Shown in pieces: positions 1 through 64,000 of a stretch of 64,000 nt of DNA. The notes below the pieces were generated by a model. The model saw nothing but the letters and a program-made list of their open reading frames with translations. It was not told the DNA's origin and ran no database searches. The DNA lies in the IMG/VR virus record IMGVR_UViG_3300027985_000918, positions 310,001 to 374,000 of that record. One strand, 5' to 3'. The position numbers and the translations under genes are program-made. The stretch's first letter is position 1. Each line of letters starts with the position of its first letter.

Positions 1-291
1 GAGTTGTCTCTTGATGCCCTCCAGGTCACCGTTCATCCTGGTGACCCGCTTGCTCGACCTCTTGATCACCTTCCGCTGAACCCTCAGCTCGTCCAAAGGA
101 ACCCCTTGAAGCTGCAAGGAGGAAGCGGGCTCGGAAGACTCCACTTCCACCACAACGATGGGATCTGCGGGGGCTGGCACTGGGGCAGATGCCGCTTCTT
201 CGTTGGGGTTCCCTGGGGGGGAAGAAGAGCTTGGGGTATCTGCCGCCACGCACCCCCCAAGGAACAGGAGAGCCAGGAGGCTACTGGCCAC
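1..291 (-). CDS. Predicted lipoprotein, partial (runs off window); possible o-spanin or lysis accessory
   Basis: Not in the ORF track. GTG at 291 opens a frame with no stop to base 1: MASSLLALLFLGGC (lipobox), Pro/Ser-rich linker, then coiled-coil-like sequence. Overlaps the end of 281..541. Confidence 0.7.
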   Translation of the reverse strand, partial: MASSLLALLFLGGCVAADTPSSSSPPGNPNEEAASAPVPAPADPIVVVEVESSEPASSLQLQGVPLDELRVQRKVIKRSSKRVTRMNGDLEGIKRQL

Positions 292-541
292 CTCTCTCCC
301 GAAGAAGCTCTTTGATTTCCCGGATGTTGGCCTCGACGCCATTGAACTTTTCCTCCATGCGGAACAGCGTTTTTGAGTTCTGGCGAACCTCGGTGACCAC
401 GTCAGCCGCCTCCGCCTGATCATCTTCCAGAACTGCCAACCTTACCTCCAGGCTCACTGCCCAGATCATAAGGGGGACGACAAGGGCCGAGAGGATCTTG
501 AAGACCCACTCCCAGGTATTGCTGGTGGATTCGTCTGCCAT
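281..541 (-). CDS. Single-TM coiled-coil membrane protein (holin or i-spanin-like)
   Basis: N-terminal hydrophobic helix WVFKILSALVVPLMIWAVSL followed by a heptad coil; AGGAGG RBS; class-I promoter upstream. Confidence 0.65.
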   Translation of the reverse strand: MADESTSNTWEWVFKILSALVVPLMIWAVSLEVRLAVLEDDQAEAADVVTEVRQNSKTLFRMEEKFNGVEANIREIKELLRERGGQ

Positions 542-570
542 TCCGTCCTCCTTTCACGGCGGGGGCTCTT

Positions 571-601
571 TTATCTGAAGTCGGAGTATAGTCAGAAGAA
601 C
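571..601 (-). promoter_or_regulatory. Putative class-I (late) promoter
   Basis: Minus strand GTT-CTTCTGAC-TAT-N13-ATAA, upstream of 281..541. Confidence 0.55.
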
Positions 602-622
602 GCAACCGCTAGGATAAGACCA

Positions 623-1591
623 ATGGCACTGCCACCCCACCTCCAAAAGTTCATGGACACCCCCATCCCCGTGCTCGATGACGGCCACGTTCAGCTTGTG
701 GACGTGATGGGGGACGACATGACCATCGTGAATGCTGCCCGGGTCAGCTACGGCGCCGGGACCAAACGGGTCTCTCAGGACCGGCACCTCATCCGGTACC
801 TCATGCGGCACCGGCATACCACCCCCTTAGAAATGTGCTCGATCACCTTCCGTGTTAGAGTCCCGATGGACACCTGGCGGCAGTGGATCCGGCATCGCAC
901 GGCGTCCGTGAACGAGTACAGCACCCGCTACTCCGAGGCCATCGGCAGTGCCCAGCATGTCACCGAGTGGCGTGCTCAGGCTACCAACAACAAACAAGGG
1001 TCCTCGGGGGTCATCACCGAATGGCCTACCGACGACGTGGGCGTCGGAACCTCCTGGCACGAGCAGTTCCCAGGCACAGACAACTACGAGAACCCCGGCC
1101 AGTACCTCTCCGAACGGGAGGCCGCCCTGCACAAGCTGGCCCGTGAGGTATACGAAGAGCGCCTGGCTTTCGGCGTCTCCCGGGAGGTGGCCCGCAAAGA
1201 CCTGCCGCTGAGCACCTACACTGAAGCGTGGTGGAAGATGGACCTCCACAACCTCTTCCACTTCCTCCGCCTCCGTTTGGACCCCCATGCCCAGCAGGAG
1301 ATCCGGGAGTACGCCAGTGCCATCGCCCAGATTGTGCAGTCGTGGGTGCCTTGGGCTTGGGAGGCATTCGAGGACTACCAGCTCAACGGCCTGTACCTCA
1401 CCCGCTTCGAGGTGGCAGGTCTGAAGGCCCTGCTTTCCGAGCTGGGCAACCTGTCGGGCGGTGATACCGAGGCTGCCACCCTCATGGCGCTCAAAGGTTC
1501 GGGTCTGCCCAAGGGCCGGGAGAAGCAGGAGTTCCAGGATAAACTGGTCAAACTCCTGCCCTGTGTCAGACGTGTTTCAACGAGTACCTGA
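623..1591 (+). CDS. thyX: Flavin-dependent thymidylate synthase ThyX
   Basis: AARVSY, HxTPLE, ThyX signature RHRTASVNEYSTRY, REVARKDLP, LRLDPHAQQEIR. Confidence 0.97.
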   Translation: MALPPHLQKFMDTPIPVLDDGHVQLVDVMGDDMTIVNAARVSYGAGTKRVSQDRHLIRYLMRHRHTTPLEMCSITFRVRVPMDTWRQWIRHRTASVNEYSTRYSEAIGSAQHVTEWRAQATNNKQGSSGVITEWPTDDVGVGTSWHEQFPGTDNYENPGQYLSEREAALHKLAREVYEERLAFGVSREVARKDLPLSTYTEAWWKMDLHNLFHFLRLRLDPHAQQEIREYASAIAQIVQSWVPWAWEAFEDYQLNGLYLTRFEVAGLKALLSELGNLSGGDTEAATLMALKGSGLPKGREKQEFQDKLVKLLPCVRRVSTST

Positions 1592-1917
1592 ACAACCGCC
1601 TCACTTCCTGCCCCCACCTCAAAATCACTTCCCTGCGGGACACCGCCCGAAGCAACGCCAAATCCCGTAAGGTCCCTTTCGACATCCCCCAAGGATCATC
1701 TGCACTGCTTGTGGGATTCCCAGGAAGGGCGGATACCTCCGTCAGCCTTGATCGCAAGATCCCCGAGCTTGGGTATGTTGAGGGGAATGTGGTGCTGGCC
1801 TGCTGGGCCTTCAACCGCATGAGGCAAGATTTCAAACTTGATGTTCTGGTGAACTGCCGCCGGTTCCTCGATCGGCATGAGGCGGAGCAGTGCAAGGCGG
1901 ACTACACCTTTACGTGA
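1561..1917 (+). pseudogene. Degraded HNH-type (homing) endonuclease
   Basis: No start codon. CQTC...AKSRKVPFDI in one frame, KDHLHCLWDSQEGR in the +1 frame (1691-1732), then SLDRKIPELGYVEGNVVLACWAFNRM in the first frame. Confidence 0.6.
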
Positions 1918-2276
1918 TCCAAAGCGCCACCACGGGTGCCATCAAAATAGGACGGTCCTCTGACCCGGAACGTCGCCTCCGAGACCTCCAAACCGGCTCC
2001 CCCTTCCGACTAAAGATCATCCTGGTCATTGAGGGCGGGGGATGGCGGGAGTCCGAACTCCACCAACGGCTTCGGCGCTATCGCTCCCAGGGCACTTACA
2101 AAGGGGAATGGTTCATCGAGCCCGCACTGGGAGAACTCCCCAACGACATCTACGAGCGCCTGGACCTCGATGATGTGAACACCTGGTGGGTGACCGATGC
2201 GGGGGCCGTTCACTTTCCGGGGCCCCCCCAGAATCAGGGATGGGCGCCCGGTTCGGGATGCCACCACCCCCGATAA
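1890..2276 (+). CDS. GIY-YIG family nuclease (T5orf172/MUG113-like)
   Basis: LYVIQ...IKIGRSSDPERRLRDLQTGSP...ESELH...GEWF. Confidence 0.88.
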   Translation: MQGGLHLYVIQSATTGAIKIGRSSDPERRLRDLQTGSPFRLKIILVIEGGGWRESELHQRLRRYRSQGTYKGEWFIEPALGELPNDIYERLDLDDVNTWWVTDAGAVHFPGPPQNQGWAPGSGCHHPR

Positions 2277-2302
2277 TCAGCCTATGGATCCCTCCCCAGT
2301 AG
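2272..2302 (+). promoter_or_regulatory. Putative class-I (late) promoter
   Basis: GAT-AATCAGCC-TAT-N13-GTAG, upstream of 2332. Confidence 0.6.
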
Positions 2303-2331
2303 GCTCTTCAGAAATAAAACGGAGATGAGGC

Positions 2332-2652
2332 ATGAGCACAAACATCAAGGAAATGCGGGCCACCTGGGCTCGGGCGAAGCAGGCTGGCCCGAGGCTCGAT
2401 CCGCAGACCATCGACACCATCCGCCAGTACACTAACCGCAATCTCCACACCGAAAGCCTCATTCTGGTAGCTGAGATCTTCGGGATGGATAGACTGGCAG
2501 AGCAGTACCGGCTCATCCAGAAGTTGGCAGGCACCTTCGGCCACACGCCCTCCGAGTTGATGGACCTCCGCTACCGCATCTCCAAGCCGCTGTACGACAG
2601 GGCCCGGAAGACCCCGTTGCCTACTGGAGAAACCCTCGTAGATCTGCTCTGA
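2332..2652 (+). CDS. Hypothetical protein (possible virion cargo)
   Basis: RBS GGAG/GAGG; has its own class-I promoter; basic N-terminal leader ending in KQA. Confidence 0.7.
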   Translation: MSTNIKEMRATWARAKQAGPRLDPQTIDTIRQYTNRNLHTESLILVAEIFGMDRLAEQYRLIQKLAGTFGHTPSELMDLRYRISKPLYDRARKTPLPTGETLVDLL

Positions 2653-2691
2653 GCTTTACCTTCCTCGGAAGTTCCCCTAAACCCGCCAGCA

Positions 2692-2717
2692 GGTAACCGA
2701 CCCTCTTCGGCAAGTAG
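2692..2717 (+). promoter_or_regulatory. Putative class-II (ECF-like) promoter
   Basis: GGTAAC-N16-GTAG, upstream of the radical SAM gene. Confidence 0.6.
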
Positions 2718-2741
2718 TGCTCCAGCAACATGGAGGAACAT

Positions 2742-3698
2742 ATGCGCCTGGAGAAGATTGGTTTCTACACACTAAGCGACAGCCGAGCCCACTCGGCCTC
2801 GGAAACCTCCCCCTTGATGCGCTGTGAGCTACTGCTCACGGATGCCTGCAATTTCCGATGCCCCTATTGCCGGGGCCTTAAGCCGGACCAGAAGGGCACC
2901 CTCCCTCTGAATCAGGCGATGTACACGGTGCAACTCTGGTGTGACCAGGGGCTCCAGAACGTCCGCTTCTCGGGAGGAGAGCCAACCCTGTACAAGGGTC
3001 TCCCGGAATTGGTCTCCTACTGCAAGACCCGAGGGGTCAATCGAATCGCCGTCTCCACGAACGGCTCCATGCCCCTCCAGCTCTACAAGGGGCTGATCCG
3101 GGCTGGAGTCAACGACTTCTCCATCTCCCTGGATGGGGGCTGCTGCGCTGTGGGCGACGAGATGTCCGGTGGTGTCACCGGCTCCTGGAGCCGAGTGGTT
3201 GAGAACATCCGGCAGATCTCCAAGCTCACCTATGTGACGGTAGGCATGGTCTTCACCGAGGCCAACGTAGAGCAGTGCGTCGAAGCGGTCATGTTCGCAC
3301 GCAGTCTAGGGGTGTCCGATGTGCGAGTCATCCCCTCAGCCCAGTTCAACCAGGCCCTGACGAAACTGGCAGATCTGCCGTCCGAAACCCTGGACACCTT
3401 GCCCATTCTAAAGTACCGCATCCAAAACCTACGGGAGGGACGCCACGTCCGGGGGTTTGACGACCACCCGAAGTGCTGGCTGGCCCTCGACGACATGGCG
3501 GTAGTCCAGGACAAGCACTACCCCTGCATCATTCACCTTCGTGAGGGCGGAGCCCCCATCGGGACAGTCGGCCCTAACATGAGGACGGAGAGAGCCCTCT
3601 GGGTCAGGAACCACGATCCCCACTCCGACCCTATCTGCCGGGCGAACTGCTTGGACGTGTGCCTCGACTACAACCGCAAAGCGGGGGAGGGGCGATGA
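2742..3698 (+). CDS. Radical SAM enzyme
   Basis: CNFRCPYC (CxxxCxxC), FSGGEPTL, STNG, ISLDG; Cys-rich C-terminus. GGAGG RBS before the ATG at 2742. Confidence 0.93.
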   Translation: MRLEKIGFYTLSDSRAHSASETSPLMRCELLLTDACNFRCPYCRGLKPDQKGTLPLNQAMYTVQLWCDQGLQNVRFSGGEPTLYKGLPELVSYCKTRGVNRIAVSTNGSMPLQLYKGLIRAGVNDFSISLDGGCCAVGDEMSGGVTGSWSRVVENIRQISKLTYVTVGMVFTEANVEQCVEAVMFARSLGVSDVRVIPSAQFNQALTKLADLPSETLDTLPILKYRIQNLREGRHVRGFDDHPKCWLALDDMAVVQDKHYPCIIHLREGGAPIGTVGPNMRTERALWVRNHDPHSDPICRANCLDVCLDYNRKAGEGR

Positions 3699-3787
3699 TC
3701 TCGGCAGAAAAACTAGGCTGGTCTCCCTTTGCTCGAAAAGGCGGGGAGCAGCAAAACCCATTGGAGAATGGCTGAGCCGGAGACGAC

Positions 3788-4147
3788 ATGAAAAGTGCTG
3801 ATTCGGACATCCTCTACTACGGAAACGGAAGAGGCGGGGCTGCGGTTTCCCTTGATGATGGGATCACCGTCATCGTGGCTACCGGAAGAACCCTCGACCG
3901 GACTGGGGTCCCCATGTGGGAGGAGACCGACTTGGAGGACATCGAGGCCCTTCTCACCGAGCCTCAGAAGAAGGCCATCCAGGACTATCGGAATCGTCCC
4001 CCGCTGACCCCTCTTCAGGAAATGGCTGAGCGCCTGCGAAGGAAAACGGCTCTCCGACTGCGGAGAGAGAATGCTCAGCCCAACTCGCACACCTACCTGG
4101 GGCAGCTCGGGGAGGAAGCCTTGGTAGTGATGTCCGAGGAAGACTGA
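3788..4147 (+). CDS. Hypothetical protein
   Basis: GGAG RBS and plausible composition; follows the radical SAM gene. Confidence 0.6.
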   Translation: MKSADSDILYYGNGRGGAAVSLDDGITVIVATGRTLDRTGVPMWEETDLEDIEALLTEPQKKAIQDYRNRPPLTPLQEMAERLRRKTALRLRRENAQPNSHTYLGQLGEEALVVMSEED

Positions 4148-4506
4148 GTCCACTTCGGGTCCCGCACCCACGGGTGAGAGGGACCTTCTCCCCTACACCA
4201 CTTCGAGTCGTCTGTGGACCACCTTGTCCTGGCTGTACCCCTTTTCCCCCTCTTCAGAGCCATCTCCGCCTTGAGCGCCTCCGAGCGGTTGGCATAGGGG
4301 CCGTACAGCGCCCTAGGCTCCCAGGGCCTGTGCTTGGACGTATACTTCCCGCCCCCCTGGATTTCTCCGTTGTGCTGACGAATTCTCCGAGAGGGATCCG
4401 TTGTGGACCCCACGTAATGGAACCCTGGGAGAGGCTTACCCCTCCGATCCACACGGAGTTCCTGACTTTGAATCACGTAAACCCACCAGTTTTTTTCGCT
4501 ATCCAT
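4093..4506 (-). CDS. SLX1-like GIY-YIG structure-specific endonuclease
   Basis: VYVIQS...YVGSTTDPSRRIRQHNGEIQGGGKYT...RPW...ALKAE. Confidence 0.88.
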   Translation of the reverse strand: MDSEKNWWVYVIQSQELRVDRRGKPLPGFHYVGSTTDPSRRIRQHNGEIQGGGKYTSKHRPWEPRALYGPYANRSEALKAEMALKRGKRGTARTRWSTDDSKWCRGEGPSHPWVRDPKWTQSSSDITTKASSPSCPR

Positions 4507-4508
4507 GT

Positions 4509-4534
4509 GGTAACTCGGAGATGTCTGCCAGTAG
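4509..4534 (+). promoter_or_regulatory. Putative class-II promoter
   Basis: GGTAAC-N16-GTAG, upstream of 4574. Confidence 0.6.
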
Positions 4535-4573
4535 GTAGGGTGAACTAGAGGACCCTATCACAGGAGAAGTCCC

Positions 4574-5989
4574 ATGAGAAGCATGAACCTGATCACCATC
4601 ACCATCTCCCTCATCCTGGCCTCTTTCCTCGGGGGCTGCCTCGAACCGGAACTGTCCCCCGAGTCCTACAGAACCTTCTCGGAAGGTCCTGCAGACACTA
4701 CCCCCCCGACCCCTGAGGAGGAGGATCTCGACAACCCAGTGGATGAGCCGGACAGCACGGTTCCCGAAGATCCCTTCAAGTACCCCGACCTTGGGGTATG
4801 GCAGCGCCAGCGAGTGCTGTCCTGGGAACCGGGAACCATGGAAGGTTGGAGCCCCGACCTGACAATCCCGGACTGGGCACTCCCGGACCCTGAGGACCCT
4901 GAGGACCCTGAGGACCCCGTTCCCAACCCGGTCCTTCCCCCAGCAGTGGATAGCGGGGACAACAACCCCTGCACCTGGGACTCCGGTGACGAACCCCCCG
5001 TCCCCCGCAGCGGGTTCGTGAGCGACCAGCCGGGCTCCCTGAGAGACCTGGTGGAGATGGCCGATGGATCCTTCATGTTCACGGGATCGAGTGGATTCGC
5101 CGCTGCTACCTACGGGTTCGGCTACCTGAGGGAGTGGGTCTCCGAGTACGAAGGCGACTACGGCGGGGCTATCCTGTCGGAGGGCACAAACCTCGTCAGT
5201 CTCGGACGGACCGATGGCGGAGATCTCCAAATCGTCCGGCAGGGTGGATCCGGGGAACTGCTCTCCTCCACAGTGGTGAATGGAGAGAACCTGCACGTCT
5301 ATGACTCGGTTCCCCACCCCAACGGTTACGTGGTGCTCTACTACCAGGCGGGGACCCAGATGCACTCGGTATCCCTCCTGACCCCGGAGGGAGAGACCAT
5401 GTGGGAACTTCCCCTGCGGAACGCCCACCAGCTCGTCCAGACAGAGAGGGGGTTCGCCGTGGTAGGGGCCTCCGAGGACTGGCTGTCCACATGGGTTCGG
5501 GAATACGACCTCGACGGAACTCTCGTATGGGAAGCCAGCATCGAGATGGGTGGGGTACGCCACCGCCGACTGGCCGTGACAGAGGGTGGGGAGTTCGTGG
5601 TGACGACGGCTTCCTACGAAGAAGCCTACGTATCTTTGCTGAGCCATGAGGGCGGTGTCCTCTGGACCTCGGTCCTCCAGTCCCCGTCGGACCAGTCCTA
5701 CGAGTTCAACGCAGTGGCCGTGGCAGTAGAAGGCATTTACGTGGGGGGACGTCGCTACAACGGGGACAACACCCAGACGGGGGTCCTGTTCCTTCTGGAT
5801 GCCGAGGGATCCCCCTTGGGTTCCTGGGATCTGGCTTCCCCCAACCCCTACAACGACACATCGGTGCTCGGGATTCACCCTCTCCCGGAAGGTGGGGCAG
5901 TAGCCCACGGGGTGTTCGACCACAAGGGGTTCTGGCAAATCGTCAGCCCCCTCGGGTTCTGCACTGAACCCGAGGGTGCCTCCGAATAG
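4574..5989 (+). CDS. Lipoprotein with Pro/Asp/Glu-rich linker and predicted beta-propeller
   Basis: Signal peptide with lipobox FLGGC, (DPE)x3 repeat, DNNPCTWD, repeated xGxxxW blade motifs (PEGETMW, LDGTLVW, HEGGVLW). Confidence 0.8.
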   Translation: MRSMNLITITISLILASFLGGCLEPELSPESYRTFSEGPADTTPPTPEEEDLDNPVDEPDSTVPEDPFKYPDLGVWQRQRVLSWEPGTMEGWSPDLTIPDWALPDPEDPEDPEDPVPNPVLPPAVDSGDNNPCTWDSGDEPPVPRSGFVSDQPGSLRDLVEMADGSFMFTGSSGFAAATYGFGYLREWVSEYEGDYGGAILSEGTNLVSLGRTDGGDLQIVRQGGSGELLSSTVVNGENLHVYDSVPHPNGYVVLYYQAGTQMHSVSLLTPEGETMWELPLRNAHQLVQTERGFAVVGASEDWLSTWVREYDLDGTLVWEASIEMGGVRHRRLAVTEGGEFVVTTASYEEAYVSLLSHEGGVLWTSVLQSPSDQSYEFNAVAVAVEGIYVGGRRYNGDNTQTGVLFLLDAEGSPLGSWDLASPNPYNDTSVLGIHPLPEGGAVAHGVFDHKGFWQIVSPLGFCTEPEGASE

Positions 5990-6946
5990 CTACCGGGGAA
6001 TCGAGACAACCCTGCCTGAAGTCTTCCTGGCCTGATACTCTTCGATGGCCTCCACGATGGCTGCTACCAGAGGATGCCGAACCACGTCCCGGGTTCCAAA
6101 CTCATGCACCCCGATTCCGGGGATATGGGACAGAACGCTCACCATCTCGGACAGCCCCGAAGACTTCCTTTCCAAATCGACCTGGGTCACATCCCCCGTC
6201 ACGATGCACCGGCTATCCTCCCCCAGGCGGGTCAGAAGCATAGTGAGCTGCTGCCAGGTGCAGTTCTGAGCCTCATCTAGCAGAACGAACGCATTGGAGA
6301 GGGTGCGTCCCCGCATGTAAGCCAGAGGAGCGATCTCGATTTTGCCTTCCTTCTTCAGGCGATCTACCCGGGCTTTGCCCATGAGGGTGTTGAGAGCATC
6401 GAACAGCGGCTGAAGGTACGGGTTCACCTTCTCATCAAATGTCCCCGGCAGGAAGCCCAGACTCTCGCCGGCCTCAACTGCCGGGCGGGTAAGGATGATC
6501 CTCTCCACCTCACCAGTGAGGAACGCATGAATGGCGGCGGCCACCGCCAAGTACGTCTTTCCGGTACCCGCAGGACCGATGCCGAAAACGATGTCATGGT
6601 CCCCGATCTTCTCCAGATACTCGGACTGTCCCTCCGTCTTCGGTTCGACGTTGCTGTAGGTGATGGGCTTCCGGCTGCTACGCTTCTTCATGTAGGCATC
6701 CATCATTGCGGAGCTAGTCGAGTGGCCCTGGTGTGCCTTCAGACTAATGAAGTTCACCAGATCCGTGACGTACTCCAGGTCATGCTCGGAGCGAGCGTTC
6801 AGCACGAGCTTCTTGGACTGAACCCGTATGCGGGTGCCAAGCCGCTGGAGAAAACGAATCGTGGCCCAGTCTGTCCCACAGAACAGGGCCAGTACGGACT
6901 CGTCCTGGAATTTGAATACACGCTTGAAGGGGAAAGGTTCGTTCAT
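5990..6946 (-). CDS. phoH: PhoH family ATPase
   Basis: [55 protein letters not shown]. Confidence 0.97.
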
Positions 6947-6970
6947 GGACAGGCCCCCACTCTAGTTCAC

Positions 6971-7001
6971 CCACCTTAGAGTGGATGATAGCGGCCCTAC
7001 C
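6971..7001 (-). promoter_or_regulatory. Putative class-I (late) promoter
   Basis: GGT-AGGGCCGC-TAT-N13-GTGG, upstream of phoH. Confidence 0.55.
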
Positions 7002-7062
7002 GAACAGAGAGAAGCCCCGAGAGGACGGAGGGAGTTGCAGGTGGGCGGGAGGTGTCAGCCTG

Positions 7063-9552
7063 TCATGCCGCTTTGCGATCCACCGTGAAGTGTTCCCCCG
7101 TGACGTACACGGTCAGCAGCAGCCCGTTGCCCAGGGGGAAGAAGGTACCCTCCTCCTTCTCCGCCTTGGCGAGCTTGATGTCCGGGAAATCCTGGGAGAT
7201 CTGCTCCGCCGTCCGGGCCGATGTGGTGAAGCTCTCCGGGAGGAGGCCGGTGGCCCCAACGTAGAACACCAAGGGGCAAACCTTCTGCTGGTAGATGTCC
7301 GAGATCGCCCGGTCCACCCTCTTCAGCGTCTCCGCCAGCACCTCAACCTGCTGATCCCGATCGGCCACCGGCTCCCGGATGGCGAACATGAACGCCTTCC
7401 GGTCGTCGTAGTCGAGCCCAGCCTCCTGGAGCACGTCGAGGATGTGGCCGTTGTCCTCCAGGCCGAGGAAATCGGCGTAGATGGGGTAAGCCAGGGCGTC
7501 CACGGCATCGAGCTTCGTGCGAGACGAGAGCTGCTTGATTCCCCAGATGTTGTTCTTCCCCAGCCACATGTCGAGAGTGGGCTTTTCCACCTTCTCCCGC
7601 TTGTCATCCTGGAGGCTCCCGTCTCCGCCTCGAACCAGAGTGAATCTCCTCTGGAGGTAGGCGTTGCCAGAGGCGAGCTTACCGAGGTTCGTGATCTCGG
7701 CCGTACCCACCTCGACCCTGTAGGACAGGCGAGTGTCCACCTCTCCCTTGGCGATGGCCTCTTGGAGGTCAGTGTAGGGCACCGTCGAGGGCGGGGAGAA
7801 GTACAGGGAAGGGGTCAGATGGTACTGCCCCAGCTCTGCGATCTGGTCCCCCGTCAAGCTGGTGGAGCTGGACTTGAGGACCCCCGACAGGATCTTGCTC
7901 AGGACCGTGAACTTCGCCAGCTTGTCGAAGGTGCTGGGCTGGATGTCGAACTCCTGGCTGAAGTCCACCAGCGGCAGGTTCGCCATGTCAATCACCAGCA
8001 TGGCCGCCGGGTCGAACTCCCCGTCCACCACCCCCAAGGCCTTCAGTGCCCGGAAGGCCCTCTTGTCGGAGGTCTGGATCGGGAGCTTGGTCGTAGTGAC
8101 CTCCCCGTCCCCGATGAGGGTGTAGTTGCGGAAGTCTTTGAGATCTAGAGGGATGCCGGCCACCTTCTCGATGATGGTGCCGGTCTTCTTCTCCACCAGG
8201 TTCACATCCCGGACGAGGCGGATGTTGGCCGTGGCCGTGTTCCGGTTGATCTCCACCGCCGACACCTGGACGAACCCGTCCTTGCCGTTCTTCGGGTGAA
8301 CATCGTACTTCGGCTCCGTGACCGTACCATCCTCGTTGCGGACCCCGGCGACACGCTTGATGCCCCGGCGCTTGTAGTTCTCCATCATCGTCGGGACGTG
8401 AACCCGGATATGGCTGCGGTACTCGTCAATGGTCTGGAGGACCGACAGTGCTGTCGGTCCTTCGAGAGAGAGGCCGTAATTGCCATCCCATCTCCGGGAC
8501 GTGCCCGGGAGACGATTGAAGAGGGACTGCTCCACCCCCTCGGCCATGGAAGCCACTGCGGTGGCCGTGAGAGCCCTGTAGTGAGCCTTCAGGAGGTCGT
8601 CGTCCCTGGCGGAGACCAGGGCGTACTTGGCGACGTTGAAGTTGCCCTCGGAGATGGCAGCACGGGCGTAGGCCAAAGCCAGATCTTCTGGGGCATCCTT
8701 CTCGATGGCCTCGTACTGTTCCTGGGTGATCCCGAACAGCCGGTAGACGGTGGCGTCATCGCTCGCCGAAAGCCCACAGACGTTGATGGTTTCGGTCGTC
8801 CCGAGGACCTTCCTGCCGCTCTTGCTGACGAAGATGCCGTAGTCTGCGTCCCCCAAGTCCAGCTCAATCGTCGGGCTCATGCTGCCCGTCAGAAGCTGCT
8901 GAGTGTCGTAGAACGCCTGGTAGACCTGCTTGATGCTCTTGGCCTGGATGCAGGTACCCGAGAGCTGGTTGGCGATGCCTGCCAGGAGGTTGAAGTCGGA
9001 CCAGTCTCGGTAGGCGACCGTGTTGACGAACACGTTGGGGTGAGCCTTGAGCTGGCCCACGGCCTCCTGAATGGCCTTGTTCTCTCGGCTGGGAGAGCGG
9101 TCGTTGGCGTACCCGTCCGAGTGCAGGGAGATACATGTGATCTCCCCATCGCTGATCAGCTTCTCCGCCGCCGAGAGTCCCTGGCTGATACAGGTGAGCC
9201 CACGGACCTGAAGGTTGCGGATCTCTCGGATCTGGGGAGAGTCCACGCCCATCACATCCTCGATGGGGGTCCGCTCGAAGTGAACCCGCACGTCCCCCAT
9301 CGAACTGTACGTGATGAGGCTAACCTTCAACCCTGGGTTGTTGAACTCGTCGAGAGTCAGCACCTTCTCTACGGTAGCCTTGAGATCCCTGAGATCATGG
9401 TACATGGATCCGGACACATCGAAGACGAAAATGTGGTGGCTGGGGGATGATGCCGGAGCCGACTTCGACGTGTCTTTGACCTCGGTCTCGACACGGTAGA
9501 ATTCGACAGGCTCTCCCTTGAAGTTCCGAAGGGCGAATCGGGTCTGACTCAT
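7063..9552 (-). CDS. Large vWA (MIDAS) domain protein
   Basis: HIFVFDVSGSM (DxSxS), GLTCIS, LHSDGY; 829 aa; GGAG RBS. Confidence 0.88.
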   Translation of the reverse strand: MSQTRFALRNFKGEPVEFYRVETEVKDTSKSAPASSPSHHIFVFDVSGSMYHDLRDLKATVEKVLTLDEFNNPGLKVSLITYSSMGDVRVHFERTPIEDVMGVDSPQIREIRNLQVRGLTCISQGLSAAEKLISDGEITCISLHSDGYANDRSPSRENKAIQEAVGQLKAHPNVFVNTVAYRDWSDFNLLAGIANQLSGTCIQAKSIKQVYQAFYDTQQLLTGSMSPTIELDLGDADYGIFVSKSGRKVLGTTETINVCGLSASDDATVYRLFGITQEQYEAIEKDAPEDLALAYARAAISEGNFNVAKYALVSARDDDLLKAHYRALTATAVASMAEGVEQSLFNRLPGTSRRWDGNYGLSLEGPTALSVLQTIDEYRSHIRVHVPTMMENYKRRGIKRVAGVRNEDGTVTEPKYDVHPKNGKDGFVQVSAVEINRNTATANIRLVRDVNLVEKKTGTIIEKVAGIPLDLKDFRNYTLIGDGEVTTTKLPIQTSDKRAFRALKALGVVDGEFDPAAMLVIDMANLPLVDFSQEFDIQPSTFDKLAKFTVLSKILSGVLKSSSTSLTGDQIAELGQYHLTPSLYFSPPSTVPYTDLQEAIAKGEVDTRLSYRVEVGTAEITNLGKLASGNAYLQRRFTLVRGGDGSLQDDKREKVEKPTLDMWLGKNNIWGIKQLSSRTKLDAVDALAYPIYADFLGLEDNGHILDVLQEAGLDYDDRKAFMFAIREPVADRDQQVEVLAETLKRVDRAISDIYQQKVCPLVFYVGATGLLPESFTTSARTAEQISQDFPDIKLAKAEKEEGTFFPLGNGLLLTVYVTGEHFTVDRKAA

Positions 9553-9586
9553 GGGTACTTCTCCGTTGGGTGTGGTTCCTGGGAGC

Positions 9587-9612
9587 TTACCCTTTTTTCA
9601 AATTTGGTTACC
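9587..9612 (-). promoter_or_regulatory. Putative class-II promoter (divergent pair, leftward)
   Basis: Minus strand GGTAAC-N16-GTAA, upstream of the vWA gene. Confidence 0.6.
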
Positions 9613-9617
9613 CCCTA

Positions 9618-9644
9618 GGTAACAACTCTCACATTGAGGGGTAG
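9618..9644 (+). promoter_or_regulatory. Putative class-II promoter (divergent pair, rightward)
   Basis: GGTAAC-N17-GTAG, upstream of 9674. Confidence 0.6.
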
Positions 9645-9673
9645 GGGAACCGCACCCCTAAGGAGGAAAAGAG

Positions 9674-10033
9674 ATGATCAACTTGACTATGCACAAGGCC
9701 ACCCCAGATCAGAGTGAAGCAGGAGTGACCGACCTTCCAGCCGAAAAGGTCGAGAAGGTCAAGTGCCTCCTCAACTTCCAGAATCTCCCCACATCGGAAG
9801 ATGTGGAAGAGAGAGCCGCTCGGCTGGCGGAGCTGGCAGCAGAAGAAGGGGCAACCTCTGCCATGATCGGGGGGGCTCCCTTCCTCATGGCACCCCTCGC
9901 ACAGCATCTGAAGCAGAGCCACATCACGCCCTTCTTCGCCTTCTCCCGACGGGAGGTCGTCGAAGGTGAGGGGGTGAACGGTGAGGTCGTGAAAACCAGC
10001 GTGTTCCGGCACGCCGGTTTTGTGGCAGCCTAG
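9674..10033 (+). CDS. Small Rossmann-like protein resembling Csx20/Csx15 (candidate ring nuclease)
   Basis: NLTMHKATPDQ, AMIGGAP, FAFSRRE...GEVVKTSVFRHAGF resemble Csx20-type motifs; strong AGGAGG RBS. Confidence 0.55.
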   Translation: MINLTMHKATPDQSEAGVTDLPAEKVEKVKCLLNFQNLPTSEDVEERAARLAELAAEEGATSAMIGGAPFLMAPLAQHLKQSHITPFFAFSRREVVEGEGVNGEVVKTSVFRHAGFVAA

Positions 10034-10066
10034 TCCCCCCTGTCCCCCCGCCTGAGGAAACTCACC

Positions 10067-11203
10067 TTGGACAAAAACACCACCCTAATGCGCCTGCTCT
10101 CCCGTTTCTGTGTGGATCACGAGGTTGGAGATCACACCTACGTTGTCGGCGGAGCCGTCCGGGACTTCTTGCTGGGGCGCCCTATCAAAGACGTGGACGT
10201 GGTCACGGACACCGTCAACGGAGGGCTGACCAGCGAGCTGCTGGCCCAGAGTCTGGCCCAGCAGTTCCAGGGATCTACCATCGTGACCAACAACTACGGG
10301 GTCGCCATCCTCACCCTGAGAGGCTGCGTCTACGAGGGGGTATGCCTAGACGGGATGGTCGTCGAAATTGCCAACGCCCGGAAAGAGTCCTATGGGGGGA
10401 AGACCGGAAAAGGCTACAAGCCTCACATGGTCGAACCGGCCTCCATTCAGGAGGATGTGGTCCGACGGGAGTTCCGGTTCAACACCCTCCTATGGAGGAT
10501 GGCCGACATCCAAGAAGGGCCGGTGGCGGCAAGAGTTCTTGACCTGACCGGCATGGGCCTGACGGACATCCGAGAGGGACAGATGGTGTGCCCGACGGAC
10601 CCCAACAAGGTGTTCACCGACGACCCCACTCGGATGCTCAGGGCGGTCAAGTTCGGCCTACGGCTCGGGTTCAACCTGGGGAGCCTGGAACTGGCCTGCA
10701 TCCAAACCCACGCCAGGGCGCTGCTGAACGTCCCCCCGAATGCGGTGGCAGTCATCCTGCTGAACGACATCTTCGGGGTGGACGTCCGGGAAGGTCTGAG
10801 GATGCTGGAACACATGGAGCTGCTTCCCGTGGTGAGAGAGATGGCGGATACCAACCCAGCCTTTCGCACCACCCTGACCCACTGGGCACGGCCCCGGGTC
10901 CATGCCATGCTGGATCTGGTCGAGGTGGGCCGCCTCCCCGTATCCGGGGGTCTGGAGATCATGCTGGGGGAGGAAGGAATGGGGAAGCTACGGCTCGCCG
11001 TTCATGAAATGGACGACCCGATGGCTCTGAGATTCGTCGAGGCGCTTCGCCAGCCGGGAAAGGTGATGGACACCCAAAAGGTGGCCATGCAGAGAGGCCT
11101 CACGGGGGCTCGGATGGGGGAGATCACGGTGGAAGCCCGGAACCTCCTACTGGAATCACCCAGCCTGTTCCGAGAGGGTCTCACGCAGGCGATGCTCCGG
11201 TGA
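10067..11203 (+). CDS. Class II tRNA nucleotidyltransferase (CCA-adding / poly(A) polymerase family)
   Basis: YVVGGAVRDFLLGRPIKDVDV, ARKESY, DVVRREFRFN, DDPTRMLRAVKF. Confidence 0.9.
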   Translation: MDKNTTLMRLLSRFCVDHEVGDHTYVVGGAVRDFLLGRPIKDVDVVTDTVNGGLTSELLAQSLAQQFQGSTIVTNNYGVAILTLRGCVYEGVCLDGMVVEIANARKESYGGKTGKGYKPHMVEPASIQEDVVRREFRFNTLLWRMADIQEGPVAARVLDLTGMGLTDIREGQMVCPTDPNKVFTDDPTRMLRAVKFGLRLGFNLGSLELACIQTHARALLNVPPNAVAVILLNDIFGVDVREGLRMLEHMELLPVVREMADTNPAFRTTLTHWARPRVHAMLDLVEVGRLPVSGGLEIMLGEEGMGKLRLAVHEMDDPMALRFVEALRQPGKVMDTQKVAMQRGLTGARMGEITVEARNLLLESPSLFREGLTQAMLR

Positions 11204-11849
11204 GTCGAGGGTCTTCCGGACCCTCGACTCGCTGGACAACCACCCCATGCTTTTCCAAGTACGACACCCCGTTCTCCCCAGCGTAGCCCCCCTCCACGAT
11301 GTACACACCCTTGATCCCAGCATGGTGGATCAGCTTCGAGCACATCATGCAGGGCTCTCCCGTCACAATGAGCCAAGCCCCCGCCGTTGCCACCCCTGCG
11401 GCTGCGGCGTTGCAAATGACATTCATCTCAGCGTGGTGGCAACCGATCTCCACCCGGGTCCCCGATTTGACACCGGGGTACTTGAAGGCCAGCTCTTGCC
11501 GGAACTCTTCCGCAGCTTCGGAGTTGCCGAAACTGAACTCCTGGTCCATCCCCCCGGGGGCCCATCCCCTAAGACGGCCCGTCGGGATGTGCTCAACGAG
11601 CCATTCCATAGGAGGATTCGAGACCGGGACCACCCTGGTATCCTTCAGAGGATAGCCGTCCCTCTCGCAGAAATGACCCCCACACAAGGGGCCGTCGGCC
11701 CCCCGAGGACCACCGTTGTAGCCGTCCATGAGGATGACGTTCCGCTTGATGTCGAGCAGAAAAGCGCCGAACTTCCTCCGGGGACAGTTACTGGCCTTGG
11801 CCAGAGAAAGGCACTGCTCAATGCGGATGGCAAGGTGCTTGGGGTTCAT
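11181..11849 (-). CDS. dCMP deaminase
   Basis: SNCPRRKFGA, GYNG, HAEMN, PCMMC zinc motifs. Confidence 0.93.
   Translation of the reverse strand: MNPKHLAIRIEQCLSLAKASNCPRRKFGAFLLDIKRNVILMDGYNGGPRGADGPLCGGHFCERDGYPLKDTRVVPVSNPPMEWLVEHIPTGRLRGWAPGGMDQEFSFGNSEAAEEFRQELAFKYPGVKSGTRVEIGCHHAEMNVICNAAAAGVATAGAWLIVTGEPCMMCSKLIHHAGIKGVYIVEGGYAGENGVSYLEKHGVVVQRVEGPEDPRLTGASPA
11202..11230. terminator. Perfect 12-bp hairpin at the junction of convergent genes
   Basis: GAGTCGAGGGTC-ttccg-GACCCTCGACTC; no U-tract. Confidence 0.45.
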
Positions 11850-11878
11850 GAGGATATCTCCCGGAGGTCTTGGGGGGT

Positions 11879-12229
11879 CTACCGACGGCCCTCAGTGGCT
11901 TCTACCACCTGCCAAGGCTCGGCCCCTGACAACGAACAGAGGGGCTCCCTTTGAAGGGAAGGGGTCTCCAGCAGGCCATCACACCGCTCGTTCAGGATGA
12001 ACAGAACCTCTTGGATGTCGATGTTGTGGGCTTTGAGCATTGAGAGCAGGACGAACAGTACGTCCCCCGCCTCTGCAGCAGGAGACGAGTCTCCCTTTCC
12101 CCGCAAAGATTCAATGAACTCAGAGACTTCGAGGTGGAGATAGCAACCCCCGTTGCTCCAGTTACGCTCCCACCGATGGTGGATGCAGACGGAGATACAC
12201 TTCTCGGCCACTTCCTCAACAGTTAGCAT
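11879..12229 (-). CDS. MazG-like nucleotide pyrophosphohydrolase
   Basis: LHLEVSEFIE...EAGDVLFVLL all-alpha NTP-PPase motif; GGAGG RBS. Confidence 0.75.
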   Translation of the reverse strand: MLTVEEVAEKCISVCIHHRWERNWSNGGCYLHLEVSEFIESLRGKGDSSPAAEAGDVLFVLLSMLKAHNIDIQEVLFILNERCDGLLETPSLQREPLCSLSGAEPWQVVEATEGRR

Positions 12230-12447
12230 AGGTCCTCCAGATGTTCCTGAGGGACATTACTCTCACTGGGGGAAGAGCCGAACCCCCCTGTGGGGCTTGT
12301 GGGCGTACTTGTTGGGCTCCTTGTGCATCGGGTGGCCTTGGGGGCCATTCCCCGGCAAAGGGGCCTCCAGCGCCTCCTATGAGGCTGTCCGATGGTTGTC
12401 CACCTGGGGATCGTTCGGAACCAGATCCCAGATGCTGCTCACAACCT

Positions 12448-12807
12448 TCATCCCGCCAGCCCCAAGGCTTCCCGCATCGACGGAGCCCTACGGCCCATCA
12501 ACTCGGACATCGAGCTGACCACCTTACGGGCGGCACTCTTCACCGGATTGTCCTTAGCCAAGATGGTCTGGAAGACTCCGCTGTTGATCTCATCCACATC
12601 GTGGATGGTCAGACCCTCGGGGTCCTCGAACCCCAACGCCGTCCTGGTCACGACCTGAGGAGACTGCGGCTGCGGCTGGGGATAGGGCTCCACCTGGCGG
12701 TAACCCTGCCCCTTGGCAGCATCGGCAGCAACGAGTTTTGCACGGTAGTCGGCCACACTGCCGACCCTGTAGGTATCCACTTCCGGGACCGGAATGCGCT
12801 TCTCCAT
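12448..12807 (-). CDS. Hypothetical late protein
   Basis: Start MEKRIP with GGAGG RBS, downstream of a class-I promoter. Confidence 0.6.
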   Translation of the reverse strand: MEKRIPVPEVDTYRVGSVADYRAKLVAADAAKGQGYRQVEPYPQPQPQSPQVVTRTALGFEDPEGLTIHDVDEINSGVFQTILAKDNPVKSAARKVVSSMSELMGRRAPSMREALGLAG

Positions 12808-12835
12808 TGGGGGATGCCTCCTTGTAAGCACACGC

Positions 12836-12866
12836 ACACCAATGGATTTTCTATAGGCCAATTATT
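12836..12866 (-). promoter_or_regulatory. Putative class-I (late) promoter
   Basis: AAT-AATTGGCC-TAT-N13-GTGT. Confidence 0.6.
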
Positions 12867-12970
12867 GGCTGGTGTTCCGAACCCCCCGGGATCACAAAAC
12901 AAAACCGTCGGTCCCGCACCTCAAGGAGAGGCGTATCGGACTTAGGCCTCTTGGGGGAACCCGTCAAGGA

Positions 12971-14359
12971 TCACAGGAAGTTGCGGGGACTGAGAACCCC
13001 ACGCCCGACATGGGGGCCGAAGGCGGAGCGGATGCCGAGTCCGTACTTAGGCTGCTGAAGCCCTCGGATGTACTTGACTGTCCGAGCCTTAGCCTCGGTA
13101 GCCTTGTCGAACTGGGACTCGGCATTCTGCTTCAGAGACTCGTACTTGCTAGACTTTTCAAGAGAGAGGCTCACCCCTCCGATGCTGTAATCGAACTCAT
13201 CGGCCACCCAATTCAGGGCCACAGCAAACAGGGCATGGACGATGGCCCCCCAAAGAACAGCGGTCTTCCACCCTGCGGTGGCGTTGGTGTTCACCAAGAG
13301 GTTGATGTTGCCGACGCTGAACGTGGACGGAGGGAACATGTTCCACCAGTCCAGAGCTGCGTCCAGGTACACCTTCAACTCGGCATCCTCCCAAATCTGA
13401 CCGAACACCCGGTCGTAGTTCCCCACCCTCCCCGAATGCTCTGGGGGCCGGAAATGGTAAAACTTGTCGGGGCTATTACTGACCACCACCCGACTCCGGT
13501 GGAGCACAAAATTGTGCCATTCCTCGGCAGTCATGTCGTACATGAACTGCCTTTTAGGAAGTTCACGCCTTGTTTGGACCGTGGGGGAAATAATACCCCC
13601 CATCTCACTCACACCCAGCAGGCATCCACCCGTGGAAAGATTCTGCGCCTCTTCTTTCCGGGTTGGCGTCATAAATACCCGGTGTCCTGCGGTGAGGACG
13701 AAAGGACCGAAATCCGTAGTGCCCTCGATGATAGTCTCCCAGGGGACCTCTGCCCGCTGCACATGGACCACCCGCCTCCACTCCACCACCCCCTCCGGGG
13801 ATACGGACTGGACCCGGAGGGTGCCCTTGAGAAAAGCGGCCCTGAGTTTCTCGCATCCGCCGGTGGACCCGAATTGCAGGATCTCCCACAAATCATCCAT
13901 GCGGACGACCATATACTCCCCGTCTACGTCCAGCTCTACGGTCTCCTCGCCTCCAACACACTGGTCCCTTAGCAAAACCCGGAGCTTGTCAATCATCTCC
14001 TGCTCGGCTGCCGAGTAGTACACCGTAGTCGCTTCTTCATTGGCAGCCACGGAGAACTCCTGGGTCACCGTCTGCTGGGCACTACTGGCATACTGGCGGA
14101 AAGTCCATCTGATCCGGTAAGTCCCGCTCTGAGCCGAAGGAGGGACCATGAGAGCTGCCCAGTATTCTCCAACCTGAGGGTTCACCGGAACCCTCTCGGC
14201 ACTGCCGATCAGAACCTCCACCTCAGGAGGTCCGGGGTCCACATAATACAGGGCGTAGCTGATCTCGTAAGCGTTCACCGGGTTCTCGTTGGAGTCCGCC
14301 AGAAACAGGGCAAGGTCCTTACGAGATGTGGTGTAGCCTGGGAAGAACTGGGTTGCCAT
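12971..14359 (-). CDS. Virion structural protein (neck or head-tail adaptor-like) containing a mini-intein
   Basis: Ig-like N-terminus, helical C-terminus (DYSIGGVSLS); intein inserted after LRDQ; lies in the late region. Confidence 0.75.
   Translation of the reverse strand: MATQFFPGYTTSRKDLALFLADSNENPVNAYEISYALYYVDPGPPEVEVLIGSAERVPVNPQVGEYWAALMVPPSAQSGTYRIRWTFRQYASSAQQTVTQEFSVAANEEATTVYYSAAEQEMIDKLRVLLRDQCVGGEETVELDVDGEYMVVRMDDLWEILQFGSTGGCEKLRAAFLKGTLRVQSVSPEGVVEWRRVVHVQRAEVPWETIIEGTTDFGPFVLTAGHRVFMTPTRKEEAQNLSTGGCLLGVSEMGGIISPTVQTRRELPKRQFMYDMTAEEWHNFVLHRSRVVVSNSPDKFYHFRPPEHSGRVGNYDRVFGQIWEDAELKVYLDAALDWWNMFPPSTFSVGNINLLVNTNATAGWKTAVLWGAIVHALFAVALNWVADEFDYSIGGVSLSLEKSSKYESLKQNAESQFDKATEAKARTVKYIRGLQQPKYGLGIRSAFGPHVGRGVLSPRNFL
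13475..13960 (-). mobile_element. Mini-intein (162 aa, no homing endonuclease)
   Basis: Cys1 (CVGGEETV), block B TAGH, block F MYDMTAEEWHNF, C-terminal VVVSN followed by Ser+1. Confidence 0.88.
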
Positions 14360-14362
14360 TGG

Positions 14363-14578
14363 TCAAGCTCCTGCAGCTTGGCAGCGATCGATAATCGAGG
14401 TCACGAAACCCCGGACGACACGAAGGCGGGATAGCACCTCAGCCTTCTCATCGTCAGCCTGGATAAAGTCCAGCAGAAAGTCAGGTCCGTCGGGGAATGC
14501 CCGGAAAGAGTTGACATCGACGGTCGGGATCCCCTCTCCGCCGACTACGTTAACCTCTACGTCGATTCGACCTGGCAT
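14363..14578 (-). CDS. Small hypothetical protein (DUF3467-like)
   Basis: VNSFRAF...FLLDF...VLSRLRV; apparent paralog of 24369..24632. Confidence 0.6.
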   Translation of the reverse strand: MPGRIDVEVNVVGGEGIPTVDVNSFRAFPDGPDFLLDFIQADDEKAEVLSRLRVVRGFVTSIIDRCQAAGA

Positions 14579-14586
14579 CCCCTACC

Positions 14587-14838
14587 TCACATGTGGGTCA
14601 GTGCCTTTAGAGTTTGAACTTCCCTGGCGTACAACAAGGGGGAAATTTTCACCTTCTCGGCACGGAACCAGACCCCCTTCAGTTCCTTGACCTCTGGTGT
14701 GTTCTCGAAGAGGAACACCTTCCGTCCCCCGAAACCTTCAGGGACGCAGTCCACAAACGGAACATCTGCGACCTTGAGAAAAGCGGCGAAGTACAGGTCT
14801 GTCGTCCTGAAACACAGGCTAGGGTCAATCTCAGGCAT
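14587..14838 (-). CDS. Small protein, DUF5659-like
   Basis: FRTTDLYFAAFL...KVFLFE; start MPEID with GGAG RBS. Confidence 0.65.
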   Translation of the reverse strand: MPEIDPSLCFRTTDLYFAAFLKVADVPFVDCVPEGFGGRKVFLFENTPEVKELKGVWFRAEKVKISPLLYAREVQTLKALTHM

Positions 14839-14869
14839 GATGTTCTCCACCAGCCCATTGGGGGCGGCT

Positions 14870-14900
14870 TTACCACAAGGAGGCCTATAGTCAGAACACC
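14870..14900 (-). promoter_or_regulatory. Putative class-I (late) promoter
   Basis: GGT-GTTCTGAC-TAT-N13-GTAA; shares TTCTGACTATA with the 571-601 site. Confidence 0.65.
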
Positions 14901-14910
14901 ATACCGACGA

Positions 14911-14945
14911 CAAAGCCCCGAGAACCTGGGGTTCTCGGGGCTTTG
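14911..14945 (-). terminator. Intrinsic terminator-like hairpin
   Basis: Perfect 16-bp stem CAAAGCCCCGAGAACC-tgg-GGTTCTCGGGGCTTTG after the structural gene triplet. Confidence 0.7.
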
Positions 14946-14965
14946 AGAGGTGGGGGGAGTCGGGA

Positions 14966-15901
14966 TCAGGGGATGCTGTTGCCCGCCGTGTCGTACACGA
15001 CGCAGATGGCGGCGTCCCCATCGGCCGGGAGGGTGGCCTTGGTGAAGGGGTTCACCGCTGCGGGGCGGAGGGCCGTGGGGGTCGTCCCGGTGTAAGACCG
15101 ATTCCTGTTCAGAACCGGAACACCCGTGATGAACCCCGCCAAAACCCCACCTGCGGCCGAGAGGCGCAATGCCTCGGTAACCACGAGCTGGGGCATAGGG
15201 CGGTACCCAGCGTCGTCCGAAGTCAGGAAGCCTCCGGAGGCATACACCTGGCTAGCGTAGGTGGAGTTTGCCACCCGACTGGCCCGGGTGGCGGCCGACA
15301 TGAAGGCGCCCGCCTGGTCGGCCAGGATGGTGTTCGTCCGAAGACGGTACACCTCTCCCGACAGAATCCGCATGATGTCATCCACCGCCCCAAACGACTG
15401 GGAGAGAGCCCCCGAACCGTCCAAATCGGTGTTGGCACCTGCCCGGGTCACCAGAAGGGCGTTGATGACAGCAAGGGTCAGATCCGAACCCGCCGCCACC
15501 AGAGCCACGATGTCGTCGTACAGGTTGTTGAGCTGAGCCTGATCCAGGGTATCCCCCGCACCACCCGGGTTGACGTGAACTCGGTCACGGAGGTACGCCT
15601 TGAGGCCAAACTCAGTGGCCTGGGTGAGGGACGAGTCATTGCCAGCCGGGGCCACCACGTCAGCCGCAGCCAGAGCGGTGATGGTATCGGTGGTGGCAGA
15701 CCCACTGAGCAAGCCCTCGGCCACGTCCACGGTCTGGTCATCGGCCTCAGCGTCGAAACTGAACTTCAGGTAGCTCGACTGCCCGTTCCCTTCCAGGACG
15801 TTGTTCTTCTGGGAGTTGTTGGGGCGAAGGTCGTAGACATACAGCCCCATCCCATTCAGGTCATTCCGCAAAGGAACGATGTAGGCACGATTCACAGCCA
15901 T
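14966..15901 (-). CDS. Virion structural protein (paralog 3)
   Basis: Ala/Gly/Thr-rich; shares N-terminal RAYI..RNDL..DLxPNxSQ and C-terminal VVYDxxG with its neighbours. Confidence 0.75.
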   Translation of the reverse strand: MAVNRAYIVPLRNDLNGMGLYVYDLRPNNSQKNNVLEGNGQSSYLKFSFDAEADDQTVDVAEGLLSGSATTDTITALAAADVVAPAGNDSSLTQATEFGLKAYLRDRVHVNPGGAGDTLDQAQLNNLYDDIVALVAAGSDLTLAVINALLVTRAGANTDLDGSGALSQSFGAVDDIMRILSGEVYRLRTNTILADQAGAFMSAATRASRVANSTYASQVYASGGFLTSDDAGYRPMPQLVVTEALRLSAAGGVLAGFITGVPVLNRNRSYTGTTPTALRPAAVNPFTKATLPADGDAAICVVYDTAGNSIP

Positions 15902-15913
15902 CGGACTCTCCTA

Positions 15914-16813
15914 TCAGGCGATGACAGTACCGTCAGCAGCATACACGGTGACAGCCCGGCCCACACCCGTTACCGGAATAGCCGTGCCCCCGATATCAGT
16001 GGCCGTCCCACCTGCACCGTAGGTGAACGCCGGGTTCAACCAAGTGTAGGTGGCCGAGGCCAACTCGCTCAGGACCCCATCGAGAGCCGAAAGCTGGAGG
16101 GCTCCCGTGTCCACGATGGGGAGAACGAAGTTGTGGTTCACATCCTGGGTACCCGTCTGCACGGGAGCCGTCGAGGAAAGCACACTCCCGACAAAGGGAT
16201 TGCGTCCACGAACTGGAGCACCGTTAGCAGCGTAAACCGACTCGGGCCGGAGGACATTGGGGGCCGAAGTGAAAAACCCCCGCTGGGTAGCATCGAACGT
16301 ACCGGCCGCTGCTCGAACCTGAGAGTTGTCCGGCAACTTGAACCGCTCCCCTGCCAAAATGCGGAGGACTTCCCCCACCGTGCCCGTCGAGTTGCCAAGG
16401 GTCCCATCGAGATCGGAACCCGCCACACCTGCGGGTGTGTTGATGTGGATGTTGATACGGGCAAGAGTCAATGCCGTACCCGCTGCCACATCTGCCTCGA
16501 TAAGAGCGGCAATGGCGATAGCTTCTGCCGCCGTCAGGCTCTCATTGCCGCCCGTGTCCTCGACACGGTCGAGCAGATATGCTGACAGCCCGTAGGTGTC
16601 CCCGTCCACGTCCAGGGAGGCGCCGCCGCCGGCACCCGCCTGTGTGGCGACGTTACCGTTGACCCCATCCAGGAGGAAGTAGGTCTGGTAGTGGGTCTGT
16701 CCAGTGCCATCGTAGATGGCGCTCTTCTGCGATGTGTTGGGCTGGAGATCCAGGACCTGGAGAAGGCTGTCGTCCAGATCGTTTCGGGCCAGCACGATGT
16801 ATGCACGAGCCAT
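15914..16813 (-). CDS. Virion structural protein (paralog 2)
   Basis: ARAYIVLARNDL...LQVLDLQPNTSQ...LSAYLLDRV...ILAGE...VTVYAADG. Confidence 0.75.
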   Translation of the reverse strand: MARAYIVLARNDLDDSLLQVLDLQPNTSQKSAIYDGTGQTHYQTYFLLDGVNGNVATQAGAGGGASLDVDGDTYGLSAYLLDRVEDTGGNESLTAAEAIAIAALIEADVAAGTALTLARINIHINTPAGVAGSDLDGTLGNSTGTVGEVLRILAGERFKLPDNSQVRAAAGTFDATQRGFFTSAPNVLRPESVYAANGAPVRGRNPFVGSVLSSTAPVQTGTQDVNHNFVLPIVDTGALQLSALDGVLSELASATYTWLNPAFTYGAGGTATDIGGTAIPVTGVGRAVTVYAADGTVIA

Positions 16814-16828
16814 GTTGCAGTCTCCTTC

Positions 16829-18802
16829 TCAGGCCAGGGTGCCGTCGTTGTTGTAGACGGTTACGATTCGAGTGGGGGTGACTTCCGCTGTGACCGGACC
16901 CGGCTGATACCAGGTAGCCTGGAACGGCAAGAGGTCGGAATCCGGGAACAGGGTGACCGAGCCATCCTGAAGAGCAGACAGGTGTCCGTCCAGAAGGCTC
17001 TGCTGGAAACTGGAGCCGTCTACGGTGGCCCGGATGGGCTTGTTCTCCACGTTCTCAGTGTCACCCCCACGGGTGATACCCAGACCGGGATGTCGCTTCC
17101 AGGGGATGCTTGCCGTGATGACTCCACCGATCATCACGGAGTCGAACACCGTGTTGGCAGAAGTGAAAGCTCCCGCAGCCGTGGTATCCCAATCGAACCC
17201 GGACGGGTTCTTGGACGTGCCGGCTGGCACCACGTACCCACGCCCCGCCAGGATCTCCAGAATGTCCAGGACACTGGACGTGCCTGCTCCGGCGACCGAG
17301 ATACCAGACACACCGACAATGGCATTCATTGCGGCATTCATGTTGGCTGCCGCCAAAGCAGCACCAGCATCCACACGAGCGATGAGGGCTGCCGCCGCTG
17401 CGGACAGAAGAGCCGTCGTCCAAGTCTCCATCGTCCGAGCCAGGTGGTCATCGGACAGAATCTCCCGGGCAGCGTCCGTAGAGGTCAGCGTCATGGAACC
17501 CGGGGATCCCGTGGTGTCCGCAGTGATGGTAACAGTGTCCGTACCACCATTGGCTGCAGTCACCGTCGAGCCAACCGCTGCCAACAGAACATCCGAGGCG
17601 GCATTGTTCAGCGTGGTCGCCAGAGAGCCGGCAGCCAGGACATTGGTCCCCATCTGGATCAGGGATCCCCACTCCTGAGAGGCAGCAACCGGAGCGGCCA
17701 ACGTCAAAGTGGCGGCGCTCAGGACCAGCTCGGCAGCTTCCGTAGTGGCCATATCGAGCTGGCCCGAGAACCCCGGCAATGTCGCCGTCAGAGTCACCGT
17801 GTCCGTGGCAGCCACAGCAGTCATGCTGCCATCCAAGGCACCCGGGGCAGGGCCGGCATAGGCAGCACCGATCAGAGCCTGAGTGGCAACATCGTTCACC
17901 GTAGCGGCGATGGACGCAGCAACCTGAACCGAGGGATCCGTCTGGCCCTCGTAATGAGCAGCCGAACCGAACTCCTGAGCGGCAGGGTTCGGATCGGTGT
18001 GGGTCATTGCTGCGCCGGAAAGAACAACACGGAGGCCGCCGGTGCTCTCTGCCAAGGTGGCGTCGCCCCAAGCACCCAACACACTGGGGGTCAGGGTGAC
18101 AGTATCCGTACCACCGCTTGCCCCAGTCAGGGTACCACCAGTGGCGGCGGGGACCAGTGCGTCCAGGGCTGCCGTCAACAGAGCCTGCGTGGCGGCGTCG
18201 TTGATGGCCTGCGCCAAGAAACCGGCAGATGCAATGTCACTACCCGCTGTAGCCGAATCCTGGAACACCTGGTTGGGGAAATCGTTTGCGCCGTTGGTCG
18301 CCGTGAACAACACCCCAGCGATAGTGATGGTATCTCCGTTCTGGATACCAGCAACCTGGATGGTCCCTGTGGCCGCACCCTCGACGCAGTCAAAAGCGAC
18401 GAGACCCAGGGTGAGCCGGCCCACCGCAGCAGTCGGATCATTGACGGTGACCGTGCCCTCTGCCGTGTTCTCCACAGCAGTGAAAGCCACCCCCCCAAGA
18501 GTGACCAGGTCACCAACAAGAGGTCCGACCATCTGGACGGTCCCCACGGCGGCTTCCGAACCCCCTGGGTCCACCCGATCCGCCAGGTAAGCCGACAGGC
18601 CTCGCAGGGAAGCATTCGGGTCGTTCTGGCGCAGAAGGGCTCCGCTGGCGGTCACGATCACAGGATCGTTTTGCACCCGGTTGACGTAGCGGGTCTGTCC
18701 CGGCGGGTCCAGGTTGCTGCGTAGACTGGTGTTGGGCACCAGATCTAGAACCTGAAGGGTGCCGTCGGGGATGTCTGTCCTTGCAAGGCAAATGTACGGC
18801 AT
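16829..18802 (-). CDS. Virion structural protein (paralog 1) with internal repeated modules
   Basis: YICLARTD...LQVLDLVPNTS...LSAYLADRV...ILAGR...VTVYNNDG; about three AIND.A.QALL...TDTVTLT modules. Confidence 0.75.
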   Translation of the reverse strand: MPYICLARTDIPDGTLQVLDLVPNTSLRSNLDPPGQTRYVNRVQNDPVIVTASGALLRQNDPNASLRGLSAYLADRVDPGGSEAAVGTVQMVGPLVGDLVTLGGVAFTAVENTAEGTVTVNDPTAAVGRLTLGLVAFDCVEGAATGTIQVAGIQNGDTITIAGVLFTATNGANDFPNQVFQDSATAGSDIASAGFLAQAINDAATQALLTAALDALVPAATGGTLTGASGGTDTVTLTPSVLGAWGDATLAESTGGLRVVLSGAAMTHTDPNPAAQEFGSAAHYEGQTDPSVQVAASIAATVNDVATQALIGAAYAGPAPGALDGSMTAVAATDTVTLTATLPGFSGQLDMATTEAAELVLSAATLTLAAPVAASQEWGSLIQMGTNVLAAGSLATTLNNAASDVLLAAVGSTVTAANGGTDTVTITADTTGSPGSMTLTSTDAAREILSDDHLARTMETWTTALLSAAAAALIARVDAGAALAAANMNAAMNAIVGVSGISVAGAGTSSVLDILEILAGRGYVVPAGTSKNPSGFDWDTTAAGAFTSANTVFDSVMIGGVITASIPWKRHPGLGITRGGDTENVENKPIRATVDGSSFQQSLLDGHLSALQDGSVTLFPDSDLLPFQATWYQPGPVTAEVTPTRIVTVYNNDGTLA

Positions 18803-18827
18803 GGTTGATTGCTCTCCGTTTCCGCTT

Positions 18828-18890
18828 CGGGCGAGCCTCTACTCGCCTATCAGGTCCGGGCGAGCCTCTACTCGCCTATCAGGTCCGGGC
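18828..18890. repeat. Perfect 29-bp tandem repeat (2.2 copies), each unit containing a hairpin
   Basis: CGGGCGAGCCTCTACTCGCCTATCAGGTC twice plus CGGGC; GGCGAG/CTCGCC stem in each unit. Confidence 0.95.
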
Positions 18891-18905
18891 TATAGGCTCT
18901 CTATC
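18876..18905 (-). promoter_or_regulatory. Putative class-I (late) promoter
   Basis: GAT-AGAGAGCC-TAT-N12-ATAG. Confidence 0.6.
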
Positions 18906-20094
18906 AAACCCCGCCCTTAGCCCCCAGGCCCAGGTTGGCGAGGATGGCGAACGCTGGGTTCCCCCCACCCGTACCACTGGACACGAAAATCTCCTTCACC
19001 GAGCCGAAGGTAGTGATCTCTCCCCCTGCGGGGATTTCCACATAGGGCTGGGACCACCCAAAGCTCGCTGCCAGCACAACTCCCCCCGCATCCAAGTTAC
19101 GAACCGTGATCGAAGTGGTAGGCCGGGGGAGTACCACCACATAGGGGGGGCCGTTCGGGTCCGTCAGCGCCCGGTTGAACTGGTCGGGGGTATCCCCCGA
19201 AACCACGCCGAAATCGGGAGATGTCCCCGAGATCACTACAGTCCCCTCTGGCATCCACATGACAGGAAGGTTCGGAATCACCAAAGTGGGGCCCAGTACG
19301 GGAAGCCCTACGTTGGCGGGGAGAGCCAAAGCTGCTCCCGAGAGAGTAACTCGGGCACCTGCCGTGTTCTCCGCCAACGTGACCAGCTCCCCGTCCGTGC
19401 CGAGCACCGAGGCAGTAATGGTCACCGTGTCCGAAGTCCCTCCTGCGTTATCAGCAGCCACAGTCACCCCAACGGGTACGGCTGCCAGCAACAGAGCCTG
19501 GGAAGCGGGATCGTTGATTGCAGCCACCAAACTGGTGGCGGTGGCGGTAGCAGACCCCGAAGCAGCCACATCGTCGAACTGCTGGAGGGCCGGGTTGGCC
19601 GGTCCGGGATTCACTGCTGTGAAAGGAACGCCTGCGATAGTGATGATGTCGCCTGCGGCACAACCGCCCAGGATCTGAGCAGTCCCGTCAGCGTACCCCT
19701 GAATCACCAGGGGTACCCCGTTCCGGACCTGCTGAACAGCCACGTACATCTGACCATTGGGGGCGGCGATGCCGTACTCCGCCAGGTCAAACAGGGCTCG
19801 GGTCGTCCCCCGCATAGACTCGTCGATGACCCCAAAACCCTTACGGCGAAGTCCCGGGCTAATGAACTTCTGTCCCTTGGTGACCTGGAACATCATCTGC
19901 CGGTTAGCAATCGTCCCACCTACACCAGAGCCCGCCGGGTTGCCGTACAGGTCGTCGGGGTTGGGGGAGCCCCATACCCGATAAGCCGTGACCTCGGGGT
20001 CATTCCAAATCTGGATGTCAATCCGGCGATCCGTTCGCAGGACCAACCCCGCAAATTGGCCCCAAGGACCGATATCGGAGTGGTACAGGCTCAT
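18904..20094 (-). CDS. Virion structural protein
   Basis: Contains the same GDIITIAGVPFTA...LVAAINDPASQALL...GGTSDTVTITA module as 16829..18802. Confidence 0.7.
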   Translation of the reverse strand: MSLYHSDIGPWGQFAGLVLRTDRRIDIQIWNDPEVTAYRVWGSPNPDDLYGNPAGSGVGGTIANRQMMFQVTKGQKFISPGLRRKGFGVIDESMRGTTRALFDLAEYGIAAPNGQMYVAVQQVRNGVPLVIQGYADGTAQILGGCAAGDIITIAGVPFTAVNPGPANPALQQFDDVAASGSATATATSLVAAINDPASQALLLAAVPVGVTVAADNAGGTSDTVTITASVLGTDGELVTLAENTAGARVTLSGAALALPANVGLPVLGPTLVIPNLPVMWMPEGTVVISGTSPDFGVVSGDTPDQFNRALTDPNGPPYVVVLPRPTTSITVRNLDAGGVVLAASFGWSQPYVEIPAGGEITTFGSVKEIFVSSGTGGGNPAFAILANLGLGAKGGV

Positions 20095-20465
20095 GCGCTC
20101 TTCTCCTGCTGGATCTTGCTGTCGTAGGCGCTTGTGTCGTGGCCCTTGGAAGCAGCCAGCCTCTTGGCCTCATCCCAAGAGTCCACCCGCTCCCCCCCGA
20201 CATTGGGGACCAGGGTCACACCTGGAGCTTCCTTGAGCTTCGCCCGGCCCTTTTCAGACAGGCGACGGTTTTTTTCCGCCATCTGCCCCTTAATCTTCAT
20301 GTTCTTCCCAATCCAGTTGTCTCCCTTTTGGAGGAAGGCAACCTGCCCCACAACCCGCCTGGCGAGCAAACCGCAGGTGCAAGGCTGGGGGGCAGTGCAG
20401 GCGGACCGTTCGACGTTCACTCCGAACGTCTCGCCGCAGGAGCATTTGTACGAGTAGGTCGGCAT
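20091..20465 (-). CDS. FmdB-family zinc ribbon protein
   Basis: MPTYSYKCSCGETF...CTCG...RVV. Confidence 0.8.
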   Translation of the reverse strand: MPTYSYKCSCGETFGVNVERSACTAPQPCTCGLLARRVVGQVAFLQKGDNWIGKNMKIKGQMAEKNRRLSEKGRAKLKEAPGVTLVPNVGGERVDSWDEAKRLAASKGHDTSAYDSKIQQEKSA

Positions 20466-20602
20466 TCAATTCTCCCCTCGGGTGAAAACCCACCCGCACC
20501 GGGTCCTCTTTGCCCGCCCGCTCAAGATGTTGCCCACAGACCTATGCCCCAGACGAGAGGCCTCCTCTCTTACCGAGGCGAACACGTAGATCTCGCACAA
20601 CC

Positions 20603-22519
20603 TCACCATCCCGCTCTCCTTCCCTTCAGCTCCATATACCGAGAAACCACCGCCCGAATCGAAACCTCAGGGATGATGTGGATGGCCCACATCTCACCGT
20701 TCTGGAGAATATCGGAGAGATACCGAAGACCCCCTTCCTCCACGGACCCTCGGCGTCCCTTCGAGTCTTTCCCAGGCACGTTCCAATCCATTCCGAGGGC
20801 GTGGTTCAGTACGGCGAGGGCATGCTGGCACACCCCGTGACGGTGCTCCGGGTCCTTGACCACCGGAACGCTGGCGGTCCCCACCGGCTTCCCATACAGG
20901 TACCCAAGGTTCCTTGCCCAATGCTCAGGACCTTGCCACCTCCAATAAGGGCAAGAGCAAGACAGAAACACGTCAGCCTTGGACAGCCTGCGGGCAGTTC
21001 CCCTCACCTTCCCCTGAACCTTCACCTGGTGTACCCCGGATTTCCCTGTCACGTTGAACACCCACATCCCGTTTTTGGTGTCCACCCTCTTGAGCTTGAC
21101 AGGAAGACCCTGGGACTTGCTCCGAATAGTATCGTCCACATTCGCCATGATGTCCGAGATACGGTAGGCCACCTTGGCGAACCTCTTCTCGTCCCTGTTC
21201 TGGAAAGAATGGCCCTCGGGAATGACCTTGGCAGAACCTGGGTTGTCTGTGACAGGGGTCAGATTATCGAGGGTCCTCTCACCACGATCCCTCTTCTCCT
21301 TCCGGTCCTTCCGGTCCACAGCCCGGTCGAATTTCTGACCCGAGTCATCCTTGCGGTCCTGCTTCTCGTACAGCATCTCGGCCTTGCGGGCGAGTCTTTC
21401 GGGCAGGCTGACGGCCACCAGGATGTCCTCGGTATCCTCCAACTCGGGGATGGTCTCGTCAACGTCCTCCTCTTCGTCGTACCCCAGAACCTGATCCAGG
21501 TACTCGAAGAAATAGTCATCATCCACTGCCGCCTCATTGAAGAAGTCCTCCAAAGAACGGCTCATGTACATGCTGCCAACGTGGAACGTCACAGACCCGG
21601 TGAGGGGAGAAACATCCGTGATGAACCCCCACTGCTGGGTGGGAATGTGGTAGAACTCAACAGGATTGATCAGGGCCTGAGCCTTCTTATCCGGGCTCTT
21701 GCTCACCTCTTTCCGGTAGTCTTTGCTCCGTTGTTTGATGCTGCGGGCCCCCCCCGGCCACCTGGTGAACTTGGCGGGTTGATCTCTGCGACGCCGCTGA
21801 TCCCTCTTGTACTTTCCCCGATTCTTGAAGCGGGTGTACCACTTCCTCATCCGAGTGCGGACCTTTCCCCGGTTCCGCCGGTACCACTTCTGGTAGTACC
21901 TCTTGGCCTGCCCACGCTGGTTCCGCTGCCGGTTGGCACCCGGGTACGGGGGGCCGTTGATAGCGGCAGACTTCATCCCCAGCAGCTCCCCGATCTCATC
22001 AAACTGCTGCTCTTCCTCGGTGGGCTGCTGGAACACATCGTGAATGCCCACCCCGTCGGAGCCTCGGCAGTAACCCCCCGCCTTCCTGGGGGTGGCGTTG
22101 TACTTCCGAAGGACCGCCAAGATCTCTTCCTGCGTCGGCATGATGGAGTCATAGCTCTGACCCTCATCGTCGGCGTAGACTCCCGGACGGCGAGTGTTCA
22201 TCCCTGGGCCAGTCTGGGCCGGTTGGGGGTCCTGACCTGGGTGTTTGTCCCCAGGCTTTCCCTGAGTCCGGGCCTTGTCCTTGTGGACAGACTTGCCATC
22301 CTGCCCCGTGCCACTAGGGCCGGGGGTGTTGAAGTTATGCGGCCCCGTCTTCGTGGTGTTGGTCCACTGGGGGCTGGGGAGGGCCTGGGGCTTCCGCTCA
22401 TGTTCCCCCGGGGTACTGGACCCAGGAGAGGGATTCGTATCCTTGACGACGGTCTTGACCCCCCCAAGGTCCTGCGTGCGGTATGCCTGTACGACGTTCA
22501 GGACTCCGTTGCTCATCAC
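20603..22519 (-). CDS. Multi-segment late protein with a highly basic helix and C-terminal SWIM zinc finger
   Basis: CSCPYWRWQG...CQH; R/K/Y/W-rich segment; acidic segment. Confidence 0.75.
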   Translation of the reverse strand: MMSNGVLNVVQAYRTQDLGGVKTVVKDTNPSPGSSTPGEHERKPQALPSPQWTNTTKTGPHNFNTPGPSGTGQDGKSVHKDKARTQGKPGDKHPGQDPQPAQTGPGMNTRRPGVYADDEGQSYDSIMPTQEEILAVLRKYNATPRKAGGYCRGSDGVGIHDVFQQPTEEEQQFDEIGELLGMKSAAINGPPYPGANRQRNQRGQAKRYYQKWYRRNRGKVRTRMRKWYTRFKNRGKYKRDQRRRRDQPAKFTRWPGGARSIKQRSKDYRKEVSKSPDKKAQALINPVEFYHIPTQQWGFITDVSPLTGSVTFHVGSMYMSRSLEDFFNEAAVDDDYFFEYLDQVLGYDEEEDVDETIPELEDTEDILVAVSLPERLARKAEMLYEKQDRKDDSGQKFDRAVDRKDRKEKRDRGERTLDNLTPVTDNPGSAKVIPEGHSFQNRDEKRFAKVAYRISDIMANVDDTIRSKSQGLPVKLKRVDTKNGMWVFNVTGKSGVHQVKVQGKVRGTARRLSKADVFLSCSCPYWRWQGPEHWARNLGYLYGKPVGTASVPVVKDPEHRHGVCQHALAVLNHALGMDWNVPGKDSKGRRGSVEEGGLRYLSDILQNGEMWAIHIIPEVSIRAVVSRYMELKGRRAGW

Positions 22520-22923
22520 TCGTCCCCCTGCCGCTCCATCCAGGCAGAGGCCACCCGGAACACTGCCTCCGGGTCCGAGCTGCGATTCATGCCCCCGCCA
22601 AACGCAGGAGACAGAGCCTCATCCACGAGCTGCTTTTGGGAGAATGGGAGGCGAGCTTCGAGGAAGGTTTCCCCCATTCGGGAAAGGACCAAGGCCGTGC
22701 GATCTAGCACTTCCTCCAGAGCGGCCATTCGGGAGGGGGCATCTACGATCATGTCCCCAGCCACCTGGTACAAGTGCTCCTTCTGGTCGGAGTGCTCCAC
22801 CAGATCCTGTGCCCGGTTGATCAGGTGCCGGAGGCGGTGAGCCTCCAGGCGTGCCTGGGTCACCCCCTCGGTGATCAGTGCCCAGGCAGCCTGAGAACTG
22901 GCGGTTTTTGCGATCTTGCTCAC
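22516..22923 (-). CDS. Hypothetical late (virion) protein
   Basis: KIAKTAS at the N-terminus, RVASAW tag at the C-terminus; GGAGG RBS. Confidence 0.7.
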   Translation of the reverse strand: MSKIAKTASSQAAWALITEGVTQARLEAHRLRHLINRAQDLVEHSDQKEHLYQVAGDMIVDAPSRMAALEEVLDRTALVLSRMGETFLEARLPFSQKQLVDEALSPAFGGGMNRSSDPEAVFRVASAWMERQGDE

Positions 22924-22947
22924 GTTGCAGCCCTCCAGTGGCAGACT

Positions 22948-22978
22948 TCACTCAGGGGCCGCCGATAGGCGAGCAACC
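22948..22978 (-). promoter_or_regulatory. Putative class-I (late) promoter
   Basis: GGT-TGCTCGCC-TAT-N13-GTGA. Confidence 0.6.
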
Positions 22979-22981
22979 GAA

Positions 22982-24301
22982 TTAGCCCTGGAGCTTGGAG
23001 ACCTCGGAGCGAATACGCTTGACGATACCCGGGGACTCGATAGCGTAGATAGCCTCAAGAATATCCGGAGAGTCGGCGTAGAAATCCACCGCTTCGGACA
23101 CCCGATTCCGCCAATGCTGCGACTTGTCCCAGGTGCTCACGATCTCCTGGATCGCTGCCTGACGGTCCAGCCTCTGGGGGGCGTTGCCAATCACGACTCC
23201 CGGGATGAGAGCCGGAGTAGACACCGCTTGGCTCCCCATCGCCTCACCGATGGAAGTGTCGATGGTGACCTCCAGGTCATCCCCACTCTGGACCGGGAAC
23301 CGCCTCGCCTGGTTCATGTGGGAAGGGTTCACCCCGTCGTCGATGACCGGAGCCTGAGGAGCCGACCCGACGATAACCTGGGGGGTCTCCCACTGCGGCG
23401 TAGCCCCAACCTCCGCCTGAAGGTTGCGGATAGCCCCATCATCCCGGATGAGAGTTCCGGCGGGCTCCCCGTGCATGGGATCGATGCTGATCGGACGATC
23501 CGTTCGGCCCGTCCACTCCCGGAGCTGAGGGTCCCCCTCGGCACCGACGGCCGCTGCCTTGCTGCTGGTCCGCACATGACCGATAACGTCACCCTGCTGT
23601 CCATCCATCATATGAACGGCGTACTTGCCCCCCCCGACCTTCCGAACCCCCCCCTCATCATCCGCCGAATTGTGCCGCTGCCCACCGAAGCTGTCCGGCT
23701 TCACGAGCTGCTGGTTGTAAGCGATCTGCTGGATGACGGCATTGTTGTATTCGTCCGTGGCGAAACTGAACTCCTTTTCGCTCGGGTAGTCCCTACGATT
23801 CGGCCAGGGCGGAAGGGCGCTCTCGTCCACCCAGGCCGGGACGATCTGCCCGCTGGGTAGCTGCTTCCGTCCCCGGACCACCTGAGCAGACGCCTGGTGC
23901 TGAGCGGCAGCCTGGGTCTGCGGACTGCGGGTCGGAGTCGGCTGCGGAGCCTGGGGTTGGCGACGAACACCCACCTGGCCTACCACCTGCTCTTCATGGG
24001 ACACCACCGCAGTGTGTACGGCCTGACGATCCCGGTTACCAGAGTCGGCTGCATGAACCTGCACCCCGGCGGGCTGAGGCCGGTAGATGGACTGGGTGTC
24101 GGCCACGGGAACAAGCCACCCGCCGAGGATGCCGCCTTTGAGGGTGGGCATCGAGAACGTCTCCCCGCCCATTTTGAGGGTGACACCATCAAACTCGACC
24201 TCCACGTCCTTGACGAGGTCTCGTTCGATGGGACCAAGGTGGACGGTGGTGGTTGCACGGAACTTGAGAAATGTGCCGGGTTTGAACTGGATCTGGCTCA
24301 T
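22982..24301 (-). CDS. Hypothetical protein
   Basis: Start MSQIQF with GGAGG RBS; long Pro/Gln-rich linker; C-terminal WDKSQHWRNRV domain. Confidence 0.7.
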   Translation of the reverse strand: MSQIQFKPGTFLKFRATTTVHLGPIERDLVKDVEVEFDGVTLKMGGETFSMPTLKGGILGGWLVPVADTQSIYRPQPAGVQVHAADSGNRDRQAVHTAVVSHEEQVVGQVGVRRQPQAPQPTPTRSPQTQAAAQHQASAQVVRGRKQLPSGQIVPAWVDESALPPWPNRRDYPSEKEFSFATDEYNNAVIQQIAYNQQLVKPDSFGGQRHNSADDEGGVRKVGGGKYAVHMMDGQQGDVIGHVRTSSKAAAVGAEGDPQLREWTGRTDRPISIDPMHGEPAGTLIRDDGAIRNLQAEVGATPQWETPQVIVGSAPQAPVIDDGVNPSHMNQARRFPVQSGDDLEVTIDTSIGEAMGSQAVSTPALIPGVVIGNAPQRLDRQAAIQEIVSTWDKSQHWRNRVSEAVDFYADSPDILEAIYAIESPGIVKRIRSEVSKLQG

Positions 24302-24368
24302 CGTATGTATCCTCCATGAGATGTGGGCCCACAGCCCATACCGCCACAATACCCTTCGGTTCTCGGGA

Positions 24369-24632
24369 TCAGTTCAAAGGGAGAGAACCGGGAGGCATAT
24401 TGAGCAAAGACAGGGTCGCCTGAAGGTGGGTGACCATAATGGGGAGAAGTTTCCGGGGAGCCCGCACTCTCGATACCACCGTTGCTCGGTTGACAGTTGG
24501 GCTGTACAGCAGAAACTCCAGGAACACCTTTGCGGGGATATCACTGTCCAGGACTCGGAAAGCATTAGCATACATTCCGAGTTCCAAACGGGGGTCGATA
24601 CTCACCTGGGCCATATTCCGGCTGCCGGTCAT
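24369..24632 (-). CDS. Small hypothetical protein (DUF3467-like)
   Basis: YANAFRV...VFLEF...VVSRVR. Confidence 0.6.
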   Translation of the reverse strand: MTGSRNMAQVSIDPRLELGMYANAFRVLDSDIPAKVFLEFLLYSPTVNRATVVSRVRAPRKLLPIMVTHLQATLSLLNMPPGSLPLN

Positions 24633-24699
24633 TCAGGACGCCTCCTGGAGTCACACCTTGACAGTACCAGGGTACTCTTGTCAGATGCTGGAGGTTCTA

Positions 24700-25122
24700 A
24701 TGCAGAGATACGTGGCCGGCTTCATGTTCAACCCTTCGATGGACCATCTCGCCCTGGTGCGGAAGAAGCGCCCCCCGTGGCAAGAAGGACGCCTGAACGC
24801 CATTGGGGGGGAAATCGCTGAGGGAGAGGAGCCTCTGGAAGCAATGGTAAGAGAGTTCCAGGAAGAGACGGGGGTCTTCCATACGGAGTGGGAACCCACG
24901 GTCATCCTACACAAGGAAAATGTGTTCGAGGTCCACTTCTTCCGAGCGTTCTCCAAAAGAGTCTACGAAGTTAGGACGATTGAAGATGAGGCCATCGAAC
25001 TGCACCCTCTGACCCACCTGAATGCGGGACCCTCCTTCAGGACCATCCCGAATCTAAGCTGGCTCGTACCTATGCAGCTCGACCTCCACTTGGACTTCCC
25101 AGTCACCCTCTCCGAGAGATAA
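24700..25122 (+). CDS. Nudix hydrolase
   Basis: Nudix box GGEIAEGEEPLEAMVREFQEETG; GGAGG RBS before the ATG at 24700. Confidence 0.92.
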   Translation: MQRYVAGFMFNPSMDHLALVRKKRPPWQEGRLNAIGGEIAEGEEPLEAMVREFQEETGVFHTEWEPTVILHKENVFEVHFFRAFSKRVYEVRTIEDEAIELHPLTHLNAGPSFRTIPNLSWLVPMQLDLHLDFPVTLSER

Positions 25123-25203
25123 ACCGAAACTACCCAAGAAGAGAGCCCCCCCCACAGCAGTGTGGAAGGGGCTCACGAAAGTAGCGGAGCCCTTCTGTCG
25201 GGT

Positions 25204-26469
25204 CTACTCCGGAATCACGTTCTCCCGGCGCATTTCCTGCCTGGCCTTGACGAGAGGAGGGACATCCCCCGAAACGAGAGGAGGGAGGTTGTCGATGGAG
25301 GCCCTCAACTCGGCCTCCAGTGCCACCAGTCGGGCCTTGGCTTCCCTCTCCTGGGCTTCATGGAGGCTGCGGGCGGTCTCCAGCTCCGCCTGGGCCTTTT
25401 GAATTCTCTCCCCGGTCTCATCGAGATCAGAAAGGGCGGCCTCCAGCTCTTCCCTACGACGGGCGAACTTATGACGGATCATCGCCTGTCGCTGCTCTTC
25501 CCGTCTGTTCTGGGTAGCCTCCAGACCTGGCCCCCACTCCTTGTTCAGGTAGTAGGACAGAACCTCGCCCTGGCCTCGAAGTCCCAGGTACTGAGCCTCC
25601 TTATCCAGGATGGGGAGGAACTTCTCATCAAGGAAGAACAGCCGGGCCGAGCCGGAGGGCATCACTTCATCGGGGACTGTTTCCGAGTCGAGCGCATGCC
25701 GGGGAGGCTTCCGAACCGGACGTCTGTCATCGAGCAGGGTGTCCAGATCCAGCTCTGTGACATCATCGTGACGTCCGATCCCCAAAGAATCCAGGGGTAC
25801 CCCGTCCACCACCACCACAGGAGGACTAGGGTCGGCTGTCGCCACGAGGGGCTTCTCCGTAGTGACCCCACTCCTTTCTTGGAGGGGAAGGGAGAGCTGA
25901 CGGTTCCGCACCCAAGACCTGCCGAAGCGCCTAACGGTGTTGGTTGCCACCACAAGCTGGGCCCCCGTCTTCGGGCAGCGGACCGAAAAACCATTGCGGA
26001 GATCCCGCAAAACATACTGAGCCTGGCTCTCACTGAAAGGCAGGGTGTACAGTTTGATAGGCTCCAACTCCCCGTAGTCCTCCACGTTGATGGCCGCCAG
26101 AGTGATCAGGGCATACCCCCTCCTCTTGGACTCCGGAGACATGAGGTACGGGAGCCAGCCATTCTCCCGGAGCCACCGGCCGAGCTTGAACGCTCTGTCC
26201 CCCAAAGAAAACAGGGGCTCCGCCCCGGAAGCGTCCACCCGCACCAAGCCGAACTCAACCAGACGCATGAGGTGCGCAAACACCCGGTTGTAATTTCCCG
26301 ACGCCCGGAACGACTTGCCCGTGACCTCCGAAACCCGCTGGCCTACCTTCGGCATGTCGATGACGTCGTCGGGGCCGTACTCGAAGCAGGCCCCCAAGGT
26401 CAGAATGGTGCTCCATGTTGTACTCTCGACATTTTTCTCAATCCCAAATTTTCTGAAGATGTCCACCAT
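25204..26469 (-). CDS. Hypothetical protein (wHTH-like N-terminus, coiled-coil C-terminus)
   Basis: 421-aa ORF with GGGAG RBS and a class-II promoter upstream. Confidence 0.65.
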   Translation of the reverse strand: MVDIFRKFGIEKNVESTTWSTILTLGACFEYGPDDVIDMPKVGQRVSEVTGKSFRASGNYNRVFAHLMRLVEFGLVRVDASGAEPLFSLGDRAFKLGRWLRENGWLPYLMSPESKRRGYALITLAAINVEDYGELEPIKLYTLPFSESQAQYVLRDLRNGFSVRCPKTGAQLVVATNTVRRFGRSWVRNRQLSLPLQERSGVTTEKPLVATADPSPPVVVVDGVPLDSLGIGRHDDVTELDLDTLLDDRRPVRKPPRHALDSETVPDEVMPSGSARLFFLDEKFLPILDKEAQYLGLRGQGEVLSYYLNKEWGPGLEATQNRREEQRQAMIRHKFARRREELEAALSDLDETGERIQKAQAELETARSLHEAQEREAKARLVALEAELRASIDNLPPLVSGDVPPLVKARQEMRRENVIPE

Positions 26470-26526
26470 GTTGCTCCCCCTGCTGGTATTCCTGGAGGGT
26501 CTACCCTTTCAGCTCTCCTACGGGGG

Positions 26527-26552
26527 CTACCGGAAGCCGAAAGTTCGTTACC
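26527..26552 (-). promoter_or_regulatory. Putative class-II promoter
   Basis: Minus strand GGTAAC-N16-GTAG. Confidence 0.6.
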
Positions 26553-26701
26553 CCCTAGGCCCCTCACCGCCTATAGGCTGATCCTGATACTCCGGCTATC
26601 CGTTGCGGGTAGAGGGAACGCCGGGGTCATCGGTTTCGATGTCAGGCAGCACCCCGCTTCTGGTGCTCACTGGCCTGCAAAACGACTTCCAGGGAGTCAC
26701 G

Positions 26702-28222
26702 ATGAAGAACTGGTGGGAAGAGTACGCTGACATGTACTCCGACAAAATCGTTCGGGGAAAAATGTCCAACCCCCGCATCGCCACAATGTCTGGGCTTCCC
26801 CTAACCCATGCTGTATCCTTGGCCAAATACTGCCGGAAGGGGACGATCCCCAATCTCGACCTGGATGATCCTCGGGGAGACCACGACTCCTTCGAGGATC
26901 GGCTCCCCCCCGGAAACGACAGCCCCCTCAACCCGGAAATGGATGTCGATATCTCCGAAAAAGAGGCGTCCCAGTACCTCCTAGATGCGGACTACGTCTA
27001 CAACAAGGAAGACGACAGCTACGTCACATTCCTCCCCGGCATCCCCCGCCCGCTGAATCTTCCGGGTGAGGTTCATCGGGAGATCGTCCGGGCCTACAGC
27101 AACTATGACGACCAGCCAGCGAGCATCAACCAGATTGCCCGGACTGTGGGCATCCCCCGGAGCTGGCTGGTCAAGTACCTAAGGGTCCACGGGATCACCC
27201 ACGACTCTGAACCCTTCACCCCCGAAGAGTTGATGGTCCGCTCAGACGATGAGTTGGTCGAAGACGCACTCCAGCTCCGCCGCATGGCGATCTACAAGAA
27301 GCTGGAGAAGGCCAAATGGGCCGACATCCGGCGGGACGCCCTCAAGTGGAGGGACTTGGAAGCCCACTTCATCCTCCCCCTCCAGGCAGCTCTCACCGGA
27401 CGGAAAAACCCTGAGCCTAAACCCCTCAGCCTGAAACAGCCAACCTCCCCCTTTGCGGGGGTCGTTGGTCTCACCGACTTCCACTGGGGCAAATACAGCG
27501 ATCCTGAAGAGAACTTCGAGGCGTTCGACAAGGTCATCGCCCGGGAGAGGCTGTTCGCCGCCACTGAGGACCTGATCTCCAGGCTCCAGGTATTCGGCAG
27601 GCCCGAGAGGCTGTTCATCCCCATCGGCTCCGACTTCCTCCACATTGACAACCTCAAAGGCACCACCACAGACGGAACCGCCCAGGACATGGATGGAACC
27701 CCCGCTGAGATGCTGGTGTCGGGTTGCCAACTCTTGGAGGAGTGGGTGCTCACCCTCACCCAGGTGGCTCCCGTGGAACTAGTCCTCATGAGCGGGAACC
27801 ACGACCGGCTCACAGGGCTCGCCATCCTCTTGTACCTGGAAGGGGCTCTCCGCAACAACCCCCTTGTCACCGTAAAGCTCGACAGGACACCCAGAGTCTA
27901 TCGGTCCTATGGCAAGAACCTTCTGGGATTCGTCCACGGGGACGGAGTCAAGAAAACCACTGACATGGCGGGGCACATGGCCCGGGAGGCATCCCGCTGG
28001 TGGCACTCGGCCCCACACAAGACGGTGTACTCAGGTCACCTACACCATGAGAGAACTGAGACAGACGTGGCTTTTGGTGTGACCCGGAGGCAGGCCCCCT
28101 CCCTAGCAGGGGGGGACCGCTGGCACGCCCTTAACGGCTACGTAGGGGCCCCCAAAGCCATGCCCCTGTACCTCCACGACAAGGAGAAAGGGTTGGTCAC
28201 CGTGCTCTACAGCCCCGCCTGA
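26702..28222 (+). CDS. Calcineurin-like metallophosphoesterase with N-terminal HTH
   Basis: TDFHWG, GSDFLH, SGNHD, VHGD, SGHLHHE; SINQIARTVGIPRSWL HTH. Confidence 0.88.
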   Translation: MKNWWEEYADMYSDKIVRGKMSNPRIATMSGLPLTHAVSLAKYCRKGTIPNLDLDDPRGDHDSFEDRLPPGNDSPLNPEMDVDISEKEASQYLLDADYVYNKEDDSYVTFLPGIPRPLNLPGEVHREIVRAYSNYDDQPASINQIARTVGIPRSWLVKYLRVHGITHDSEPFTPEELMVRSDDELVEDALQLRRMAIYKKLEKAKWADIRRDALKWRDLEAHFILPLQAALTGRKNPEPKPLSLKQPTSPFAGVVGLTDFHWGKYSDPEENFEAFDKVIARERLFAATEDLISRLQVFGRPERLFIPIGSDFLHIDNLKGTTTDGTAQDMDGTPAEMLVSGCQLLEEWVLTLTQVAPVELVLMSGNHDRLTGLAILLYLEGALRNNPLVTVKLDRTPRVYRSYGKNLLGFVHGDGVKKTTDMAGHMAREASRWWHSAPHKTVYSGHLHHERTETDVAFGVTRRQAPSLAGGDRWHALNGYVGAPKAMPLYLHDKEKGLVTVLYSPA

Positions 28223-28388
28223 TTAGTCGAGAACGACCAACTTCGGATCCGGCCTGAACCCCACCGTGATCTCCCACATCTCCCTGCGACCTCCATGCCC
28301 TTCGGGGAGCAGACTTTCGGAGGAACCCTCAGCTCATCCTCAGCATCCTTGTGGGCTGCATAGGCGGCCTGGATGGCCCCAAGCTCCT

Positions 28389-28802
28389 TCAGTAAGCCAC
28401 AACCCCTTTCTCTCGGGGACGTTTTTCGATGTCGGAGATCCAGAAGACATGCTCGTCGCCCCCAACCTCATCCAAAGGCAAGCAGATGATCTTCTCGTAG
28501 TACGGGAAAGGCGGGGCGTTTACGCCCCCGCACTCCCGATCCCACCACTCCTGGAAGTTGCTGCCGCTGCTGTGAACTTGTGCCGATTTGACTTCTTCAC
28601 AGTCCAAAAAGGCCTTCGCCTTCTCATACCCGGCGAGGGACTTGAACAGGAAATATGCGTTGTACCACCCCGGAGAGGGATACGGGCCATTGTCGCCGCC
28701 GCCACACGCATTGGAGTGGTACTGGGTGATTACCTGAACCTCCACCCCCTGATCCCGTATCCTTTGCGCCCAGCCCACGATCTTTTTCTTCGAGTAATTC
28801 AT
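28389..28802 (-). CDS. Hypothetical protein
   Basis: AAGGA RBS; 137 aa; lies downstream of the capsid terminator. Confidence 0.6.
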   Translation of the reverse strand: MNYSKKKIVGWAQRIRDQGVEVQVITQYHSNACGGGDNGPYPSPGWYNAYFLFKSLAGYEKAKAFLDCEEVKSAQVHSSGSNFQEWWDRECGGVNAPPFPYYEKIICLPLDEVGGDEHVFWISDIEKRPREKGVVAY

Positions 28803-28970
28803 GCTAGACTTCCTTAGACGGGAAGGCCGTCGTTGATGATCAATCCCCCCACTCTATTGTTTTCACAGGAGATCCTGTATCAGGGAATGCCCCAGAAGGC
28901 AACATCTTTTTTGACCCTTCCGAGCAAGCCTTTCAATCGGAAAAGGACGGGGGGCGGGTCTTGAAAACAC

Positions 28971-29005
28971 AAAAAAGCCTCCCCAGCCATGAGGCCGGGG
29001 AGGCT
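28971..29005 (-). terminator. Rho-independent terminator after the major capsid gene
   Basis: AGCCTCCCC...GGGGAGGCT stem followed by T6 on the minus strand. Confidence 0.85.
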
Positions 29006-29048
29006 CCTTGCAGGCCCCCTTTTCAGGGAACCTTAGTCAGGCCGCCGA

Positions 29049-29921
29049 TCAGCGGGTGACGGTCAGGCGGGCCAGGCCACGGGGGTTGTAGGCCCCGATG
29101 CCGAGGTTCTCAAACACAGAGAACCCGATGGTGCGGGCCTTGGGGTCGTCCGCCGAGAGGACGGTCAGCTCGGTACGGACCGGAATGCGACCGAAGTGCT
29201 CGGCTTCGCAGCACAGGTACACGGTCCCGACCGGAACGAGGCGGCTGACGACGATCTGGGCGCCGTAGATGACACCCATGAGACCCGTCTTCAGCAGGAC
29301 CGCCTGGGTTTCGATGTCCAGAATGTCCCGACCGAACTTACGGATGTCGGCATAGTCACGGGCATTCATGTACACCCGGGCCACACGGAGGTCCCAGCGT
29401 TCGATCAGGGCAAAGGCATCGGCCAGCACCGCACCGGAGATCGGAGCGATGACGGGGATGTCCGGGTTAAGCTGACCCGGCAGGCTGTCGAACCCGGCGG
29501 TGGCGATGGAGTCCATGATGGCGAAGACACGCTCGTCCTCGGCAGCCTGGACCTGCGCCCGAGCCAGATCCTGAGCACGCTCGATGAGATCGAAACGGCG
29601 CTCCTTGATCTGGGTGAGCGGGATCTCCGGGTTCGAGGCGATCTCGAACAGGGGGAAGATCACACGCCTGGGCTTCGTGATCGCCAGGATGTTCTGACCC
29701 TCTTCCCCTAGGACAAAGGCGGTGACATCCGGGTCCTTGTCGTAGATGGGGAGGGCCCCATCCGGAAGCTGTTCCACAAGGAACGTCTTGCGCCCGACGG
29801 CAGCGTAGTCACGCCGGGTGCGGAGGGGCGACGTCATGCTGGCGGCCAACTTCGCCCGTCCCATCGGGGTCTGGATCAGCTCGCCAATCAGACGCTGCTT
29901 AACTGCGTTGGTGATGGCCAT
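29049..29921 (-). CDS. Major capsid protein (HK97 fold, no delta domain)
   Basis: Position after protease, scaffold and decoration genes; PLRTRRDY...LPDGALPIYDKD...FEIASNPEI...AEDERVF...NPRG; strong RBS and terminator. Confidence 0.88.
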   Translation of the reverse strand: MAITNAVKQRLIGELIQTPMGRAKLAASMTSPLRTRRDYAAVGRKTFLVEQLPDGALPIYDKDPDVTAFVLGEEGQNILAITKPRRVIFPLFEIASNPEIPLTQIKERRFDLIERAQDLARAQVQAAEDERVFAIMDSIATAGFDSLPGQLNPDIPVIAPISGAVLADAFALIERWDLRVARVYMNARDYADIRKFGRDILDIETQAVLLKTGLMGVIYGAQIVVSRLVPVGTVYLCCEAEHFGRIPVRTELTVLSADDPKARTIGFSVFENLGIGAYNPRGLARLTVTR

Positions 29922-29947
29922 GGTAGTTCTCTCCTTCTCCCGTCGGG

Positions 29948-30643
29948 TCAGATACGCTGGTCATAGACCAGTTCGTTCTGGGTGGCGTCCGGGGCCATCT
30001 TCAGCAGGCCCACGAGAGTGGCGCTGGCGTTGGCGTTATGGACGAACGACTCGGCGGACATGGCGATCACGTCTGCGTTGTCACGGCCCCCATCCGTACC
30101 GATCACCTCGGTCGGCATGAGGAAACCGTTGCGGCTGCTCATGAGCCTCATCCCGGCGATGTAGGTGATAGCCGCACCGGCCGGGCTATTGACAGCGTCG
30201 GCAGAGTTGGCGATCAGAGCCGTCTCGAACAGACCGTTCCCGTGTGTTCCGTTGCTGGACACGTAGGTGTTCTTGCCGGAGGCGGTCCCGGGGGTGTTCT
30301 CGAAGGCGTTCCCGTTGGCCGAGTTGATGAACACGCCGAGCGCCCGGAAACCGATGGCCTGGGCGTTGGCGGCTGCAAGGGCGACCTGGACGGCGTTAGA
30401 GCCGGGGCCACCGATGAAGTTGGAGCCGCCGTCCGGACGGACGAAGGCGACGGAACCGGAGAGGACTCCGGTGAGGGTGGTGTCCACCTGATCCGAGACG
30501 TTGGTCGCCACGGCGGTGGGATTGGCCTGGGTGAACGCATCGGCCGTCAGGACGCCAATTGCGTTCCGCACACCAATGTGCAGGGGACGCAGCGCCGAAG
30601 ACGACTCGGTCCAACCACCGCTGGCCTGTCCGAGAAGGGGCAT
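29948..30643 (-). CDS. Capsid decoration/cement protein
   Basis: Immediately upstream of the MCP; LGVFIN...TASGKNTYV; small and beta-rich. Confidence 0.65.
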   Translation of the reverse strand: MPLLGQASGGWTESSSALRPLHIGVRNAIGVLTADAFTQANPTAVATNVSDQVDTTLTGVLSGSVAFVRPDGGSNFIGGPGSNAVQVALAAANAQAIGFRALGVFINSANGNAFENTPGTASGKNTYVSSNGTHGNGLFETALIANSADAVNSPAGAAITYIAGMRLMSSRNGFLMPTEVIGTDGGRDNADVIAMSAESFVHNANASATLVGLLKMAPDATQNELVYDQRI

Positions 30644-30714
30644 GATTTCCTCCGTTCTCCTTGTTTACAGGAGTTGGGTGATACAGAGCCGCCACCCACC
30701 TCGGATGGCAGCGC

Positions 30715-30747
30715 CTACTGATATGTGGGGTGCATAGGCACTCTATT
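30715..30747 (-). promoter_or_regulatory. Putative class-I (late) promoter for decoration + MCP
   Basis: AAT-AGAGTGCC-TAT-N12-TCAGTAG; the variant downstream element is shared with 35309-35338. Confidence 0.6.
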
Positions 30748-30761
30748 GAGCAACCCCCCAG

Positions 30762-30798
30762 AAAAAAGAAGGCCCGGCCGAGAAACGGCCGGGCCTTC
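30762..30798 (-). terminator. Rho-independent terminator after the scaffold gene
   Basis: Perfect 13-bp stem GAAGGCCCGGCCG-agaaa-CGGCCGGGCCTTC followed by T6 on the minus strand. Confidence 0.9.
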
Positions 30799-30834
30799 GA
30801 GGATTCCAAAAGGAGGTTGGAACCCCTTGGGAGA

Positions 30835-32361
30835 TCAGTCCTCGATCCCAAACGCCTTGTTCACGTTGGGGGCGGACTTCCACAAATCGGACAGGTTATC
30901 CACCCTGCTGGAGGCAGTACGAGTCTGGTGACCCAGGCTCGTCACCCCCGTGCTAGCACGGCGGGGCTGCGGGAGCAGATCCAGATCCTCGCTCGCCTGG
31001 TGGCCGGGAAGGCCAGACGAGAAAATCTCGTCCAACAGGGCTTCGTCTGCGGCGGAGAGATGGATGCCCTGACCTTTGCTCAGACCCATCGGGTCGTGGC
31101 CGGAAACGTCGAAGAGGCTGGCGGTCTTGCCGTCTTCGCCCTCGTCTTCGCCTTCGCCCTCGCCCTCGCCCTCGTCTTCGCCTTCGCCCTCGCCCTCGTC
31201 TTCGCCCTCGTCTTCATCCTCCATGGACTTCTTACCGGCCTTCTTGTCCTTCTCCCAGGGCTTCTCGTCCTTATCGTCGTCGTCCTTGTCGTCGTCCTTT
31301 TTCCAGTTCTTCTTGAAGGCCTCGGGAACCTCGCCCGCCAGGACCATCTCCCCGCAAGCGTTCAGCATCCCGACTTCACCCTCAGTGAAGTCTTCCGCCA
31401 TCGCCAACAGGTCCTCCGACGGATCGAACATGGAACCCATCATCTCGTCGCAGGCCACGATGCCGTCACGATCGGTGTCCAGAGCAGCGAACAGAGCCTT
31501 CGAGCCGGTCCAGTCGGCGCCGAGAACGAACCCATCCTCGCCACCGCCGTGCTGGGCGAAGTAGGTGGCGATGCGGTTCTTGAGACTGGCAAATTTCCGG
31601 GAACCCGACTTGGGCTCACCCTTGCCAGGGGCGTCCGCCTCGTCACGCTCCTCCTTCTCCTCCTCCTCGGACTCCGCCGGAGGGTCGTTCTGGTCGGCGC
31701 CCTTGAGCTGAGCCTTCAGGCTGCGAAGCTCCGCCGCCATGTGCTGCAGCATGCCCATGACGTCGTCTCCGGGACCCTCGAAATCGTCGGCATACATGCC
31801 ATCATCAATGTCCATCACACCCAGGTCGTCATCCATCATGCCCATGTCGTCGTCGAACATGTCGTCGTCGTCGTCGAACCCGCCGAGGAACATGTCATCA
31901 TCCATCGCCATGAACCCGCCGCCGAGGCGCTTGAGGCTCGACTCGATGAACTTGTCCGGCAAATCCATCATGTCGAGGGCCTGGGACTCTACCTTGTCCT
32001 GGGAGGCCGCCTTGCCGAGCTGGTGCCGGGCGAGGACGAGACACTTAGCCGCCTTACTCGTGATCTGAGCGGACAGAGCAGCATCCTTCGGGACCCGGGG
32101 GTTCCGCTTGTGGGCGGGATGATCCTGGTCCTCGGAGTCATAGCCCGGAACCGCCGGGGGGTTGCCCTCAGGGTAAGGAGGCCGGCGAACGTCCTCATTC
32201 CAGGATGACGTGTCCCCGTTCTCGTACTGGTGGACGCCCGGATCATCCTGCGAGTGTGCAGGGTGGTCCTGGTCTTCCTTGCCGTAGCCGGGGACTGCGG
32301 GAGGGGCAGACGCCTTGCGGCTCGCCTGACCCCACGTAGTGCGATTGCGCTTGAAGCTCAT
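30835..32361 (-). CDS. Acidic capsid scaffolding protein with an EF-hand
   Basis: Between protease and capsid genes; D/E-rich low complexity; duplicated PPAVPGYxxEDQDHPAH; EF loop DTDRDGIVACDE; many K/R-x-A-S sites. Confidence 0.7.
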   Translation of the reverse strand: MSFKRNRTTWGQASRKASAPPAVPGYGKEDQDHPAHSQDDPGVHQYENGDTSSWNEDVRRPPYPEGNPPAVPGYDSEDQDHPAHKRNPRVPKDAALSAQITSKAAKCLVLARHQLGKAASQDKVESQALDMMDLPDKFIESSLKRLGGGFMAMDDDMFLGGFDDDDDMFDDDMGMMDDDLGVMDIDDGMYADDFEGPGDDVMGMLQHMAAELRSLKAQLKGADQNDPPAESEEEEKEERDEADAPGKGEPKSGSRKFASLKNRIATYFAQHGGGEDGFVLGADWTGSKALFAALDTDRDGIVACDEMMGSMFDPSEDLLAMAEDFTEGEVGMLNACGEMVLAGEVPEAFKKNWKKDDDKDDDDKDEKPWEKDKKAGKKSMEDEDEGEDEGEGEGEDEGEGEGEGEDEGEDGKTASLFDVSGHDPMGLSKGQGIHLSAADEALLDEIFSSGLPGHQASEDLDLLPQPRRASTGVTSLGHQTRTASSRVDNLSDLWKSAPNVNKAFGIED

Positions 32362-32393
32362 CGTGGTTCTCCTGTGGCGTACTGCCAGGGTTC

Positions 32394-33944
32394 TCAGTGC
32401 TGTCCCCGGAGGGCCTGGCCCCTCCGAGACATGATGTTGCCGAGCCGCAGGAACACCCTGGCCTCAGCGGTACTGGGCTTGCGCCCAAGGGCGGAGGCAC
32501 AAGCCCCCAGGTAATCACGACCCGTACTGTACCCACTGGGGGCTCCCGCCCTCAGAACGGCCCGGTACAAGTTCCTATCGATCTCGATGCCAGCAGCCTT
32601 GTCCAGCGTTGCCACCCCCTCAATGAGAGCGATGTCCGAGCTGGCCGTCCTGGCCAATACCCGGATAGCAGCTTCGTGCTGGACGGTATCGTTGGGTGCC
32701 GTGGAGTCGTTGACCGCACGGGATGTGTCTTCCTCCCGCATCTGGTCCTTGATCTTCCGCTTCACCCGATCCTGCATGTACTGGGTGAGCTCTTCCTCGG
32801 TCTCCTGGAGGGGAGACCCAGACTGAGCCGGGGCAACAGCGCCACCCTCACCTTCGTCCTCACCCACCTCGTCGCCCTCATCCTCCCATCCGGCAATGAA
32901 ACTGTCTCTCCCCACCGCAAGAACATCCGAGTCCGTCAGAGGACCAGATGTGACCCTTCCCACCACACGAGCGTCCTGGTGGAAACGATCCTCCAAGATG
33001 CTAATGTCCGTGGCGGAACGCCCCATTGTGGCAGCACGCTGCATCTGGTTGGCATCCCACTCCGGGGGCGGGGAGTTGAGAACCTTGGCAGCCCTGTCGA
33101 GCATAACCTGGGTAGGTTCCAACACGTTCCGCAGGACTGCTCCCGTGAACGCTGGAGTTTCCACCCAACTTGCCTCGATGAACCGCACACCGCCAGTGGG
33201 ATCGATGCTATCGTGCCCACACAACTCCGCCACACGGTGCTGGCGGCCCAACTCGTCATAGAACACGGTGCCCTTGGCATACTTGATATGGGCACACATC
33301 TCAGTTTCGTCGGCAGCCCAGTGTCCACACTTGGTACAAATCGTGCCATCCACCGTACAGCCCATGGACATAGTGCCCATCTTTCCGGACTCAATGGCCT
33401 TAACCAGCTCAGTGTGCTTGCGGTCCGTGGCAACGAGGATGTCAATGTAAATGCTATCCCCGATATCACGGGCCACGGCGTCGATGATCCGACCCCGGGA
33501 CTGTGATTCGATCTGAACGTGCTCAACGAAGTTGTGCCCGCCCACAAACGTCTCGAACGCCTTGAGCAAAACCGGGCGGCTCCAGGCATCGAGGTTGTTG
33601 TTGATGAACTTGTCGCAGACCGGCTTTACCCGGTAATCCCCATACCTGCGGTTCACTCGGAACCCATCCTCCATCTGGTGGCCGAGCTTAACCCCCTGGG
33701 GGGACTCGACATCGACCGACGCCACAATGGTGGCATGGGTCAGGAGGAAATTCTTGGGGTTGAACGGCTTACCCAAGAGTTGAGTGGCCCGTTCCACCAG
33801 GTTGCTGGCCATGGCGACCTTGGTGGGCCTGAAATCCTTGGCGATCTTCCCGCTCTGCCTTGCAGCAGCTCGGACATTGCCCCACTGCTTCCGCCCAATT
33901 GACGGATTGGCGATTGTGGCATAGGCGTACTTCATCATCGGCAT
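32394..33944 (-). CDS. Prohead (capsid maturation) serine protease with Zn-finger insert
   Basis: NNNLDAW, NFVEH, GRIID, TMSMGC, CTKCG...CAH, EASWVETPAF; canonical gene position. Confidence 0.8.
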   Translation of the reverse strand: MPMMKYAYATIANPSIGRKQWGNVRAAARQSGKIAKDFRPTKVAMASNLVERATQLLGKPFNPKNFLLTHATIVASVDVESPQGVKLGHQMEDGFRVNRRYGDYRVKPVCDKFINNNLDAWSRPVLLKAFETFVGGHNFVEHVQIESQSRGRIIDAVARDIGDSIYIDILVATDRKHTELVKAIESGKMGTMSMGCTVDGTICTKCGHWAADETEMCAHIKYAKGTVFYDELGRQHRVAELCGHDSIDPTGGVRFIEASWVETPAFTGAVLRNVLEPTQVMLDRAAKVLNSPPPEWDANQMQRAATMGRSATDISILEDRFHQDARVVGRVTSGPLTDSDVLAVGRDSFIAGWEDEGDEVGEDEGEGGAVAPAQSGSPLQETEEELTQYMQDRVKRKIKDQMREEDTSRAVNDSTAPNDTVQHEAAIRVLARTASSDIALIEGVATLDKAAGIEIDRNLYRAVLRAGAPSGYSTGRDYLGACASALGRKPSTAEARVFLRLGNIMSRRGQALRGQH

Positions 33945-33947
33945 GGA

Positions 33948-34583
33948 TCAGCCCTCCATCATGCGCTGGCGGGCCAACCGGATACTGGCGAACGGCTTAG
34001 AGGCTGCCTCTGCCTCAGCCACATCGTCGATGTACTCCGGGTGACCGATGATGTCACACTCCTTGACCAAGAACAGGCACTCCGGGCACCCAAGCAGCCG
34101 CTCGCTCACCCCCCCCTGCCTCTTGTAGGAGGCGGGGCGGAGGATGGCTTCCTTGCACTTTGGGCAGTTGAAATTGCCTGCATCAATCTCCGTCTGGGTT
34201 GCCTTGTAGTGGCGATCCTTGGCGGCCCAGTAGAGGGACTTCTTGACGAACGCCTGGGCAACCCGGGCGGCGCTCTCAGGGGTGAGACTGGCGGCCTTGG
34301 GGCCGCCGGGGACGCTGACCGTCCCGGCACCCCCGGGCACGTTATCATGCTCGGGGTCTGCGGGGATCACGTCCTTCTGCTCATACCGCTGAAGCTCTTC
34401 GACTGGTTTGCGCTCGGACCCGTGAGGCCACTCCACATCCACCATGCCAATGGCGGGATAGACCGTCGTGACACGGCCGATTAGGTCATGGTTGCCGCTC
34501 AGGAATGGGTATACCCGGTCACCAACCTCAAACTCCAAAGCCCGCTGTTGGTAATCCACATATGCAGAGCGGTCGTTACTCAC
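33948..34583 (-). CDS. Hypothetical virion protein (SH3-like plus zinc ribbon)
   Basis: FEVGDRV...GRV...VDVEW; CPKC...CPEC; RVAQAF tag between the two domains. Confidence 0.7.
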   Translation of the reverse strand: MSNDRSAYVDYQQRALEFEVGDRVYPFLSGNHDLIGRVTTVYPAIGMVDVEWPHGSERKPVEELQRYEQKDVIPADPEHDNVPGGAGTVSVPGGPKAASLTPESAARVAQAFVKKSLYWAAKDRHYKATQTEIDAGNFNCPKCKEAILRPASYKRQGGVSERLLGCPECLFLVKECDIIGHPEYIDDVAEAEAASKPFASIRLARQRMMEG

Positions 34584-34607
34584 GATGACCTCTCCCGGAT
34601 TCTCTGA

Positions 34608-35243
34608 TCAGGAGAACAGGTTGAACCCGTGGCTGGCCTTCTTGCCGGCGTCCTTCTCGTCGTCCTCGTCCTCGCCGTCAGAAGCCCAACGGCTACCGGC
34701 CTTCTTGCCAGCGTCCTTCTCGTCGTCCTCGTCCTCGTCGTCTGAAGAAGACTTGATGACGCCCGTGGCGAGTTCGAGAGCCTTGGCAGCCTTGGCAGCC
34801 CCTGCGGGGGTCAACTTGGCGCTCTTCAGAGCGGCCAACAGAGCCTTGAAGTTGGCCTGGACACCAGGGTTGGCGGGCTGAGGATCGAGGTCCGGTGCGG
34901 CGATGTTGCCACTCTCGACCTCCTCTCGAAGCTCCCGGCGCTCCTGCTGGGAAAACTCACCCCTCATGTAGGACTCATCCGAGTCACCCTCCAGGGGGCC
35001 GGCCTTCTCGACACCAATCTCGGAGGGATTGAAATCGGCGTTCTTGAGATTGCCCTTCTGATCTCGCACCAGCCCGGCGGTCCGCTCGATGCGGTCGGCC
35101 AAAAGGTCGCACCGATGAGCGAAATCGGAAGCCACCTTCTCGGGGATGCCGAGAGAAGTGTGCTCCATCTGGATGAGGGTGGCAATGCGATCCAGAGCGG
35201 CGCTAGCCTGGAATGCGCCCTTCTTTGTGATGCTCTTGGGCAT
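34608..35243 (-). CDS. Hypothetical head-assembly protein
   Basis: Start MPKSIT with AGGAG RBS; tandem EDEDDEKDAGKKA repeat. Confidence 0.7.
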   Translation of the reverse strand: MPKSITKKGAFQASAALDRIATLIQMEHTSLGIPEKVASDFAHRCDLLADRIERTAGLVRDQKGNLKNADFNPSEIGVEKAGPLEGDSDESYMRGEFSQQERRELREEVESGNIAAPDLDPQPANPGVQANFKALLAALKSAKLTPAGAAKAAKALELATGVIKSSSDDEDEDDEKDAGKKAGSRWASDGEDEDDEKDAGKKASHGFNLFS

Positions 35244-35308
35244 GTCTTCGTGCTCCTGTTCCATCAAGACCTCAACCAAGTATCAGCTCGGGCATTCCAA
35301 GCCCTCCG

Positions 35309-35338
35309 CTGATATGGTCAAGGTATAGACGAAAGATT
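35309..35338 (-). promoter_or_regulatory. Putative class-I (late) promoter
   Basis: AAT-CTTTCGTC-TAT-N12-TCAG, followed by a TATCAGC...GCTGATA leader hairpin. Confidence 0.55.
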
Positions 35339-35362
35339 GAGAATCAGTGGTTCAAAACCCGT

Positions 35363-38300
35363 TCAACTGGGTAGTTCCTTGTCCTCTGTTACGGCCCTCA
35401 TATACGCCCGGAACGCATCCGGTCTCATCTCCCGGATGCGCTTCCTCTCCTTGGGGTCGGTGACGTTTTTGAGCCATTCCTGCTTCTTCTGTTCCGGGGT
35501 CTTCTCAGGATTCTGCTTGTCTTCCCGGACCTTCCGACCGTCATCCTTCGGCTCGACCTTCTGATCGAGAACCGAGAGGTCTCCAGTCTCACTCACATGG
35601 CGGACCCGAGCTACGTTCGGATTCATCTTGTCGGGCACCGTTCCCGACAGCTTCTCTGCGGTAGACATCGTCAAACGCAGATCCTGAACCTGGACTCCCT
35701 CCCCTGCCTTTAGGCAGCTCTCCAGATCCTCCTGGGTCACAGCCTTGGCGATGCAGTGTGCCAGCTCATCGGCGGCCCCCTTGAGGGCCTTGTCGTCTGT
35801 CTTGGCCTGGCGTACCCTTTCGGCCAGACTCTCAGGGTCTGTGGTAGGCTTAGAAGTGGGCTTGGTTTTACCCTTCCCCTTCTCATCGGTCTCCTTCCCC
35901 TTGTGGAAAGCGTTCAGGAACCCTTGGGTTACAGTCATGTCGTTTAGGGCCAGCATCTTGAGCACATCTCGGGCGAACGCTCTCCCCTCTGCCGTGATGT
36001 GGTTGTCCTCATCATCATCCGTAAGAACCCTACCGATGGCCTCATAGGGGCTATTATCCCCTGCCACAGTTTCCACCAATTCATCGTCCGACATGATGTC
36101 CAGAGCATCCCTGACCTTGACCCTCCCCTCAGGGCTGTACAAATCAGAAGCCCCCTTCAACAGTACGTCTTCGTCCCCAAGGACAGCCAGAGACTGAGCC
36201 ATCCTCTGGAAGCTCTTAGACATCTCCTCCGTGCCGGAGAGCTGGCGACCTTGTACAGCAGCGGCCAACATCATCCCCGACTTGATAGCATCCAGCTCGA
36301 TGTACTCGTCTGATTCGGGGTCGGCCTTATCCAATTCCTGCTTGAGCTGGTCGGCAGCAGCATCCAGAAGCCCCGGCCCCGCCTTACGGAACTGGTGGTA
36401 AGCCTCAAGAGACCGCCCATGCAGCTCCTCCGCCGTTTTGTTGTTGTTGTTGACCGCCCGGCCACCAACAAGACGAGGGTTAGCCACCACCTTCGTGGCG
36501 AACACATACTCAGCCAGGCGCTTCGCTCGCACCTGGGGGGCAGCCTCCGCCAACCCCTTGGTCCCCCTCTTGAGAGCAGACTGAGCCCTCTTCAAGACAT
36601 CCACAGTCAACCCCCCATCCTCCGCACGAGCGCTCAGAAGCTGTCCCATGTGAGAAGCATAAGCCTCTGCCAGCTCCTGCTTAGCGGAGGCCACATTCTT
36701 CTCGTACTCTGCCTTAAGCCTCTGGATATGATCCCGAACCCCCTGAGCACTCTCCTGATCTTCCGGAACCTCTGGGTACTCCGGCTCTTCCGGCCACAAA
36801 TCACCCAGGTCCATTCCCTGGACGGCCTTGTCGAAATCAGCAAGCTGTCTCTGCTGCTTGGCCCTCTGCTGTTCCCGTTCCTTAACCTTTCGCTCTTCCG
36901 CTTGCTGGGCAGCGACCTCTGGATCTTCTTCCTCCTCACCTTCCCCGCCCCCTTCAGCCCTCCTCTTAGCGGATTCTTCATCGGGAGCCGACGTGGGCTG
37001 CTTGGACTTGGGAGGCCAAACACCCCAGCCGTTCTCCGTCTGCCAGTAGTCTCCCTCTTTGTGTTCAGCATCCTGTGGGACCTTCCCAGCAATGCGAATA
37101 GGAGGACCTGACAAGACCATCAACATCCGGTCACCGGCATCCGTGATAGCGGCAACCTTCTTGTAGTTCAGGGAGAGATCGGGATCCTTCTCAGCCTTCC
37201 CCGTGTCGTCCACGTCCGGGTCATACTCGTCCATCCGATTGCGACGAAGGTCCTGCCGGGGAGGCTTCTTCGATGGCTTCGGACGATTCATCCGCTCTAC
37301 TTCCTCGTTCTCCTTCTCCCCCTCATCTTTGGTCGCCTGCCGGTACAGGTAAGCCGAAGCCACTCTCCCGGCTGCCTTCCTGATCCACTCTGCAGCCAGG
37401 CGGAGGGACGTACTTGCCCCCTTGCCCAGCCGGACCGGATCTTCGTCAGAGCCCTTCTTGTCAAGACGTTTCATGACCTCGCCGGAGGCGAGGTACTTGT
37501 CGGCCAAACCGGGGACCAGGTACTGGCTCTTAAGGGTCGAGGGTTCATGGCCCACCGCCTTGGCGGTCTCTTTTAGAGCCTGCTCAAATTCCTTCTTGAG
37601 CAGCTTCCCCCGCTCCTTCTTATCCTCGGGCAGCTCCCCACCCTTGGAGCGGATATCCTTGAGACGGCTCTGCATCTCGGCATTGGCGTGGTACCCCCGC
37701 ATGTCCTTAGCGGTGATGCCGAAAGGCTCCAGGTACTCGTTCACGTCTTCGGCAGAGATATCCCCCGTTAGGCTGTCATTCTCCCCCTTTCCCTCTTTGG
37801 CGGCCTTGAGAGCCGACACCAAAGCCGGATCACTGACAACCTTCTCGTGACTCACGCCGGACTTGCCGACGTACTTGACGGTGACTTTGTTGCCGGAAAA
37901 GGTCAGATGCTTGACCTTCCAACCTGTGACCCCATAGTGCCCATCCTCAGCAGACTCCTCATTGCCGACCCGCTCGTATGTCTCGTCCATGAGGCCAACA
38001 ATCAGGGCCTTTAGCCGGGTGTCCTCGTCCTTGGACTTCAAATCCTTCGACACCTGCGCCCTCAGCTTGGTGATGGATCCACGTAGCTTCTCTACCTGCT
38101 TAGCCTTCTCTCGGTTCCGGAGTTCAATCTGGCCCTCGCTGTACTCGTAGACGGTCGTGGTCCCTTTGCCATCGGCCTTGGGGACCTCCTTCTTCTTCTG
38201 ATACTTGGCGGACACCCGAAGAACGGCCTCCTTAGAAAGCCCCCCCGCTGTTGCGGCGGCCTCATCGTAGCGGAGCTTGAACAGTTTGATCTCCATGTCC

Positions 38301-40483
38301 TGCTTGCGCCCCTTGGGCACTGGCTCCACGATCACCACAGGTTCCCCAGACTTCTCGTCAGTCTTGAACTCTTTGATAACCCCCTTCTTATTCTTGTACT
38401 TGCCGTACAAGACGGGGTCACCGACATTCAGGGTGAAGGTTTTGGCGATCCGCAGAGCTGCCTCCTTCATCCACTCGTTATCCTCCGGGGGGTACAGCTC
38501 CTGGAGGTGTGGCATCTCATCCTGGAGGCCCGTGTAGACCCCCTTGAGCAAAGTCTTCTTCGCCTGGGTGTTCAGGGCCCTATGGACCCTGTTCCATGTG
38601 GTGGAATTCTCCAGGGCACGGTCCAGGAGGGACATCGAGGCTCCCGCCCAGAGGTTTCCGGCCCCCCCCTGCTCATGGACGTAATCAATCACTTCGTCCA
38701 CGATCTGCTGCATGAACGCCCGGATCTCAGTCGCTTCGTTGTGGTAGGTGTCCTCGTCAAGGTGACTGATTCCCCCTGGGGCAAGAAGGTCCCGGAGGTG
38801 GGTGATTTCATGAATCAGAACCGAGTACACCTCCTTGGCGACCCGGGCCTCATTGTCCAGAAACGCCTTGGGGGACTTGGCAGCATCGAGAGTGACCGTC
38901 ATCTGGTACTTGAACGCATGGCTCCCCTGAACCCTCTGCGTAACTGCCCCCCCTACCACATACTGCCGGGGACCGCTGAAACCCAAGGCCTTGTTTCTGG
39001 ACTCAACCTTGACATCCACAGCCACAAGGGCGCCCTTCACATCCTGGACGACGTACTTAGCGACGACAAAACCCCATGTGTCCGGCCGGAACCCCCGCTG
39101 GGAGTACAGAGAGTCAGAAGGGTCATCTCGAAACCGTAGGTGCTGGGGCAGCACCTGCATGATCTTGTCCGTCAGCCCCTTGGCCTCGACCTTGTTGATC
39201 GGAATAGGACGAGCAGCCCTCTTCTTGGTGTACGCCTGTGCCACTCGGAACACTGCCCCAGCGGTACGCTGCCAGCTTTCTGAGGTCATCCCCATCCGCT
39301 TAGCCGGCACCTGTCCTTTGCCCACCGTCCCCTGTCCCCGGGCAAGCCTCATAAGGGGCTTGCCATACAAACCGGACATGCTCAGCGCCCTCTGCATCCT
39401 GAACTTGCCCACATCGGACAGCTTCTCGGGGGCCGACATGAAGGCAACGAAAGACTCTGCAAAGTCCTCCCTCTCGTTGGTCTTGGCGTACTCAGTGGGC
39501 ACATGTAGGGCTTCGATAGCCTGGGCCACCGCAGAGTCACCCTGGGCATACTCTGCCACCTGCTCTTCGGTGAGAACAGGGTGGTGGTAGCTAGAGTACG
39601 AGTCCAGCACTCCCATCTTGTCCTGCTTCTGGCGCCATGCCCGGGAAAGAACCTGGTCGAACCTCTCAGTCCCAGGAGTCACCCCCTGGTTCTCCTCGAC
39701 GTGCTTCTGGAACCAGGACCGCAGAGCCTTATTCCGGCTGAGCCGCTTAGCGATCTGCTTCAGATGGTAGACGTTAGCATTCCCCATCCAGAAGGTCAGA
39801 TCTTCTATGAGCCCCCGAAAATCCTGCTGGGCCTCGGAGCCCATCTCCAGAAAGGGGTCGGAGCTGCTGTACTTCTCCATGCCTGCACGGAGCTTGTGAA
39901 CCTGAGGCATCCCCCAGACCTCAATCTCGTCGAAGGACCAGGAACCAGTCGGGATCGGACCCTCCCACTCAGTGTCGAGACCGTCGAGGTATTCAAGGGT
40001 GGTGTGGGGGCGGTAAACCGTCCAGCTATCCGTTACCTCGACCCCAATGTCCTGGATAGCCGACTTGAGACGGTCCCGAAGCTCTGCCATGCGGTGACTG
40101 AATCGAATGGGGAGAATAGCAACCCGCCGCTGCTGGGATTCATGGGTGAAGTAGTCCAACCCCTCCAGTTTGGCCTGTACGGGCCCCCTCAGTTCTTCGG
40201 ACACCACCCGCTGGCAGGTCTCGATGAACTCGTCCTCATGACCCTTGACGTTGCCAACGTAGAGCAGAGTGACGTGGGGCGGACTCTTGTCGTTACCCGA
40301 CTTTTTCACCGGAAACTGGCTGGAAATCCCCCGGGGTAGAGGAATGAACAGCCCTGTCCACTCCGTGCTGTCGCCGGTCTTTTTGCCGTCATCGGGACCG
40401 GCGTGCCTTTTAGCCCAATCAGCCTTGACCTGCTGCCGGACGGCCAATCTGCGAGCCTGTGCTTGAAGAATAGGGTGCTCCAC
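35363..40483 (-). CDS. 1706-aa multidomain virion protein: 2H phosphoesterase, zincin metallopeptidase(s), SH3-like, topoisomerase IB, helical C-terminus
   Basis: PHVTL and PHTTL; TEYAKTNEREDFAESF; HEITH...EIRAF; VGDPVLYGKYKNKKG; YERVGN, VGKSG, AKDMR, VGH, SQYL. Directly downstream of portal. Confidence 0.88.
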   Translation of the reverse strand: MEHPILQAQARRLAVRQQVKADWAKRHAGPDDGKKTGDSTEWTGLFIPLPRGISSQFPVKKSGNDKSPPHVTLLYVGNVKGHEDEFIETCQRVVSEELRGPVQAKLEGLDYFTHESQQRRVAILPIRFSHRMAELRDRLKSAIQDIGVEVTDSWTVYRPHTTLEYLDGLDTEWEGPIPTGSWSFDEIEVWGMPQVHKLRAGMEKYSSSDPFLEMGSEAQQDFRGLIEDLTFWMGNANVYHLKQIAKRLSRNKALRSWFQKHVEENQGVTPGTERFDQVLSRAWRQKQDKMGVLDSYSSYHHPVLTEEQVAEYAQGDSAVAQAIEALHVPTEYAKTNEREDFAESFVAFMSAPEKLSDVGKFRMQRALSMSGLYGKPLMRLARGQGTVGKGQVPAKRMGMTSESWQRTAGAVFRVAQAYTKKRAARPIPINKVEAKGLTDKIMQVLPQHLRFRDDPSDSLYSQRGFRPDTWGFVVAKYVVQDVKGALVAVDVKVESRNKALGFSGPRQYVVGGAVTQRVQGSHAFKYQMTVTLDAAKSPKAFLDNEARVAKEVYSVLIHEITHLRDLLAPGGISHLDEDTYHNEATEIRAFMQQIVDEVIDYVHEQGGAGNLWAGASMSLLDRALENSTTWNRVHRALNTQAKKTLLKGVYTGLQDEMPHLQELYPPEDNEWMKEAALRIAKTFTLNVGDPVLYGKYKNKKGVIKEFKTDEKSGEPVVIVEPVPKGRKQDMEIKLFKLRYDEAAATAGGLSKEAVLRVSAKYQKKKEVPKADGKGTTTVYEYSEGQIELRNREKAKQVEKLRGSITKLRAQVSKDLKSKDEDTRLKALIVGLMDETYERVGNEESAEDGHYGVTGWKVKHLTFSGNKVTVKYVGKSGVSHEKVVSDPALVSALKAAKEGKGENDSLTGDISAEDVNEYLEPFGITAKDMRGYHANAEMQSRLKDIRSKGGELPEDKKERGKLLKKEFEQALKETAKAVGHEPSTLKSQYLVPGLADKYLASGEVMKRLDKKGSDEDPVRLGKGASTSLRLAAEWIRKAAGRVASAYLYRQATKDEGEKENEEVERMNRPKPSKKPPRQDLRRNRMDEYDPDVDDTGKAEKDPDLSLNYKKVAAITDAGDRMLMVLSGPPIRIAGKVPQDAEHKEGDYWQTENGWGVWPPKSKQPTSAPDEESAKRRAEGGGEGEEEEDPEVAAQQAEERKVKEREQQRAKQQRQLADFDKAVQGMDLGDLWPEEPEYPEVPEDQESAQGVRDHIQRLKAEYEKNVASAKQELAEAYASHMGQLLSARAEDGGLTVDVLKRAQSALKRGTKGLAEAAPQVRAKRLAEYVFATKVVANPRLVGGRAVNNNNKTAEELHGRSLEAYHQFRKAGPGLLDAAADQLKQELDKADPESDEYIELDAIKSGMMLAAAVQGRQLSGTEEMSKSFQRMAQSLAVLGDEDVLLKGASDLYSPEGRVKVRDALDIMSDDELVETVAGDNSPYEAIGRVLTDDDEDNHITAEGRAFARDVLKMLALNDMTVTQGFLNAFHKGKETDEKGKGKTKPTSKPTTDPESLAERVRQAKTDDKALKGAADELAHCIAKAVTQEDLESCLKAGEGVQVQDLRLTMSTAEKLSGTVPDKMNPNVARVRHVSETGDLSVLDQKVEPKDDGRKVREDKQNPEKTPEQKKQEWLKNVTDPKERKRIREMRPDAFRAYMRAVTEDKELPS

Positions 40484-40501
40484 CGGGTGTTCCTCCAGTC
40501 T

Positions 40502-40532
40502 CTACCTTCGGCAGAGCTATAAACAAATCACA
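40502..40532 (-). promoter_or_regulatory. Putative class-I (late) promoter
   Basis: TGT-GATTTGTT-TAT-N13-GTAG, upstream of the giant protein. Confidence 0.6.
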
Positions 40533-42435
40533 GCGCCGGTGATGGCCTGTGCCCCTTGAAGCGGGCCTCCTTCCCGGACACTGGCTTAGTCAGGCCACTC
40601 TCCAGCTCACCCTGAAGCTCGGGATCAATGTGGGTGTCGCTCGCCAGAGCTTCCTCAGCGGCCTCTCGGATAGCTCTCTTGATGGCTTCCTGGAAAGTAT
40701 CCTTGAGGAAACGGTGAATCTCGTTCTGCTGTACTGAGCCAAACCGGGACATGCCCTCTTCCTTCGGTTTGGTATACTTCAGACCCAGGACATCGGCCAC
40801 TCGCTGGACAGCGTCGGAGGACTCCGCCAAGGCGTCCCCGACACGGCTGTAGACCGCCCGCAAGACTTCATTGAACGTAGCGTCCTGGAGTGTAAAAGTG
40901 TCCCTCTCCAGCTTCTCTCGGACGGTGTCGGCATCAAGGTTCAGCAAATCCAGAATGGTCTCGATGTCCAAACTCCCCTTCTGGTAGAGATTGAACAATG
41001 TGTCGAATGTCTCCTGGTTATCCCGCAAAGCCAAACGGGTGAACGACAGCCTCGGATGGATGACCACCTCTTCGCCGTCTTCGTCGTACTCGATGAACCC
41101 CATGCGGCGGCACATCGGCTCCAAAAGTTGCCGGTCTACGAAATCCTGAAGCAGCTCACGCAGCAACAGATAGCGGACGTTGATCACCTCCAAGTGGATG
41201 CGGTCCCCACTGTAGCTCGACTCACCGGACAGCAAAGATTCAGTGACCCCGAGACCGGCATAAAGCTGCCGGTCAGTGAGGTCGTACTCGGAGGACAGGT
41301 CCAGCAAGCGGGAGTCCGCCCCCCCGCCCCGCTCTTCCCAGTTGACCTGGAAGTTCGTGATGACACTATAGTCCGGGTCCTGAAGAGCCAGATCCACCTG
41401 GTCCCGCAGCTCTTCCGTCTGCTCGGCGTTCATGTCCTCCGCCCAGATGATGCGGTAGGGGGTCATGTGCCGGGAGGCGATGGATGTCTGGGCCTGGCGG
41501 AGTTTATCCCGGAACACCAGGACTCGGAGACACCGCTGAAGGATAGACTTCCCCCGAGCCTCGTACTGACTCTTCTTGCGGGCCAGGTAGTGGCAGAAGC
41601 TGCCCGCCTCAGGGGTGGTGTTCAAGGGGATGTTCTCACCCCGGAGGACGTAGTCCACAACCTCGGTAGGCATGGACTCGACCACCTCTCGGGCTCGGAG
41701 ATCTCCCTGAGTAGCCCTCTCGATGATGGCCTTGGTCTTGCTATCGGGAATCAGCTCAATGAGGCGCTTGTCCGTGAAGGGGAACGCCTCCATCTGAATC
41801 TGCTCGGGGGGAAGAACTCGGAGAGCCGACCAGCCCTTGTAATTCTTCTTCACCCACTGGACCATCCTCTTTCGGGCATCCGGGTAAGGCCGCTCTTCCT
41901 CTACCAGGGACCCGTCAGCAGCAATCTCACGATATGTCTCATGAGTCACCTCCCGGGGCATATCTGGACTCGTGTCCTCTGCGAACACGAATACCTCCCC
42001 GACGAGGTAATATTCGTGGACCACCTCCAAAAGACGGTGCAGCAGACCAATATAGCGAACCCACCGCTCACAGAACCTCATGGACGCCTCAGCCAGCTTC
42101 TTGTTCTTGGCCTTAGGCTTGCGGAGGCGTAGCTTGGAAAGGGGGAGTTCCCCGTGCAGATCGATGGCCTGACCCACAAAGGGGTCGTTGTCGTAAAAGA
42201 AGCGGAAATAGTTCCGCATCTCATCTACGGACTGAGGCAGCTCCAGGAAATCTGGGCTCAGCTCGGGACTGTAGAAGTTGCCCCCCGAGCCAACCATGGC
42301 CCCACCCGTAGCAGGGTAGGCCATCTTGAGGCGGGCTGTTCCGGTAACGAGCTTGCCGGGTTTGCCTACCTTGACCTTGTCCCGCTCGGGAAGGGTAGCC
42401 ACCTTGACTGTATGCTTGGGATCGTTCTTCTTCAT
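40528..42435 (-). CDS. Portal protein
   Basis: FYDNDPFVGQAIDLHGELP, GEVFVF, YEARGKSILQRC, LYAGLGV; downstream of terminase. Confidence 0.82.
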   Translation of the reverse strand: MKKNDPKHTVKVATLPERDKVKVGKPGKLVTGTARLKMAYPATGGAMVGSGGNFYSPELSPDFLELPQSVDEMRNYFRFFYDNDPFVGQAIDLHGELPLSKLRLRKPKAKNKKLAEASMRFCERWVRYIGLLHRLLEVVHEYYLVGEVFVFAEDTSPDMPREVTHETYREIAADGSLVEEERPYPDARKRMVQWVKKNYKGWSALRVLPPEQIQMEAFPFTDKRLIELIPDSKTKAIIERATQGDLRAREVVESMPTEVVDYVLRGENIPLNTTPEAGSFCHYLARKKSQYEARGKSILQRCLRVLVFRDKLRQAQTSIASRHMTPYRIIWAEDMNAEQTEELRDQVDLALQDPDYSVITNFQVNWEERGGGADSRLLDLSSEYDLTDRQLYAGLGVTESLLSGESSYSGDRIHLEVINVRYLLLRELLQDFVDRQLLEPMCRRMGFIEYDEDGEEVVIHPRLSFTRLALRDNQETFDTLFNLYQKGSLDIETILDLLNLDADTVREKLERDTFTLQDATFNEVLRAVYSRVGDALAESSDAVQRVADVLGLKYTKPKEEGMSRFGSVQQNEIHRFLKDTFQEAIKRAIREAAEEALASDTHIDPELQGELESGLTKPVSGKEARFKGHRPSPAL

Positions 42436-42803
42436 TCAGCCCACCCCAAACGCTCCATCACCTTCTGATCCTCCCTACGCTGCTCCCGACGTTTCTGCTC
42501 AGCAGCTTCACGGCGTGCTCGGGCAGGAGGAACCTTACTGGACTCGGGGGTCAGATCGGGATCTGAGGAAACACCAGAGTCGAGATAACCCAAAGAGTTG
42601 ATCTGGGAGAGGACCGCCCGAAGAGAAACCTCCTGAGCCTTAGCCCGGAGTCTGAGCGGGGCGAGTTCAGGATCACGACTGCGGGCGACACGGCGGCAGA
42701 CGTCCATTGCCCGATCTAGGCTCTTCCTGGCAGCCGCCAGATGCCCCTGAAGCTCATGGTCGGAGGCGTTCCTCGCCAATGCTGCTTTTGTCCCACTGGC
42801 CAT
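42432..42803 (-). CDS. Hypothetical protein
   Basis: Start MASGTK coupled to the upstream stop; ATGA overlap with portal. Confidence 0.65.
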   Translation of the reverse strand: MASGTKAALARNASDHELQGHLAAARKSLDRAMDVCRRVARSRDPELAPLRLRAKAQEVSLRAVLSQINSLGYLDSGVSSDPDLTPESSKVPPARARREAAEQKRREQRREDQKVMERLGWAE

Positions 42804-43057
42804 CAAATCCAGTCCTTCTCCCTCTTGGTCAAAAAGCCGTGCTTTGCTGCCGCCTTGATGATCCTCTTCAGGAGTGCAACGTCCAGGGGAGAGCCTTTGA
42901 AGACCCTCTCCCAAGATCCACCCAGTAGAGAGAATACCCGGGAAATCCGAGCGAGTTCCGACCCACGCACCTCCACCTTGTTTCCGACTGTCACGTCGAT
43001 CAGCTTCGTTAGGAACCGCTGGTCAGCTCGGACAGGATGAATGGGTCCAGGAGTCAT
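42803..43057 (-). CDS. Hypothetical protein
   Basis: Start MTPGPI one base after the terminase stop. Confidence 0.65.
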   Translation of the reverse strand: MTPGPIHPVRADQRFLTKLIDVTVGNKVEVRGSELARISRVFSLLGGSWERVFKGSPLDVALLKRIIKAAAKHGFLTKREKDWI

Positions 43058-43058
43058 A

Positions 43059-45056
43059 TCACCTTCCTCGGATACTTCCCCGGTTGGACCGGGAGGGTTG
43101 GCGATCCGGGCTCGATCCGCCCCCCTGCATGGCACGGATGCGAGCCTTGCGGGCCTGCTTAGCGGTCAAAGCCCTCTGGGGGAGCATCCCCGGCGGCAAG
43201 TTGTTGTTCCGGCCAGCAATGTGCTTGGGCTTGATGATGTGCTGGCTGGCACACCAGACCATGCGAACAAGTGCATCCGACATGTCGTCGTGCTTACCTT
43301 TGATGTTTGGAGCCTCCACAGTCACCAGATACTTGGTTTGGTACTCTGCCTGGAGTTCCAGCAGCTCTTCGATGTACGGGCAATGCTCAGCGGCTTCGGG
43401 GTCCCCCGTCTTTGACGGCTTGGGCCAGTCGTACAACCTCAGCCTCTTGTCCCACATGAAGTCCTTGAAGTTACGGAACATCTGGGAGCTGAGCTGCTTG
43501 GTGAAATGCTCAGACTGGAGCATCTTCAAACCCCGGTTATGGAGGGCCTGCTCAAACACGATCCCCGCCCACTGATCGAAAATCCCCTCTGCGAACATGA
43601 ACCGCTTGGAAAAGCCGGTAACCCAGTCGGCCACATCGTCGAACTCCAGCCTCTCCAAATGGGCGTACTCACCCTCCCCAGCCCGAATCTGTTCAACGAC
43701 ATCCAGCTCGATCGTACCGTCGTCCCCCAGATGCCCGATGGCAATGGCGCTGCCATCCCCCGCAAGAGCGAAGTCGAGACCAATGTAATGGGGCTGGCGA
43801 GACCGCCCCCGGAGCTTCGGGCGAAGCTCAGTGTCCACACAGGCCAGGAGGTCGTCCTCGTCCTCAATCCACCCCCGGGTGCGATCCGTGAAGTGCCCAC
43901 CGTATTCGGTGAAAAACACAACGGGGTCGGCCCGGTATGCCTGCTCCAACTCATCCCCATCCACGAAAGGGTTGACCTCCCAAGTTGGAGCCTGGATGGC
44001 GATCATGTTGGGGGCGCCACTCATAGCAAGTTGGAATTGCTTGTAGAACTCCCCCTGCCTTCCCAGAGGAGAGCTGATCCCGATCATGCGGCCTTCGACC
44101 GGACCGCCCGCAGCGGGAGAAAAAGCAGACATGGACGGTTTTACAGCGTTCCACACCTCGGTGGCCGAGGACTGGCCCGCATCCGTAAAGTGGGCCATCT
44201 CATCAAGGATAATCACAATGTTACCGGCACCCCGGAGACCTTTGGCTCGGCAGGGACGGAACGTCACACGGATGGTAGCATTGGCCTTTTCATCATCCAC
44301 ATACCGGCCATACCTCTCGATGTCCTTCGGGGTCTGGAACCTGGCATAGGACATGGTATTGTTGGCGGTATACGGGGCAAAGAAAGCACAGTCTTTGTAA
44401 TACCCTGCCACCTTGCTATAAAGGATGCCAGCCTGTTCCTTATCGGTCGCTACCGAAATTAGCTGGATGGGTTCACCTGCGGGCAGTCCATAGTATTCCT
44501 GGGGATCGCCTTTGGAAATCAGCTTATATGTCTCGTAAGCACCGATGATTGAAGCCAACTGGGTTTTGCCCGAACGACGGCCCACCGACAAGATCATGAC
44601 CCGCAGCTCCGTTCCCGGAGCCGTCCTTACACTGCATTGTCCCTTCTCAAACAGGTAATTTAGGTACTCAACCTCCGACATGAACTTCCACTTGCGGCGC
44701 TTCCAGTCAGAGACCATCACCACGTTCTCGTACAGACCCCCCCAATCATCCTGGCTCATGACGTGAGGGAACGTGTTCGCCAGACTGAGGGCCTGCCTCG
44801 GGCGACGGTTCTTGAGGGTGATCTCATCGTACTGGGGGTGACTCCGGGGAACGGGCTTGGAAAGATCCAGACCGTAGGGGTTGTCGTCCAGGGGCATCCC
44901 ATAGTGCAACTTGAGGATGATCCTCTGCACTGGGTACAGCTCCATCCCCAGACCCCATCGGGACTCAGCAAACGTGAGGATGTCTGCTACAGAGGTAGAC
45001 CCGGTGCCCTTCTGGGCGGCACCAATGTCAAGGGCTAGGCTGGCGAGATTCGGCAT
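43059..45056 (-). CDS. terL: Terminase large subunit
   Basis: LYPVQ, Walker A GRRSGKT, Walker B IILDEMAHF, ISSP, nuclease motifs IGLDFA and HDDMSDA. Confidence 0.93.
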   Translation of the reverse strand: MPNLASLALDIGAAQKGTGSTSVADILTFAESRWGLGMELYPVQRIILKLHYGMPLDDNPYGLDLSKPVPRSHPQYDEITLKNRRPRQALSLANTFPHVMSQDDWGGLYENVVMVSDWKRRKWKFMSEVEYLNYLFEKGQCSVRTAPGTELRVMILSVGRRSGKTQLASIIGAYETYKLISKGDPQEYYGLPAGEPIQLISVATDKEQAGILYSKVAGYYKDCAFFAPYTANNTMSYARFQTPKDIERYGRYVDDEKANATIRVTFRPCRAKGLRGAGNIVIILDEMAHFTDAGQSSATEVWNAVKPSMSAFSPAAGGPVEGRMIGISSPLGRQGEFYKQFQLAMSGAPNMIAIQAPTWEVNPFVDGDELEQAYRADPVVFFTEYGGHFTDRTRGWIEDEDDLLACVDTELRPKLRGRSRQPHYIGLDFALAGDGSAIAIGHLGDDGTIELDVVEQIRAGEGEYAHLERLEFDDVADWVTGFSKRFMFAEGIFDQWAGIVFEQALHNRGLKMLQSEHFTKQLSSQMFRNFKDFMWDKRLRLYDWPKPSKTGDPEAAEHCPYIEELLELQAEYQTKYLVTVEAPNIKGKHDDMSDALVRMVWCASQHIIKPKHIAGRNNNLPPGMLPQRALTAKQARKARIRAMQGGGSSPDRQPSRSNRGSIRGR

Positions 45057-45063
45057 GGAATCC

Positions 45064-45747
45064 TCACACGGCGCTTCGGATTCGAGCCTTGGCCTCGGCT
45101 TCCCATGTGGGGTCGCTCGTCAGAGCGGCGAACTTGGCGAACACCGTCTCGATCATCTCGGGGCGGGAACCCACTGCCGACATAGCCTCTTTGAAAGTGC
45201 TCATGACGTGGGAGAAATACGCCTGAACAGCGGGGCTCTCTGGGTTGAACGACCTCTCCCGATTACGGTCAATGCGCCTCTGAAGGGTGTCTGCCAGAGC
45301 CTTTAGACCCTGGACCCTTCGGGTAGAGATGTTGGCCGTCTCAGCAATCTTCCCAGACCGCTCCAGCTCTTTCCGGGCAAAGGCCAAAGAAGCCTGCTCT
45401 TCACCGAGGGCGAGGATGATGGCAGTCATCAAATCTTCCTCGGTGTCCTGACGGGCTGCCCGAAGAACGTTGTCCTCCGAGAGAGCCTGATCCTTCTTGC
45501 TGAGGATGGCGGCTACAGTATCGTTGGCCGGCTCGACCTCAATCTTCTTCTTGCGGCCAGGCCTCCCCATCATGCAAATGGGAGACCCGTCCGATTTGGT
45601 CTGGATCTCATCCGAGGTTGCCAGATCTTCGATGGCCTTGTACTTCAGCTCACCCAGTTCAGTACGGACCTGCACCCGACGGGCACCCTCGGGAGCCTTA
45701 GAAAGCACAACCTCATGGTCTTGACCCTGGTGCGTCTTCCGTGCCAT
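45064..45747 (-). CDS. Probable terminase small subunit
   Basis: Helical 227-aa protein immediately upstream of terL; GRPGRKK. Confidence 0.5.
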   Translation of the reverse strand: MARKTHQGQDHEVVLSKAPEGARRVQVRTELGELKYKAIEDLATSDEIQTKSDGSPICMMGRPGRKKKIEVEPANDTVAAILSKKDQALSEDNVLRAARQDTEEDLMTAIILALGEEQASLAFARKELERSGKIAETANISTRRVQGLKALADTLQRRIDRNRERSFNPESPAVQAYFSHVMSTFKEAMSAVGSRPEMIETVFAKFAALTSDPTWEAEAKARIRSAV

Positions 45748-46316
45748 TAGGTCAACTCCGGTGCTCCGAATGTGGGAACCCCATCGGCCATGAACCCGTT
45801 ACTGGGGGTGATCGTTCCGAAATTCACCACCGAGCTGGACCCCAGGAACTCGAAACCCACCTGCATCATTGGGTTGCCGTAGGAGATAGACACTGTAGTC
45901 GACGTACCCGAAGAGTTGTCCGCTGTGAACCCCCCTCCTAGGGCATTGATGGCAGCCACCAGGTAATTCGCTGTGACCTGTGCTGTGGGGCCCGGGAGCC
46001 AGTCCACACCCTGGCGTAGGGCATAGTCCCCCAGAACGAGCCTCCAGTCGGCGGCCGAGAAGTCGTTGTTAGCCACTACGAATGAGGCCGTAAGATCTGC
46101 ACGGAGGGTGGTATCCAGGAGGACATTCCCCTTGGGGTCATTGCCCACAAACCCAACATGGCTGCGGACAGTGTCCGTGTACCGATTGGTTGGGGGTCCT
46201 CCCACCTGTGCGGGATCCTCCCCGTGAGTGAGGGTGCCCGCTAGAGTCGTGAACCCCTTCCCCAAGACGAACCGAGGGGTGATACCAGTATTCGGCTGGT
46301 ACACGGGTTTTGCCAT
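45747..46316 (-). CDS. Virion structural protein
   Basis: TANYLVAAINA...TADNSSGTSTTVSI module shared with the 16829 and 18904 proteins. Confidence 0.65.
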   Translation of the reverse strand: MAKPVYQPNTGITPRFVLGKGFTTLAGTLTHGEDPAQVGGPPTNRYTDTVRSHVGFVGNDPKGNVLLDTTLRADLTASFVVANNDFSAADWRLVLGDYALRQGVDWLPGPTAQVTANYLVAAINALGGGFTADNSSGTSTTVSISYGNPMMQVGFEFLGSSSVVNFGTITPSNGFMADGVPTFGAPELT

Positions 46317-48298
46317 CACTTGCCCTCCCCGACATTCAACAAAATGCCATCGAACAGTAGCTCTCCCAGCTTTTCGATGTCGGGGGTGTTGTCCAGCGTA
46401 ACGTCCATGTTGGCCACCAACCCGAACTCCGAAACGATACTGGTGTGCTGATTGGTGAACAGAGAGGCGGTGGCCTCAGCATCCGAAGCGTTGGCCCCCT
46501 TGATGGCCTCTTCCTGAAGAGCCCTGAGATCGACCCCCTCCAAAGCGGCGGCCTCGATGAGCGGCTTATTGTAGACGGAGCAGTGACCACTCCCATCCAA
46601 CATGGCTTTCTTGTGGACACAGGACCCGCAGCGCCCCATCGCCAACACCCGCTTGACCTGGTTGGTCCGATGCTTGCTGGCAGCTTCCTTGCAGCCCGTG
46701 TACCCCGTCGGAGAGGCATAGGCTGCAGCGTCCACGTAGACGTGTCCCGCCAACCCCTCATGCTGGGCACGAAGCTCTCGGATATCCTGGGCAGCCTTCC
46801 GCAAAAGGTCAGTGTTCCAACGGGCCTGGATTAGCTGGTCGAGATCCTTCCCCATCCATCCCTCATTCATCGCCCTCCGAGTCCAAAGAGCCAGCCGCTC
46901 AAACTCCGCCGTCTTCGTGGTCCCGCTGCCCTCCTTCCGGCTCAGCTCAGCACCCTTTTTGACGGCCAGGCCGGCACCCTCATAGGTTCCCGTCTTTGGG
47001 GCGGAAACCCACTCGGAGGCCCTCTTGAGCATATCGTCGGTACCGAGCTTCCGCAGCTCATACACCTGGCGAGAGGTCAGATCTCCAGATGCCAGCCACT
47101 GAGAGACCTTCGCCAGAGCCTTGGCCCGACGGGCCTGGGACCCATCGTTGACCCGGATCTCCTCCATCACCTCGGGGGTAGACGCCTGAAACTGGCGTAC
47201 CGCCTCGGCCAGGGTGACAGTGTCAGCAGGTCGGACCTCGACCGGCTTGGGCCTCTCGACATGGAAAGCATAGGCGGCCGTGGGGCCCTTCTTGAACGCC
47301 CCCCGCAGAGCCTCCTGAGGACCCTTGGACAAATCCAGCTCGTAGCCCGCTGCCTTGAGGAGAGGGCCATAGTGCCGGAGAGCCTGCTCCCACGGGACAG
47401 CGGGAACGGCCTGCATCCCTAGCTTGGTCCCGATGGAGGGGTCATCGGTGATGACGTACCGGGCTCCCCGAGCCCGCCTCTTGATCTCCTGAACCCACTT
47501 GCCGTTCTTGATTCCGGGGAAAGCGTTGGCCCGGATGAACACGTTGCCGGCGAGGCCGATGTCCCTGCTCAGGTGAGCCACGACACCTCTGGTGTTGGAT
47601 GCGTCATCACCCAGAGCAGCCACCAAATCCCGCTTGATCTCGTCAAGCGGCTTACCAAAGTGAGCGTCCCGGACAGCCTTCATGGCAGCAGCCCGGACCA
47701 GGTGCTCATCGGAATCCTGCTTGGGGCCGGGAGTTGCCGGATGTGGACTGTTGTTCATCTGCTGGTGGTAGCGCTCCGCCTCCAGGTCCTTAGCCGGGAT
47801 ACGAGAAACGCCATCCGTCCTTCGGTTTACCCCCCAGGCTTCCTCCAGCTCTGCGATACCCTTGTCAACGGGGTTATCGGGGAGTCTGTTCGGGTCCTGA
47901 CCCTGAGTCGGGTCAAGCCAAAGCAGATCCATGATAGCGGCGTTCTTGTCGTGCCCTTCCTCGACAGTGAACATGGTCCCCAGGTGGAGGCCTCCCTCGT
48001 TGTCCTGCATAAGGGCGGCCTCGTCCAAAGGAGCCTCGACGGAAGCACCCATGATGGAAGCCACCATGTCCTGTGGGCGCTTGTAGCTACCCCGATGGGC
48101 ACCACTCCCCGGTGCGGGTCCTGGAGAGGCCCCAGGCAGACCAGGCCGCTCCTTAACTCCCTCACCCATCGTTTGGTCGAAATGGTATCCGTCCAAGCCG
48201 TAGTTCGAGCCCAGACTCCACTGGAAATCTTCGCTAGGCATGTTGGATTCGGCCAGGATCTCGGCCGCCCAATCGAGGGCCTTCTTCTTGTTGCTCAT
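46316..48298 (-). CDS. Large hypothetical virion protein with a Cys cluster
   Basis: 660 aa; GC...CGSC...CSVYNKPL near the C-terminus; in the late operon. Confidence 0.7.
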   Translation of the reverse strand: MSNKKKALDWAAEILAESNMPSEDFQWSLGSNYGLDGYHFDQTMGEGVKERPGLPGASPGPAPGSGAHRGSYKRPQDMVASIMGASVEAPLDEAALMQDNEGGLHLGTMFTVEEGHDKNAAIMDLLWLDPTQGQDPNRLPDNPVDKGIAELEEAWGVNRRTDGVSRIPAKDLEAERYHQQMNNSPHPATPGPKQDSDEHLVRAAAMKAVRDAHFGKPLDEIKRDLVAALGDDASNTRGVVAHLSRDIGLAGNVFIRANAFPGIKNGKWVQEIKRRARGARYVITDDPSIGTKLGMQAVPAVPWEQALRHYGPLLKAAGYELDLSKGPQEALRGAFKKGPTAAYAFHVERPKPVEVRPADTVTLAEAVRQFQASTPEVMEEIRVNDGSQARRAKALAKVSQWLASGDLTSRQVYELRKLGTDDMLKRASEWVSAPKTGTYEGAGLAVKKGAELSRKEGSGTTKTAEFERLALWTRRAMNEGWMGKDLDQLIQARWNTDLLRKAAQDIRELRAQHEGLAGHVYVDAAAYASPTGYTGCKEAASKHRTNQVKRVLAMGRCGSCVHKKAMLDGSGHCSVYNKPLIEAAALEGVDLRALQEEAIKGANASDAEATASLFTNQHTSIVSEFGLVANMDVTLDNTPDIEKLGELLFDGILLNVGEGK

Positions 48299-48978
48299 GC
48301 CGTCCTCCTTGCCGAGTACCGAGCTGCAAGGCGAGATGCCTGCACATGGATATTACCGTCGGCAGAGGCCAGTCTGGGCTTTCCGTCGGTCACCTTATCA
48401 TCGTCCCGATCCGCCTCGGACTCTTCCTGCTCCGCCCACTCCTCCGGGTCCTCCCGAATTTCCTCCACTTCGTCCATGATCTGCTTGACCTCATCCCGAT
48501 CACGGGGGTCTCCACCAGAGTCATCGACCCGAGGATTCCAATGGACGGCCTGCATCTCGTCGTACATCGAGTCGGAAACAGCGCTCAACGCCTCCAGGAC
48601 GTTCGTGTAGAGCTTACGGATGTCCTTAATTGTCAGAATATAACCCTTCCCACCAATGGACCCGTCGGGGCTGATCCGCTGACTCTTGATCTTGTTGAAA
48701 ATGGTGTAGGCACTCTGGGCATGCCCCAGTGCCATCAAAGTAGCTCTCAGGGACTTGGCCAGGGGCTCCAGGTTCTTGGGGTTGAACTCGTAATCGGGGT
48801 CAATCATCCGCTCAGATGCCCCGGCGGGATTCCACGCCCATTCCTTGGAGTCCCCCCCACGATCCTTGATGAAGCGGACTTCACCGGCCGTGCGGTCCAT
48901 GGCGGCACGTTTCATATGTGCCGAAGCCACCCGGCGGATGGCTTCGGCGTCAAGCTGTGGAGTCCTCGTCGTGGACAT
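48295..48978 (-). CDS. Hypothetical virion protein with tags at both ends
   Basis: RRVASAHMKRAA...RTA at the N-terminus; RLAARY...RRTA at the C-terminus. Confidence 0.72.
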   Translation of the reverse strand: MSTTRTPQLDAEAIRRVASAHMKRAAMDRTAGEVRFIKDRGGDSKEWAWNPAGASERMIDPDYEFNPKNLEPLAKSLRATLMALGHAQSAYTIFNKIKSQRISPDGSIGGKGYILTIKDIRKLYTNVLEALSAVSDSMYDEMQAVHWNPRVDDSGGDPRDRDEVKQIMDEVEEIREDPEEWAEQEESEADRDDDKVTDGKPRLASADGNIHVQASRLAARYSARRTA

Positions 48979-48996
48979 ACTGTGGAACCTCCAACC

Positions 48997-49026
48997 CTAC
49001 TGAGCGAAACCTATAAACCAAATACC
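48997..49026 (-). promoter_or_regulatory. Putative class-I (late) promoter
   Basis: GGT-ATTTGGTT-TAT-N12-GTAG. Confidence 0.65.
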
Positions 49027-49034
49027 CGCCGGAA

Positions 49035-49454
49035 TCAGTGGGGCATCTGCTTGAACGGAATACGACTACGCAGGCTAAACCCCTCCATCGCCTGATCTAC
49101 TTCATCCGACCCGATAGACCGGGTGTTCACCCCGACACGAAAACCGTAGTTAGCCACCATGACTCTCGGATTCGACTTCGGGCAGAAAAACGTCGTCCCC
49201 AGGCCAGTCCCGCCCGCCCAGGCGTCTCCCGACTCCAGATCCTTCTGAAGCTCCATAAACAGGCCGAAGAGTTTCTTGTCCCATGTCTGGATGGGTTGGA
49301 TCAGATGGTTGGCAGTGCCGTAGCCGGAGAAGCTCGTCCACAGCCAGTAGTCCCCCCCACCGGATTGGTGGAGGTACACCTTAGGGGCTTCTCCTTCTGC
49401 TGCCTGCTTACGAGTATGGGCCTCTGCGACCCTTTTGATTGCTGCACGGTTCAT
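49035..49454 (-). CDS. Hypothetical protein with N-terminal tag
   Basis: MNRAAIKRVAEAHTRKQA leader. Confidence 0.7.
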   Translation of the reverse strand: MNRAAIKRVAEAHTRKQAAEGEAPKVYLHQSGGGDYWLWTSFSGYGTANHLIQPIQTWDKKLFGLFMELQKDLESGDAWAGGTGLGTTFFCPKSNPRVMVANYGFRVGVNTRSIGSDEVDQAMEGFSLRSRIPFKQMPH

Positions 49455-49457
49455 CGC

Positions 49458-50051
49458 TCAGATCTCCTTCAGGGGATTCCCGTCATAGTCGAAAAGGCGC
49501 TCGATGACAAAGCCGGCCGAGTCCTGACGAAAAGACCAGAGGTCCTTAGTCGCCATGTGGACCAGCTCATCATCGGCATTGACAGCGCCGGCCTGAGCGA
49601 AAAATCCCGCCAGGCTGTTCAAATCGGCCGTTCGGATAACCACGTTGTAGGCCATCCTGCGGTTCGACTTTGCCGGTGCCAGGTGGGAAGCCAAGATGGG
49701 ACGGAAAACCCCATCGTCCCACTTGACGAAAACCATCCCATCCTCAGAGGCCGTGACCTTGCCCTCAGCCGCCTTGACCTTGATCACCGTCCCTTCAATG
49801 CCGGGATCGGGAAGGGAGTCGTAGGTCAGCACAGATCCCGTATTGTACTTGAACGACACTCGGGTCCCTGCCTCGACGGGCAGCCCGATTCCGCCAGCCT
49901 GACGACCCCGGTCGGTCAGGCCGACCATGACAGACATCTCGGGGCCCTCCATGTTCTTCGCCTGAAGCAGACGGTCGATGGCCGAGGGAACACTCGGGTT
50001 GGCGTTCAGGTGGCCATTAGCATCGGCCCATTTGTCCCAGAAATCACTCAT
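49458..50051 (-). CDS. Hypothetical virion protein (SH3-like)
   Basis: GTRV...GTVIKV...VFVKWDDG; C-terminal LVHMATKDLW...IERLFD. Confidence 0.7.
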   Translation of the reverse strand: MSDFWDKWADANGHLNANPSVPSAIDRLLQAKNMEGPEMSVMVGLTDRGRQAGGIGLPVEAGTRVSFKYNTGSVLTYDSLPDPGIEGTVIKVKAAEGKVTASEDGMVFVKWDDGVFRPILASHLAPAKSNRRMAYNVVIRTADLNSLAGFFAQAGAVNADDELVHMATKDLWSFRQDSAGFVIERLFDYDGNPLKEI

Positions 50052-50054
50052 GAT

Positions 50055-50456
50055 TCACCACCTGCTCTGCTTCACAGAGTCGAGCCAATACACCATATCC
50101 TTCTCCAGGTTGGCGCTCGGCCCAAACTCCTTGTCCTGGTTGTACAGAGAAACCTTGAACTTCCTCGGGGTGCCCTTCACAGTGATCGTGAAAGGCTCCT
50201 TGGTGTCGTGGATCGTGATGATGAGCTGGTAGGGGCCCCGCTTGACAGTATTCTTGCTGAAGCTCCACCACTCCGTGATGACCTTCTCCACGTCCACCCA
50301 CCAGTCTCGAACCACCGCCTGCATCCGGGTCTCGAACGGGGTCGTGTTGACCCCAGCGAAATTCGTCCCCCGGGCCTCACGCAGGAAGGGGACCAGAAGG
50401 GAGCGAGTCTCCGGACGCTCCGCAGCCAGCTTCTTCAGATCGTTGTACAAACTCAT
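50055..50456 (-). CDS. Hypothetical protein with N-terminal KLA-P tag
   Basis: MSLYNDLKKLAAERPETRSLLVPFLREA; ATGA coupling. Confidence 0.7.
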   Translation of the reverse strand: MSLYNDLKKLAAERPETRSLLVPFLREARGTNFAGVNTTPFETRMQAVVRDWWVDVEKVITEWWSFSKNTVKRGPYQLIITIHDTKEPFTITVKGTPRKFKVSLYNQDKEFGPSANLEKDMVYWLDSVKQSRW

Positions 50457-51709
50457 CGTCGGATCCTCCACCTCACGTTCAAAGTCTGAGCGGTGTTGAA
50501 CTCGATGTCGAAACCGCTGGCGCCCTTGTTCGTGACCCAGGGGGGCTCATCATTAGCTGGGTGGGAATCCAGCTCCAAGGCCACGTCATAGCTGTCGTCC
50601 GGCTGGGGGATGCCGAATGTTACCGTCTCGGTAGCAGAGGCGGCGAACCCCTGAGTCCCACCCAGAGAGCCGTTGAACTCGGCGTTCAGGTTCCCCGCCA
50701 GCAGCGAAGAGTAGGTGCTGTTGAGCAGAGCCAATGTGGAAGTCTCCAGCAGGGAGACCACCCCCAGTACCGAGTTGGTAGCCTGCCCAGACTGGTCCCC
50801 GCTGAGCTGGAGCCGCTTGGCAGAACCCATACTCATGCCCAGAAGCAGTAGGCTCCCACCCCCATCCAGGTCCACCGAGACCGCCGGGGACAATCCCGTC
50901 TCCGAAGCCACCTGGTGACTGTTCTCGATGATGTACGCCTCATGGGCCTGAGAGGGGAGATCCTGGGCGGTATCCCACCGGAGAGACACGGCGGCCTCGC
51001 AGACCGCAGAGCGCAAACACAGCCGGGCCGCTTCTTCCCCAACCACCAGGGAGCCAAGGCCCCCTCCGAATCGGCAGAGGTCCGTCTCGACGAAGTTGCA
51101 TGCCGTAACCCACAGGGGGCGTCCGCCCCCCAGAGAATCGTCCCAGAGGGTGCAGCTCTTGATGTAGATCCCCACCTCCCCCACCGTCGAGGCAGCCCCG
51201 CCGACGATGCGGAGAGCGGCCTTGTTGTCGTGGGCGTTGTGGATCTCGAACCCCTCAATGAGACAAAACTCCGGGGTGGTCCCAAGCTGGGAGGACAGGA
51301 TGACCGTATGGTCATTCCCCGGGGCATTCGGGGTGGCGTTCAGAGGGTCCTTGAGGGTGGGTCGTCCGAGACCCACCAGACTCACCCCGTTCCGCACAAT
51401 GTTGATCGTCTCTTCGTACACCCCAGGCATCACCAGGATGATGTACGGGTTGGTCGGGCTGGCGAGACTTGGGACTGCGTCGATAGCCGACTGGATAGTC
51501 GTGTACGCAGCCCCCGTCCCCGACTTACCAACAACCAGCACATTTCCGATAGACCGAAGACCAGCGAGCTGATTCAGCAAAATGCCCCCCGTCACGACAG
51601 CGTCGGTGAACTTGAGGGCACCCGTGACAGCGTCCCGCTCGATGAGCAGGGTGTCGCCGGAGCCGGGCTCCACCTGTAGGGAATCTGCCTTGAAGGGAGG
51701 CTGTGCCAT
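50453..51709 (-). CDS. Pectin-lyase-fold (beta-helix) tailspike-like protein
   Basis: YTTIQSAIDA...ILVMPGVYEETI cap; C-terminal VTFGIPQPDDSYDV lectin-like module. Confidence 0.7.
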   Translation of the reverse strand: MAQPPFKADSLQVEPGSGDTLLIERDAVTGALKFTDAVVTGGILLNQLAGLRSIGNVLVVGKSGTGAAYTTIQSAIDAVPSLASPTNPYIILVMPGVYEETINIVRNGVSLVGLGRPTLKDPLNATPNAPGNDHTVILSSQLGTTPEFCLIEGFEIHNAHDNKAALRIVGGAASTVGEVGIYIKSCTLWDDSLGGGRPLWVTACNFVETDLCRFGGGLGSLVVGEEAARLCLRSAVCEAAVSLRWDTAQDLPSQAHEAYIIENSHQVASETGLSPAVSVDLDGGGSLLLLGMSMGSAKRLQLSGDQSGQATNSVLGVVSLLETSTLALLNSTYSSLLAGNLNAEFNGSLGGTQGFAASATETVTFGIPQPDDSYDVALELDSHPANDEPPWVTNKGASGFDIEFNTAQTLNVRWRIRR

Positions 51710-51717
51710 CGTCTACC

Positions 51718-52356
51718 TCACTCCCCATCCCGCAGGAGTGGGGCCAGGTGCTGCCGGAGTTCGGGAACCTCGGCTGCGAGCTTCTTTAGGTCGGCCTCCA
51801 AAGAAGCTCGGTGCCCGCTCCGATGTGCCGCATTGACGATGTCGTCAATCTGGTCCACCACCTGCTGGGCACGGTCAGCCAGGGCCACCGCCACGGGGCG
51901 GATCTTCTTTTCAAGCAGGGTAGGGGCCTCGATGTAGTGGCTCCCGAACCTCTCCAGACCCTTGAGCTGGCTCTGAACACTCTTGATGGCGTCCACTACG
52001 GACTTCACGTCAATGAACTGGGAGAAGCTCTTGTCGTTCTGGATCAGCTCGTATGCCTGGACGTAGGGGTCATCCCCAATATTTGCCGCCTTGTCCCTCA
52101 TTGCGAATCTCCGCTCGTTCAGCTTAACCTTGGCCCAAACCGCACCTGCGTGTCGGATGAACTTCTCTGCCGTGGATTTGTCCGGAAACCTCAGAGGGTC
52201 CCTCTGATTGTTGGTCGGAGACAACCAGGCCCCTTGGGCATCCCGGATGTACCAGCTCCGGGGGGTACTGATACCAACGGGAACCGCCTCGTAAGGTCCC
52301 GGGAAAGTGTACTTTTTGATCAGGTCGTAAACCCGCTGGATCTCAGGAGTAGCCAT
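51718..52356 (-). CDS. Hypothetical protein with C-terminal KLA-P tag
   Basis: Start MATPEI; ends RASLEADLKKLAAEVPELRQHLAPLLR. Confidence 0.7.
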   Translation of the reverse strand: MATPEIQRVYDLIKKYTFPGPYEAVPVGISTPRSWYIRDAQGAWLSPTNNQRDPLRFPDKSTAEKFIRHAGAVWAKVKLNERRFAMRDKAANIGDDPYVQAYELIQNDKSFSQFIDVKSVVDAIKSVQSQLKGLERFGSHYIEAPTLLEKKIRPVAVALADRAQQVVDQIDDIVNAAHRSGHRASLEADLKKLAAEVPELRQHLAPLLRDGE

Positions 52357-52357
52357 A

Positions 52358-53041
52358 TCACACCACCACGTCGTAGCCAACATCAACGGTTTCGGCTGGC
52401 TGCAGCTCGATGCCGAGGGCAACCGTGAACCCGGTCTTGGTCTTACTGGTGACCCTAACGGGAAAAAACCCTGAAGGCTCCAGAAGAACCCGGTAAGTCG
52501 CCGTCGGGAGAGCCGACGTGAATGTCACCGTTTTTGAGCTATTGTCCGCCTGAGCGAACGTCAGAGTTCCCCCCAGAGCGCTCGCTGCAGATGTCGAGAC
52601 CAGAATCGCCCAGTCCACATCCTTCTCATCCCCGACAGCCCCGTAAGTTGAAGGGGCCACCAAGAGGAAGGACGTGATGGTCTTGTTCTCGACCCGCATG
52701 GGGGTTCCGTCGGGGGTTGTTACCTGAACCCGGTAATCGGTGTTGTTCAGAAGCCCGGGGGCCACCGCTACCGTGCGGGAGGCCTGCCCGTTGAACGTCT
52801 CAGTGCCGCTGGTCACGGACGACTCGGTGGTCAGGAGCTGGGCCAGATCCACCGAGTCGTACATGTCCTGGAGGACCTCTTCGGGCACCCCCGTCATCGA
52901 GTCTGTAATCAGCCCCCGAGGCCCACGAATATTGCGAACCGACGATGCGGACTGCTCATTGATGACGATGTCCCACACGTACTCCTGTCCCCCTCGGGAG
53001 GACTTGTATGTGAGGACTGTCTGGACTCGGGAGAGGGCCAC
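52358..53041 (-). CDS. Virion fibre or lectin-like protein
   Basis: Two xxYRV...KTxTxF beta modules; GGAGG RBS. Confidence 0.6.
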   Translation of the reverse strand: MALSRVQTVLTYKSSRGGQEYVWDIVINEQSASSVRNIRGPRGLITDSMTGVPEEVLQDMYDSVDLAQLLTTESSVTSGTETFNGQASRTVAVAPGLLNNTDYRVQVTTPDGTPMRVENKTITSFLLVAPSTYGAVGDEKDVDWAILVSTSAASALGGTLTFAQADNSSKTVTFTSALPTATYRVLLEPSGFFPVRVTSKTKTGFTVALGIELQPAETVDVGYDVVV

Positions 53042-53055
53042 AGATCACCTCCGGC

Positions 53056-54141
53056 TCAGCTCCAGACCGAGAACTGGTACTTGTACTTGATGCCGCCCTG
53101 GTCCATCTTCGCCTGGAGCTGCTTCCCCGTCATGCGCTTGATGTCGTCCTGGTTGGCCTTGGCCCACAGGAACATCTTGCGGGCGCCCGCAGGACTGGTA
53201 CTCACCAACTTGGTGTAGTGGGGGTCTCCACCGAAGGCGTACTCATCAAGCTGCTTGTCGGTGTAGCCATTGTTGAGGGTGACGTCGAACGAGGTCCACT
53301 CAGCCTTGATATAGAACTCATCCTTCGCCTTGATCTCGACGGGGGCATAGTCCACCGGCTCAACCTGGAGGTAGTTGACATCCTCTTCTTTAGGCATCCA
53401 ACGACCCGTGAGGGACTGGGAAACCCAATCGGGGTACTCCAAACCCTCTTTATCCAGATCCTTGAACGCCTTCTCGATGGCCTTCTTGAGGCCAGCAGCA
53501 GAGGCTTCGGCGGTCTGGGAGGCGTTGGGCTTCCAGTCCCGCTCCAGGTTCTCGATCATGAAGTAGTCGTAGATCTTCCCCAACGGTCCCGTCCCGTTGA
53601 GACTCTGGATCTGACCACCAATGCCAAACGTGAACCGCTTGAGGCTCCGCTTACCCTTCTGGGGCAGTTCCTCGATGACGACGTAGTGCCGGGGGTGCCC
53701 GGAGATACGGATACGGGTCTTGTCGCCGACGAGAATCTTGTCCCACTTCTCACGGGCGATTCGAGCAGCGGCCCACCGCCCCATGAAGTCCTCATCGGCC
53801 CTGGCTCCCTCAAACTCCCGCCATGCCTGCTCGGCAGCCTTGCCGGTCAGAATGCTCTTGGTCTGGGGGTAGTAGAGGACCCGGTCACCCGCCCGGAAAG
53901 GGATTCCCTTCTCATCCACGCCGGGGCGCCGGGCGTTGATCCAGCGGGGGTCTCCCCCCTGACCACGGCTCCGGCCGGACCAGCCGGCCGACTTATCGTC
54001 GTTGCCCTCAACATACCCGAGCCCCGGGTCCTCCGCTGACTCCACGTTGAGGTGGGCGTGCTTCCGAAGGAGAGGAACCAGGTGCTTGCGGATGGACGGC
54101 ACGTCCACTGCCAACTTGCTCAGCTTGCTGTAGAGATTCAT
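53056..54141 (-). CDS. Hypothetical multi-segment protein with N-terminal KLA-P tag
   Basis: MNLYSKLSKLAVDVPSIRKHLVPLLRKHA; internal KSA, RWA and RIA sites. Confidence 0.72.
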   Translation of the reverse strand: MNLYSKLSKLAVDVPSIRKHLVPLLRKHAHLNVESAEDPGLGYVEGNDDKSAGWSGRSRGQGGDPRWINARRPGVDEKGIPFRAGDRVLYYPQTKSILTGKAAEQAWREFEGARADEDFMGRWAAARIAREKWDKILVGDKTRIRISGHPRHYVVIEELPQKGKRSLKRFTFGIGGQIQSLNGTGPLGKIYDYFMIENLERDWKPNASQTAEASAAGLKKAIEKAFKDLDKEGLEYPDWVSQSLTGRWMPKEEDVNYLQVEPVDYAPVEIKAKDEFYIKAEWTSFDVTLNNGYTDKQLDEYAFGGDPHYTKLVSTSPAGARKMFLWAKANQDDIKRMTGKQLQAKMDQGGIKYKYQFSVWS

Positions 54142-54172
54142 GTTGTTACCTGCCTGGAACTACTGGGTTAGG

Positions 54173-54481
54173 TTACCAAACCCCTGTTGTCTCAAAACCC
54201 CGCCTCTCGAACCAGCTCTGAAGAGACAGCATAGCTTCCCGATTCGAGGACCACAGAGTCACACAGTCGAAACTCTCTCGGATGCCGAGGTCTGGGATGG
54301 TAGGCACCCCCGCCATCGCCACCTTGCCATCTCTCTGGGATCGGAGCAGCCCGGGGATGTAGCGGTAATCCTTCGCCCCGTACAAGACCGAGAATCGAAA
54401 CTCAGCGGTGGCGATGCGGCTGACCCACCTCCGGGCCACTCGCCTTGCCATGACGATCCTCTTCTCGTTATCCTGGGACAT
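54173..54481 (-). CDS. Hypothetical protein, first gene of the late operon
   Basis: RRVARRWVSRIA leader; AGGAG RBS. Confidence 0.7.
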   Translation of the reverse strand: MSQDNEKRIVMARRVARRWVSRIATAEFRFSVLYGAKDYRYIPGLLRSQRDGKVAMAGVPTIPDLGIRESFDCVTLWSSNREAMLSLQSWFERRGFETTGVW

Positions 54482-54512
54482 GCTGCTCCTACGGTAAAAC
54501 CGGGGCTTTGCT

Positions 54513-54542
54513 CTACCGATAGCCTCACATAGGCGATCTACC
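54513..54542 (-). promoter_or_regulatory. Putative class-I (late) promoter heading the morphogenesis operon
   Basis: GGT-AGATCGCC-TAT-N12-GTAG. Confidence 0.65.
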
Positions 54543-54553
54543 GGGGAGCCGCT

Positions 54554-55180
54554 TCAGTCCAGAATAAGCGGAAGGGGAAACAGCCGCTCGCCGGATCGGC
54601 GGACTTCTCGGAGGATGTTCAGGTTGGCGGCGATGAACTCAAACAACCGGATGTACAGGTCGTAAGTGTCGGTCTTGGGACCACCCAGCTTGACGGCCTC
54701 CTGAAGGTGCTTGATGGTCCGCAGGAACCGATGTCGGACCAAACCCTGGGTAACCCCAAGCTGTTTGGCGACTTCCGACTGGCAGGTGGTCTTCCACATG
54801 CCAAGCATAATCTGGACATCCAGATCATTGCCCAGGAACCCCTGGAGATCTGCCAGAAGGGTTTCCTCTTCGACACGGGGGAGCTGGAATAGAAACTGGA
54901 TGCGGGCGGTCGCCCTCTGGAGACGATAGTGAACTGTGGGCTGGGAGCACTCAAACAGCCCGGCGATCTCCGTTTGCTTGAGCTTTTTGAAGAAGTACAG
55001 ATCCACGAAGTCTGCTTCCAATGGAGGCAGGAACTCCATGTACTCCTTGACCACCTCAATCTGAGCCAGATCCTCGTCGGAGGGTTCGGTGAAGATGGAG
55101 TCCAGGAACCCCATCCCATCTTCGATAGAGAACCTGGTCTCGATGTCGCTAGGATCGATCATGTGTCCTGTCCAAGCCAT
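54554..55180 (-). CDS. Transcription regulator with two sigma70 region-4-like HTH domains
   Basis: LKQTEIAGLFECSQPTVHYRLQRA and CQSEVAKQLGVTQGLVRHRFLR; no region 2 visible. Confidence 0.75.
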   Translation of the reverse strand: MAWTGHMIDPSDIETRFSIEDGMGFLDSIFTEPSDEDLAQIEVVKEYMEFLPPLEADFVDLYFFKKLKQTEIAGLFECSQPTVHYRLQRATARIQFLFQLPRVEEETLLADLQGFLGNDLDVQIMLGMWKTTCQSEVAKQLGVTQGLVRHRFLRTIKHLQEAVKLGGPKTDTYDLYIRLFEFIAANLNILREVRRSGERLFPLPLILD

Positions 55181-55275
55181 GCGTGCTCCCCGGCTAAACC
55201 CCCAAGAAGGGCTTTCTGCACAGCTCAAACAGACCAACCGACCTTCCAACCATACCCGACAACCGGGCACTGGCC

Positions 55276-55821
55276 CTATGCCGGGGCGGGCTCCAGTTGC
55301 TCCAGGAAGATTCGAGGGATGGAGGCAATACGTCGCCAGGACCTCAGCTCAAACTCAATGTACGCATTGTCTCCGTCGAGACCGATGACTTTCCCACTCA
55401 TACTGCGGAACTTCCCCTCCATGACCGTCACCACCGAACCGATCTCCACCTCTGCGGCGATCATCTGTTGGAGCTGACGTCGTAGGGATTCGATTTCCGA
55501 ATCGGGGAGGACGGAGAGGGTTCTCATACGGTGAGGGCCGGATGTGGTAGACATCACGGAGGAGACATAGGGACGTCTCTCCAGGGCAAAGTACGTGGCC
55601 TCAGGGAGCCCCGAGGCCACGAACACATAGCCCTCCATCAAGTGGATGGTGATGACCTTGGACTGCTTCCGGTAGATAGCCGTGGGGATGAAGATGGGGA
55701 AGTCCGCATCGACGCCGAGGTCCATCCTCAAACAGGTACTGAGGATTCCTTCCTCAACCTTCTGCTCACCAAGCCGACTCAGCTCAATGGCGATCCAAGT
55801 TGTCCCATCCCGTGTGTCCAC
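55276..55821 (-). CDS. nusG: NusG/RfaH-family transcription elongation or antitermination factor
   Basis: NGN domain (IFIP...LMEGYVFV) plus KOW EIGSVVTVMEGKFRSMSGKV. Confidence 0.85.
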   Translation of the reverse strand: MDTRDGTTWIAIELSRLGEQKVEEGILSTCLRMDLGVDADFPIFIPTAIYRKQSKVITIHLMEGYVFVASGLPEATYFALERRPYVSSVMSTTSGPHRMRTLSVLPDSEIESLRRQLQQMIAAEVEIGSVVTVMEGKFRSMSGKVIGLDGDNAYIEFELRSWRRIASIPRIFLEQLEPAPA

Positions 55822-57256
55822 CTGCGGCTACCCCGTCAAGTTCGACGATTCGCAGTGCAAGAAGCCGGGCGAACAGCATTGCATCAAAGGACGAAAGTTT
55901 CCCCGATGGCGAAGTTTGGCCTTGGGTTCCCTTGCTCTTCTTTGCGACAGCACGGTAGTCTACGTGAACTCCGTTCCCGGTCAACTCCGAAAGTTTACCG
56001 GGCCGTTCAGAACTTTTAGCAGATTTGTGGTGAGTTTGGGAAGTTTCTTCTTCCCGCACAGGAGCCGGGGCTTGGGCTGAAGGCTGCGGAACCCCAGTAA
56101 TCATGGCCTGGGGGATTCCCACGGGAACCTGCTGGACGATCACCGTAGGAACCCCAGAACCAACCACCCCGTGATGCAATGAAGCCAGATCGCACTTGAG
56201 CATCGCCCCCGAAGGTCTCCCGGGTCGGGAAGCCAGTCGGCTGGCATACCCCATGAGGACCTCGCCCCTCTTCGCCACCTCAGCGATCTTCTCAGGCTTC
56301 CAGTACACCACCGGACGGGGACCTCCCAGGTACACCTGATAGGCCAGCATGCTGGCCTCGGCCAGACGCTGGTAGATGGTGGAAGGGCTGACCCTCTCCA
56401 GCAGAAGGTCTACCGCTTGGTAGGCCATCGAGAGCCCCCAGTTGGGAGAGGGTTCCCCCTGGGGGTTCACCTTGATCCCCAGAGAGTTGATGACCGTCAG
56501 ATACAACCCAATCTGGTCCAAGCGGAGGTACTGGCTGACGTTATCCTCGTTGATGACCCCCAGCATCGAGACCCCCTCGACAGCCTTGAGGGCATCTCGG
56601 ATGTGGCACTCGGTGACAGTGGCGATAGTCGTGAGGGCGTCAAAATCTGCCTCGATCCCCTCCTGCTCGCAGATCTCCTGGAGACGCCTGGAGATCACAT
56701 CGGGGGTCAGAGCCTCTATGACAAAGGCCGGGGCGCACCGGGACAGCACCGTGTCCCGCATCTTCTCCGGCTCAGTGGTGCAGAAGATGCAAACAAGCTG
56801 TTTGTCGTCGCTCCCCGAGACCTTGTCCTCCAACGGCTTCAGGAGGGCATCCAGAGCCTCCTTGCTGAGCTGGTGGGCCTCATCAAACAGGTACACCCTT
56901 CTCTTGCCCGAGAAAGTATCGTACTTGATCTCTTCCTTCAGCCGGTTGATGTCGTCCTTGCCGCTGTTCGTAGCGGCGTCGACCTCGGAGAAGCAGTCCG
57001 AAGAGCCATTATCCAGGATGGACCGGCAGGAGGGGCACTCGTTGCAGGGCCCCCCTTCCTGAGGGTTGTCACACAGCAGAGCCCGAGCCAGGATACGCCC
57101 CAAGGTGGTCTTCCCGGAGCCGAAACCCCCAGCAAAAAGGTACGACTGCTGGAACCCCCTACCAGACGCCACGAAGCGGCGGAGGATGGTCTTGGTCGCC
57201 TCTTGACCCAGAACTTCGTCATAGGATGTGGGGCGGTATTTGAGGTCGAGGCTCAC
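55784..57256 (-). CDS. dnaX: DNA polymerase III gamma/tau clamp-loader subunit
   Basis: KYRP, GQE, GSGKTT, C..PCNECPSC, EVDAA, DEAH, LLKPLE, CTTE, SRC. Confidence 0.95.
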   Translation of the reverse strand: MSLDLKYRPTSYDEVLGQEATKTILRRFVASGRGFQQSYLFAGGFGSGKTTLGRILARALLCDNPQEGGPCNECPSCRSILDNGSSDCFSEVDAATNSGKDDINRLKEEIKYDTFSGKRRVYLFDEAHQLSKEALDALLKPLEDKVSGSDDKQLVCIFCTTEPEKMRDTVLSRCAPAFVIEALTPDVISRRLQEICEQEGIEADFDALTTIATVTECHIRDALKAVEGVSMLGVINEDNVSQYLRLDQIGLYLTVINSLGIKVNPQGEPSPNWGLSMAYQAVDLLLERVSPSTIYQRLAEASMLAYQVYLGGPRPVVYWKPEKIAEVAKRGEVLMGYASRLASRPGRPSGAMLKCDLASLHHGVVGSGVPTVIVQQVPVGIPQAMITGVPQPSAQAPAPVREEETSQTHHKSAKSSERPGKLSELTGNGVHVDYRAVAKKSKGTQGQTSPSGKLSSFDAMLFARLLALRIVELDGVAAGGHTGWDNLDRH

Positions 57257-57263
57257 GGTGCTC

Positions 57264-57542
57264 CTACCTGCGGATCTCCCAGAGGATCAAGGTACCGTCG
57301 TCTTCCCGAGCAGCCAGGAAAGGGCCGTTCTCCCGGAAGAACACCTTCAAGGTCTCCGGAGTCCACTCCTTCAGGGTTGCCAACCTCTTGTGGCTCTGGT
57401 CGACCTTGCCAGGTCCCTCAGACAGATAGGGGACCGGAGCACAATCCTCCCCGTTGCTGTAGGCATACGGCAAATCCCGGGTCAGGGACTTACGGATCTG
57501 CTCTTCCGAGTTCAGATGGTGGATGACTTCCAAAGGCCACAT
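57264..57542 (-). CDS. Hypothetical protein
   Basis: Fills the operon gap between tightly packed genes. Confidence 0.55.
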   Translation of the reverse strand: MWPLEVIHHLNSEEQIRKSLTRDLPYAYSNGEDCAPVPYLSEGPGKVDQSHKRLATLKEWTPETLKVFFRENGPFLAAREDDGTLILWEIRR

Positions 57543-57545
57543 GGC

Positions 57546-58028
57546 TCAGTCCCCTTCGGGATCGTCGTCCCCGAACAGCTCCGTGATGATGTCATCATCG
57601 GGCTTGGCCCCGGAGGTACGCCAGAACCCGTGGCGCTCGACCTCGTCCTTGTAGAAGGCCACGTCGGGAGGTTGAACAAAGAACCTGCACTCACCGCCGG
57701 GCTCCTTCTCCACAGCCCGGCACCCGCAGAGATGATGATCCAGGAGGGCGATCTGCTGCTCTGTGCTGTACTCCTGCCACACGTCGTGACCGAGGGTGAT
57801 GATGAACTTGTAGTCCACCTCTCCCAGAATGCCGAACAGCTTGTTGGCCTTGGAAGTCTTGCCGCTGATCACGGCATCTCCGCTCTTGCTGGCCTTCTCC
57901 TTGAAGATCACGGCGATCTCATCCACGCACACAATCAGGTCAGGGTGGTAGTTTGCCACCAGGTCCTTCAGGGTCTGGTAGACCTCAGGCGGGGCATTCC
58001 AGGTGGTCTGGGTGTTCTCTTCGGACAT
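57546..58028 (-). CDS. Putative phage metallopeptidase-like protein (degenerate HExxH)
   Basis: YHPDL...FIITL...W...ALLDHHLCGC...PDV...VERHG. Confidence 0.65.
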   Translation of the reverse strand: MSEENTQTTWNAPPEVYQTLKDLVANYHPDLIVCVDEIAVIFKEKASKSGDAVISGKTSKANKLFGILGEVDYKFIITLGHDVWQEYSTEQQIALLDHHLCGCRAVEKEPGGECRFFVQPPDVAFYKDEVERHGFWRTSGAKPDDDIITELFGDDDPEGD

Positions 58029-58042
58029 AGCAATCCCTCTCG

Positions 58043-58822
58043 TCAGTAGGTGATCTCGAAGGCTCTCCTGAGCCCTTCCGGTCCTTGTCGGTCCCACAAC
58101 TCCCCCGGGTCTTTCACCCCGTGGTATGGGACCTGGCGGTTATCAATACCCGCATATGTCAGTTTTCGGAGCGCCCCCCAGCGCTCCTTCCCCGTCTTCT
58201 CGTCCAGGTACCCAAACGTACCCTTCTTCCCATCCTCATCATTGTCGTAGACAACGTGGACGGTAGCCCCCACCCCCATCTGGGTGAGGCGTGCCCCCTG
58301 ACGAGACTTCGTGACAGCGCAGAACCTCTTGAGGAACGCCAGATGGCGGGGGCCCAGGAAGCTCCTTCCGGTCGCCAGGGACACGTCCGAAGAGGGGATG
58401 GCCCACTCCAGAGGGGACGAATCGAAGAACCCCTTGGAGACCCAGACGTCCCCACCGGCCCAGATCTTCTCCATCACCGATGGCCGCATCCCCAACCAGA
58501 TGGGGTTCCAGGCGGCCTCGGGCAAATAGAACTGGCTGGACTTGTACTCCTTGCTCGGGTTGGGGTTCCGGGCCTCGAACCCAATCAAATGACCCCGGGG
58601 GCTATAGAGGGGGATGACGGCCCAGCCGTCAATCCACTCGCCTCGGCCCTCAGGGCCATAGCGGTGCTTCCACGCTGGATCGTCGTGGGGAGTCTTGAGG
58701 GGGCTCCAGGTTTTGATGCCCAGCTCTGCGATGGTGGTTTCCCGAGCCCCCCGCCCAAGGAGATAGCCCTCGATGTCCTCGGACAGCTCTAGCCTACTTA
58801 GGGCGGTCTCCAGAAACGACAC
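58043..58822 (-). CDS. DnaG-like Toprim primase (no Zn-binding domain)
   Basis: YLLGRG, IPL...GFEAR, VSKGFFD, YDNDEDG, KDPGE; GTG start with GGAGG RBS. Confidence 0.78.
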   Translation of the reverse strand: MSFLETALSRLELSEDIEGYLLGRGARETTIAELGIKTWSPLKTPHDDPAWKHRYGPEGRGEWIDGWAVIPLYSPRGHLIGFEARNPNPSKEYKSSQFYLPEAAWNPIWLGMRPSVMEKIWAGGDVWVSKGFFDSSPLEWAIPSSDVSLATGRSFLGPRHLAFLKRFCAVTKSRQGARLTQMGVGATVHVVYDNDEDGKKGTFGYLDEKTGKERWGALRKLTYAGIDNRQVPYHGVKDPGELWDRQGPEGLRRAFEITY

Positions 58823-59360
58823 TTGGTCCTCCCGTGGCGATGGCAATTCCTCGGGCGGGGTTGTGGACCACCGCCACCAGGTCCCCTCGGGATACCCTTC
58901 CCCAGCCTCCGACGAACTCCCTATCCCGGGGAACAACCACTACGGTCCCCTGGGGGACCCAAGGGGCCTTGGAGACGGGGGTACCATCACTGAGAGTGAT
59001 GTCCAGCTCCATGGACGTGATCGCTTCAACCTCCCCCAGCTCATACAGGCGGACGTGCTGAAGAGCAGCCTTGATGCCCTCACTGGACAAGGGGTGGATG
59101 TTCCCCCAGTCGTACTCCCTACCCGCCCCCACAACAGCCAGCACCACCTCATGGAAAAGCTGATCTGCCGATGTGTCCAGGCGGAAGGCGGCATTCACCG
59201 TGTTGTCCTGGGAGCACTGAGGAATCCAAACCAGGCTCCGGCTGGCGGTTACCAGGTAGGGTCCAGTCTCCGGGTTGACATGAAAAGTCAAGATCCCCAC
59301 CCGCCCCTCAGGCGGGAGGTCCTTCTTGGCGAATCGAATGCGGTGTAGAAGGTTGCTCAT
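58794..59360 (-). CDS. Hypothetical protein with capsid-like C-terminus
   Basis: WVPQGTVVVV...EFVG...HNPARGIAI resembles the MCP LVPVGTVYL...EHFG...YNPRGLAR. Confidence 0.6.
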   Translation of the reverse strand: MSNLLHRIRFAKKDLPPEGRVGILTFHVNPETGPYLVTASRSLVWIPQCSQDNTVNAAFRLDTSADQLFHEVVLAVVGAGREYDWGNIHPLSSEGIKAALQHVRLYELGEVEAITSMELDITLSDGTPVSKAPWVPQGTVVVVPRDREFVGGWGRVSRGDLVAVVHNPARGIAIATGGPSVVSGDRPK

Positions 59361-59911
59361 CGAAACCAGTTCCATGGCCAGGCGGGGTGATCCCAGGAAG
59401 ACCTCACAATCGGGTCTGCTGGAGGTTCCCCTTCCTCGTCATCCTCATCCCCAGTGCTGCTCTTAGAACCCCCTTCAGAGGGGGTCTCCGACTCCATTGG
59501 AGGAGGCTCAGGGAGGTCATCCCCCAGAACCCACATCAATGCCGAAGCCACTGGGAACTCGGGGTGTTTTTCTCCCCTCCGAGACCCGATCACCAGATCT
59601 CGGTAGTCCTCTGCGAACTGAGCCCTGATCTCGTCCTTGGTCTGGCGGGAAATCCAGAAAGGGCATTCCCTTGCCAAATCGACACCCCCGTGCATCTCGT
59701 CACAAATCCACCCACCTCGGTCATGGTGAATACACACCGCTGGCGACGCTGCGGGCCTGCTCCGTCCCGGGTCGTCGGGCTCGATGTGGTAGGGCTTCCG
59801 GTTGAAACCACAGGTATCCGGCTTCTGCTTGAAGTTGTCCTTCATCCGCCGCTGGAGCTTACGGTAGAGGACCTGCTTGAGCTTCTGACGGATCTGTCCT
59901 TCGGTCTTCAT
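59357..59911 (-). CDS. Hypothetical Cys-containing protein
   Basis: Start MKTEGQ with GGAGG RBS; four spaced Cys. Confidence 0.65.
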   Translation of the reverse strand: MKTEGQIRQKLKQVLYRKLQRRMKDNFKQKPDTCGFNRKPYHIEPDDPGRSRPAASPAVCIHHDRGGWICDEMHGGVDLARECPFWISRQTKDEIRAQFAEDYRDLVIGSRRGEKHPEFPVASALMWVLGDDLPEPPPMESETPSEGGSKSSTGDEDDEEGEPPADPIVRSSWDHPAWPWNWFR

Positions 59912-59942
59912 AGGTGTCCTCCCCGGCTCTCGGGCCGTCTTG

Positions 59943-60584
59943 TCACCGTACCCGCTGGAAAGTGGCTTCTCCACCCTTCTTGACGATCCGATAGGAGCGG
60001 TCCGCCGCCTCGAACAGTGCCGGGTTGTGGGTCACCATGAGGATGTCGATGTCGAGCCTCTTGCACAGCTCAGACAGGAAAGACCCCATGTTGGAGATGT
60101 AGTTGGAGTCAAACGCAGGGAGTGCTTCGTCCAGCAGGATGAACCGCCGAAGATCCCGCCGCATCATCACGATGATGCGTAGGAGAATGCTCTGGACGGT
60201 AAGCACGGATCCCCCAAAGGCATCCGTGGGGAGCCCTTCAATGGTGGTCCCGTCGGGGAGCTTCTGGACAGTCAGAAGGTCCACCGACACCTTCCCCCGC
60301 TGGATGTCGATGCTGGCTTTGACGGAAAGATCCTGGTCATCGAACACGGCCTGGAGGCCTTCGGTCTGAAGATCTTCGACAGCCTTGACCCCCGCCTCCA
60401 CCTCCTTGTCGATGAGGGTGCGGAGAAGGGAGCTGGTCATCTCCAGCAGCTCTTCCTCATCCTCCAGAGCACGGATCTTGCCCTGGAGCAACTGGAGGGC
60501 TCGCCGCAGGCCGTCCCTCAGTCCCTTGGCCTCAGAGGCTTGGGACTGAAGACGACTCAAATCTGGGAGAGGTTGCAACATCAC
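59943..60584 (-). CDS. SbcC/Rad50-like ABC ATPase, C-terminal half only
   Basis: Coiled coil, signature-like FGGS, Walker B ILLDEA, H-loop VTHN; no Walker A. Confidence 0.82.
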   Translation of the reverse strand: MMLQPLPDLSRLQSQASEAKGLRDGLRRALQLLQGKIRALEDEEELLEMTSSLLRTLIDKEVEAGVKAVEDLQTEGLQAVFDDQDLSVKASIDIQRGKVSVDLLTVQKLPDGTTIEGLPTDAFGGSVLTVQSILLRIIVMMRRDLRRFILLDEALPAFDSNYISNMGSFLSELCKRLDIDILMVTHNPALFEAADRSYRIVKKGGEATFQRVR

Positions 60585-61747
60585 TTCCGCAGCCAGGCCA
60601 TGACCACCAGGTACTTATCATCTCCCCGGTCCTCACGGAAACGAACGAACCCACTGGTCTTCCGAGTGTTGACACCGAATCGGAGAGTCGCACCGCTCGA
60701 ACCGGAAAGGACCTTCTGGAGACAAGTCACCGAGAGCTGGAACTCAGGGATGACAGCGTCGGGCTTGGTCTTAGACCCCCGCCCCTCTTCGGCCGGGGTG
60801 ATGTCGAGGGTCTTGAGATTTCCCGTCGTGGCAATCATCCCGAGTTGGATCGGGCTGTCGTTGTCCACCCGAGAGAAGAACAGCCGGTTGTCATCCTTGT
60901 CCGACCCGGACTCCAGGAACATGATGGCCGACTTCAGCTCGTCTCGGGGCAGCTCCCACCACCACTCGTCGTCCCAGTGCATCGGGAGAGACATCGTGGG
61001 GAACTGAGCCTGGTACTTGCTCTCCCCGAACACGGCACCATCCTTGCGCCGCAACAGGAACCCCCTGGGATGCTCCAAAATCTCCACCACTTCATCCGAA
61101 GGGAAAGACGCCAGGAACTTCAGAATGGGGCCAATGTCCTTGACGAACACCCGCAGGGTGCAGTTCTCCAACCCCTTGACAGAAATCTCACACCCCGCCT
61201 TCTTGTCGTTGGCGAGAAAAGACCCCTGGCGAATCTCCGTCACGCAGTGCTGGGGGCTGGAAGATTCCATCTTCAGGTCTCCCACGAACTGCCGGGAGAA
61301 GCTCAGGGCGTCTGCCAGGCGGCCCGCCTCGATGGTTGACGTAACCGTGACTTCCTCCATGAGGCCATCCCAGTAAGGAAACGCCTTGGGGTCCAAGGAG
61401 CGGAACTCCTGAGACCCCCTGGGAGCCTTGGCGGTGACCACCTTCTCATCGGAGTCGTAGATGAACTCCAATGTGGCATCCGACACCGACCTGAGCCACT
61501 GCTTCAGCCGCTCCCCCTCGATAGTGAACGCCTTGTCGGAGTCATCATCCAAATCCCCAACGGTGGCGACAAACGGGCAAGAGCTGGACAAGCGCCCCGA
61601 GAAGGTCAACACTTCGGCCTTCCCGTCCGTCCCCGCCAGAGGGCGGAAGACAAACTGAGAGGACAGCTCAGTGTCTGTCCCGGACATAGAGCTGGACACC
61701 ACAGTGAGGGCAGCATCCAGGTCCCTCTTGGCTACGCTGATCTTCAT
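60581..61747 (-). CDS. dnaN: DNA polymerase sliding clamp (beta subunit-like)
   Basis: MKISVAKRDL..AL..V, about 388 aa three-domain size, FPY, QFP, YLVVM C-terminus; close to dnaX. Confidence 0.75.
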   Translation of the reverse strand: MKISVAKRDLDAALTVVSSSMSGTDTELSSQFVFRPLAGTDGKAEVLTFSGRLSSSCPFVATVGDLDDDSDKAFTIEGERLKQWLRSVSDATLEFIYDSDEKVVTAKAPRGSQEFRSLDPKAFPYWDGLMEEVTVTSTIEAGRLADALSFSRQFVGDLKMESSSPQHCVTEIRQGSFLANDKKAGCEISVKGLENCTLRVFVKDIGPILKFLASFPSDEVVEILEHPRGFLLRRKDGAVFGESKYQAQFPTMSLPMHWDDEWWWELPRDELKSAIMFLESGSDKDDNRLFFSRVDNDSPIQLGMIATTGNLKTLDITPAEEGRGSKTKPDAVIPEFQLSVTCLQKVLSGSSGATLRFGVNTRKTSGFVRFREDRGDDKYLVVMAWLRK

Positions 61748-62022
61748 CACCCATCCTCCCGAAGGAATGGCGCCAGGTCCTTCTCTGCCTGAGACACCTT
61801 GTTTTCCAACTCTTCTACAGCGGTGTCGTATCGCTTCTGGAGCTTCGTAATGCTGTCGTCCAGATTGTCGGGCTCCAGGCCCTTGGAGCGGCACTCCTCC
61901 TCGATACGGGCCACTTCCTCCCGAGCTGCTTCAAGGCGGCCCTGGAGACGCTGGGTTTCCTTTGCCACGGCATCCCGCCTGGCAATTGCCTGGCTTAGAC
62001 GCTTCTTCCGGTCGTCACTCAT
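61747..62022 (-). CDS. Small coiled-coil protein
   Basis: Heptad-rich, 91 aa, translationally coupled. Confidence 0.65.
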   Translation of the reverse strand: MSDDRKKRLSQAIARRDAVAKETQRLQGRLEAAREEVARIEEECRSKGLEPDNLDDSITKLQKRYDTAVEELENKVSQAEKDLAPFLREDG

Positions 62023-62240
62023 TCCGCCCCCTGAAACCTTGGCACCCCGTACTTGTCGCACAGGGCGTCATCTTCTTCCTGGTTGAATGGGACCCCCATC
62101 GCAGAACGAATCTTCCTCATCTCGGACACCTTGTGACACCCCAGGCCGCAGAACTCTCCCCCATAGGGAGTGCTCGGGGCCGGAGTCACTAGCTGAGGCT
62201 TGCCGCACGCCATGCAGAATCTAGGTTGCCTACCCCACAT
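62019..62240 (-). CDS. Small zinc-finger protein
   Basis: CMACG...FCGLGC; start MWGRQ. Confidence 0.6.
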   Translation of the reverse strand: MWGRQPRFCMACGKPQLVTPAPSTPYGGEFCGLGCHKVSEMRKIRSAMGVPFNQEEDDALCDKYGVPRFQGAE

Positions 62241-62247
62241 GGTCCCT

Positions 62248-63357
62248 CTACCCCTCGACCGCCTTGGTACGACCCCCCGAACCGAAGGTGAAACGCTTGA
62301 CCCCATCCTTGGAAGGAAGGCTATCCAGGAGACCCGGGGCCTTGACCCTACGGTTGTCCTCCTTCTGGGCCTGACGAGCGGGACAGACTGACTCATAGTC
62401 ACACAGGTGGCAGTTGTCCGGCGACGGGCGGGCCTCAAACAGTTCCTTGTCCATACTCGTCCGAGCCTCCTTGGCTCGGTGGGCCAAACCCTTGAGGTCT
62501 TCCTTCGTGAAGGGAACCCAGATGACCCCCGGAGCGGGGTCCCGGCCCTCGTAATGGGCCAAGGCAATCCGCTTGCTCTTTCGGGTGTCCTCGGTGACGG
62601 TCATGTCCCCCGCCTCAGCCTTGTAGCGCTCGATCTCTTCCGCCCAGTCGTACCCCTCAGGGTAACGGAAATAGATGAACCCTAGCTTGTCGGGCATGAC
62701 CTTGTGGAACAGGTAGAAGCATAGGGCATACCAACGGAGCTGGTCGGGGTTCGTGTATGTGATGGGGACCTTCTTAGTGCGGTCCCAGTATTCCCGTCCG
62801 TTCTTGCCGTCGAGGATGATGATCCCCTTGTTCGGTTCGGAGTCTCGCCGGATGAGGAAGTCCATGCGCCCACCGACAGGGATAGAGTAGGGATTCCCCG
62901 CCTTATTCCTGGTCTTAAGTGTCCCCAGGTAGTTGACCTCGGACTGAGCGTAGGGTCCGATCAGCTTGTGGGCCTTGAACGTCCGCAGAAACCCCTTCAC
63001 CCCGTCGTTCACGATACGGAACATCTCCTCCCGGGTCATGTTGGCAACCCGCCAATCTACAAACCTCTGGGAGAGAGCCAGCTTGAACTGCTTCTCGATC
63101 TCCAGGTCCAGCCAATTCTTCAACTCAGCGGGGTACTGCCACCTCTTCTCGTTGTAGAACAGCTCCAGCACACCCTGGATAGCATCCCCCATCAAAGCGT
63201 GGTGTTCCGATTTCTTGACAGGGACCGGCTTCTTACGGCCCGGACCCCCACCCACGTCGATGTTGCCCCAGCCACGTCCCCAGAGGAAGCTCTGGGGGCA
63301 CTTCTCGTAGGTGTCGAGGCTGGACCAGTACAGAGTGAAAGGGCGCCGATCCATCAC
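62248..63357 (-). CDS. PD-(D/E)xK nuclease (RecB/AddB/Cas4-like, Fe-S staple)
   Basis: SSLDTYEKCP, GRMD...ILDGK, QLRWYA, CHLCDYESVC. Confidence 0.9.
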   Translation of the reverse strand: MMDRRPFTLYWSSLDTYEKCPQSFLWGRGWGNIDVGGGPGRKKPVPVKKSEHHALMGDAIQGVLELFYNEKRWQYPAELKNWLDLEIEKQFKLALSQRFVDWRVANMTREEMFRIVNDGVKGFLRTFKAHKLIGPYAQSEVNYLGTLKTRNKAGNPYSIPVGGRMDFLIRRDSEPNKGIIILDGKNGREYWDRTKKVPITYTNPDQLRWYALCFYLFHKVMPDKLGFIYFRYPEGYDWAEEIERYKAEAGDMTVTEDTRKSKRIALAHYEGRDPAPGVIWVPFTKEDLKGLAHRAKEARTSMDKELFEARPSPDNCHLCDYESVCPARQAQKEDNRRVKAPGLLDSLPSKDGVKRFTFGSGGRTKAVEG

Positions 63358-63986
63358 TTATCCTCCGACACGTCCAGGAGGACTGGGCCGGTCCTTCTGG
63401 TCTTAGCCACCGGGATGACATGCCTTCCCTGATCATCACGGAAAGGGTTGTGCAGCTTGATCTCGGAGGCTTCCTTCATGAGGGTCATAAGAACCATGCG
63501 GTTGGGGATCTCGGTGGGGTACTCCCCTCTCTCCGAGACCACCTCGTACCCGTCAATGTCCCTGGCCGTAAGGGTACCCAGACGAGTTACCTGCCGGAAC
63601 TCCATCGACACCTGGAAGCCGGCACGCCCGCTTGGGAGCGGCTCTGCCATGAGCTTCCGGTATACGTAGGTGATGAGGGATGTGTCCTGACCGGCAGCGT
63701 GGGCCTGGTTGTCTGAGAGAGACCGGAACTCCTTTTGGAGGGAGTCACAGGTGTCCATGAACGCCTGCTCGGCGTCCTCCACAGACTGGCCCTCCTGCCA
63801 GGAGGAACGGCGGACCAAGACCCGGGGGGTCGAAGGGGCCTTCCCCAACACAAGATGGTCCTTGAACTCATCTGCATCGAAAGCGGGGCGGACTCGCCCG
63901 ACAATGACGGCATCGGGGATCAGCATGTCCTCGGGGAGGGCGATCTCCCCAGACTCCATCTGCTTGACCATGCTGTCCCCGTACAC
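63354..63986 (-). CDS. Hypothetical protein
   Basis: 210-aa ORF coupled to the nuclease gene; start uncertain near the window edge. Confidence 0.6.
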   Translation of the reverse strand: MYGDSMVKQMESGEIALPEDMLIPDAVIVGRVRPAFDADEFKDHLVLGKAPSTPRVLVRRSSWQEGQSVEDAEQAFMDTCDSLQKEFRSLSDNQAHAAGQDTSLITYVYRKLMAEPLPSGRAGFQVSMEFRQVTRLGTLTARDIDGYEVVSERGEYPTEIPNRMVLMTLMKEASEIKLHNPFRDDQGRHVIPVAKTRRTGPVLLDVSEDK

Positions 63987-64000
63987 CGAGCGCAGGGTCT

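What the first reader, a model, noticed from the sequence alone, without database searches (positions are those of the whole stretch)
54513..55821. NusG paralog plus a double sigma-region-4 protein sitting at the head of the late operon
Seen: the last two genes of the replication operon are a NusG/RfaH-like factor and a protein with two region-4-type HTHs and no region 2. A class-I promoter follows immediately. Inference: a late switch in which the tandem HTH protein recognises the spaced promoter elements (the first two are about one helical turn apart) and the NusG paralog gives processivity over long operons with internal terminators. This differs from the T4 gp55/gp33 and lambda Q paradigms.
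Basis: inference. Interest (0 to 1): 0.65.

Follow-up and report, generated by a model that had tools for sequence, protein, structure and literature searches.

The report
Phage NusG paralog plus tandem sigma-4 protein
A 402-kb uncultured phage, and every related huge phage examined, carries side by side a NusG-type elongation factor and a protein made of two sigma-region-4 DNA-binding domains, always followed by the same two-part promoter box, which points to an undescribed way of redirecting the host RNA polymerase.

Summary
Window 55276-55821(-) encodes a NusG-family protein with NGN and KOW domains. Window 54554-55180(-) encodes a 208-aa protein with two tandem sigma-region-4 domains and no region 2. 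A conserved motif, CGGTAG-N5-CTAT-N12-GGTAGAG, starts 10 nt after its stop codon.

The window lies in a 402-kb phage with terminal repeats. The two genes are adjacent in 80 of 80 related viral loci, always after a DNA-replication module and before a structural module. The upstream box sits at the same spot in about 50 of 64 distinct relatives. It is strongly intergenic in four whole genomes.

- The downstream GTAG element is shared with a much more abundant ECF-like promoter class, GGTAAC-N15/16-RGTAG.
- The phage also encodes two conserved ECF-like sigma candidates.
- So the tandem sigma-4 protein most likely replaces -35 recognition beside a sigma-2-bearing factor, much like T4 MotA/AsiA.
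- It is probably not a stand-alone specificity factor.
- The box also precedes the replication block and a helicase gene, so it is not strictly late.
- Internal terminators are no more frequent than chance.

DNA binding, RNA polymerase contact and timing are all untested. No RNA data exist for this phage.

The parts
55276..55821 (-). NusG-family gene (181 aa, GTG start). It overlaps the end of the clamp-loader gene by 38 nt.
   Evidence: Pfam NusG 23.3 bits, PHROG 6386. AF2 model and Foldseek matches to NusG/RfaH/Spt5. 74 homologues, found on the same contigs as the HTH family.
55504..55800 (-). NGN domain (about residues 8-106), containing the conserved LMEGYVFV strand.
   Evidence: Pfam NusG covers residues 9-112.
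55291..55440 (-). KOW beta-barrel (about residues 128-177).
   Evidence: Pfam KOW covers residues 128-155 at 18.1 bits. A profile of the family against PDB sequences finds Spt5 and NusG KOW domains. The AF2 model shows strands 130-177.
55181..55275 (-). 95-nt spacer between the two genes, with a GGGGAG ribosome-binding site before the ATG. Its length varies from 7 to about 130 nt in relatives.
   Evidence: Sequence. Gene positions in relatives. No Rfam match.
54554..55180 (-). Tandem sigma-region-4 protein gene (208 aa plus stop).
   Evidence: The family has 985 hits of about 200 aa at 50-79% identity.
54878..55090 (-). Sigma-4 domain 1 (residues 31-101). Recognition helix SQPTVHYRLQRA.
   Evidence: Z 11.6 to M. 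tuberculosis SigL sigma-4 and Z 10.2 to E. coli SigmaE region 4 bound to -35 DNA. Sigma70_r4_2 3.6e-10.
54686..54874 (-). Sigma-4-like domain 2 (residues 103-165). Recognition helix TQGLVRHRF.
   Evidence: Internal repeat of domain 1 (hhalign 94.7%). Second Sigma70_r4 stretch. Z 6.2 to RpoS region 4.
54596..54673 (-). Conserved C-terminal helices with the invariant NLNILREV motif. Function unknown.
   Evidence: Invariant columns L187-R195 in the alignment. Helices 170-190 in the AF2 model.
54528..54544 (-). Class-I upstream box CCGGTAGATCGCCTATG. Half-sites are CGGTAG (54543-54538) and CTAT (54532-54529).
54511..54517 (-). GGTAGAG, the -10-like GTAG element, 12 nt after CTAT. The same element is shared with the GGTAAC-N15/16-RGTAG promoter class.
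54173..54481 (-). p102, the first gene after the promoter. Conserved in 77 of 80 relatives. Function unknown.
   Evidence: No Pfam or PHROG hit. The protein-atlas search gives only weak fold neighbours.
49012..49028 (-). Further class-I box, ahead of the genes leading to large terminase and portal.
30733..30749 (-). Further class-I box, directly after a strong terminator and ahead of a 231-aa gene and the major head protein gene.
30768..30798 (-). Strong intrinsic terminator (13-bp stem, T6 tail).
22964..22980 (-). Further class-I box (score 17.3).
2270..2286 (+). Further class-I box on the + strand (score 17.8), co-oriented with the downstream + strand genes.

Best explanation
The two genes form a conserved transcription-takeover module of a large clade of uncultured huge phages that have no detectable RNA polymerase of their own.

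Proposed mechanism:
- The 208-aa protein is not a sigma factor. It is two sigma-4 domains in tandem.
- Its two HTH domains most likely read the direct-repeat half-sites CGnTW and CYTAT, one helical turn apart, just upstream of a GTAG -10-like element.
- It thereby supplies upstream promoter recognition in place of an ordinary -35 contact.
- The GTAG element and DNA melting would be handled by a sigma-2-bearing factor, probably one of the phage's two ECF-like sigmas.
- This amounts to sigma-4 substitution, functionally like T4 MotA/AsiA at middle promoters.
- The neighbouring NusG paralog binds the elongating polymerase and keeps it processive, probably against Rho rather than hairpin terminators, over the 25-55 kb co-directional blocks that these promoters head.
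- Because the first box always lies 0-14 nt after the HTH stop codon, the newly made proteins would act next to their own genes.

Status of each step:
- Shown: the domain make-up, the synteny, and the motif with its conservation and intergenic, co-oriented placement.
- Inferred: DNA binding by this protein, contact with the polymerase flap, partnership with a phage sigma, antitermination, and timing.
For: - Domain identities.
- The pair is adjacent in 80 of 80 loci, in the constant order primase-like, metallopeptidase, clamp loader, NusG, HTH, p102.
- The box lies 0-14 nt after the HTH stop in 50 of 64 distinct relatives, against 0.1% of control windows.
- In relatives' loci there are 76 box hits on the gene strand against 7 on the other. 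Almost all are at or downstream of the HTH gene.
- Intergenic hits in whole genomes are 15 of 18, 27 of 34, 24 of 31 and 17 of 19 (p 4e-10 to 4e-13). Most lie 5-70 nt before a same-strand start codon.
- The abundant second class is GGTAAC-N15/16-RGTAG, with 79 intergenic sites here. Its equivalents are GACTTACTT..GCGTAGAT, GGCTTAYTT..GAGTAGTCTAGG and TGTAAACTT..CGCGTAGAG in three relatives. GTAG is constant while the -35 element varies.
- The recognition helices of the two ECF-like sigmas vary in those genomes. Those of the tandem protein, and the class-I box, do not.
- No phage RNA polymerase is found by Pfam.
- Class II is absent from genome 336.5-402 kb, where class I heads the replication and structural blocks.
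- A predicted NusG-like/HTH complex scores 0.47, against 0.00 for the best of 3 controls. This is weak support only. That mark was reached by 58 of 80 solved complexes and 2 of 110 mismatched pairs, but scores of 0.60 or less were seen in only 7 of those 80. The runs agree in at least 65% of contacts, and the partner's pLDDT is at least 75.
Against: - There is no binding, expression or transcription-start data. No RNA run holds this phage.
- Two complete ECF-like sigma candidates could read class-I promoters without this protein.
- The NusG and HTH genes lie inside a block headed by class-I boxes, with no class-II promoter nearby. A simple cascade from class II to HTH to class I is therefore not evident.
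- The conservation argument rests on four whole genomes and is confounded by phylogeny.
- No clear covariation was seen between the variable fourth residue of helix 2 (L/F/K/Y) and the box.
- The GTAG element is present at only about half of the class-I sites.
- The position weight matrix was trained on the post-HTH sites, so those sites match it by construction.
Confidence: 0.45

Rival explanations
1. One of the two complete phage ECF-like sigmas recognises class-I promoters by itself. Candidates are the 507-aa protein at genome 394592-396115 (+), which is divergent from a class-I box, and the 394-aa protein at genome 85015-86199 (-). Under this reading the tandem sigma-4 protein is a sigma-4 decoy or anti-sigma-like inhibitor. 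It would occupy the beta-flap, or compete for DNA, to shut off host or early class-II transcription.
For: - Both sigma-like proteins have sigma-2-like and sigma-4-like segments and are conserved in 4 of 5 relatives' contigs.
- Class I shares the GTAG element with the ECF-like class.
- The 507-aa gene sits next to a class-I box in a synteny conserved in two relatives.
Against: - The conserved class-I half-sites flank the place where a -35 hexamer would lie, 16-17 nt upstream of GTAG. That stretch itself is not conserved.
- The sigma recognition helices vary between genomes while the box does not.
- A pure decoy would not explain why the box is fixed next to the HTH stop codon in about 50 of 64 relatives.
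Confidence: 0.2
2. The tandem HTH protein is an ordinary DNA-binding regulator, either an activator or an autoregulatory repressor, that happens to use sigma-4/LuxR-type HTH domains. It does not replace sigma-4 on the polymerase. The NusG paralog works independently of it.
For: - Sigma-4 and LuxR/GerE HTH domains share a fold, and LuxR-type effector domains also appear in the fold search at Z 6-8.
- The complex prediction gives only weak support.
- The site directly after its own gene could serve feedback control.
Against: - The best sequence and structure matches are to sigma-4 including region 4.1 (71 aligned residues, Z 10-11.6), clearly above the LuxR-type rows.
- The boxes lie at a fixed distance from a -10-like element in many intergenic regions, which is typical of a promoter element rather than an operator.
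Confidence: 0.15
3. The CGGTAG element is not a promoter part. It is an ops-like loading site in the non-template strand for the NusG paralog, as with RfaH, and is read in transcripts that run through from the upstream operon.
For: - In this phage the first half-site CGGTAG equals ops positions C3-G8. These form the hairpin with the G5 and T6 loop bases that RfaH contacts (numbering from PMC11001881; the full ops sequence is from my own knowledge).
- The site lies in operon leaders next to the NusG paralog gene.
Against: - In relatives the element is only CGnTW, so the closing G and the central G vary and the hairpin is not conserved.
- The most conserved part is CYTAT, which has no ops counterpart.
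- Several sites lie in short divergent intergenic regions, or just after a strong terminator, with little room for an upstream promoter.
- The AF2 model shows a beta-barrel KOW domain, not an RfaH-like autoinhibited helical form.
Confidence: 0.08

Closest known systems
T4 MotA/AsiA sigma appropriation at middle promoters
   Same: The promoters keep the -10-type element of another class but replace -35 recognition with a different upstream box, read by a phage protein that takes over the sigma-4 position. Here this is inferred from motif architecture.
   Different: There is no sequence or fold relation to MotA or AsiA. The box is bipartite (CGnTW-N6-CYTAT). The partner sigma is probably a phage ECF-like sigma, not the host primary sigma.
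ECF (group 4) sigma factors
   Same: Domain 1 is a typical ECF-type sigma-4 (Z up to 11.6; Sigma70_r4_2 3.6e-10).
   Different: There is no sigma-2 domain, so no -10 recognition or melting is expected. A second sigma-4 copy stands where nothing would follow in a sigma factor.
Specialised NusG paralogs encoded with their target operons (RfaH, UpxY, LoaP, TaA, plasmid ActX/TraB)
   Same: It is an NGN-KOW protein encoded beside the long, horizontally mobile operon it would act on. Background is in PMC7819879.
   Different: It is phage-encoded and always paired with a sigma-4 protein. Its recruitment signal is unknown. There is no predicted RfaH-like helical KOW state. It scores nearer to housekeeping NusG and Spt5 than to RfaH in sequence searches.
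T4 gp55/gp33 late transcription
   Same: A phage splits sigma functions over small proteins that bind host core polymerase. gp33 occupies the flap as sigma-4 would (own knowledge, and PMC7824862).
   Different: gp33 does not bind DNA, and late T4 promoters have no upstream element. Here the sigma-4-like protein has two intact HTH domains and there is a conserved upstream box.
Lambda Q
   Same: A DNA element at the promoter is coupled to an antitermination function for a long late operon.
   Different: In lambda one protein does both jobs and there is no NusG-fold factor. There is no similarity to Q in any search here.

Membership tests
NusG/Spt5 family | N-terminal NGN domain | tested here: met
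   PF02357 scores 23.3 and 24.2 bits against a cut-off of 22.2. The AF2 fold and Foldseek give probability 1.0 to NusG, RfaH and Spt5.
NusG/Spt5 family | C-terminal KOW beta-barrel | tested here: met
   The AF2 model shows strands 130-177. A family profile hits Spt5 and NusG KOW domains. Pfam KOW alone is below its cut-off (18.1 against 22.3).
NusG/Spt5 family | Binding to the beta-prime clamp helices of elongating RNA polymerase | not testable with these tools
   The host and its polymerase are unknown. Only the conserved LMEGYVFV strand resembles the NGN core motif, and that resemblance is from my own knowledge.
RfaH-type specialised paralog | Recruitment by an ops-like non-template DNA element in operon leaders | tested here: inconclusive
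   CGGTAG equals the ops core in this phage, but relatives have only CGnTW.
RfaH-type specialised paralog | Autoinhibited all-helical KOW state | tested here: inconclusive
   AF2 predicts a beta-barrel KOW. A prediction cannot exclude a second state.
Sigma-70 family sigma factor | Sigma-2 domain (core binding, -10 recognition, melting) | tested here: not met
   No PF04542 match in this ORF; the only genome hit is at 85351-85515. Only about 30 residues and one helix precede sigma-4 domain 1. No sigma-2 alignment appears in the fold searches.
Sigma-70 family sigma factor | Sigma-4 domain with HTH | tested here: met
   Present twice.
T4 MotA/AsiA-type appropriation system | Homology to MotA or AsiA | tested here: not met
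   No such hit in Pfam, PHROGs or the fold searches.
T4 MotA/AsiA-type appropriation system | A promoter class that shares its -10 element with another class but has a distinct upstream box in place of -35 | tested here: met
   Class I and class II share GTAG. The class-I half-sites flank the -35 position.
LuxR/GerE-type HTH regulators | Four-helix effector domain as the best match | tested here: not met
   LuxR-type rows score Z 6-8, below sigma-4 rows at Z 10-11.6 that also cover region 4.1.

The most novel reading that the evidence does not exclude
The NusG paralog and the tandem sigma-4 protein form one two-subunit initiation factor that stands in for a sigma. The NGN domain would sit on the beta-prime clamp helices where sigma-2 binds and hold the non-template GTAG/CGGTAG strand. 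The tandem sigma-4 protein would hold the flap and the bipartite upstream box. After promoter escape the NGN-KOW subunit would stay on as the antiterminator, so that initiation specificity and elongation processivity are handed over within one complex.
Probability: 0.08. Interest if true: 0.9.

Novelty: new variant of a known kind. Interest (0 to 1): 0.62.

Why it matters
Huge phages without their own RNA polymerase must reprogram the host enzyme over hundreds of kilobases, and how they do this is largely unknown.

- This is a widespread module. The HTH family has 985 hits and several protein-atlas clusters of 65-182 members, and the pair is adjacent in 80 of 80 loci.
- It is phage-restricted and very conserved.
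- It joins a sigma-4-only DNA reader to a NusG-family factor, with a defined and equally conserved DNA box. That makes it directly testable.
- If the sigma-4 substitution model holds, it would be a second, independently evolved form of sigma appropriation. It would also be the first functional assignment for a phage NusG paralog.
- It gives portable promoter definitions (class I, and the ECF-like class II) for annotating these genomes.
- None of the reviews and papers searched mention the pair.

Tried and rejected
- RNA evidence: no RNA run holds the stretch. Only DNA runs of the probable source, a hydrothermal-vent metagenome, hold it.
- Known RNA families in 52000-58000: none.
- Phage-encoded RNA polymerase: no match for PF00562, PF00623 or PF00940. 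The PF00940 control rang nowhere, and very divergent phiKZ-type subunits could also be missed.
- Cultured relatives: only one GenBank record matches, the unannotated uncultured phage LR745208.1. Five MAG contigs of inconsistent taxonomy match in 185,579 species genomes. So there is no host and no isolate.
- Covariation between the variable fourth residue of helix 2 (L/F/K/Y) and the first half-site: no clean rule, and the comparison is confounded by phylogeny.
- Sigma-70 type promoters near the pair: at or below shuffled expectation.
- p102: no family and only weak fold neighbours.
- Complex of the two proteins: weak support only. The score is 0.47, against 0.00 for the best of 3 controls. That mark was reached by 58 of 80 solved complexes and 2 of 110 mismatches, but passes at 0.60 or less are more often wrong than right. 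I do not claim binding.
- An early shuffle control of the box position weight matrix gave as many hits as the real genome at threshold 11. The signal therefore lies in intergenic placement, orientation and conserved position, not in raw count.
- The large representative-protein search was not needed. No other genetic code was used.
Full report
**Context.** The window is bases 310001-374000 of a 402,383-bp virus record with direct terminal repeats. GC content is about 60%. It comes from a hydrothermal-vent metagenome. A rough gene call gives 342 genes. One co-directional minus-strand block runs from genome 394.4 kb to 338.4 kb. Within that block, moving in the direction of transcription:
- First come ribonucleotide reductase, a polymerase processivity factor, an exonuclease, an SbcC-like ATPase, a primase-like protein, a metallopeptidase and a clamp loader.
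- Then come the two genes of the finding.
- Then come p102, several unknown proteins, a pectinesterase-like beta-helix protein, large terminase, portal, a 1706-aa protein, a protease and the major head protein.

Whether these blocks are single operons is inferred from orientation and spacing only.

**The NusG-like protein (55276-55821, minus strand, 181 aa).**
- Pfam NusG is just over its cut-off. KOW is just under. A PHROG 'transcription antiterminator' family matches.
- With an alignment of 27 homologues, the AF2 model has pLDDT 88.5. It shows an NGN domain, a long linker helix and a five-strand KOW barrel.
- Foldseek finds bacterial NusG, RfaH bound to an ops-paused complex, and archaeal Spt5, at E 5e-9 to 1e-6.
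- A family profile finds NusG over its full length, but finds no RfaH entry at E up to 1.
- It is a member of the NusG/Spt5 family. Subfamily assignment is open.

**The HTH protein (54554-55180, minus strand, 208 aa).**
- Homologues are about 200 aa and start at the equivalent of the ATG at 55180.
- Residues 31-101 are a complete sigma-4 domain including region 4.1 (Z up to 11.6).
- Residues 103-165 are a second, more divergent copy. hhalign of the two halves gives 94.7% probability, E 6e-8. Separate Pfam stretches support this.
- Nothing resembling sigma-2 is present.
- Both recognition helices are almost invariant across the family, as are an N-terminal acidic segment (IDPSE..RF..EDG..DSIFTEP) and a C-terminal NLNILREV helix.
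- The family is large: 985 hits in the word search, and several atlas clusters labelled as viral.
- It is essentially absent from bacterial species genomes. Five MAG contigs of inconsistent taxonomy are the only matches.

**Synteny.** In 80 of 80 IMG/VR loci fetched with the HTH alignment, the NusG paralog lies directly upstream. Clamp loader, metallopeptidase and primase-like genes precede it, and p102 follows in 77. The HTH protein is the best conserved of the set (38-79% identity).

**The cis element.**
- Ten nt after the stop codon lies CCGGTAGATCGCCTATG (54544-54528). Twelve nt further on lies GGTAGAG (54517-54511).
- An expectation-maximisation motif search on the 64 distinct post-HTH regions of relatives gives yCGnTW-N6-CYTAT at the same place.
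- It starts within -7 to +14 nt of the stop in 50 of 64 at 12 bits or more. Control windows upstream reach that score 0.1% of the time.
- Further copies in the relatives' loci are on the gene strand (76 against 7). They are almost all at or downstream of the HTH gene.
- Because the matrix was trained on those sites, I tested it on whole genomes: this phage and three relatives fetched in full. Hits at 12.5 bits or more are intergenic in 15 of 18, 27 of 34, 24 of 31 and 17 of 19 cases. Non-coding fractions are 16-21% (p 4e-10 to 4e-13). Most hits lie 5-70 nt before a same-strand start codon.
- The raw number of hits is not above a shuffle. Placement carries the signal.

**A second promoter class, and what it implies.**
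- K-mer enrichment in upstream regions reveals a far more abundant motif, aGGTAAC-N15/16-RGTAGg. It has 79 intergenic sites with strictly 15 or 16 nt between the elements.
- The three relatives have equivalents: GACTTACTT..GCGTAGAT (116 sites), GGCTTAYTT..GAGTAGTCTAGG (53 sites) and TGTAAACTT..CGCGTAGAG (14 sites).
- This is the layout of ECF-sigma promoters, an AAC-type -35 element about 16 nt from a CGTA-like -10 element (own knowledge).
- The phage encodes two ECF-like sigma candidates. One is a 394-aa protein (Sigma70_ECF 20.8 bits, just under its cut-off). The other is a 507-aa protein with a sigma-2/sigma-4-like C-terminal half. Both are conserved in 4 of 5 relatives' contigs.
- The GTAG core is constant in all four genomes, and it is also the third element of class I.
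- The -35 element of class II differs between genomes, as do the sigma-4 recognition helices of both ECF-like sigmas.
- The class-I box and the tandem protein's helices, by contrast, are invariant.
- Geometry agrees. The conserved half-sites flank the position where a -35 hexamer would lie, and that stretch is unconserved. The half-sites are direct repeats about 10 bp apart, as expected for two head-to-tail HTH domains.

**Mechanism proposed.** The tandem sigma-4 protein would substitute for sigma-4/-35 recognition at class-I promoters. It would work together with a sigma-2-bearing factor that reads GTAG. The NusG paralog would act as the processivity factor for the long blocks these promoters head. 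I put this at 0.45. It works like T4 MotA/AsiA but is not a member of that family.

**Timing.**
- Class II fills genome 5-221 kb and is absent from 336.5-402 kb.
- Class I heads the replication block (394419, 392498), the post-HTH structural genes (364528), the terminase/portal stretch (359012) and the head-protein gene, just after a strong terminator (340733).
- Class I also precedes a UvrD-like helicase gene (214786).
- So it is a replication-plus-morphogenesis class rather than a strictly late one.
- The NusG and HTH genes themselves lie inside a class-I-headed block, which leaves open how the module is first expressed.

**Terminators.** Terminator-like sites are not enriched. Only two strong ones exist on the gene strand, at 30798-30768 and 29009-28972. 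If the paralog antiterminates, Rho is the likelier target. This is an inference from what is known of RfaH-type factors (PMC7819879).

**The ops idea.** In this phage CGGTAG equals positions C3-G8 of the RfaH ops hairpin (numbering from PMC11001881). The resemblance fades in relatives (CGnTW), and the most conserved part, CYTAT, has no ops counterpart. I keep it as a low-probability rival.

**Complex prediction.** A predicted complex of the two proteins scored 0.47, against 0.00 for the best of three controls. This is weak support by the tool's own calibration. That mark was reached by 58 of 80 solved complexes and 2 of 110 mismatches, but a pass at 0.60 or less is more often wrong than right. 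The runs agree in at least 65% of contacts, and the partner's pLDDT is at least 75. This keeps the more radical reading alive, in which NGN plus tandem sigma-4 act as a split sigma substitute, at about 8%.

**Literature.** Searches found no description of a phage NusG paralog paired with a tandem sigma-4 protein. The jumbo-phage comparative review mentions minimal single-HTH sigmas and gp33 but not NusG. The huge-phage paper mentions sigma-70 and AsiA-like genes only. The only GenBank relative is an unannotated 485-kb uncultured phage.

**Limits.**
- Gene calls are my own rough ones.
- The promoter classes are sequence motifs without transcription-start data.
- The host is unknown.

Noticed in passing
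Whole genome; in the window e.g. 2692 (+), 4509 (+), 9618 (+) and 26527 (-) (genome 312692, 314509, 319618, 336527): There is an abundant ECF-like promoter class, aGGTAAC-N15/16-RGTAGg, with 79 intergenic sites. It is concentrated in genome 5-221 kb and absent from 336.5-402 kb. Relatives have the same GTAG -10-like core with a different -35 element.
   Followed up: yes
Outside the window: genome 85015-86199 (-) and 394592-396115 (+). Neighbouring genes are at 83674-84546 (+) and 393171-394361 (-).: Two ECF-like sigma candidates, each next to one of a pair of paralogous unknown proteins (28% identity to each other). For the 507-aa sigma, the divergent arrangement with this neighbour recurs in two relatives. 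These may be sigma/partner (anti-sigma?) pairs.
   Followed up: partly
Window 54082-54141, 51718-51790 and 50400-50471 (- strand). Also genome 393171-393235.: A roughly 20-aa motif, L..LA...PELR.HLVPLLR, sits at the extreme N or C terminus of four proteins. Three of them lie just downstream of the class-I promoter (p361, p234, p138). It also occurs in relatives G001 and G003. It may be a shared docking or targeting peptide.
   Followed up: partly
Window 54142-54172 (- strand), between p102 and p361: This short spacer carries GGTAAC..AGTAG..AGGTAAC just before the ATG. These are class-II-like words at a non-canonical spacing.
   Followed up: no
Proteins P0005 and P0012 (337-344 aa) from contigs of 326 and 147 kb: Longer family members carry the two-HTH unit twice, giving four sigma-4-like HTH domains. 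They keep the same N- and C-terminal conserved segments.
   Followed up: no
Window 35363-40483 (-): A 1706-aa protein between the portal and protease genes. It has a eukaryotic-type topoisomerase IB catalytic core (PF01028, 3.1e-30) and a 2'-5' RNA ligase/LigT-like domain.
   Followed up: no
Outside the window: genome 81.9-82.8 kb, and window-equivalent 82486-83170: There is a regular array of back-to-back class-II words about every 126 nt on both strands, near the 394-aa sigma gene. There is also a cluster of AAAGTTTC/AAACTTTC boxes upstream of a class-I-like site at the head of the replication block. These could be an origin or a regulatory array.
   Followed up: no
Locus L096 (genome 385053-389558, -): A 1501-aa ribonucleotide reductase with an inserted HNH/endonuclease-like segment, which is probably an intein.
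   Followed up: no
Loci L028, L031, L040, L045, L052, L054, L057 and L061, after the HTH gene: In one subclade an extra gene for a small protein with a lipoprotein-like signal peptide (MSRFGKI...GC) is inserted between the HTH gene and p102. Where examined (L028, L031), a second class-I box then precedes p102.
   Followed up: partly
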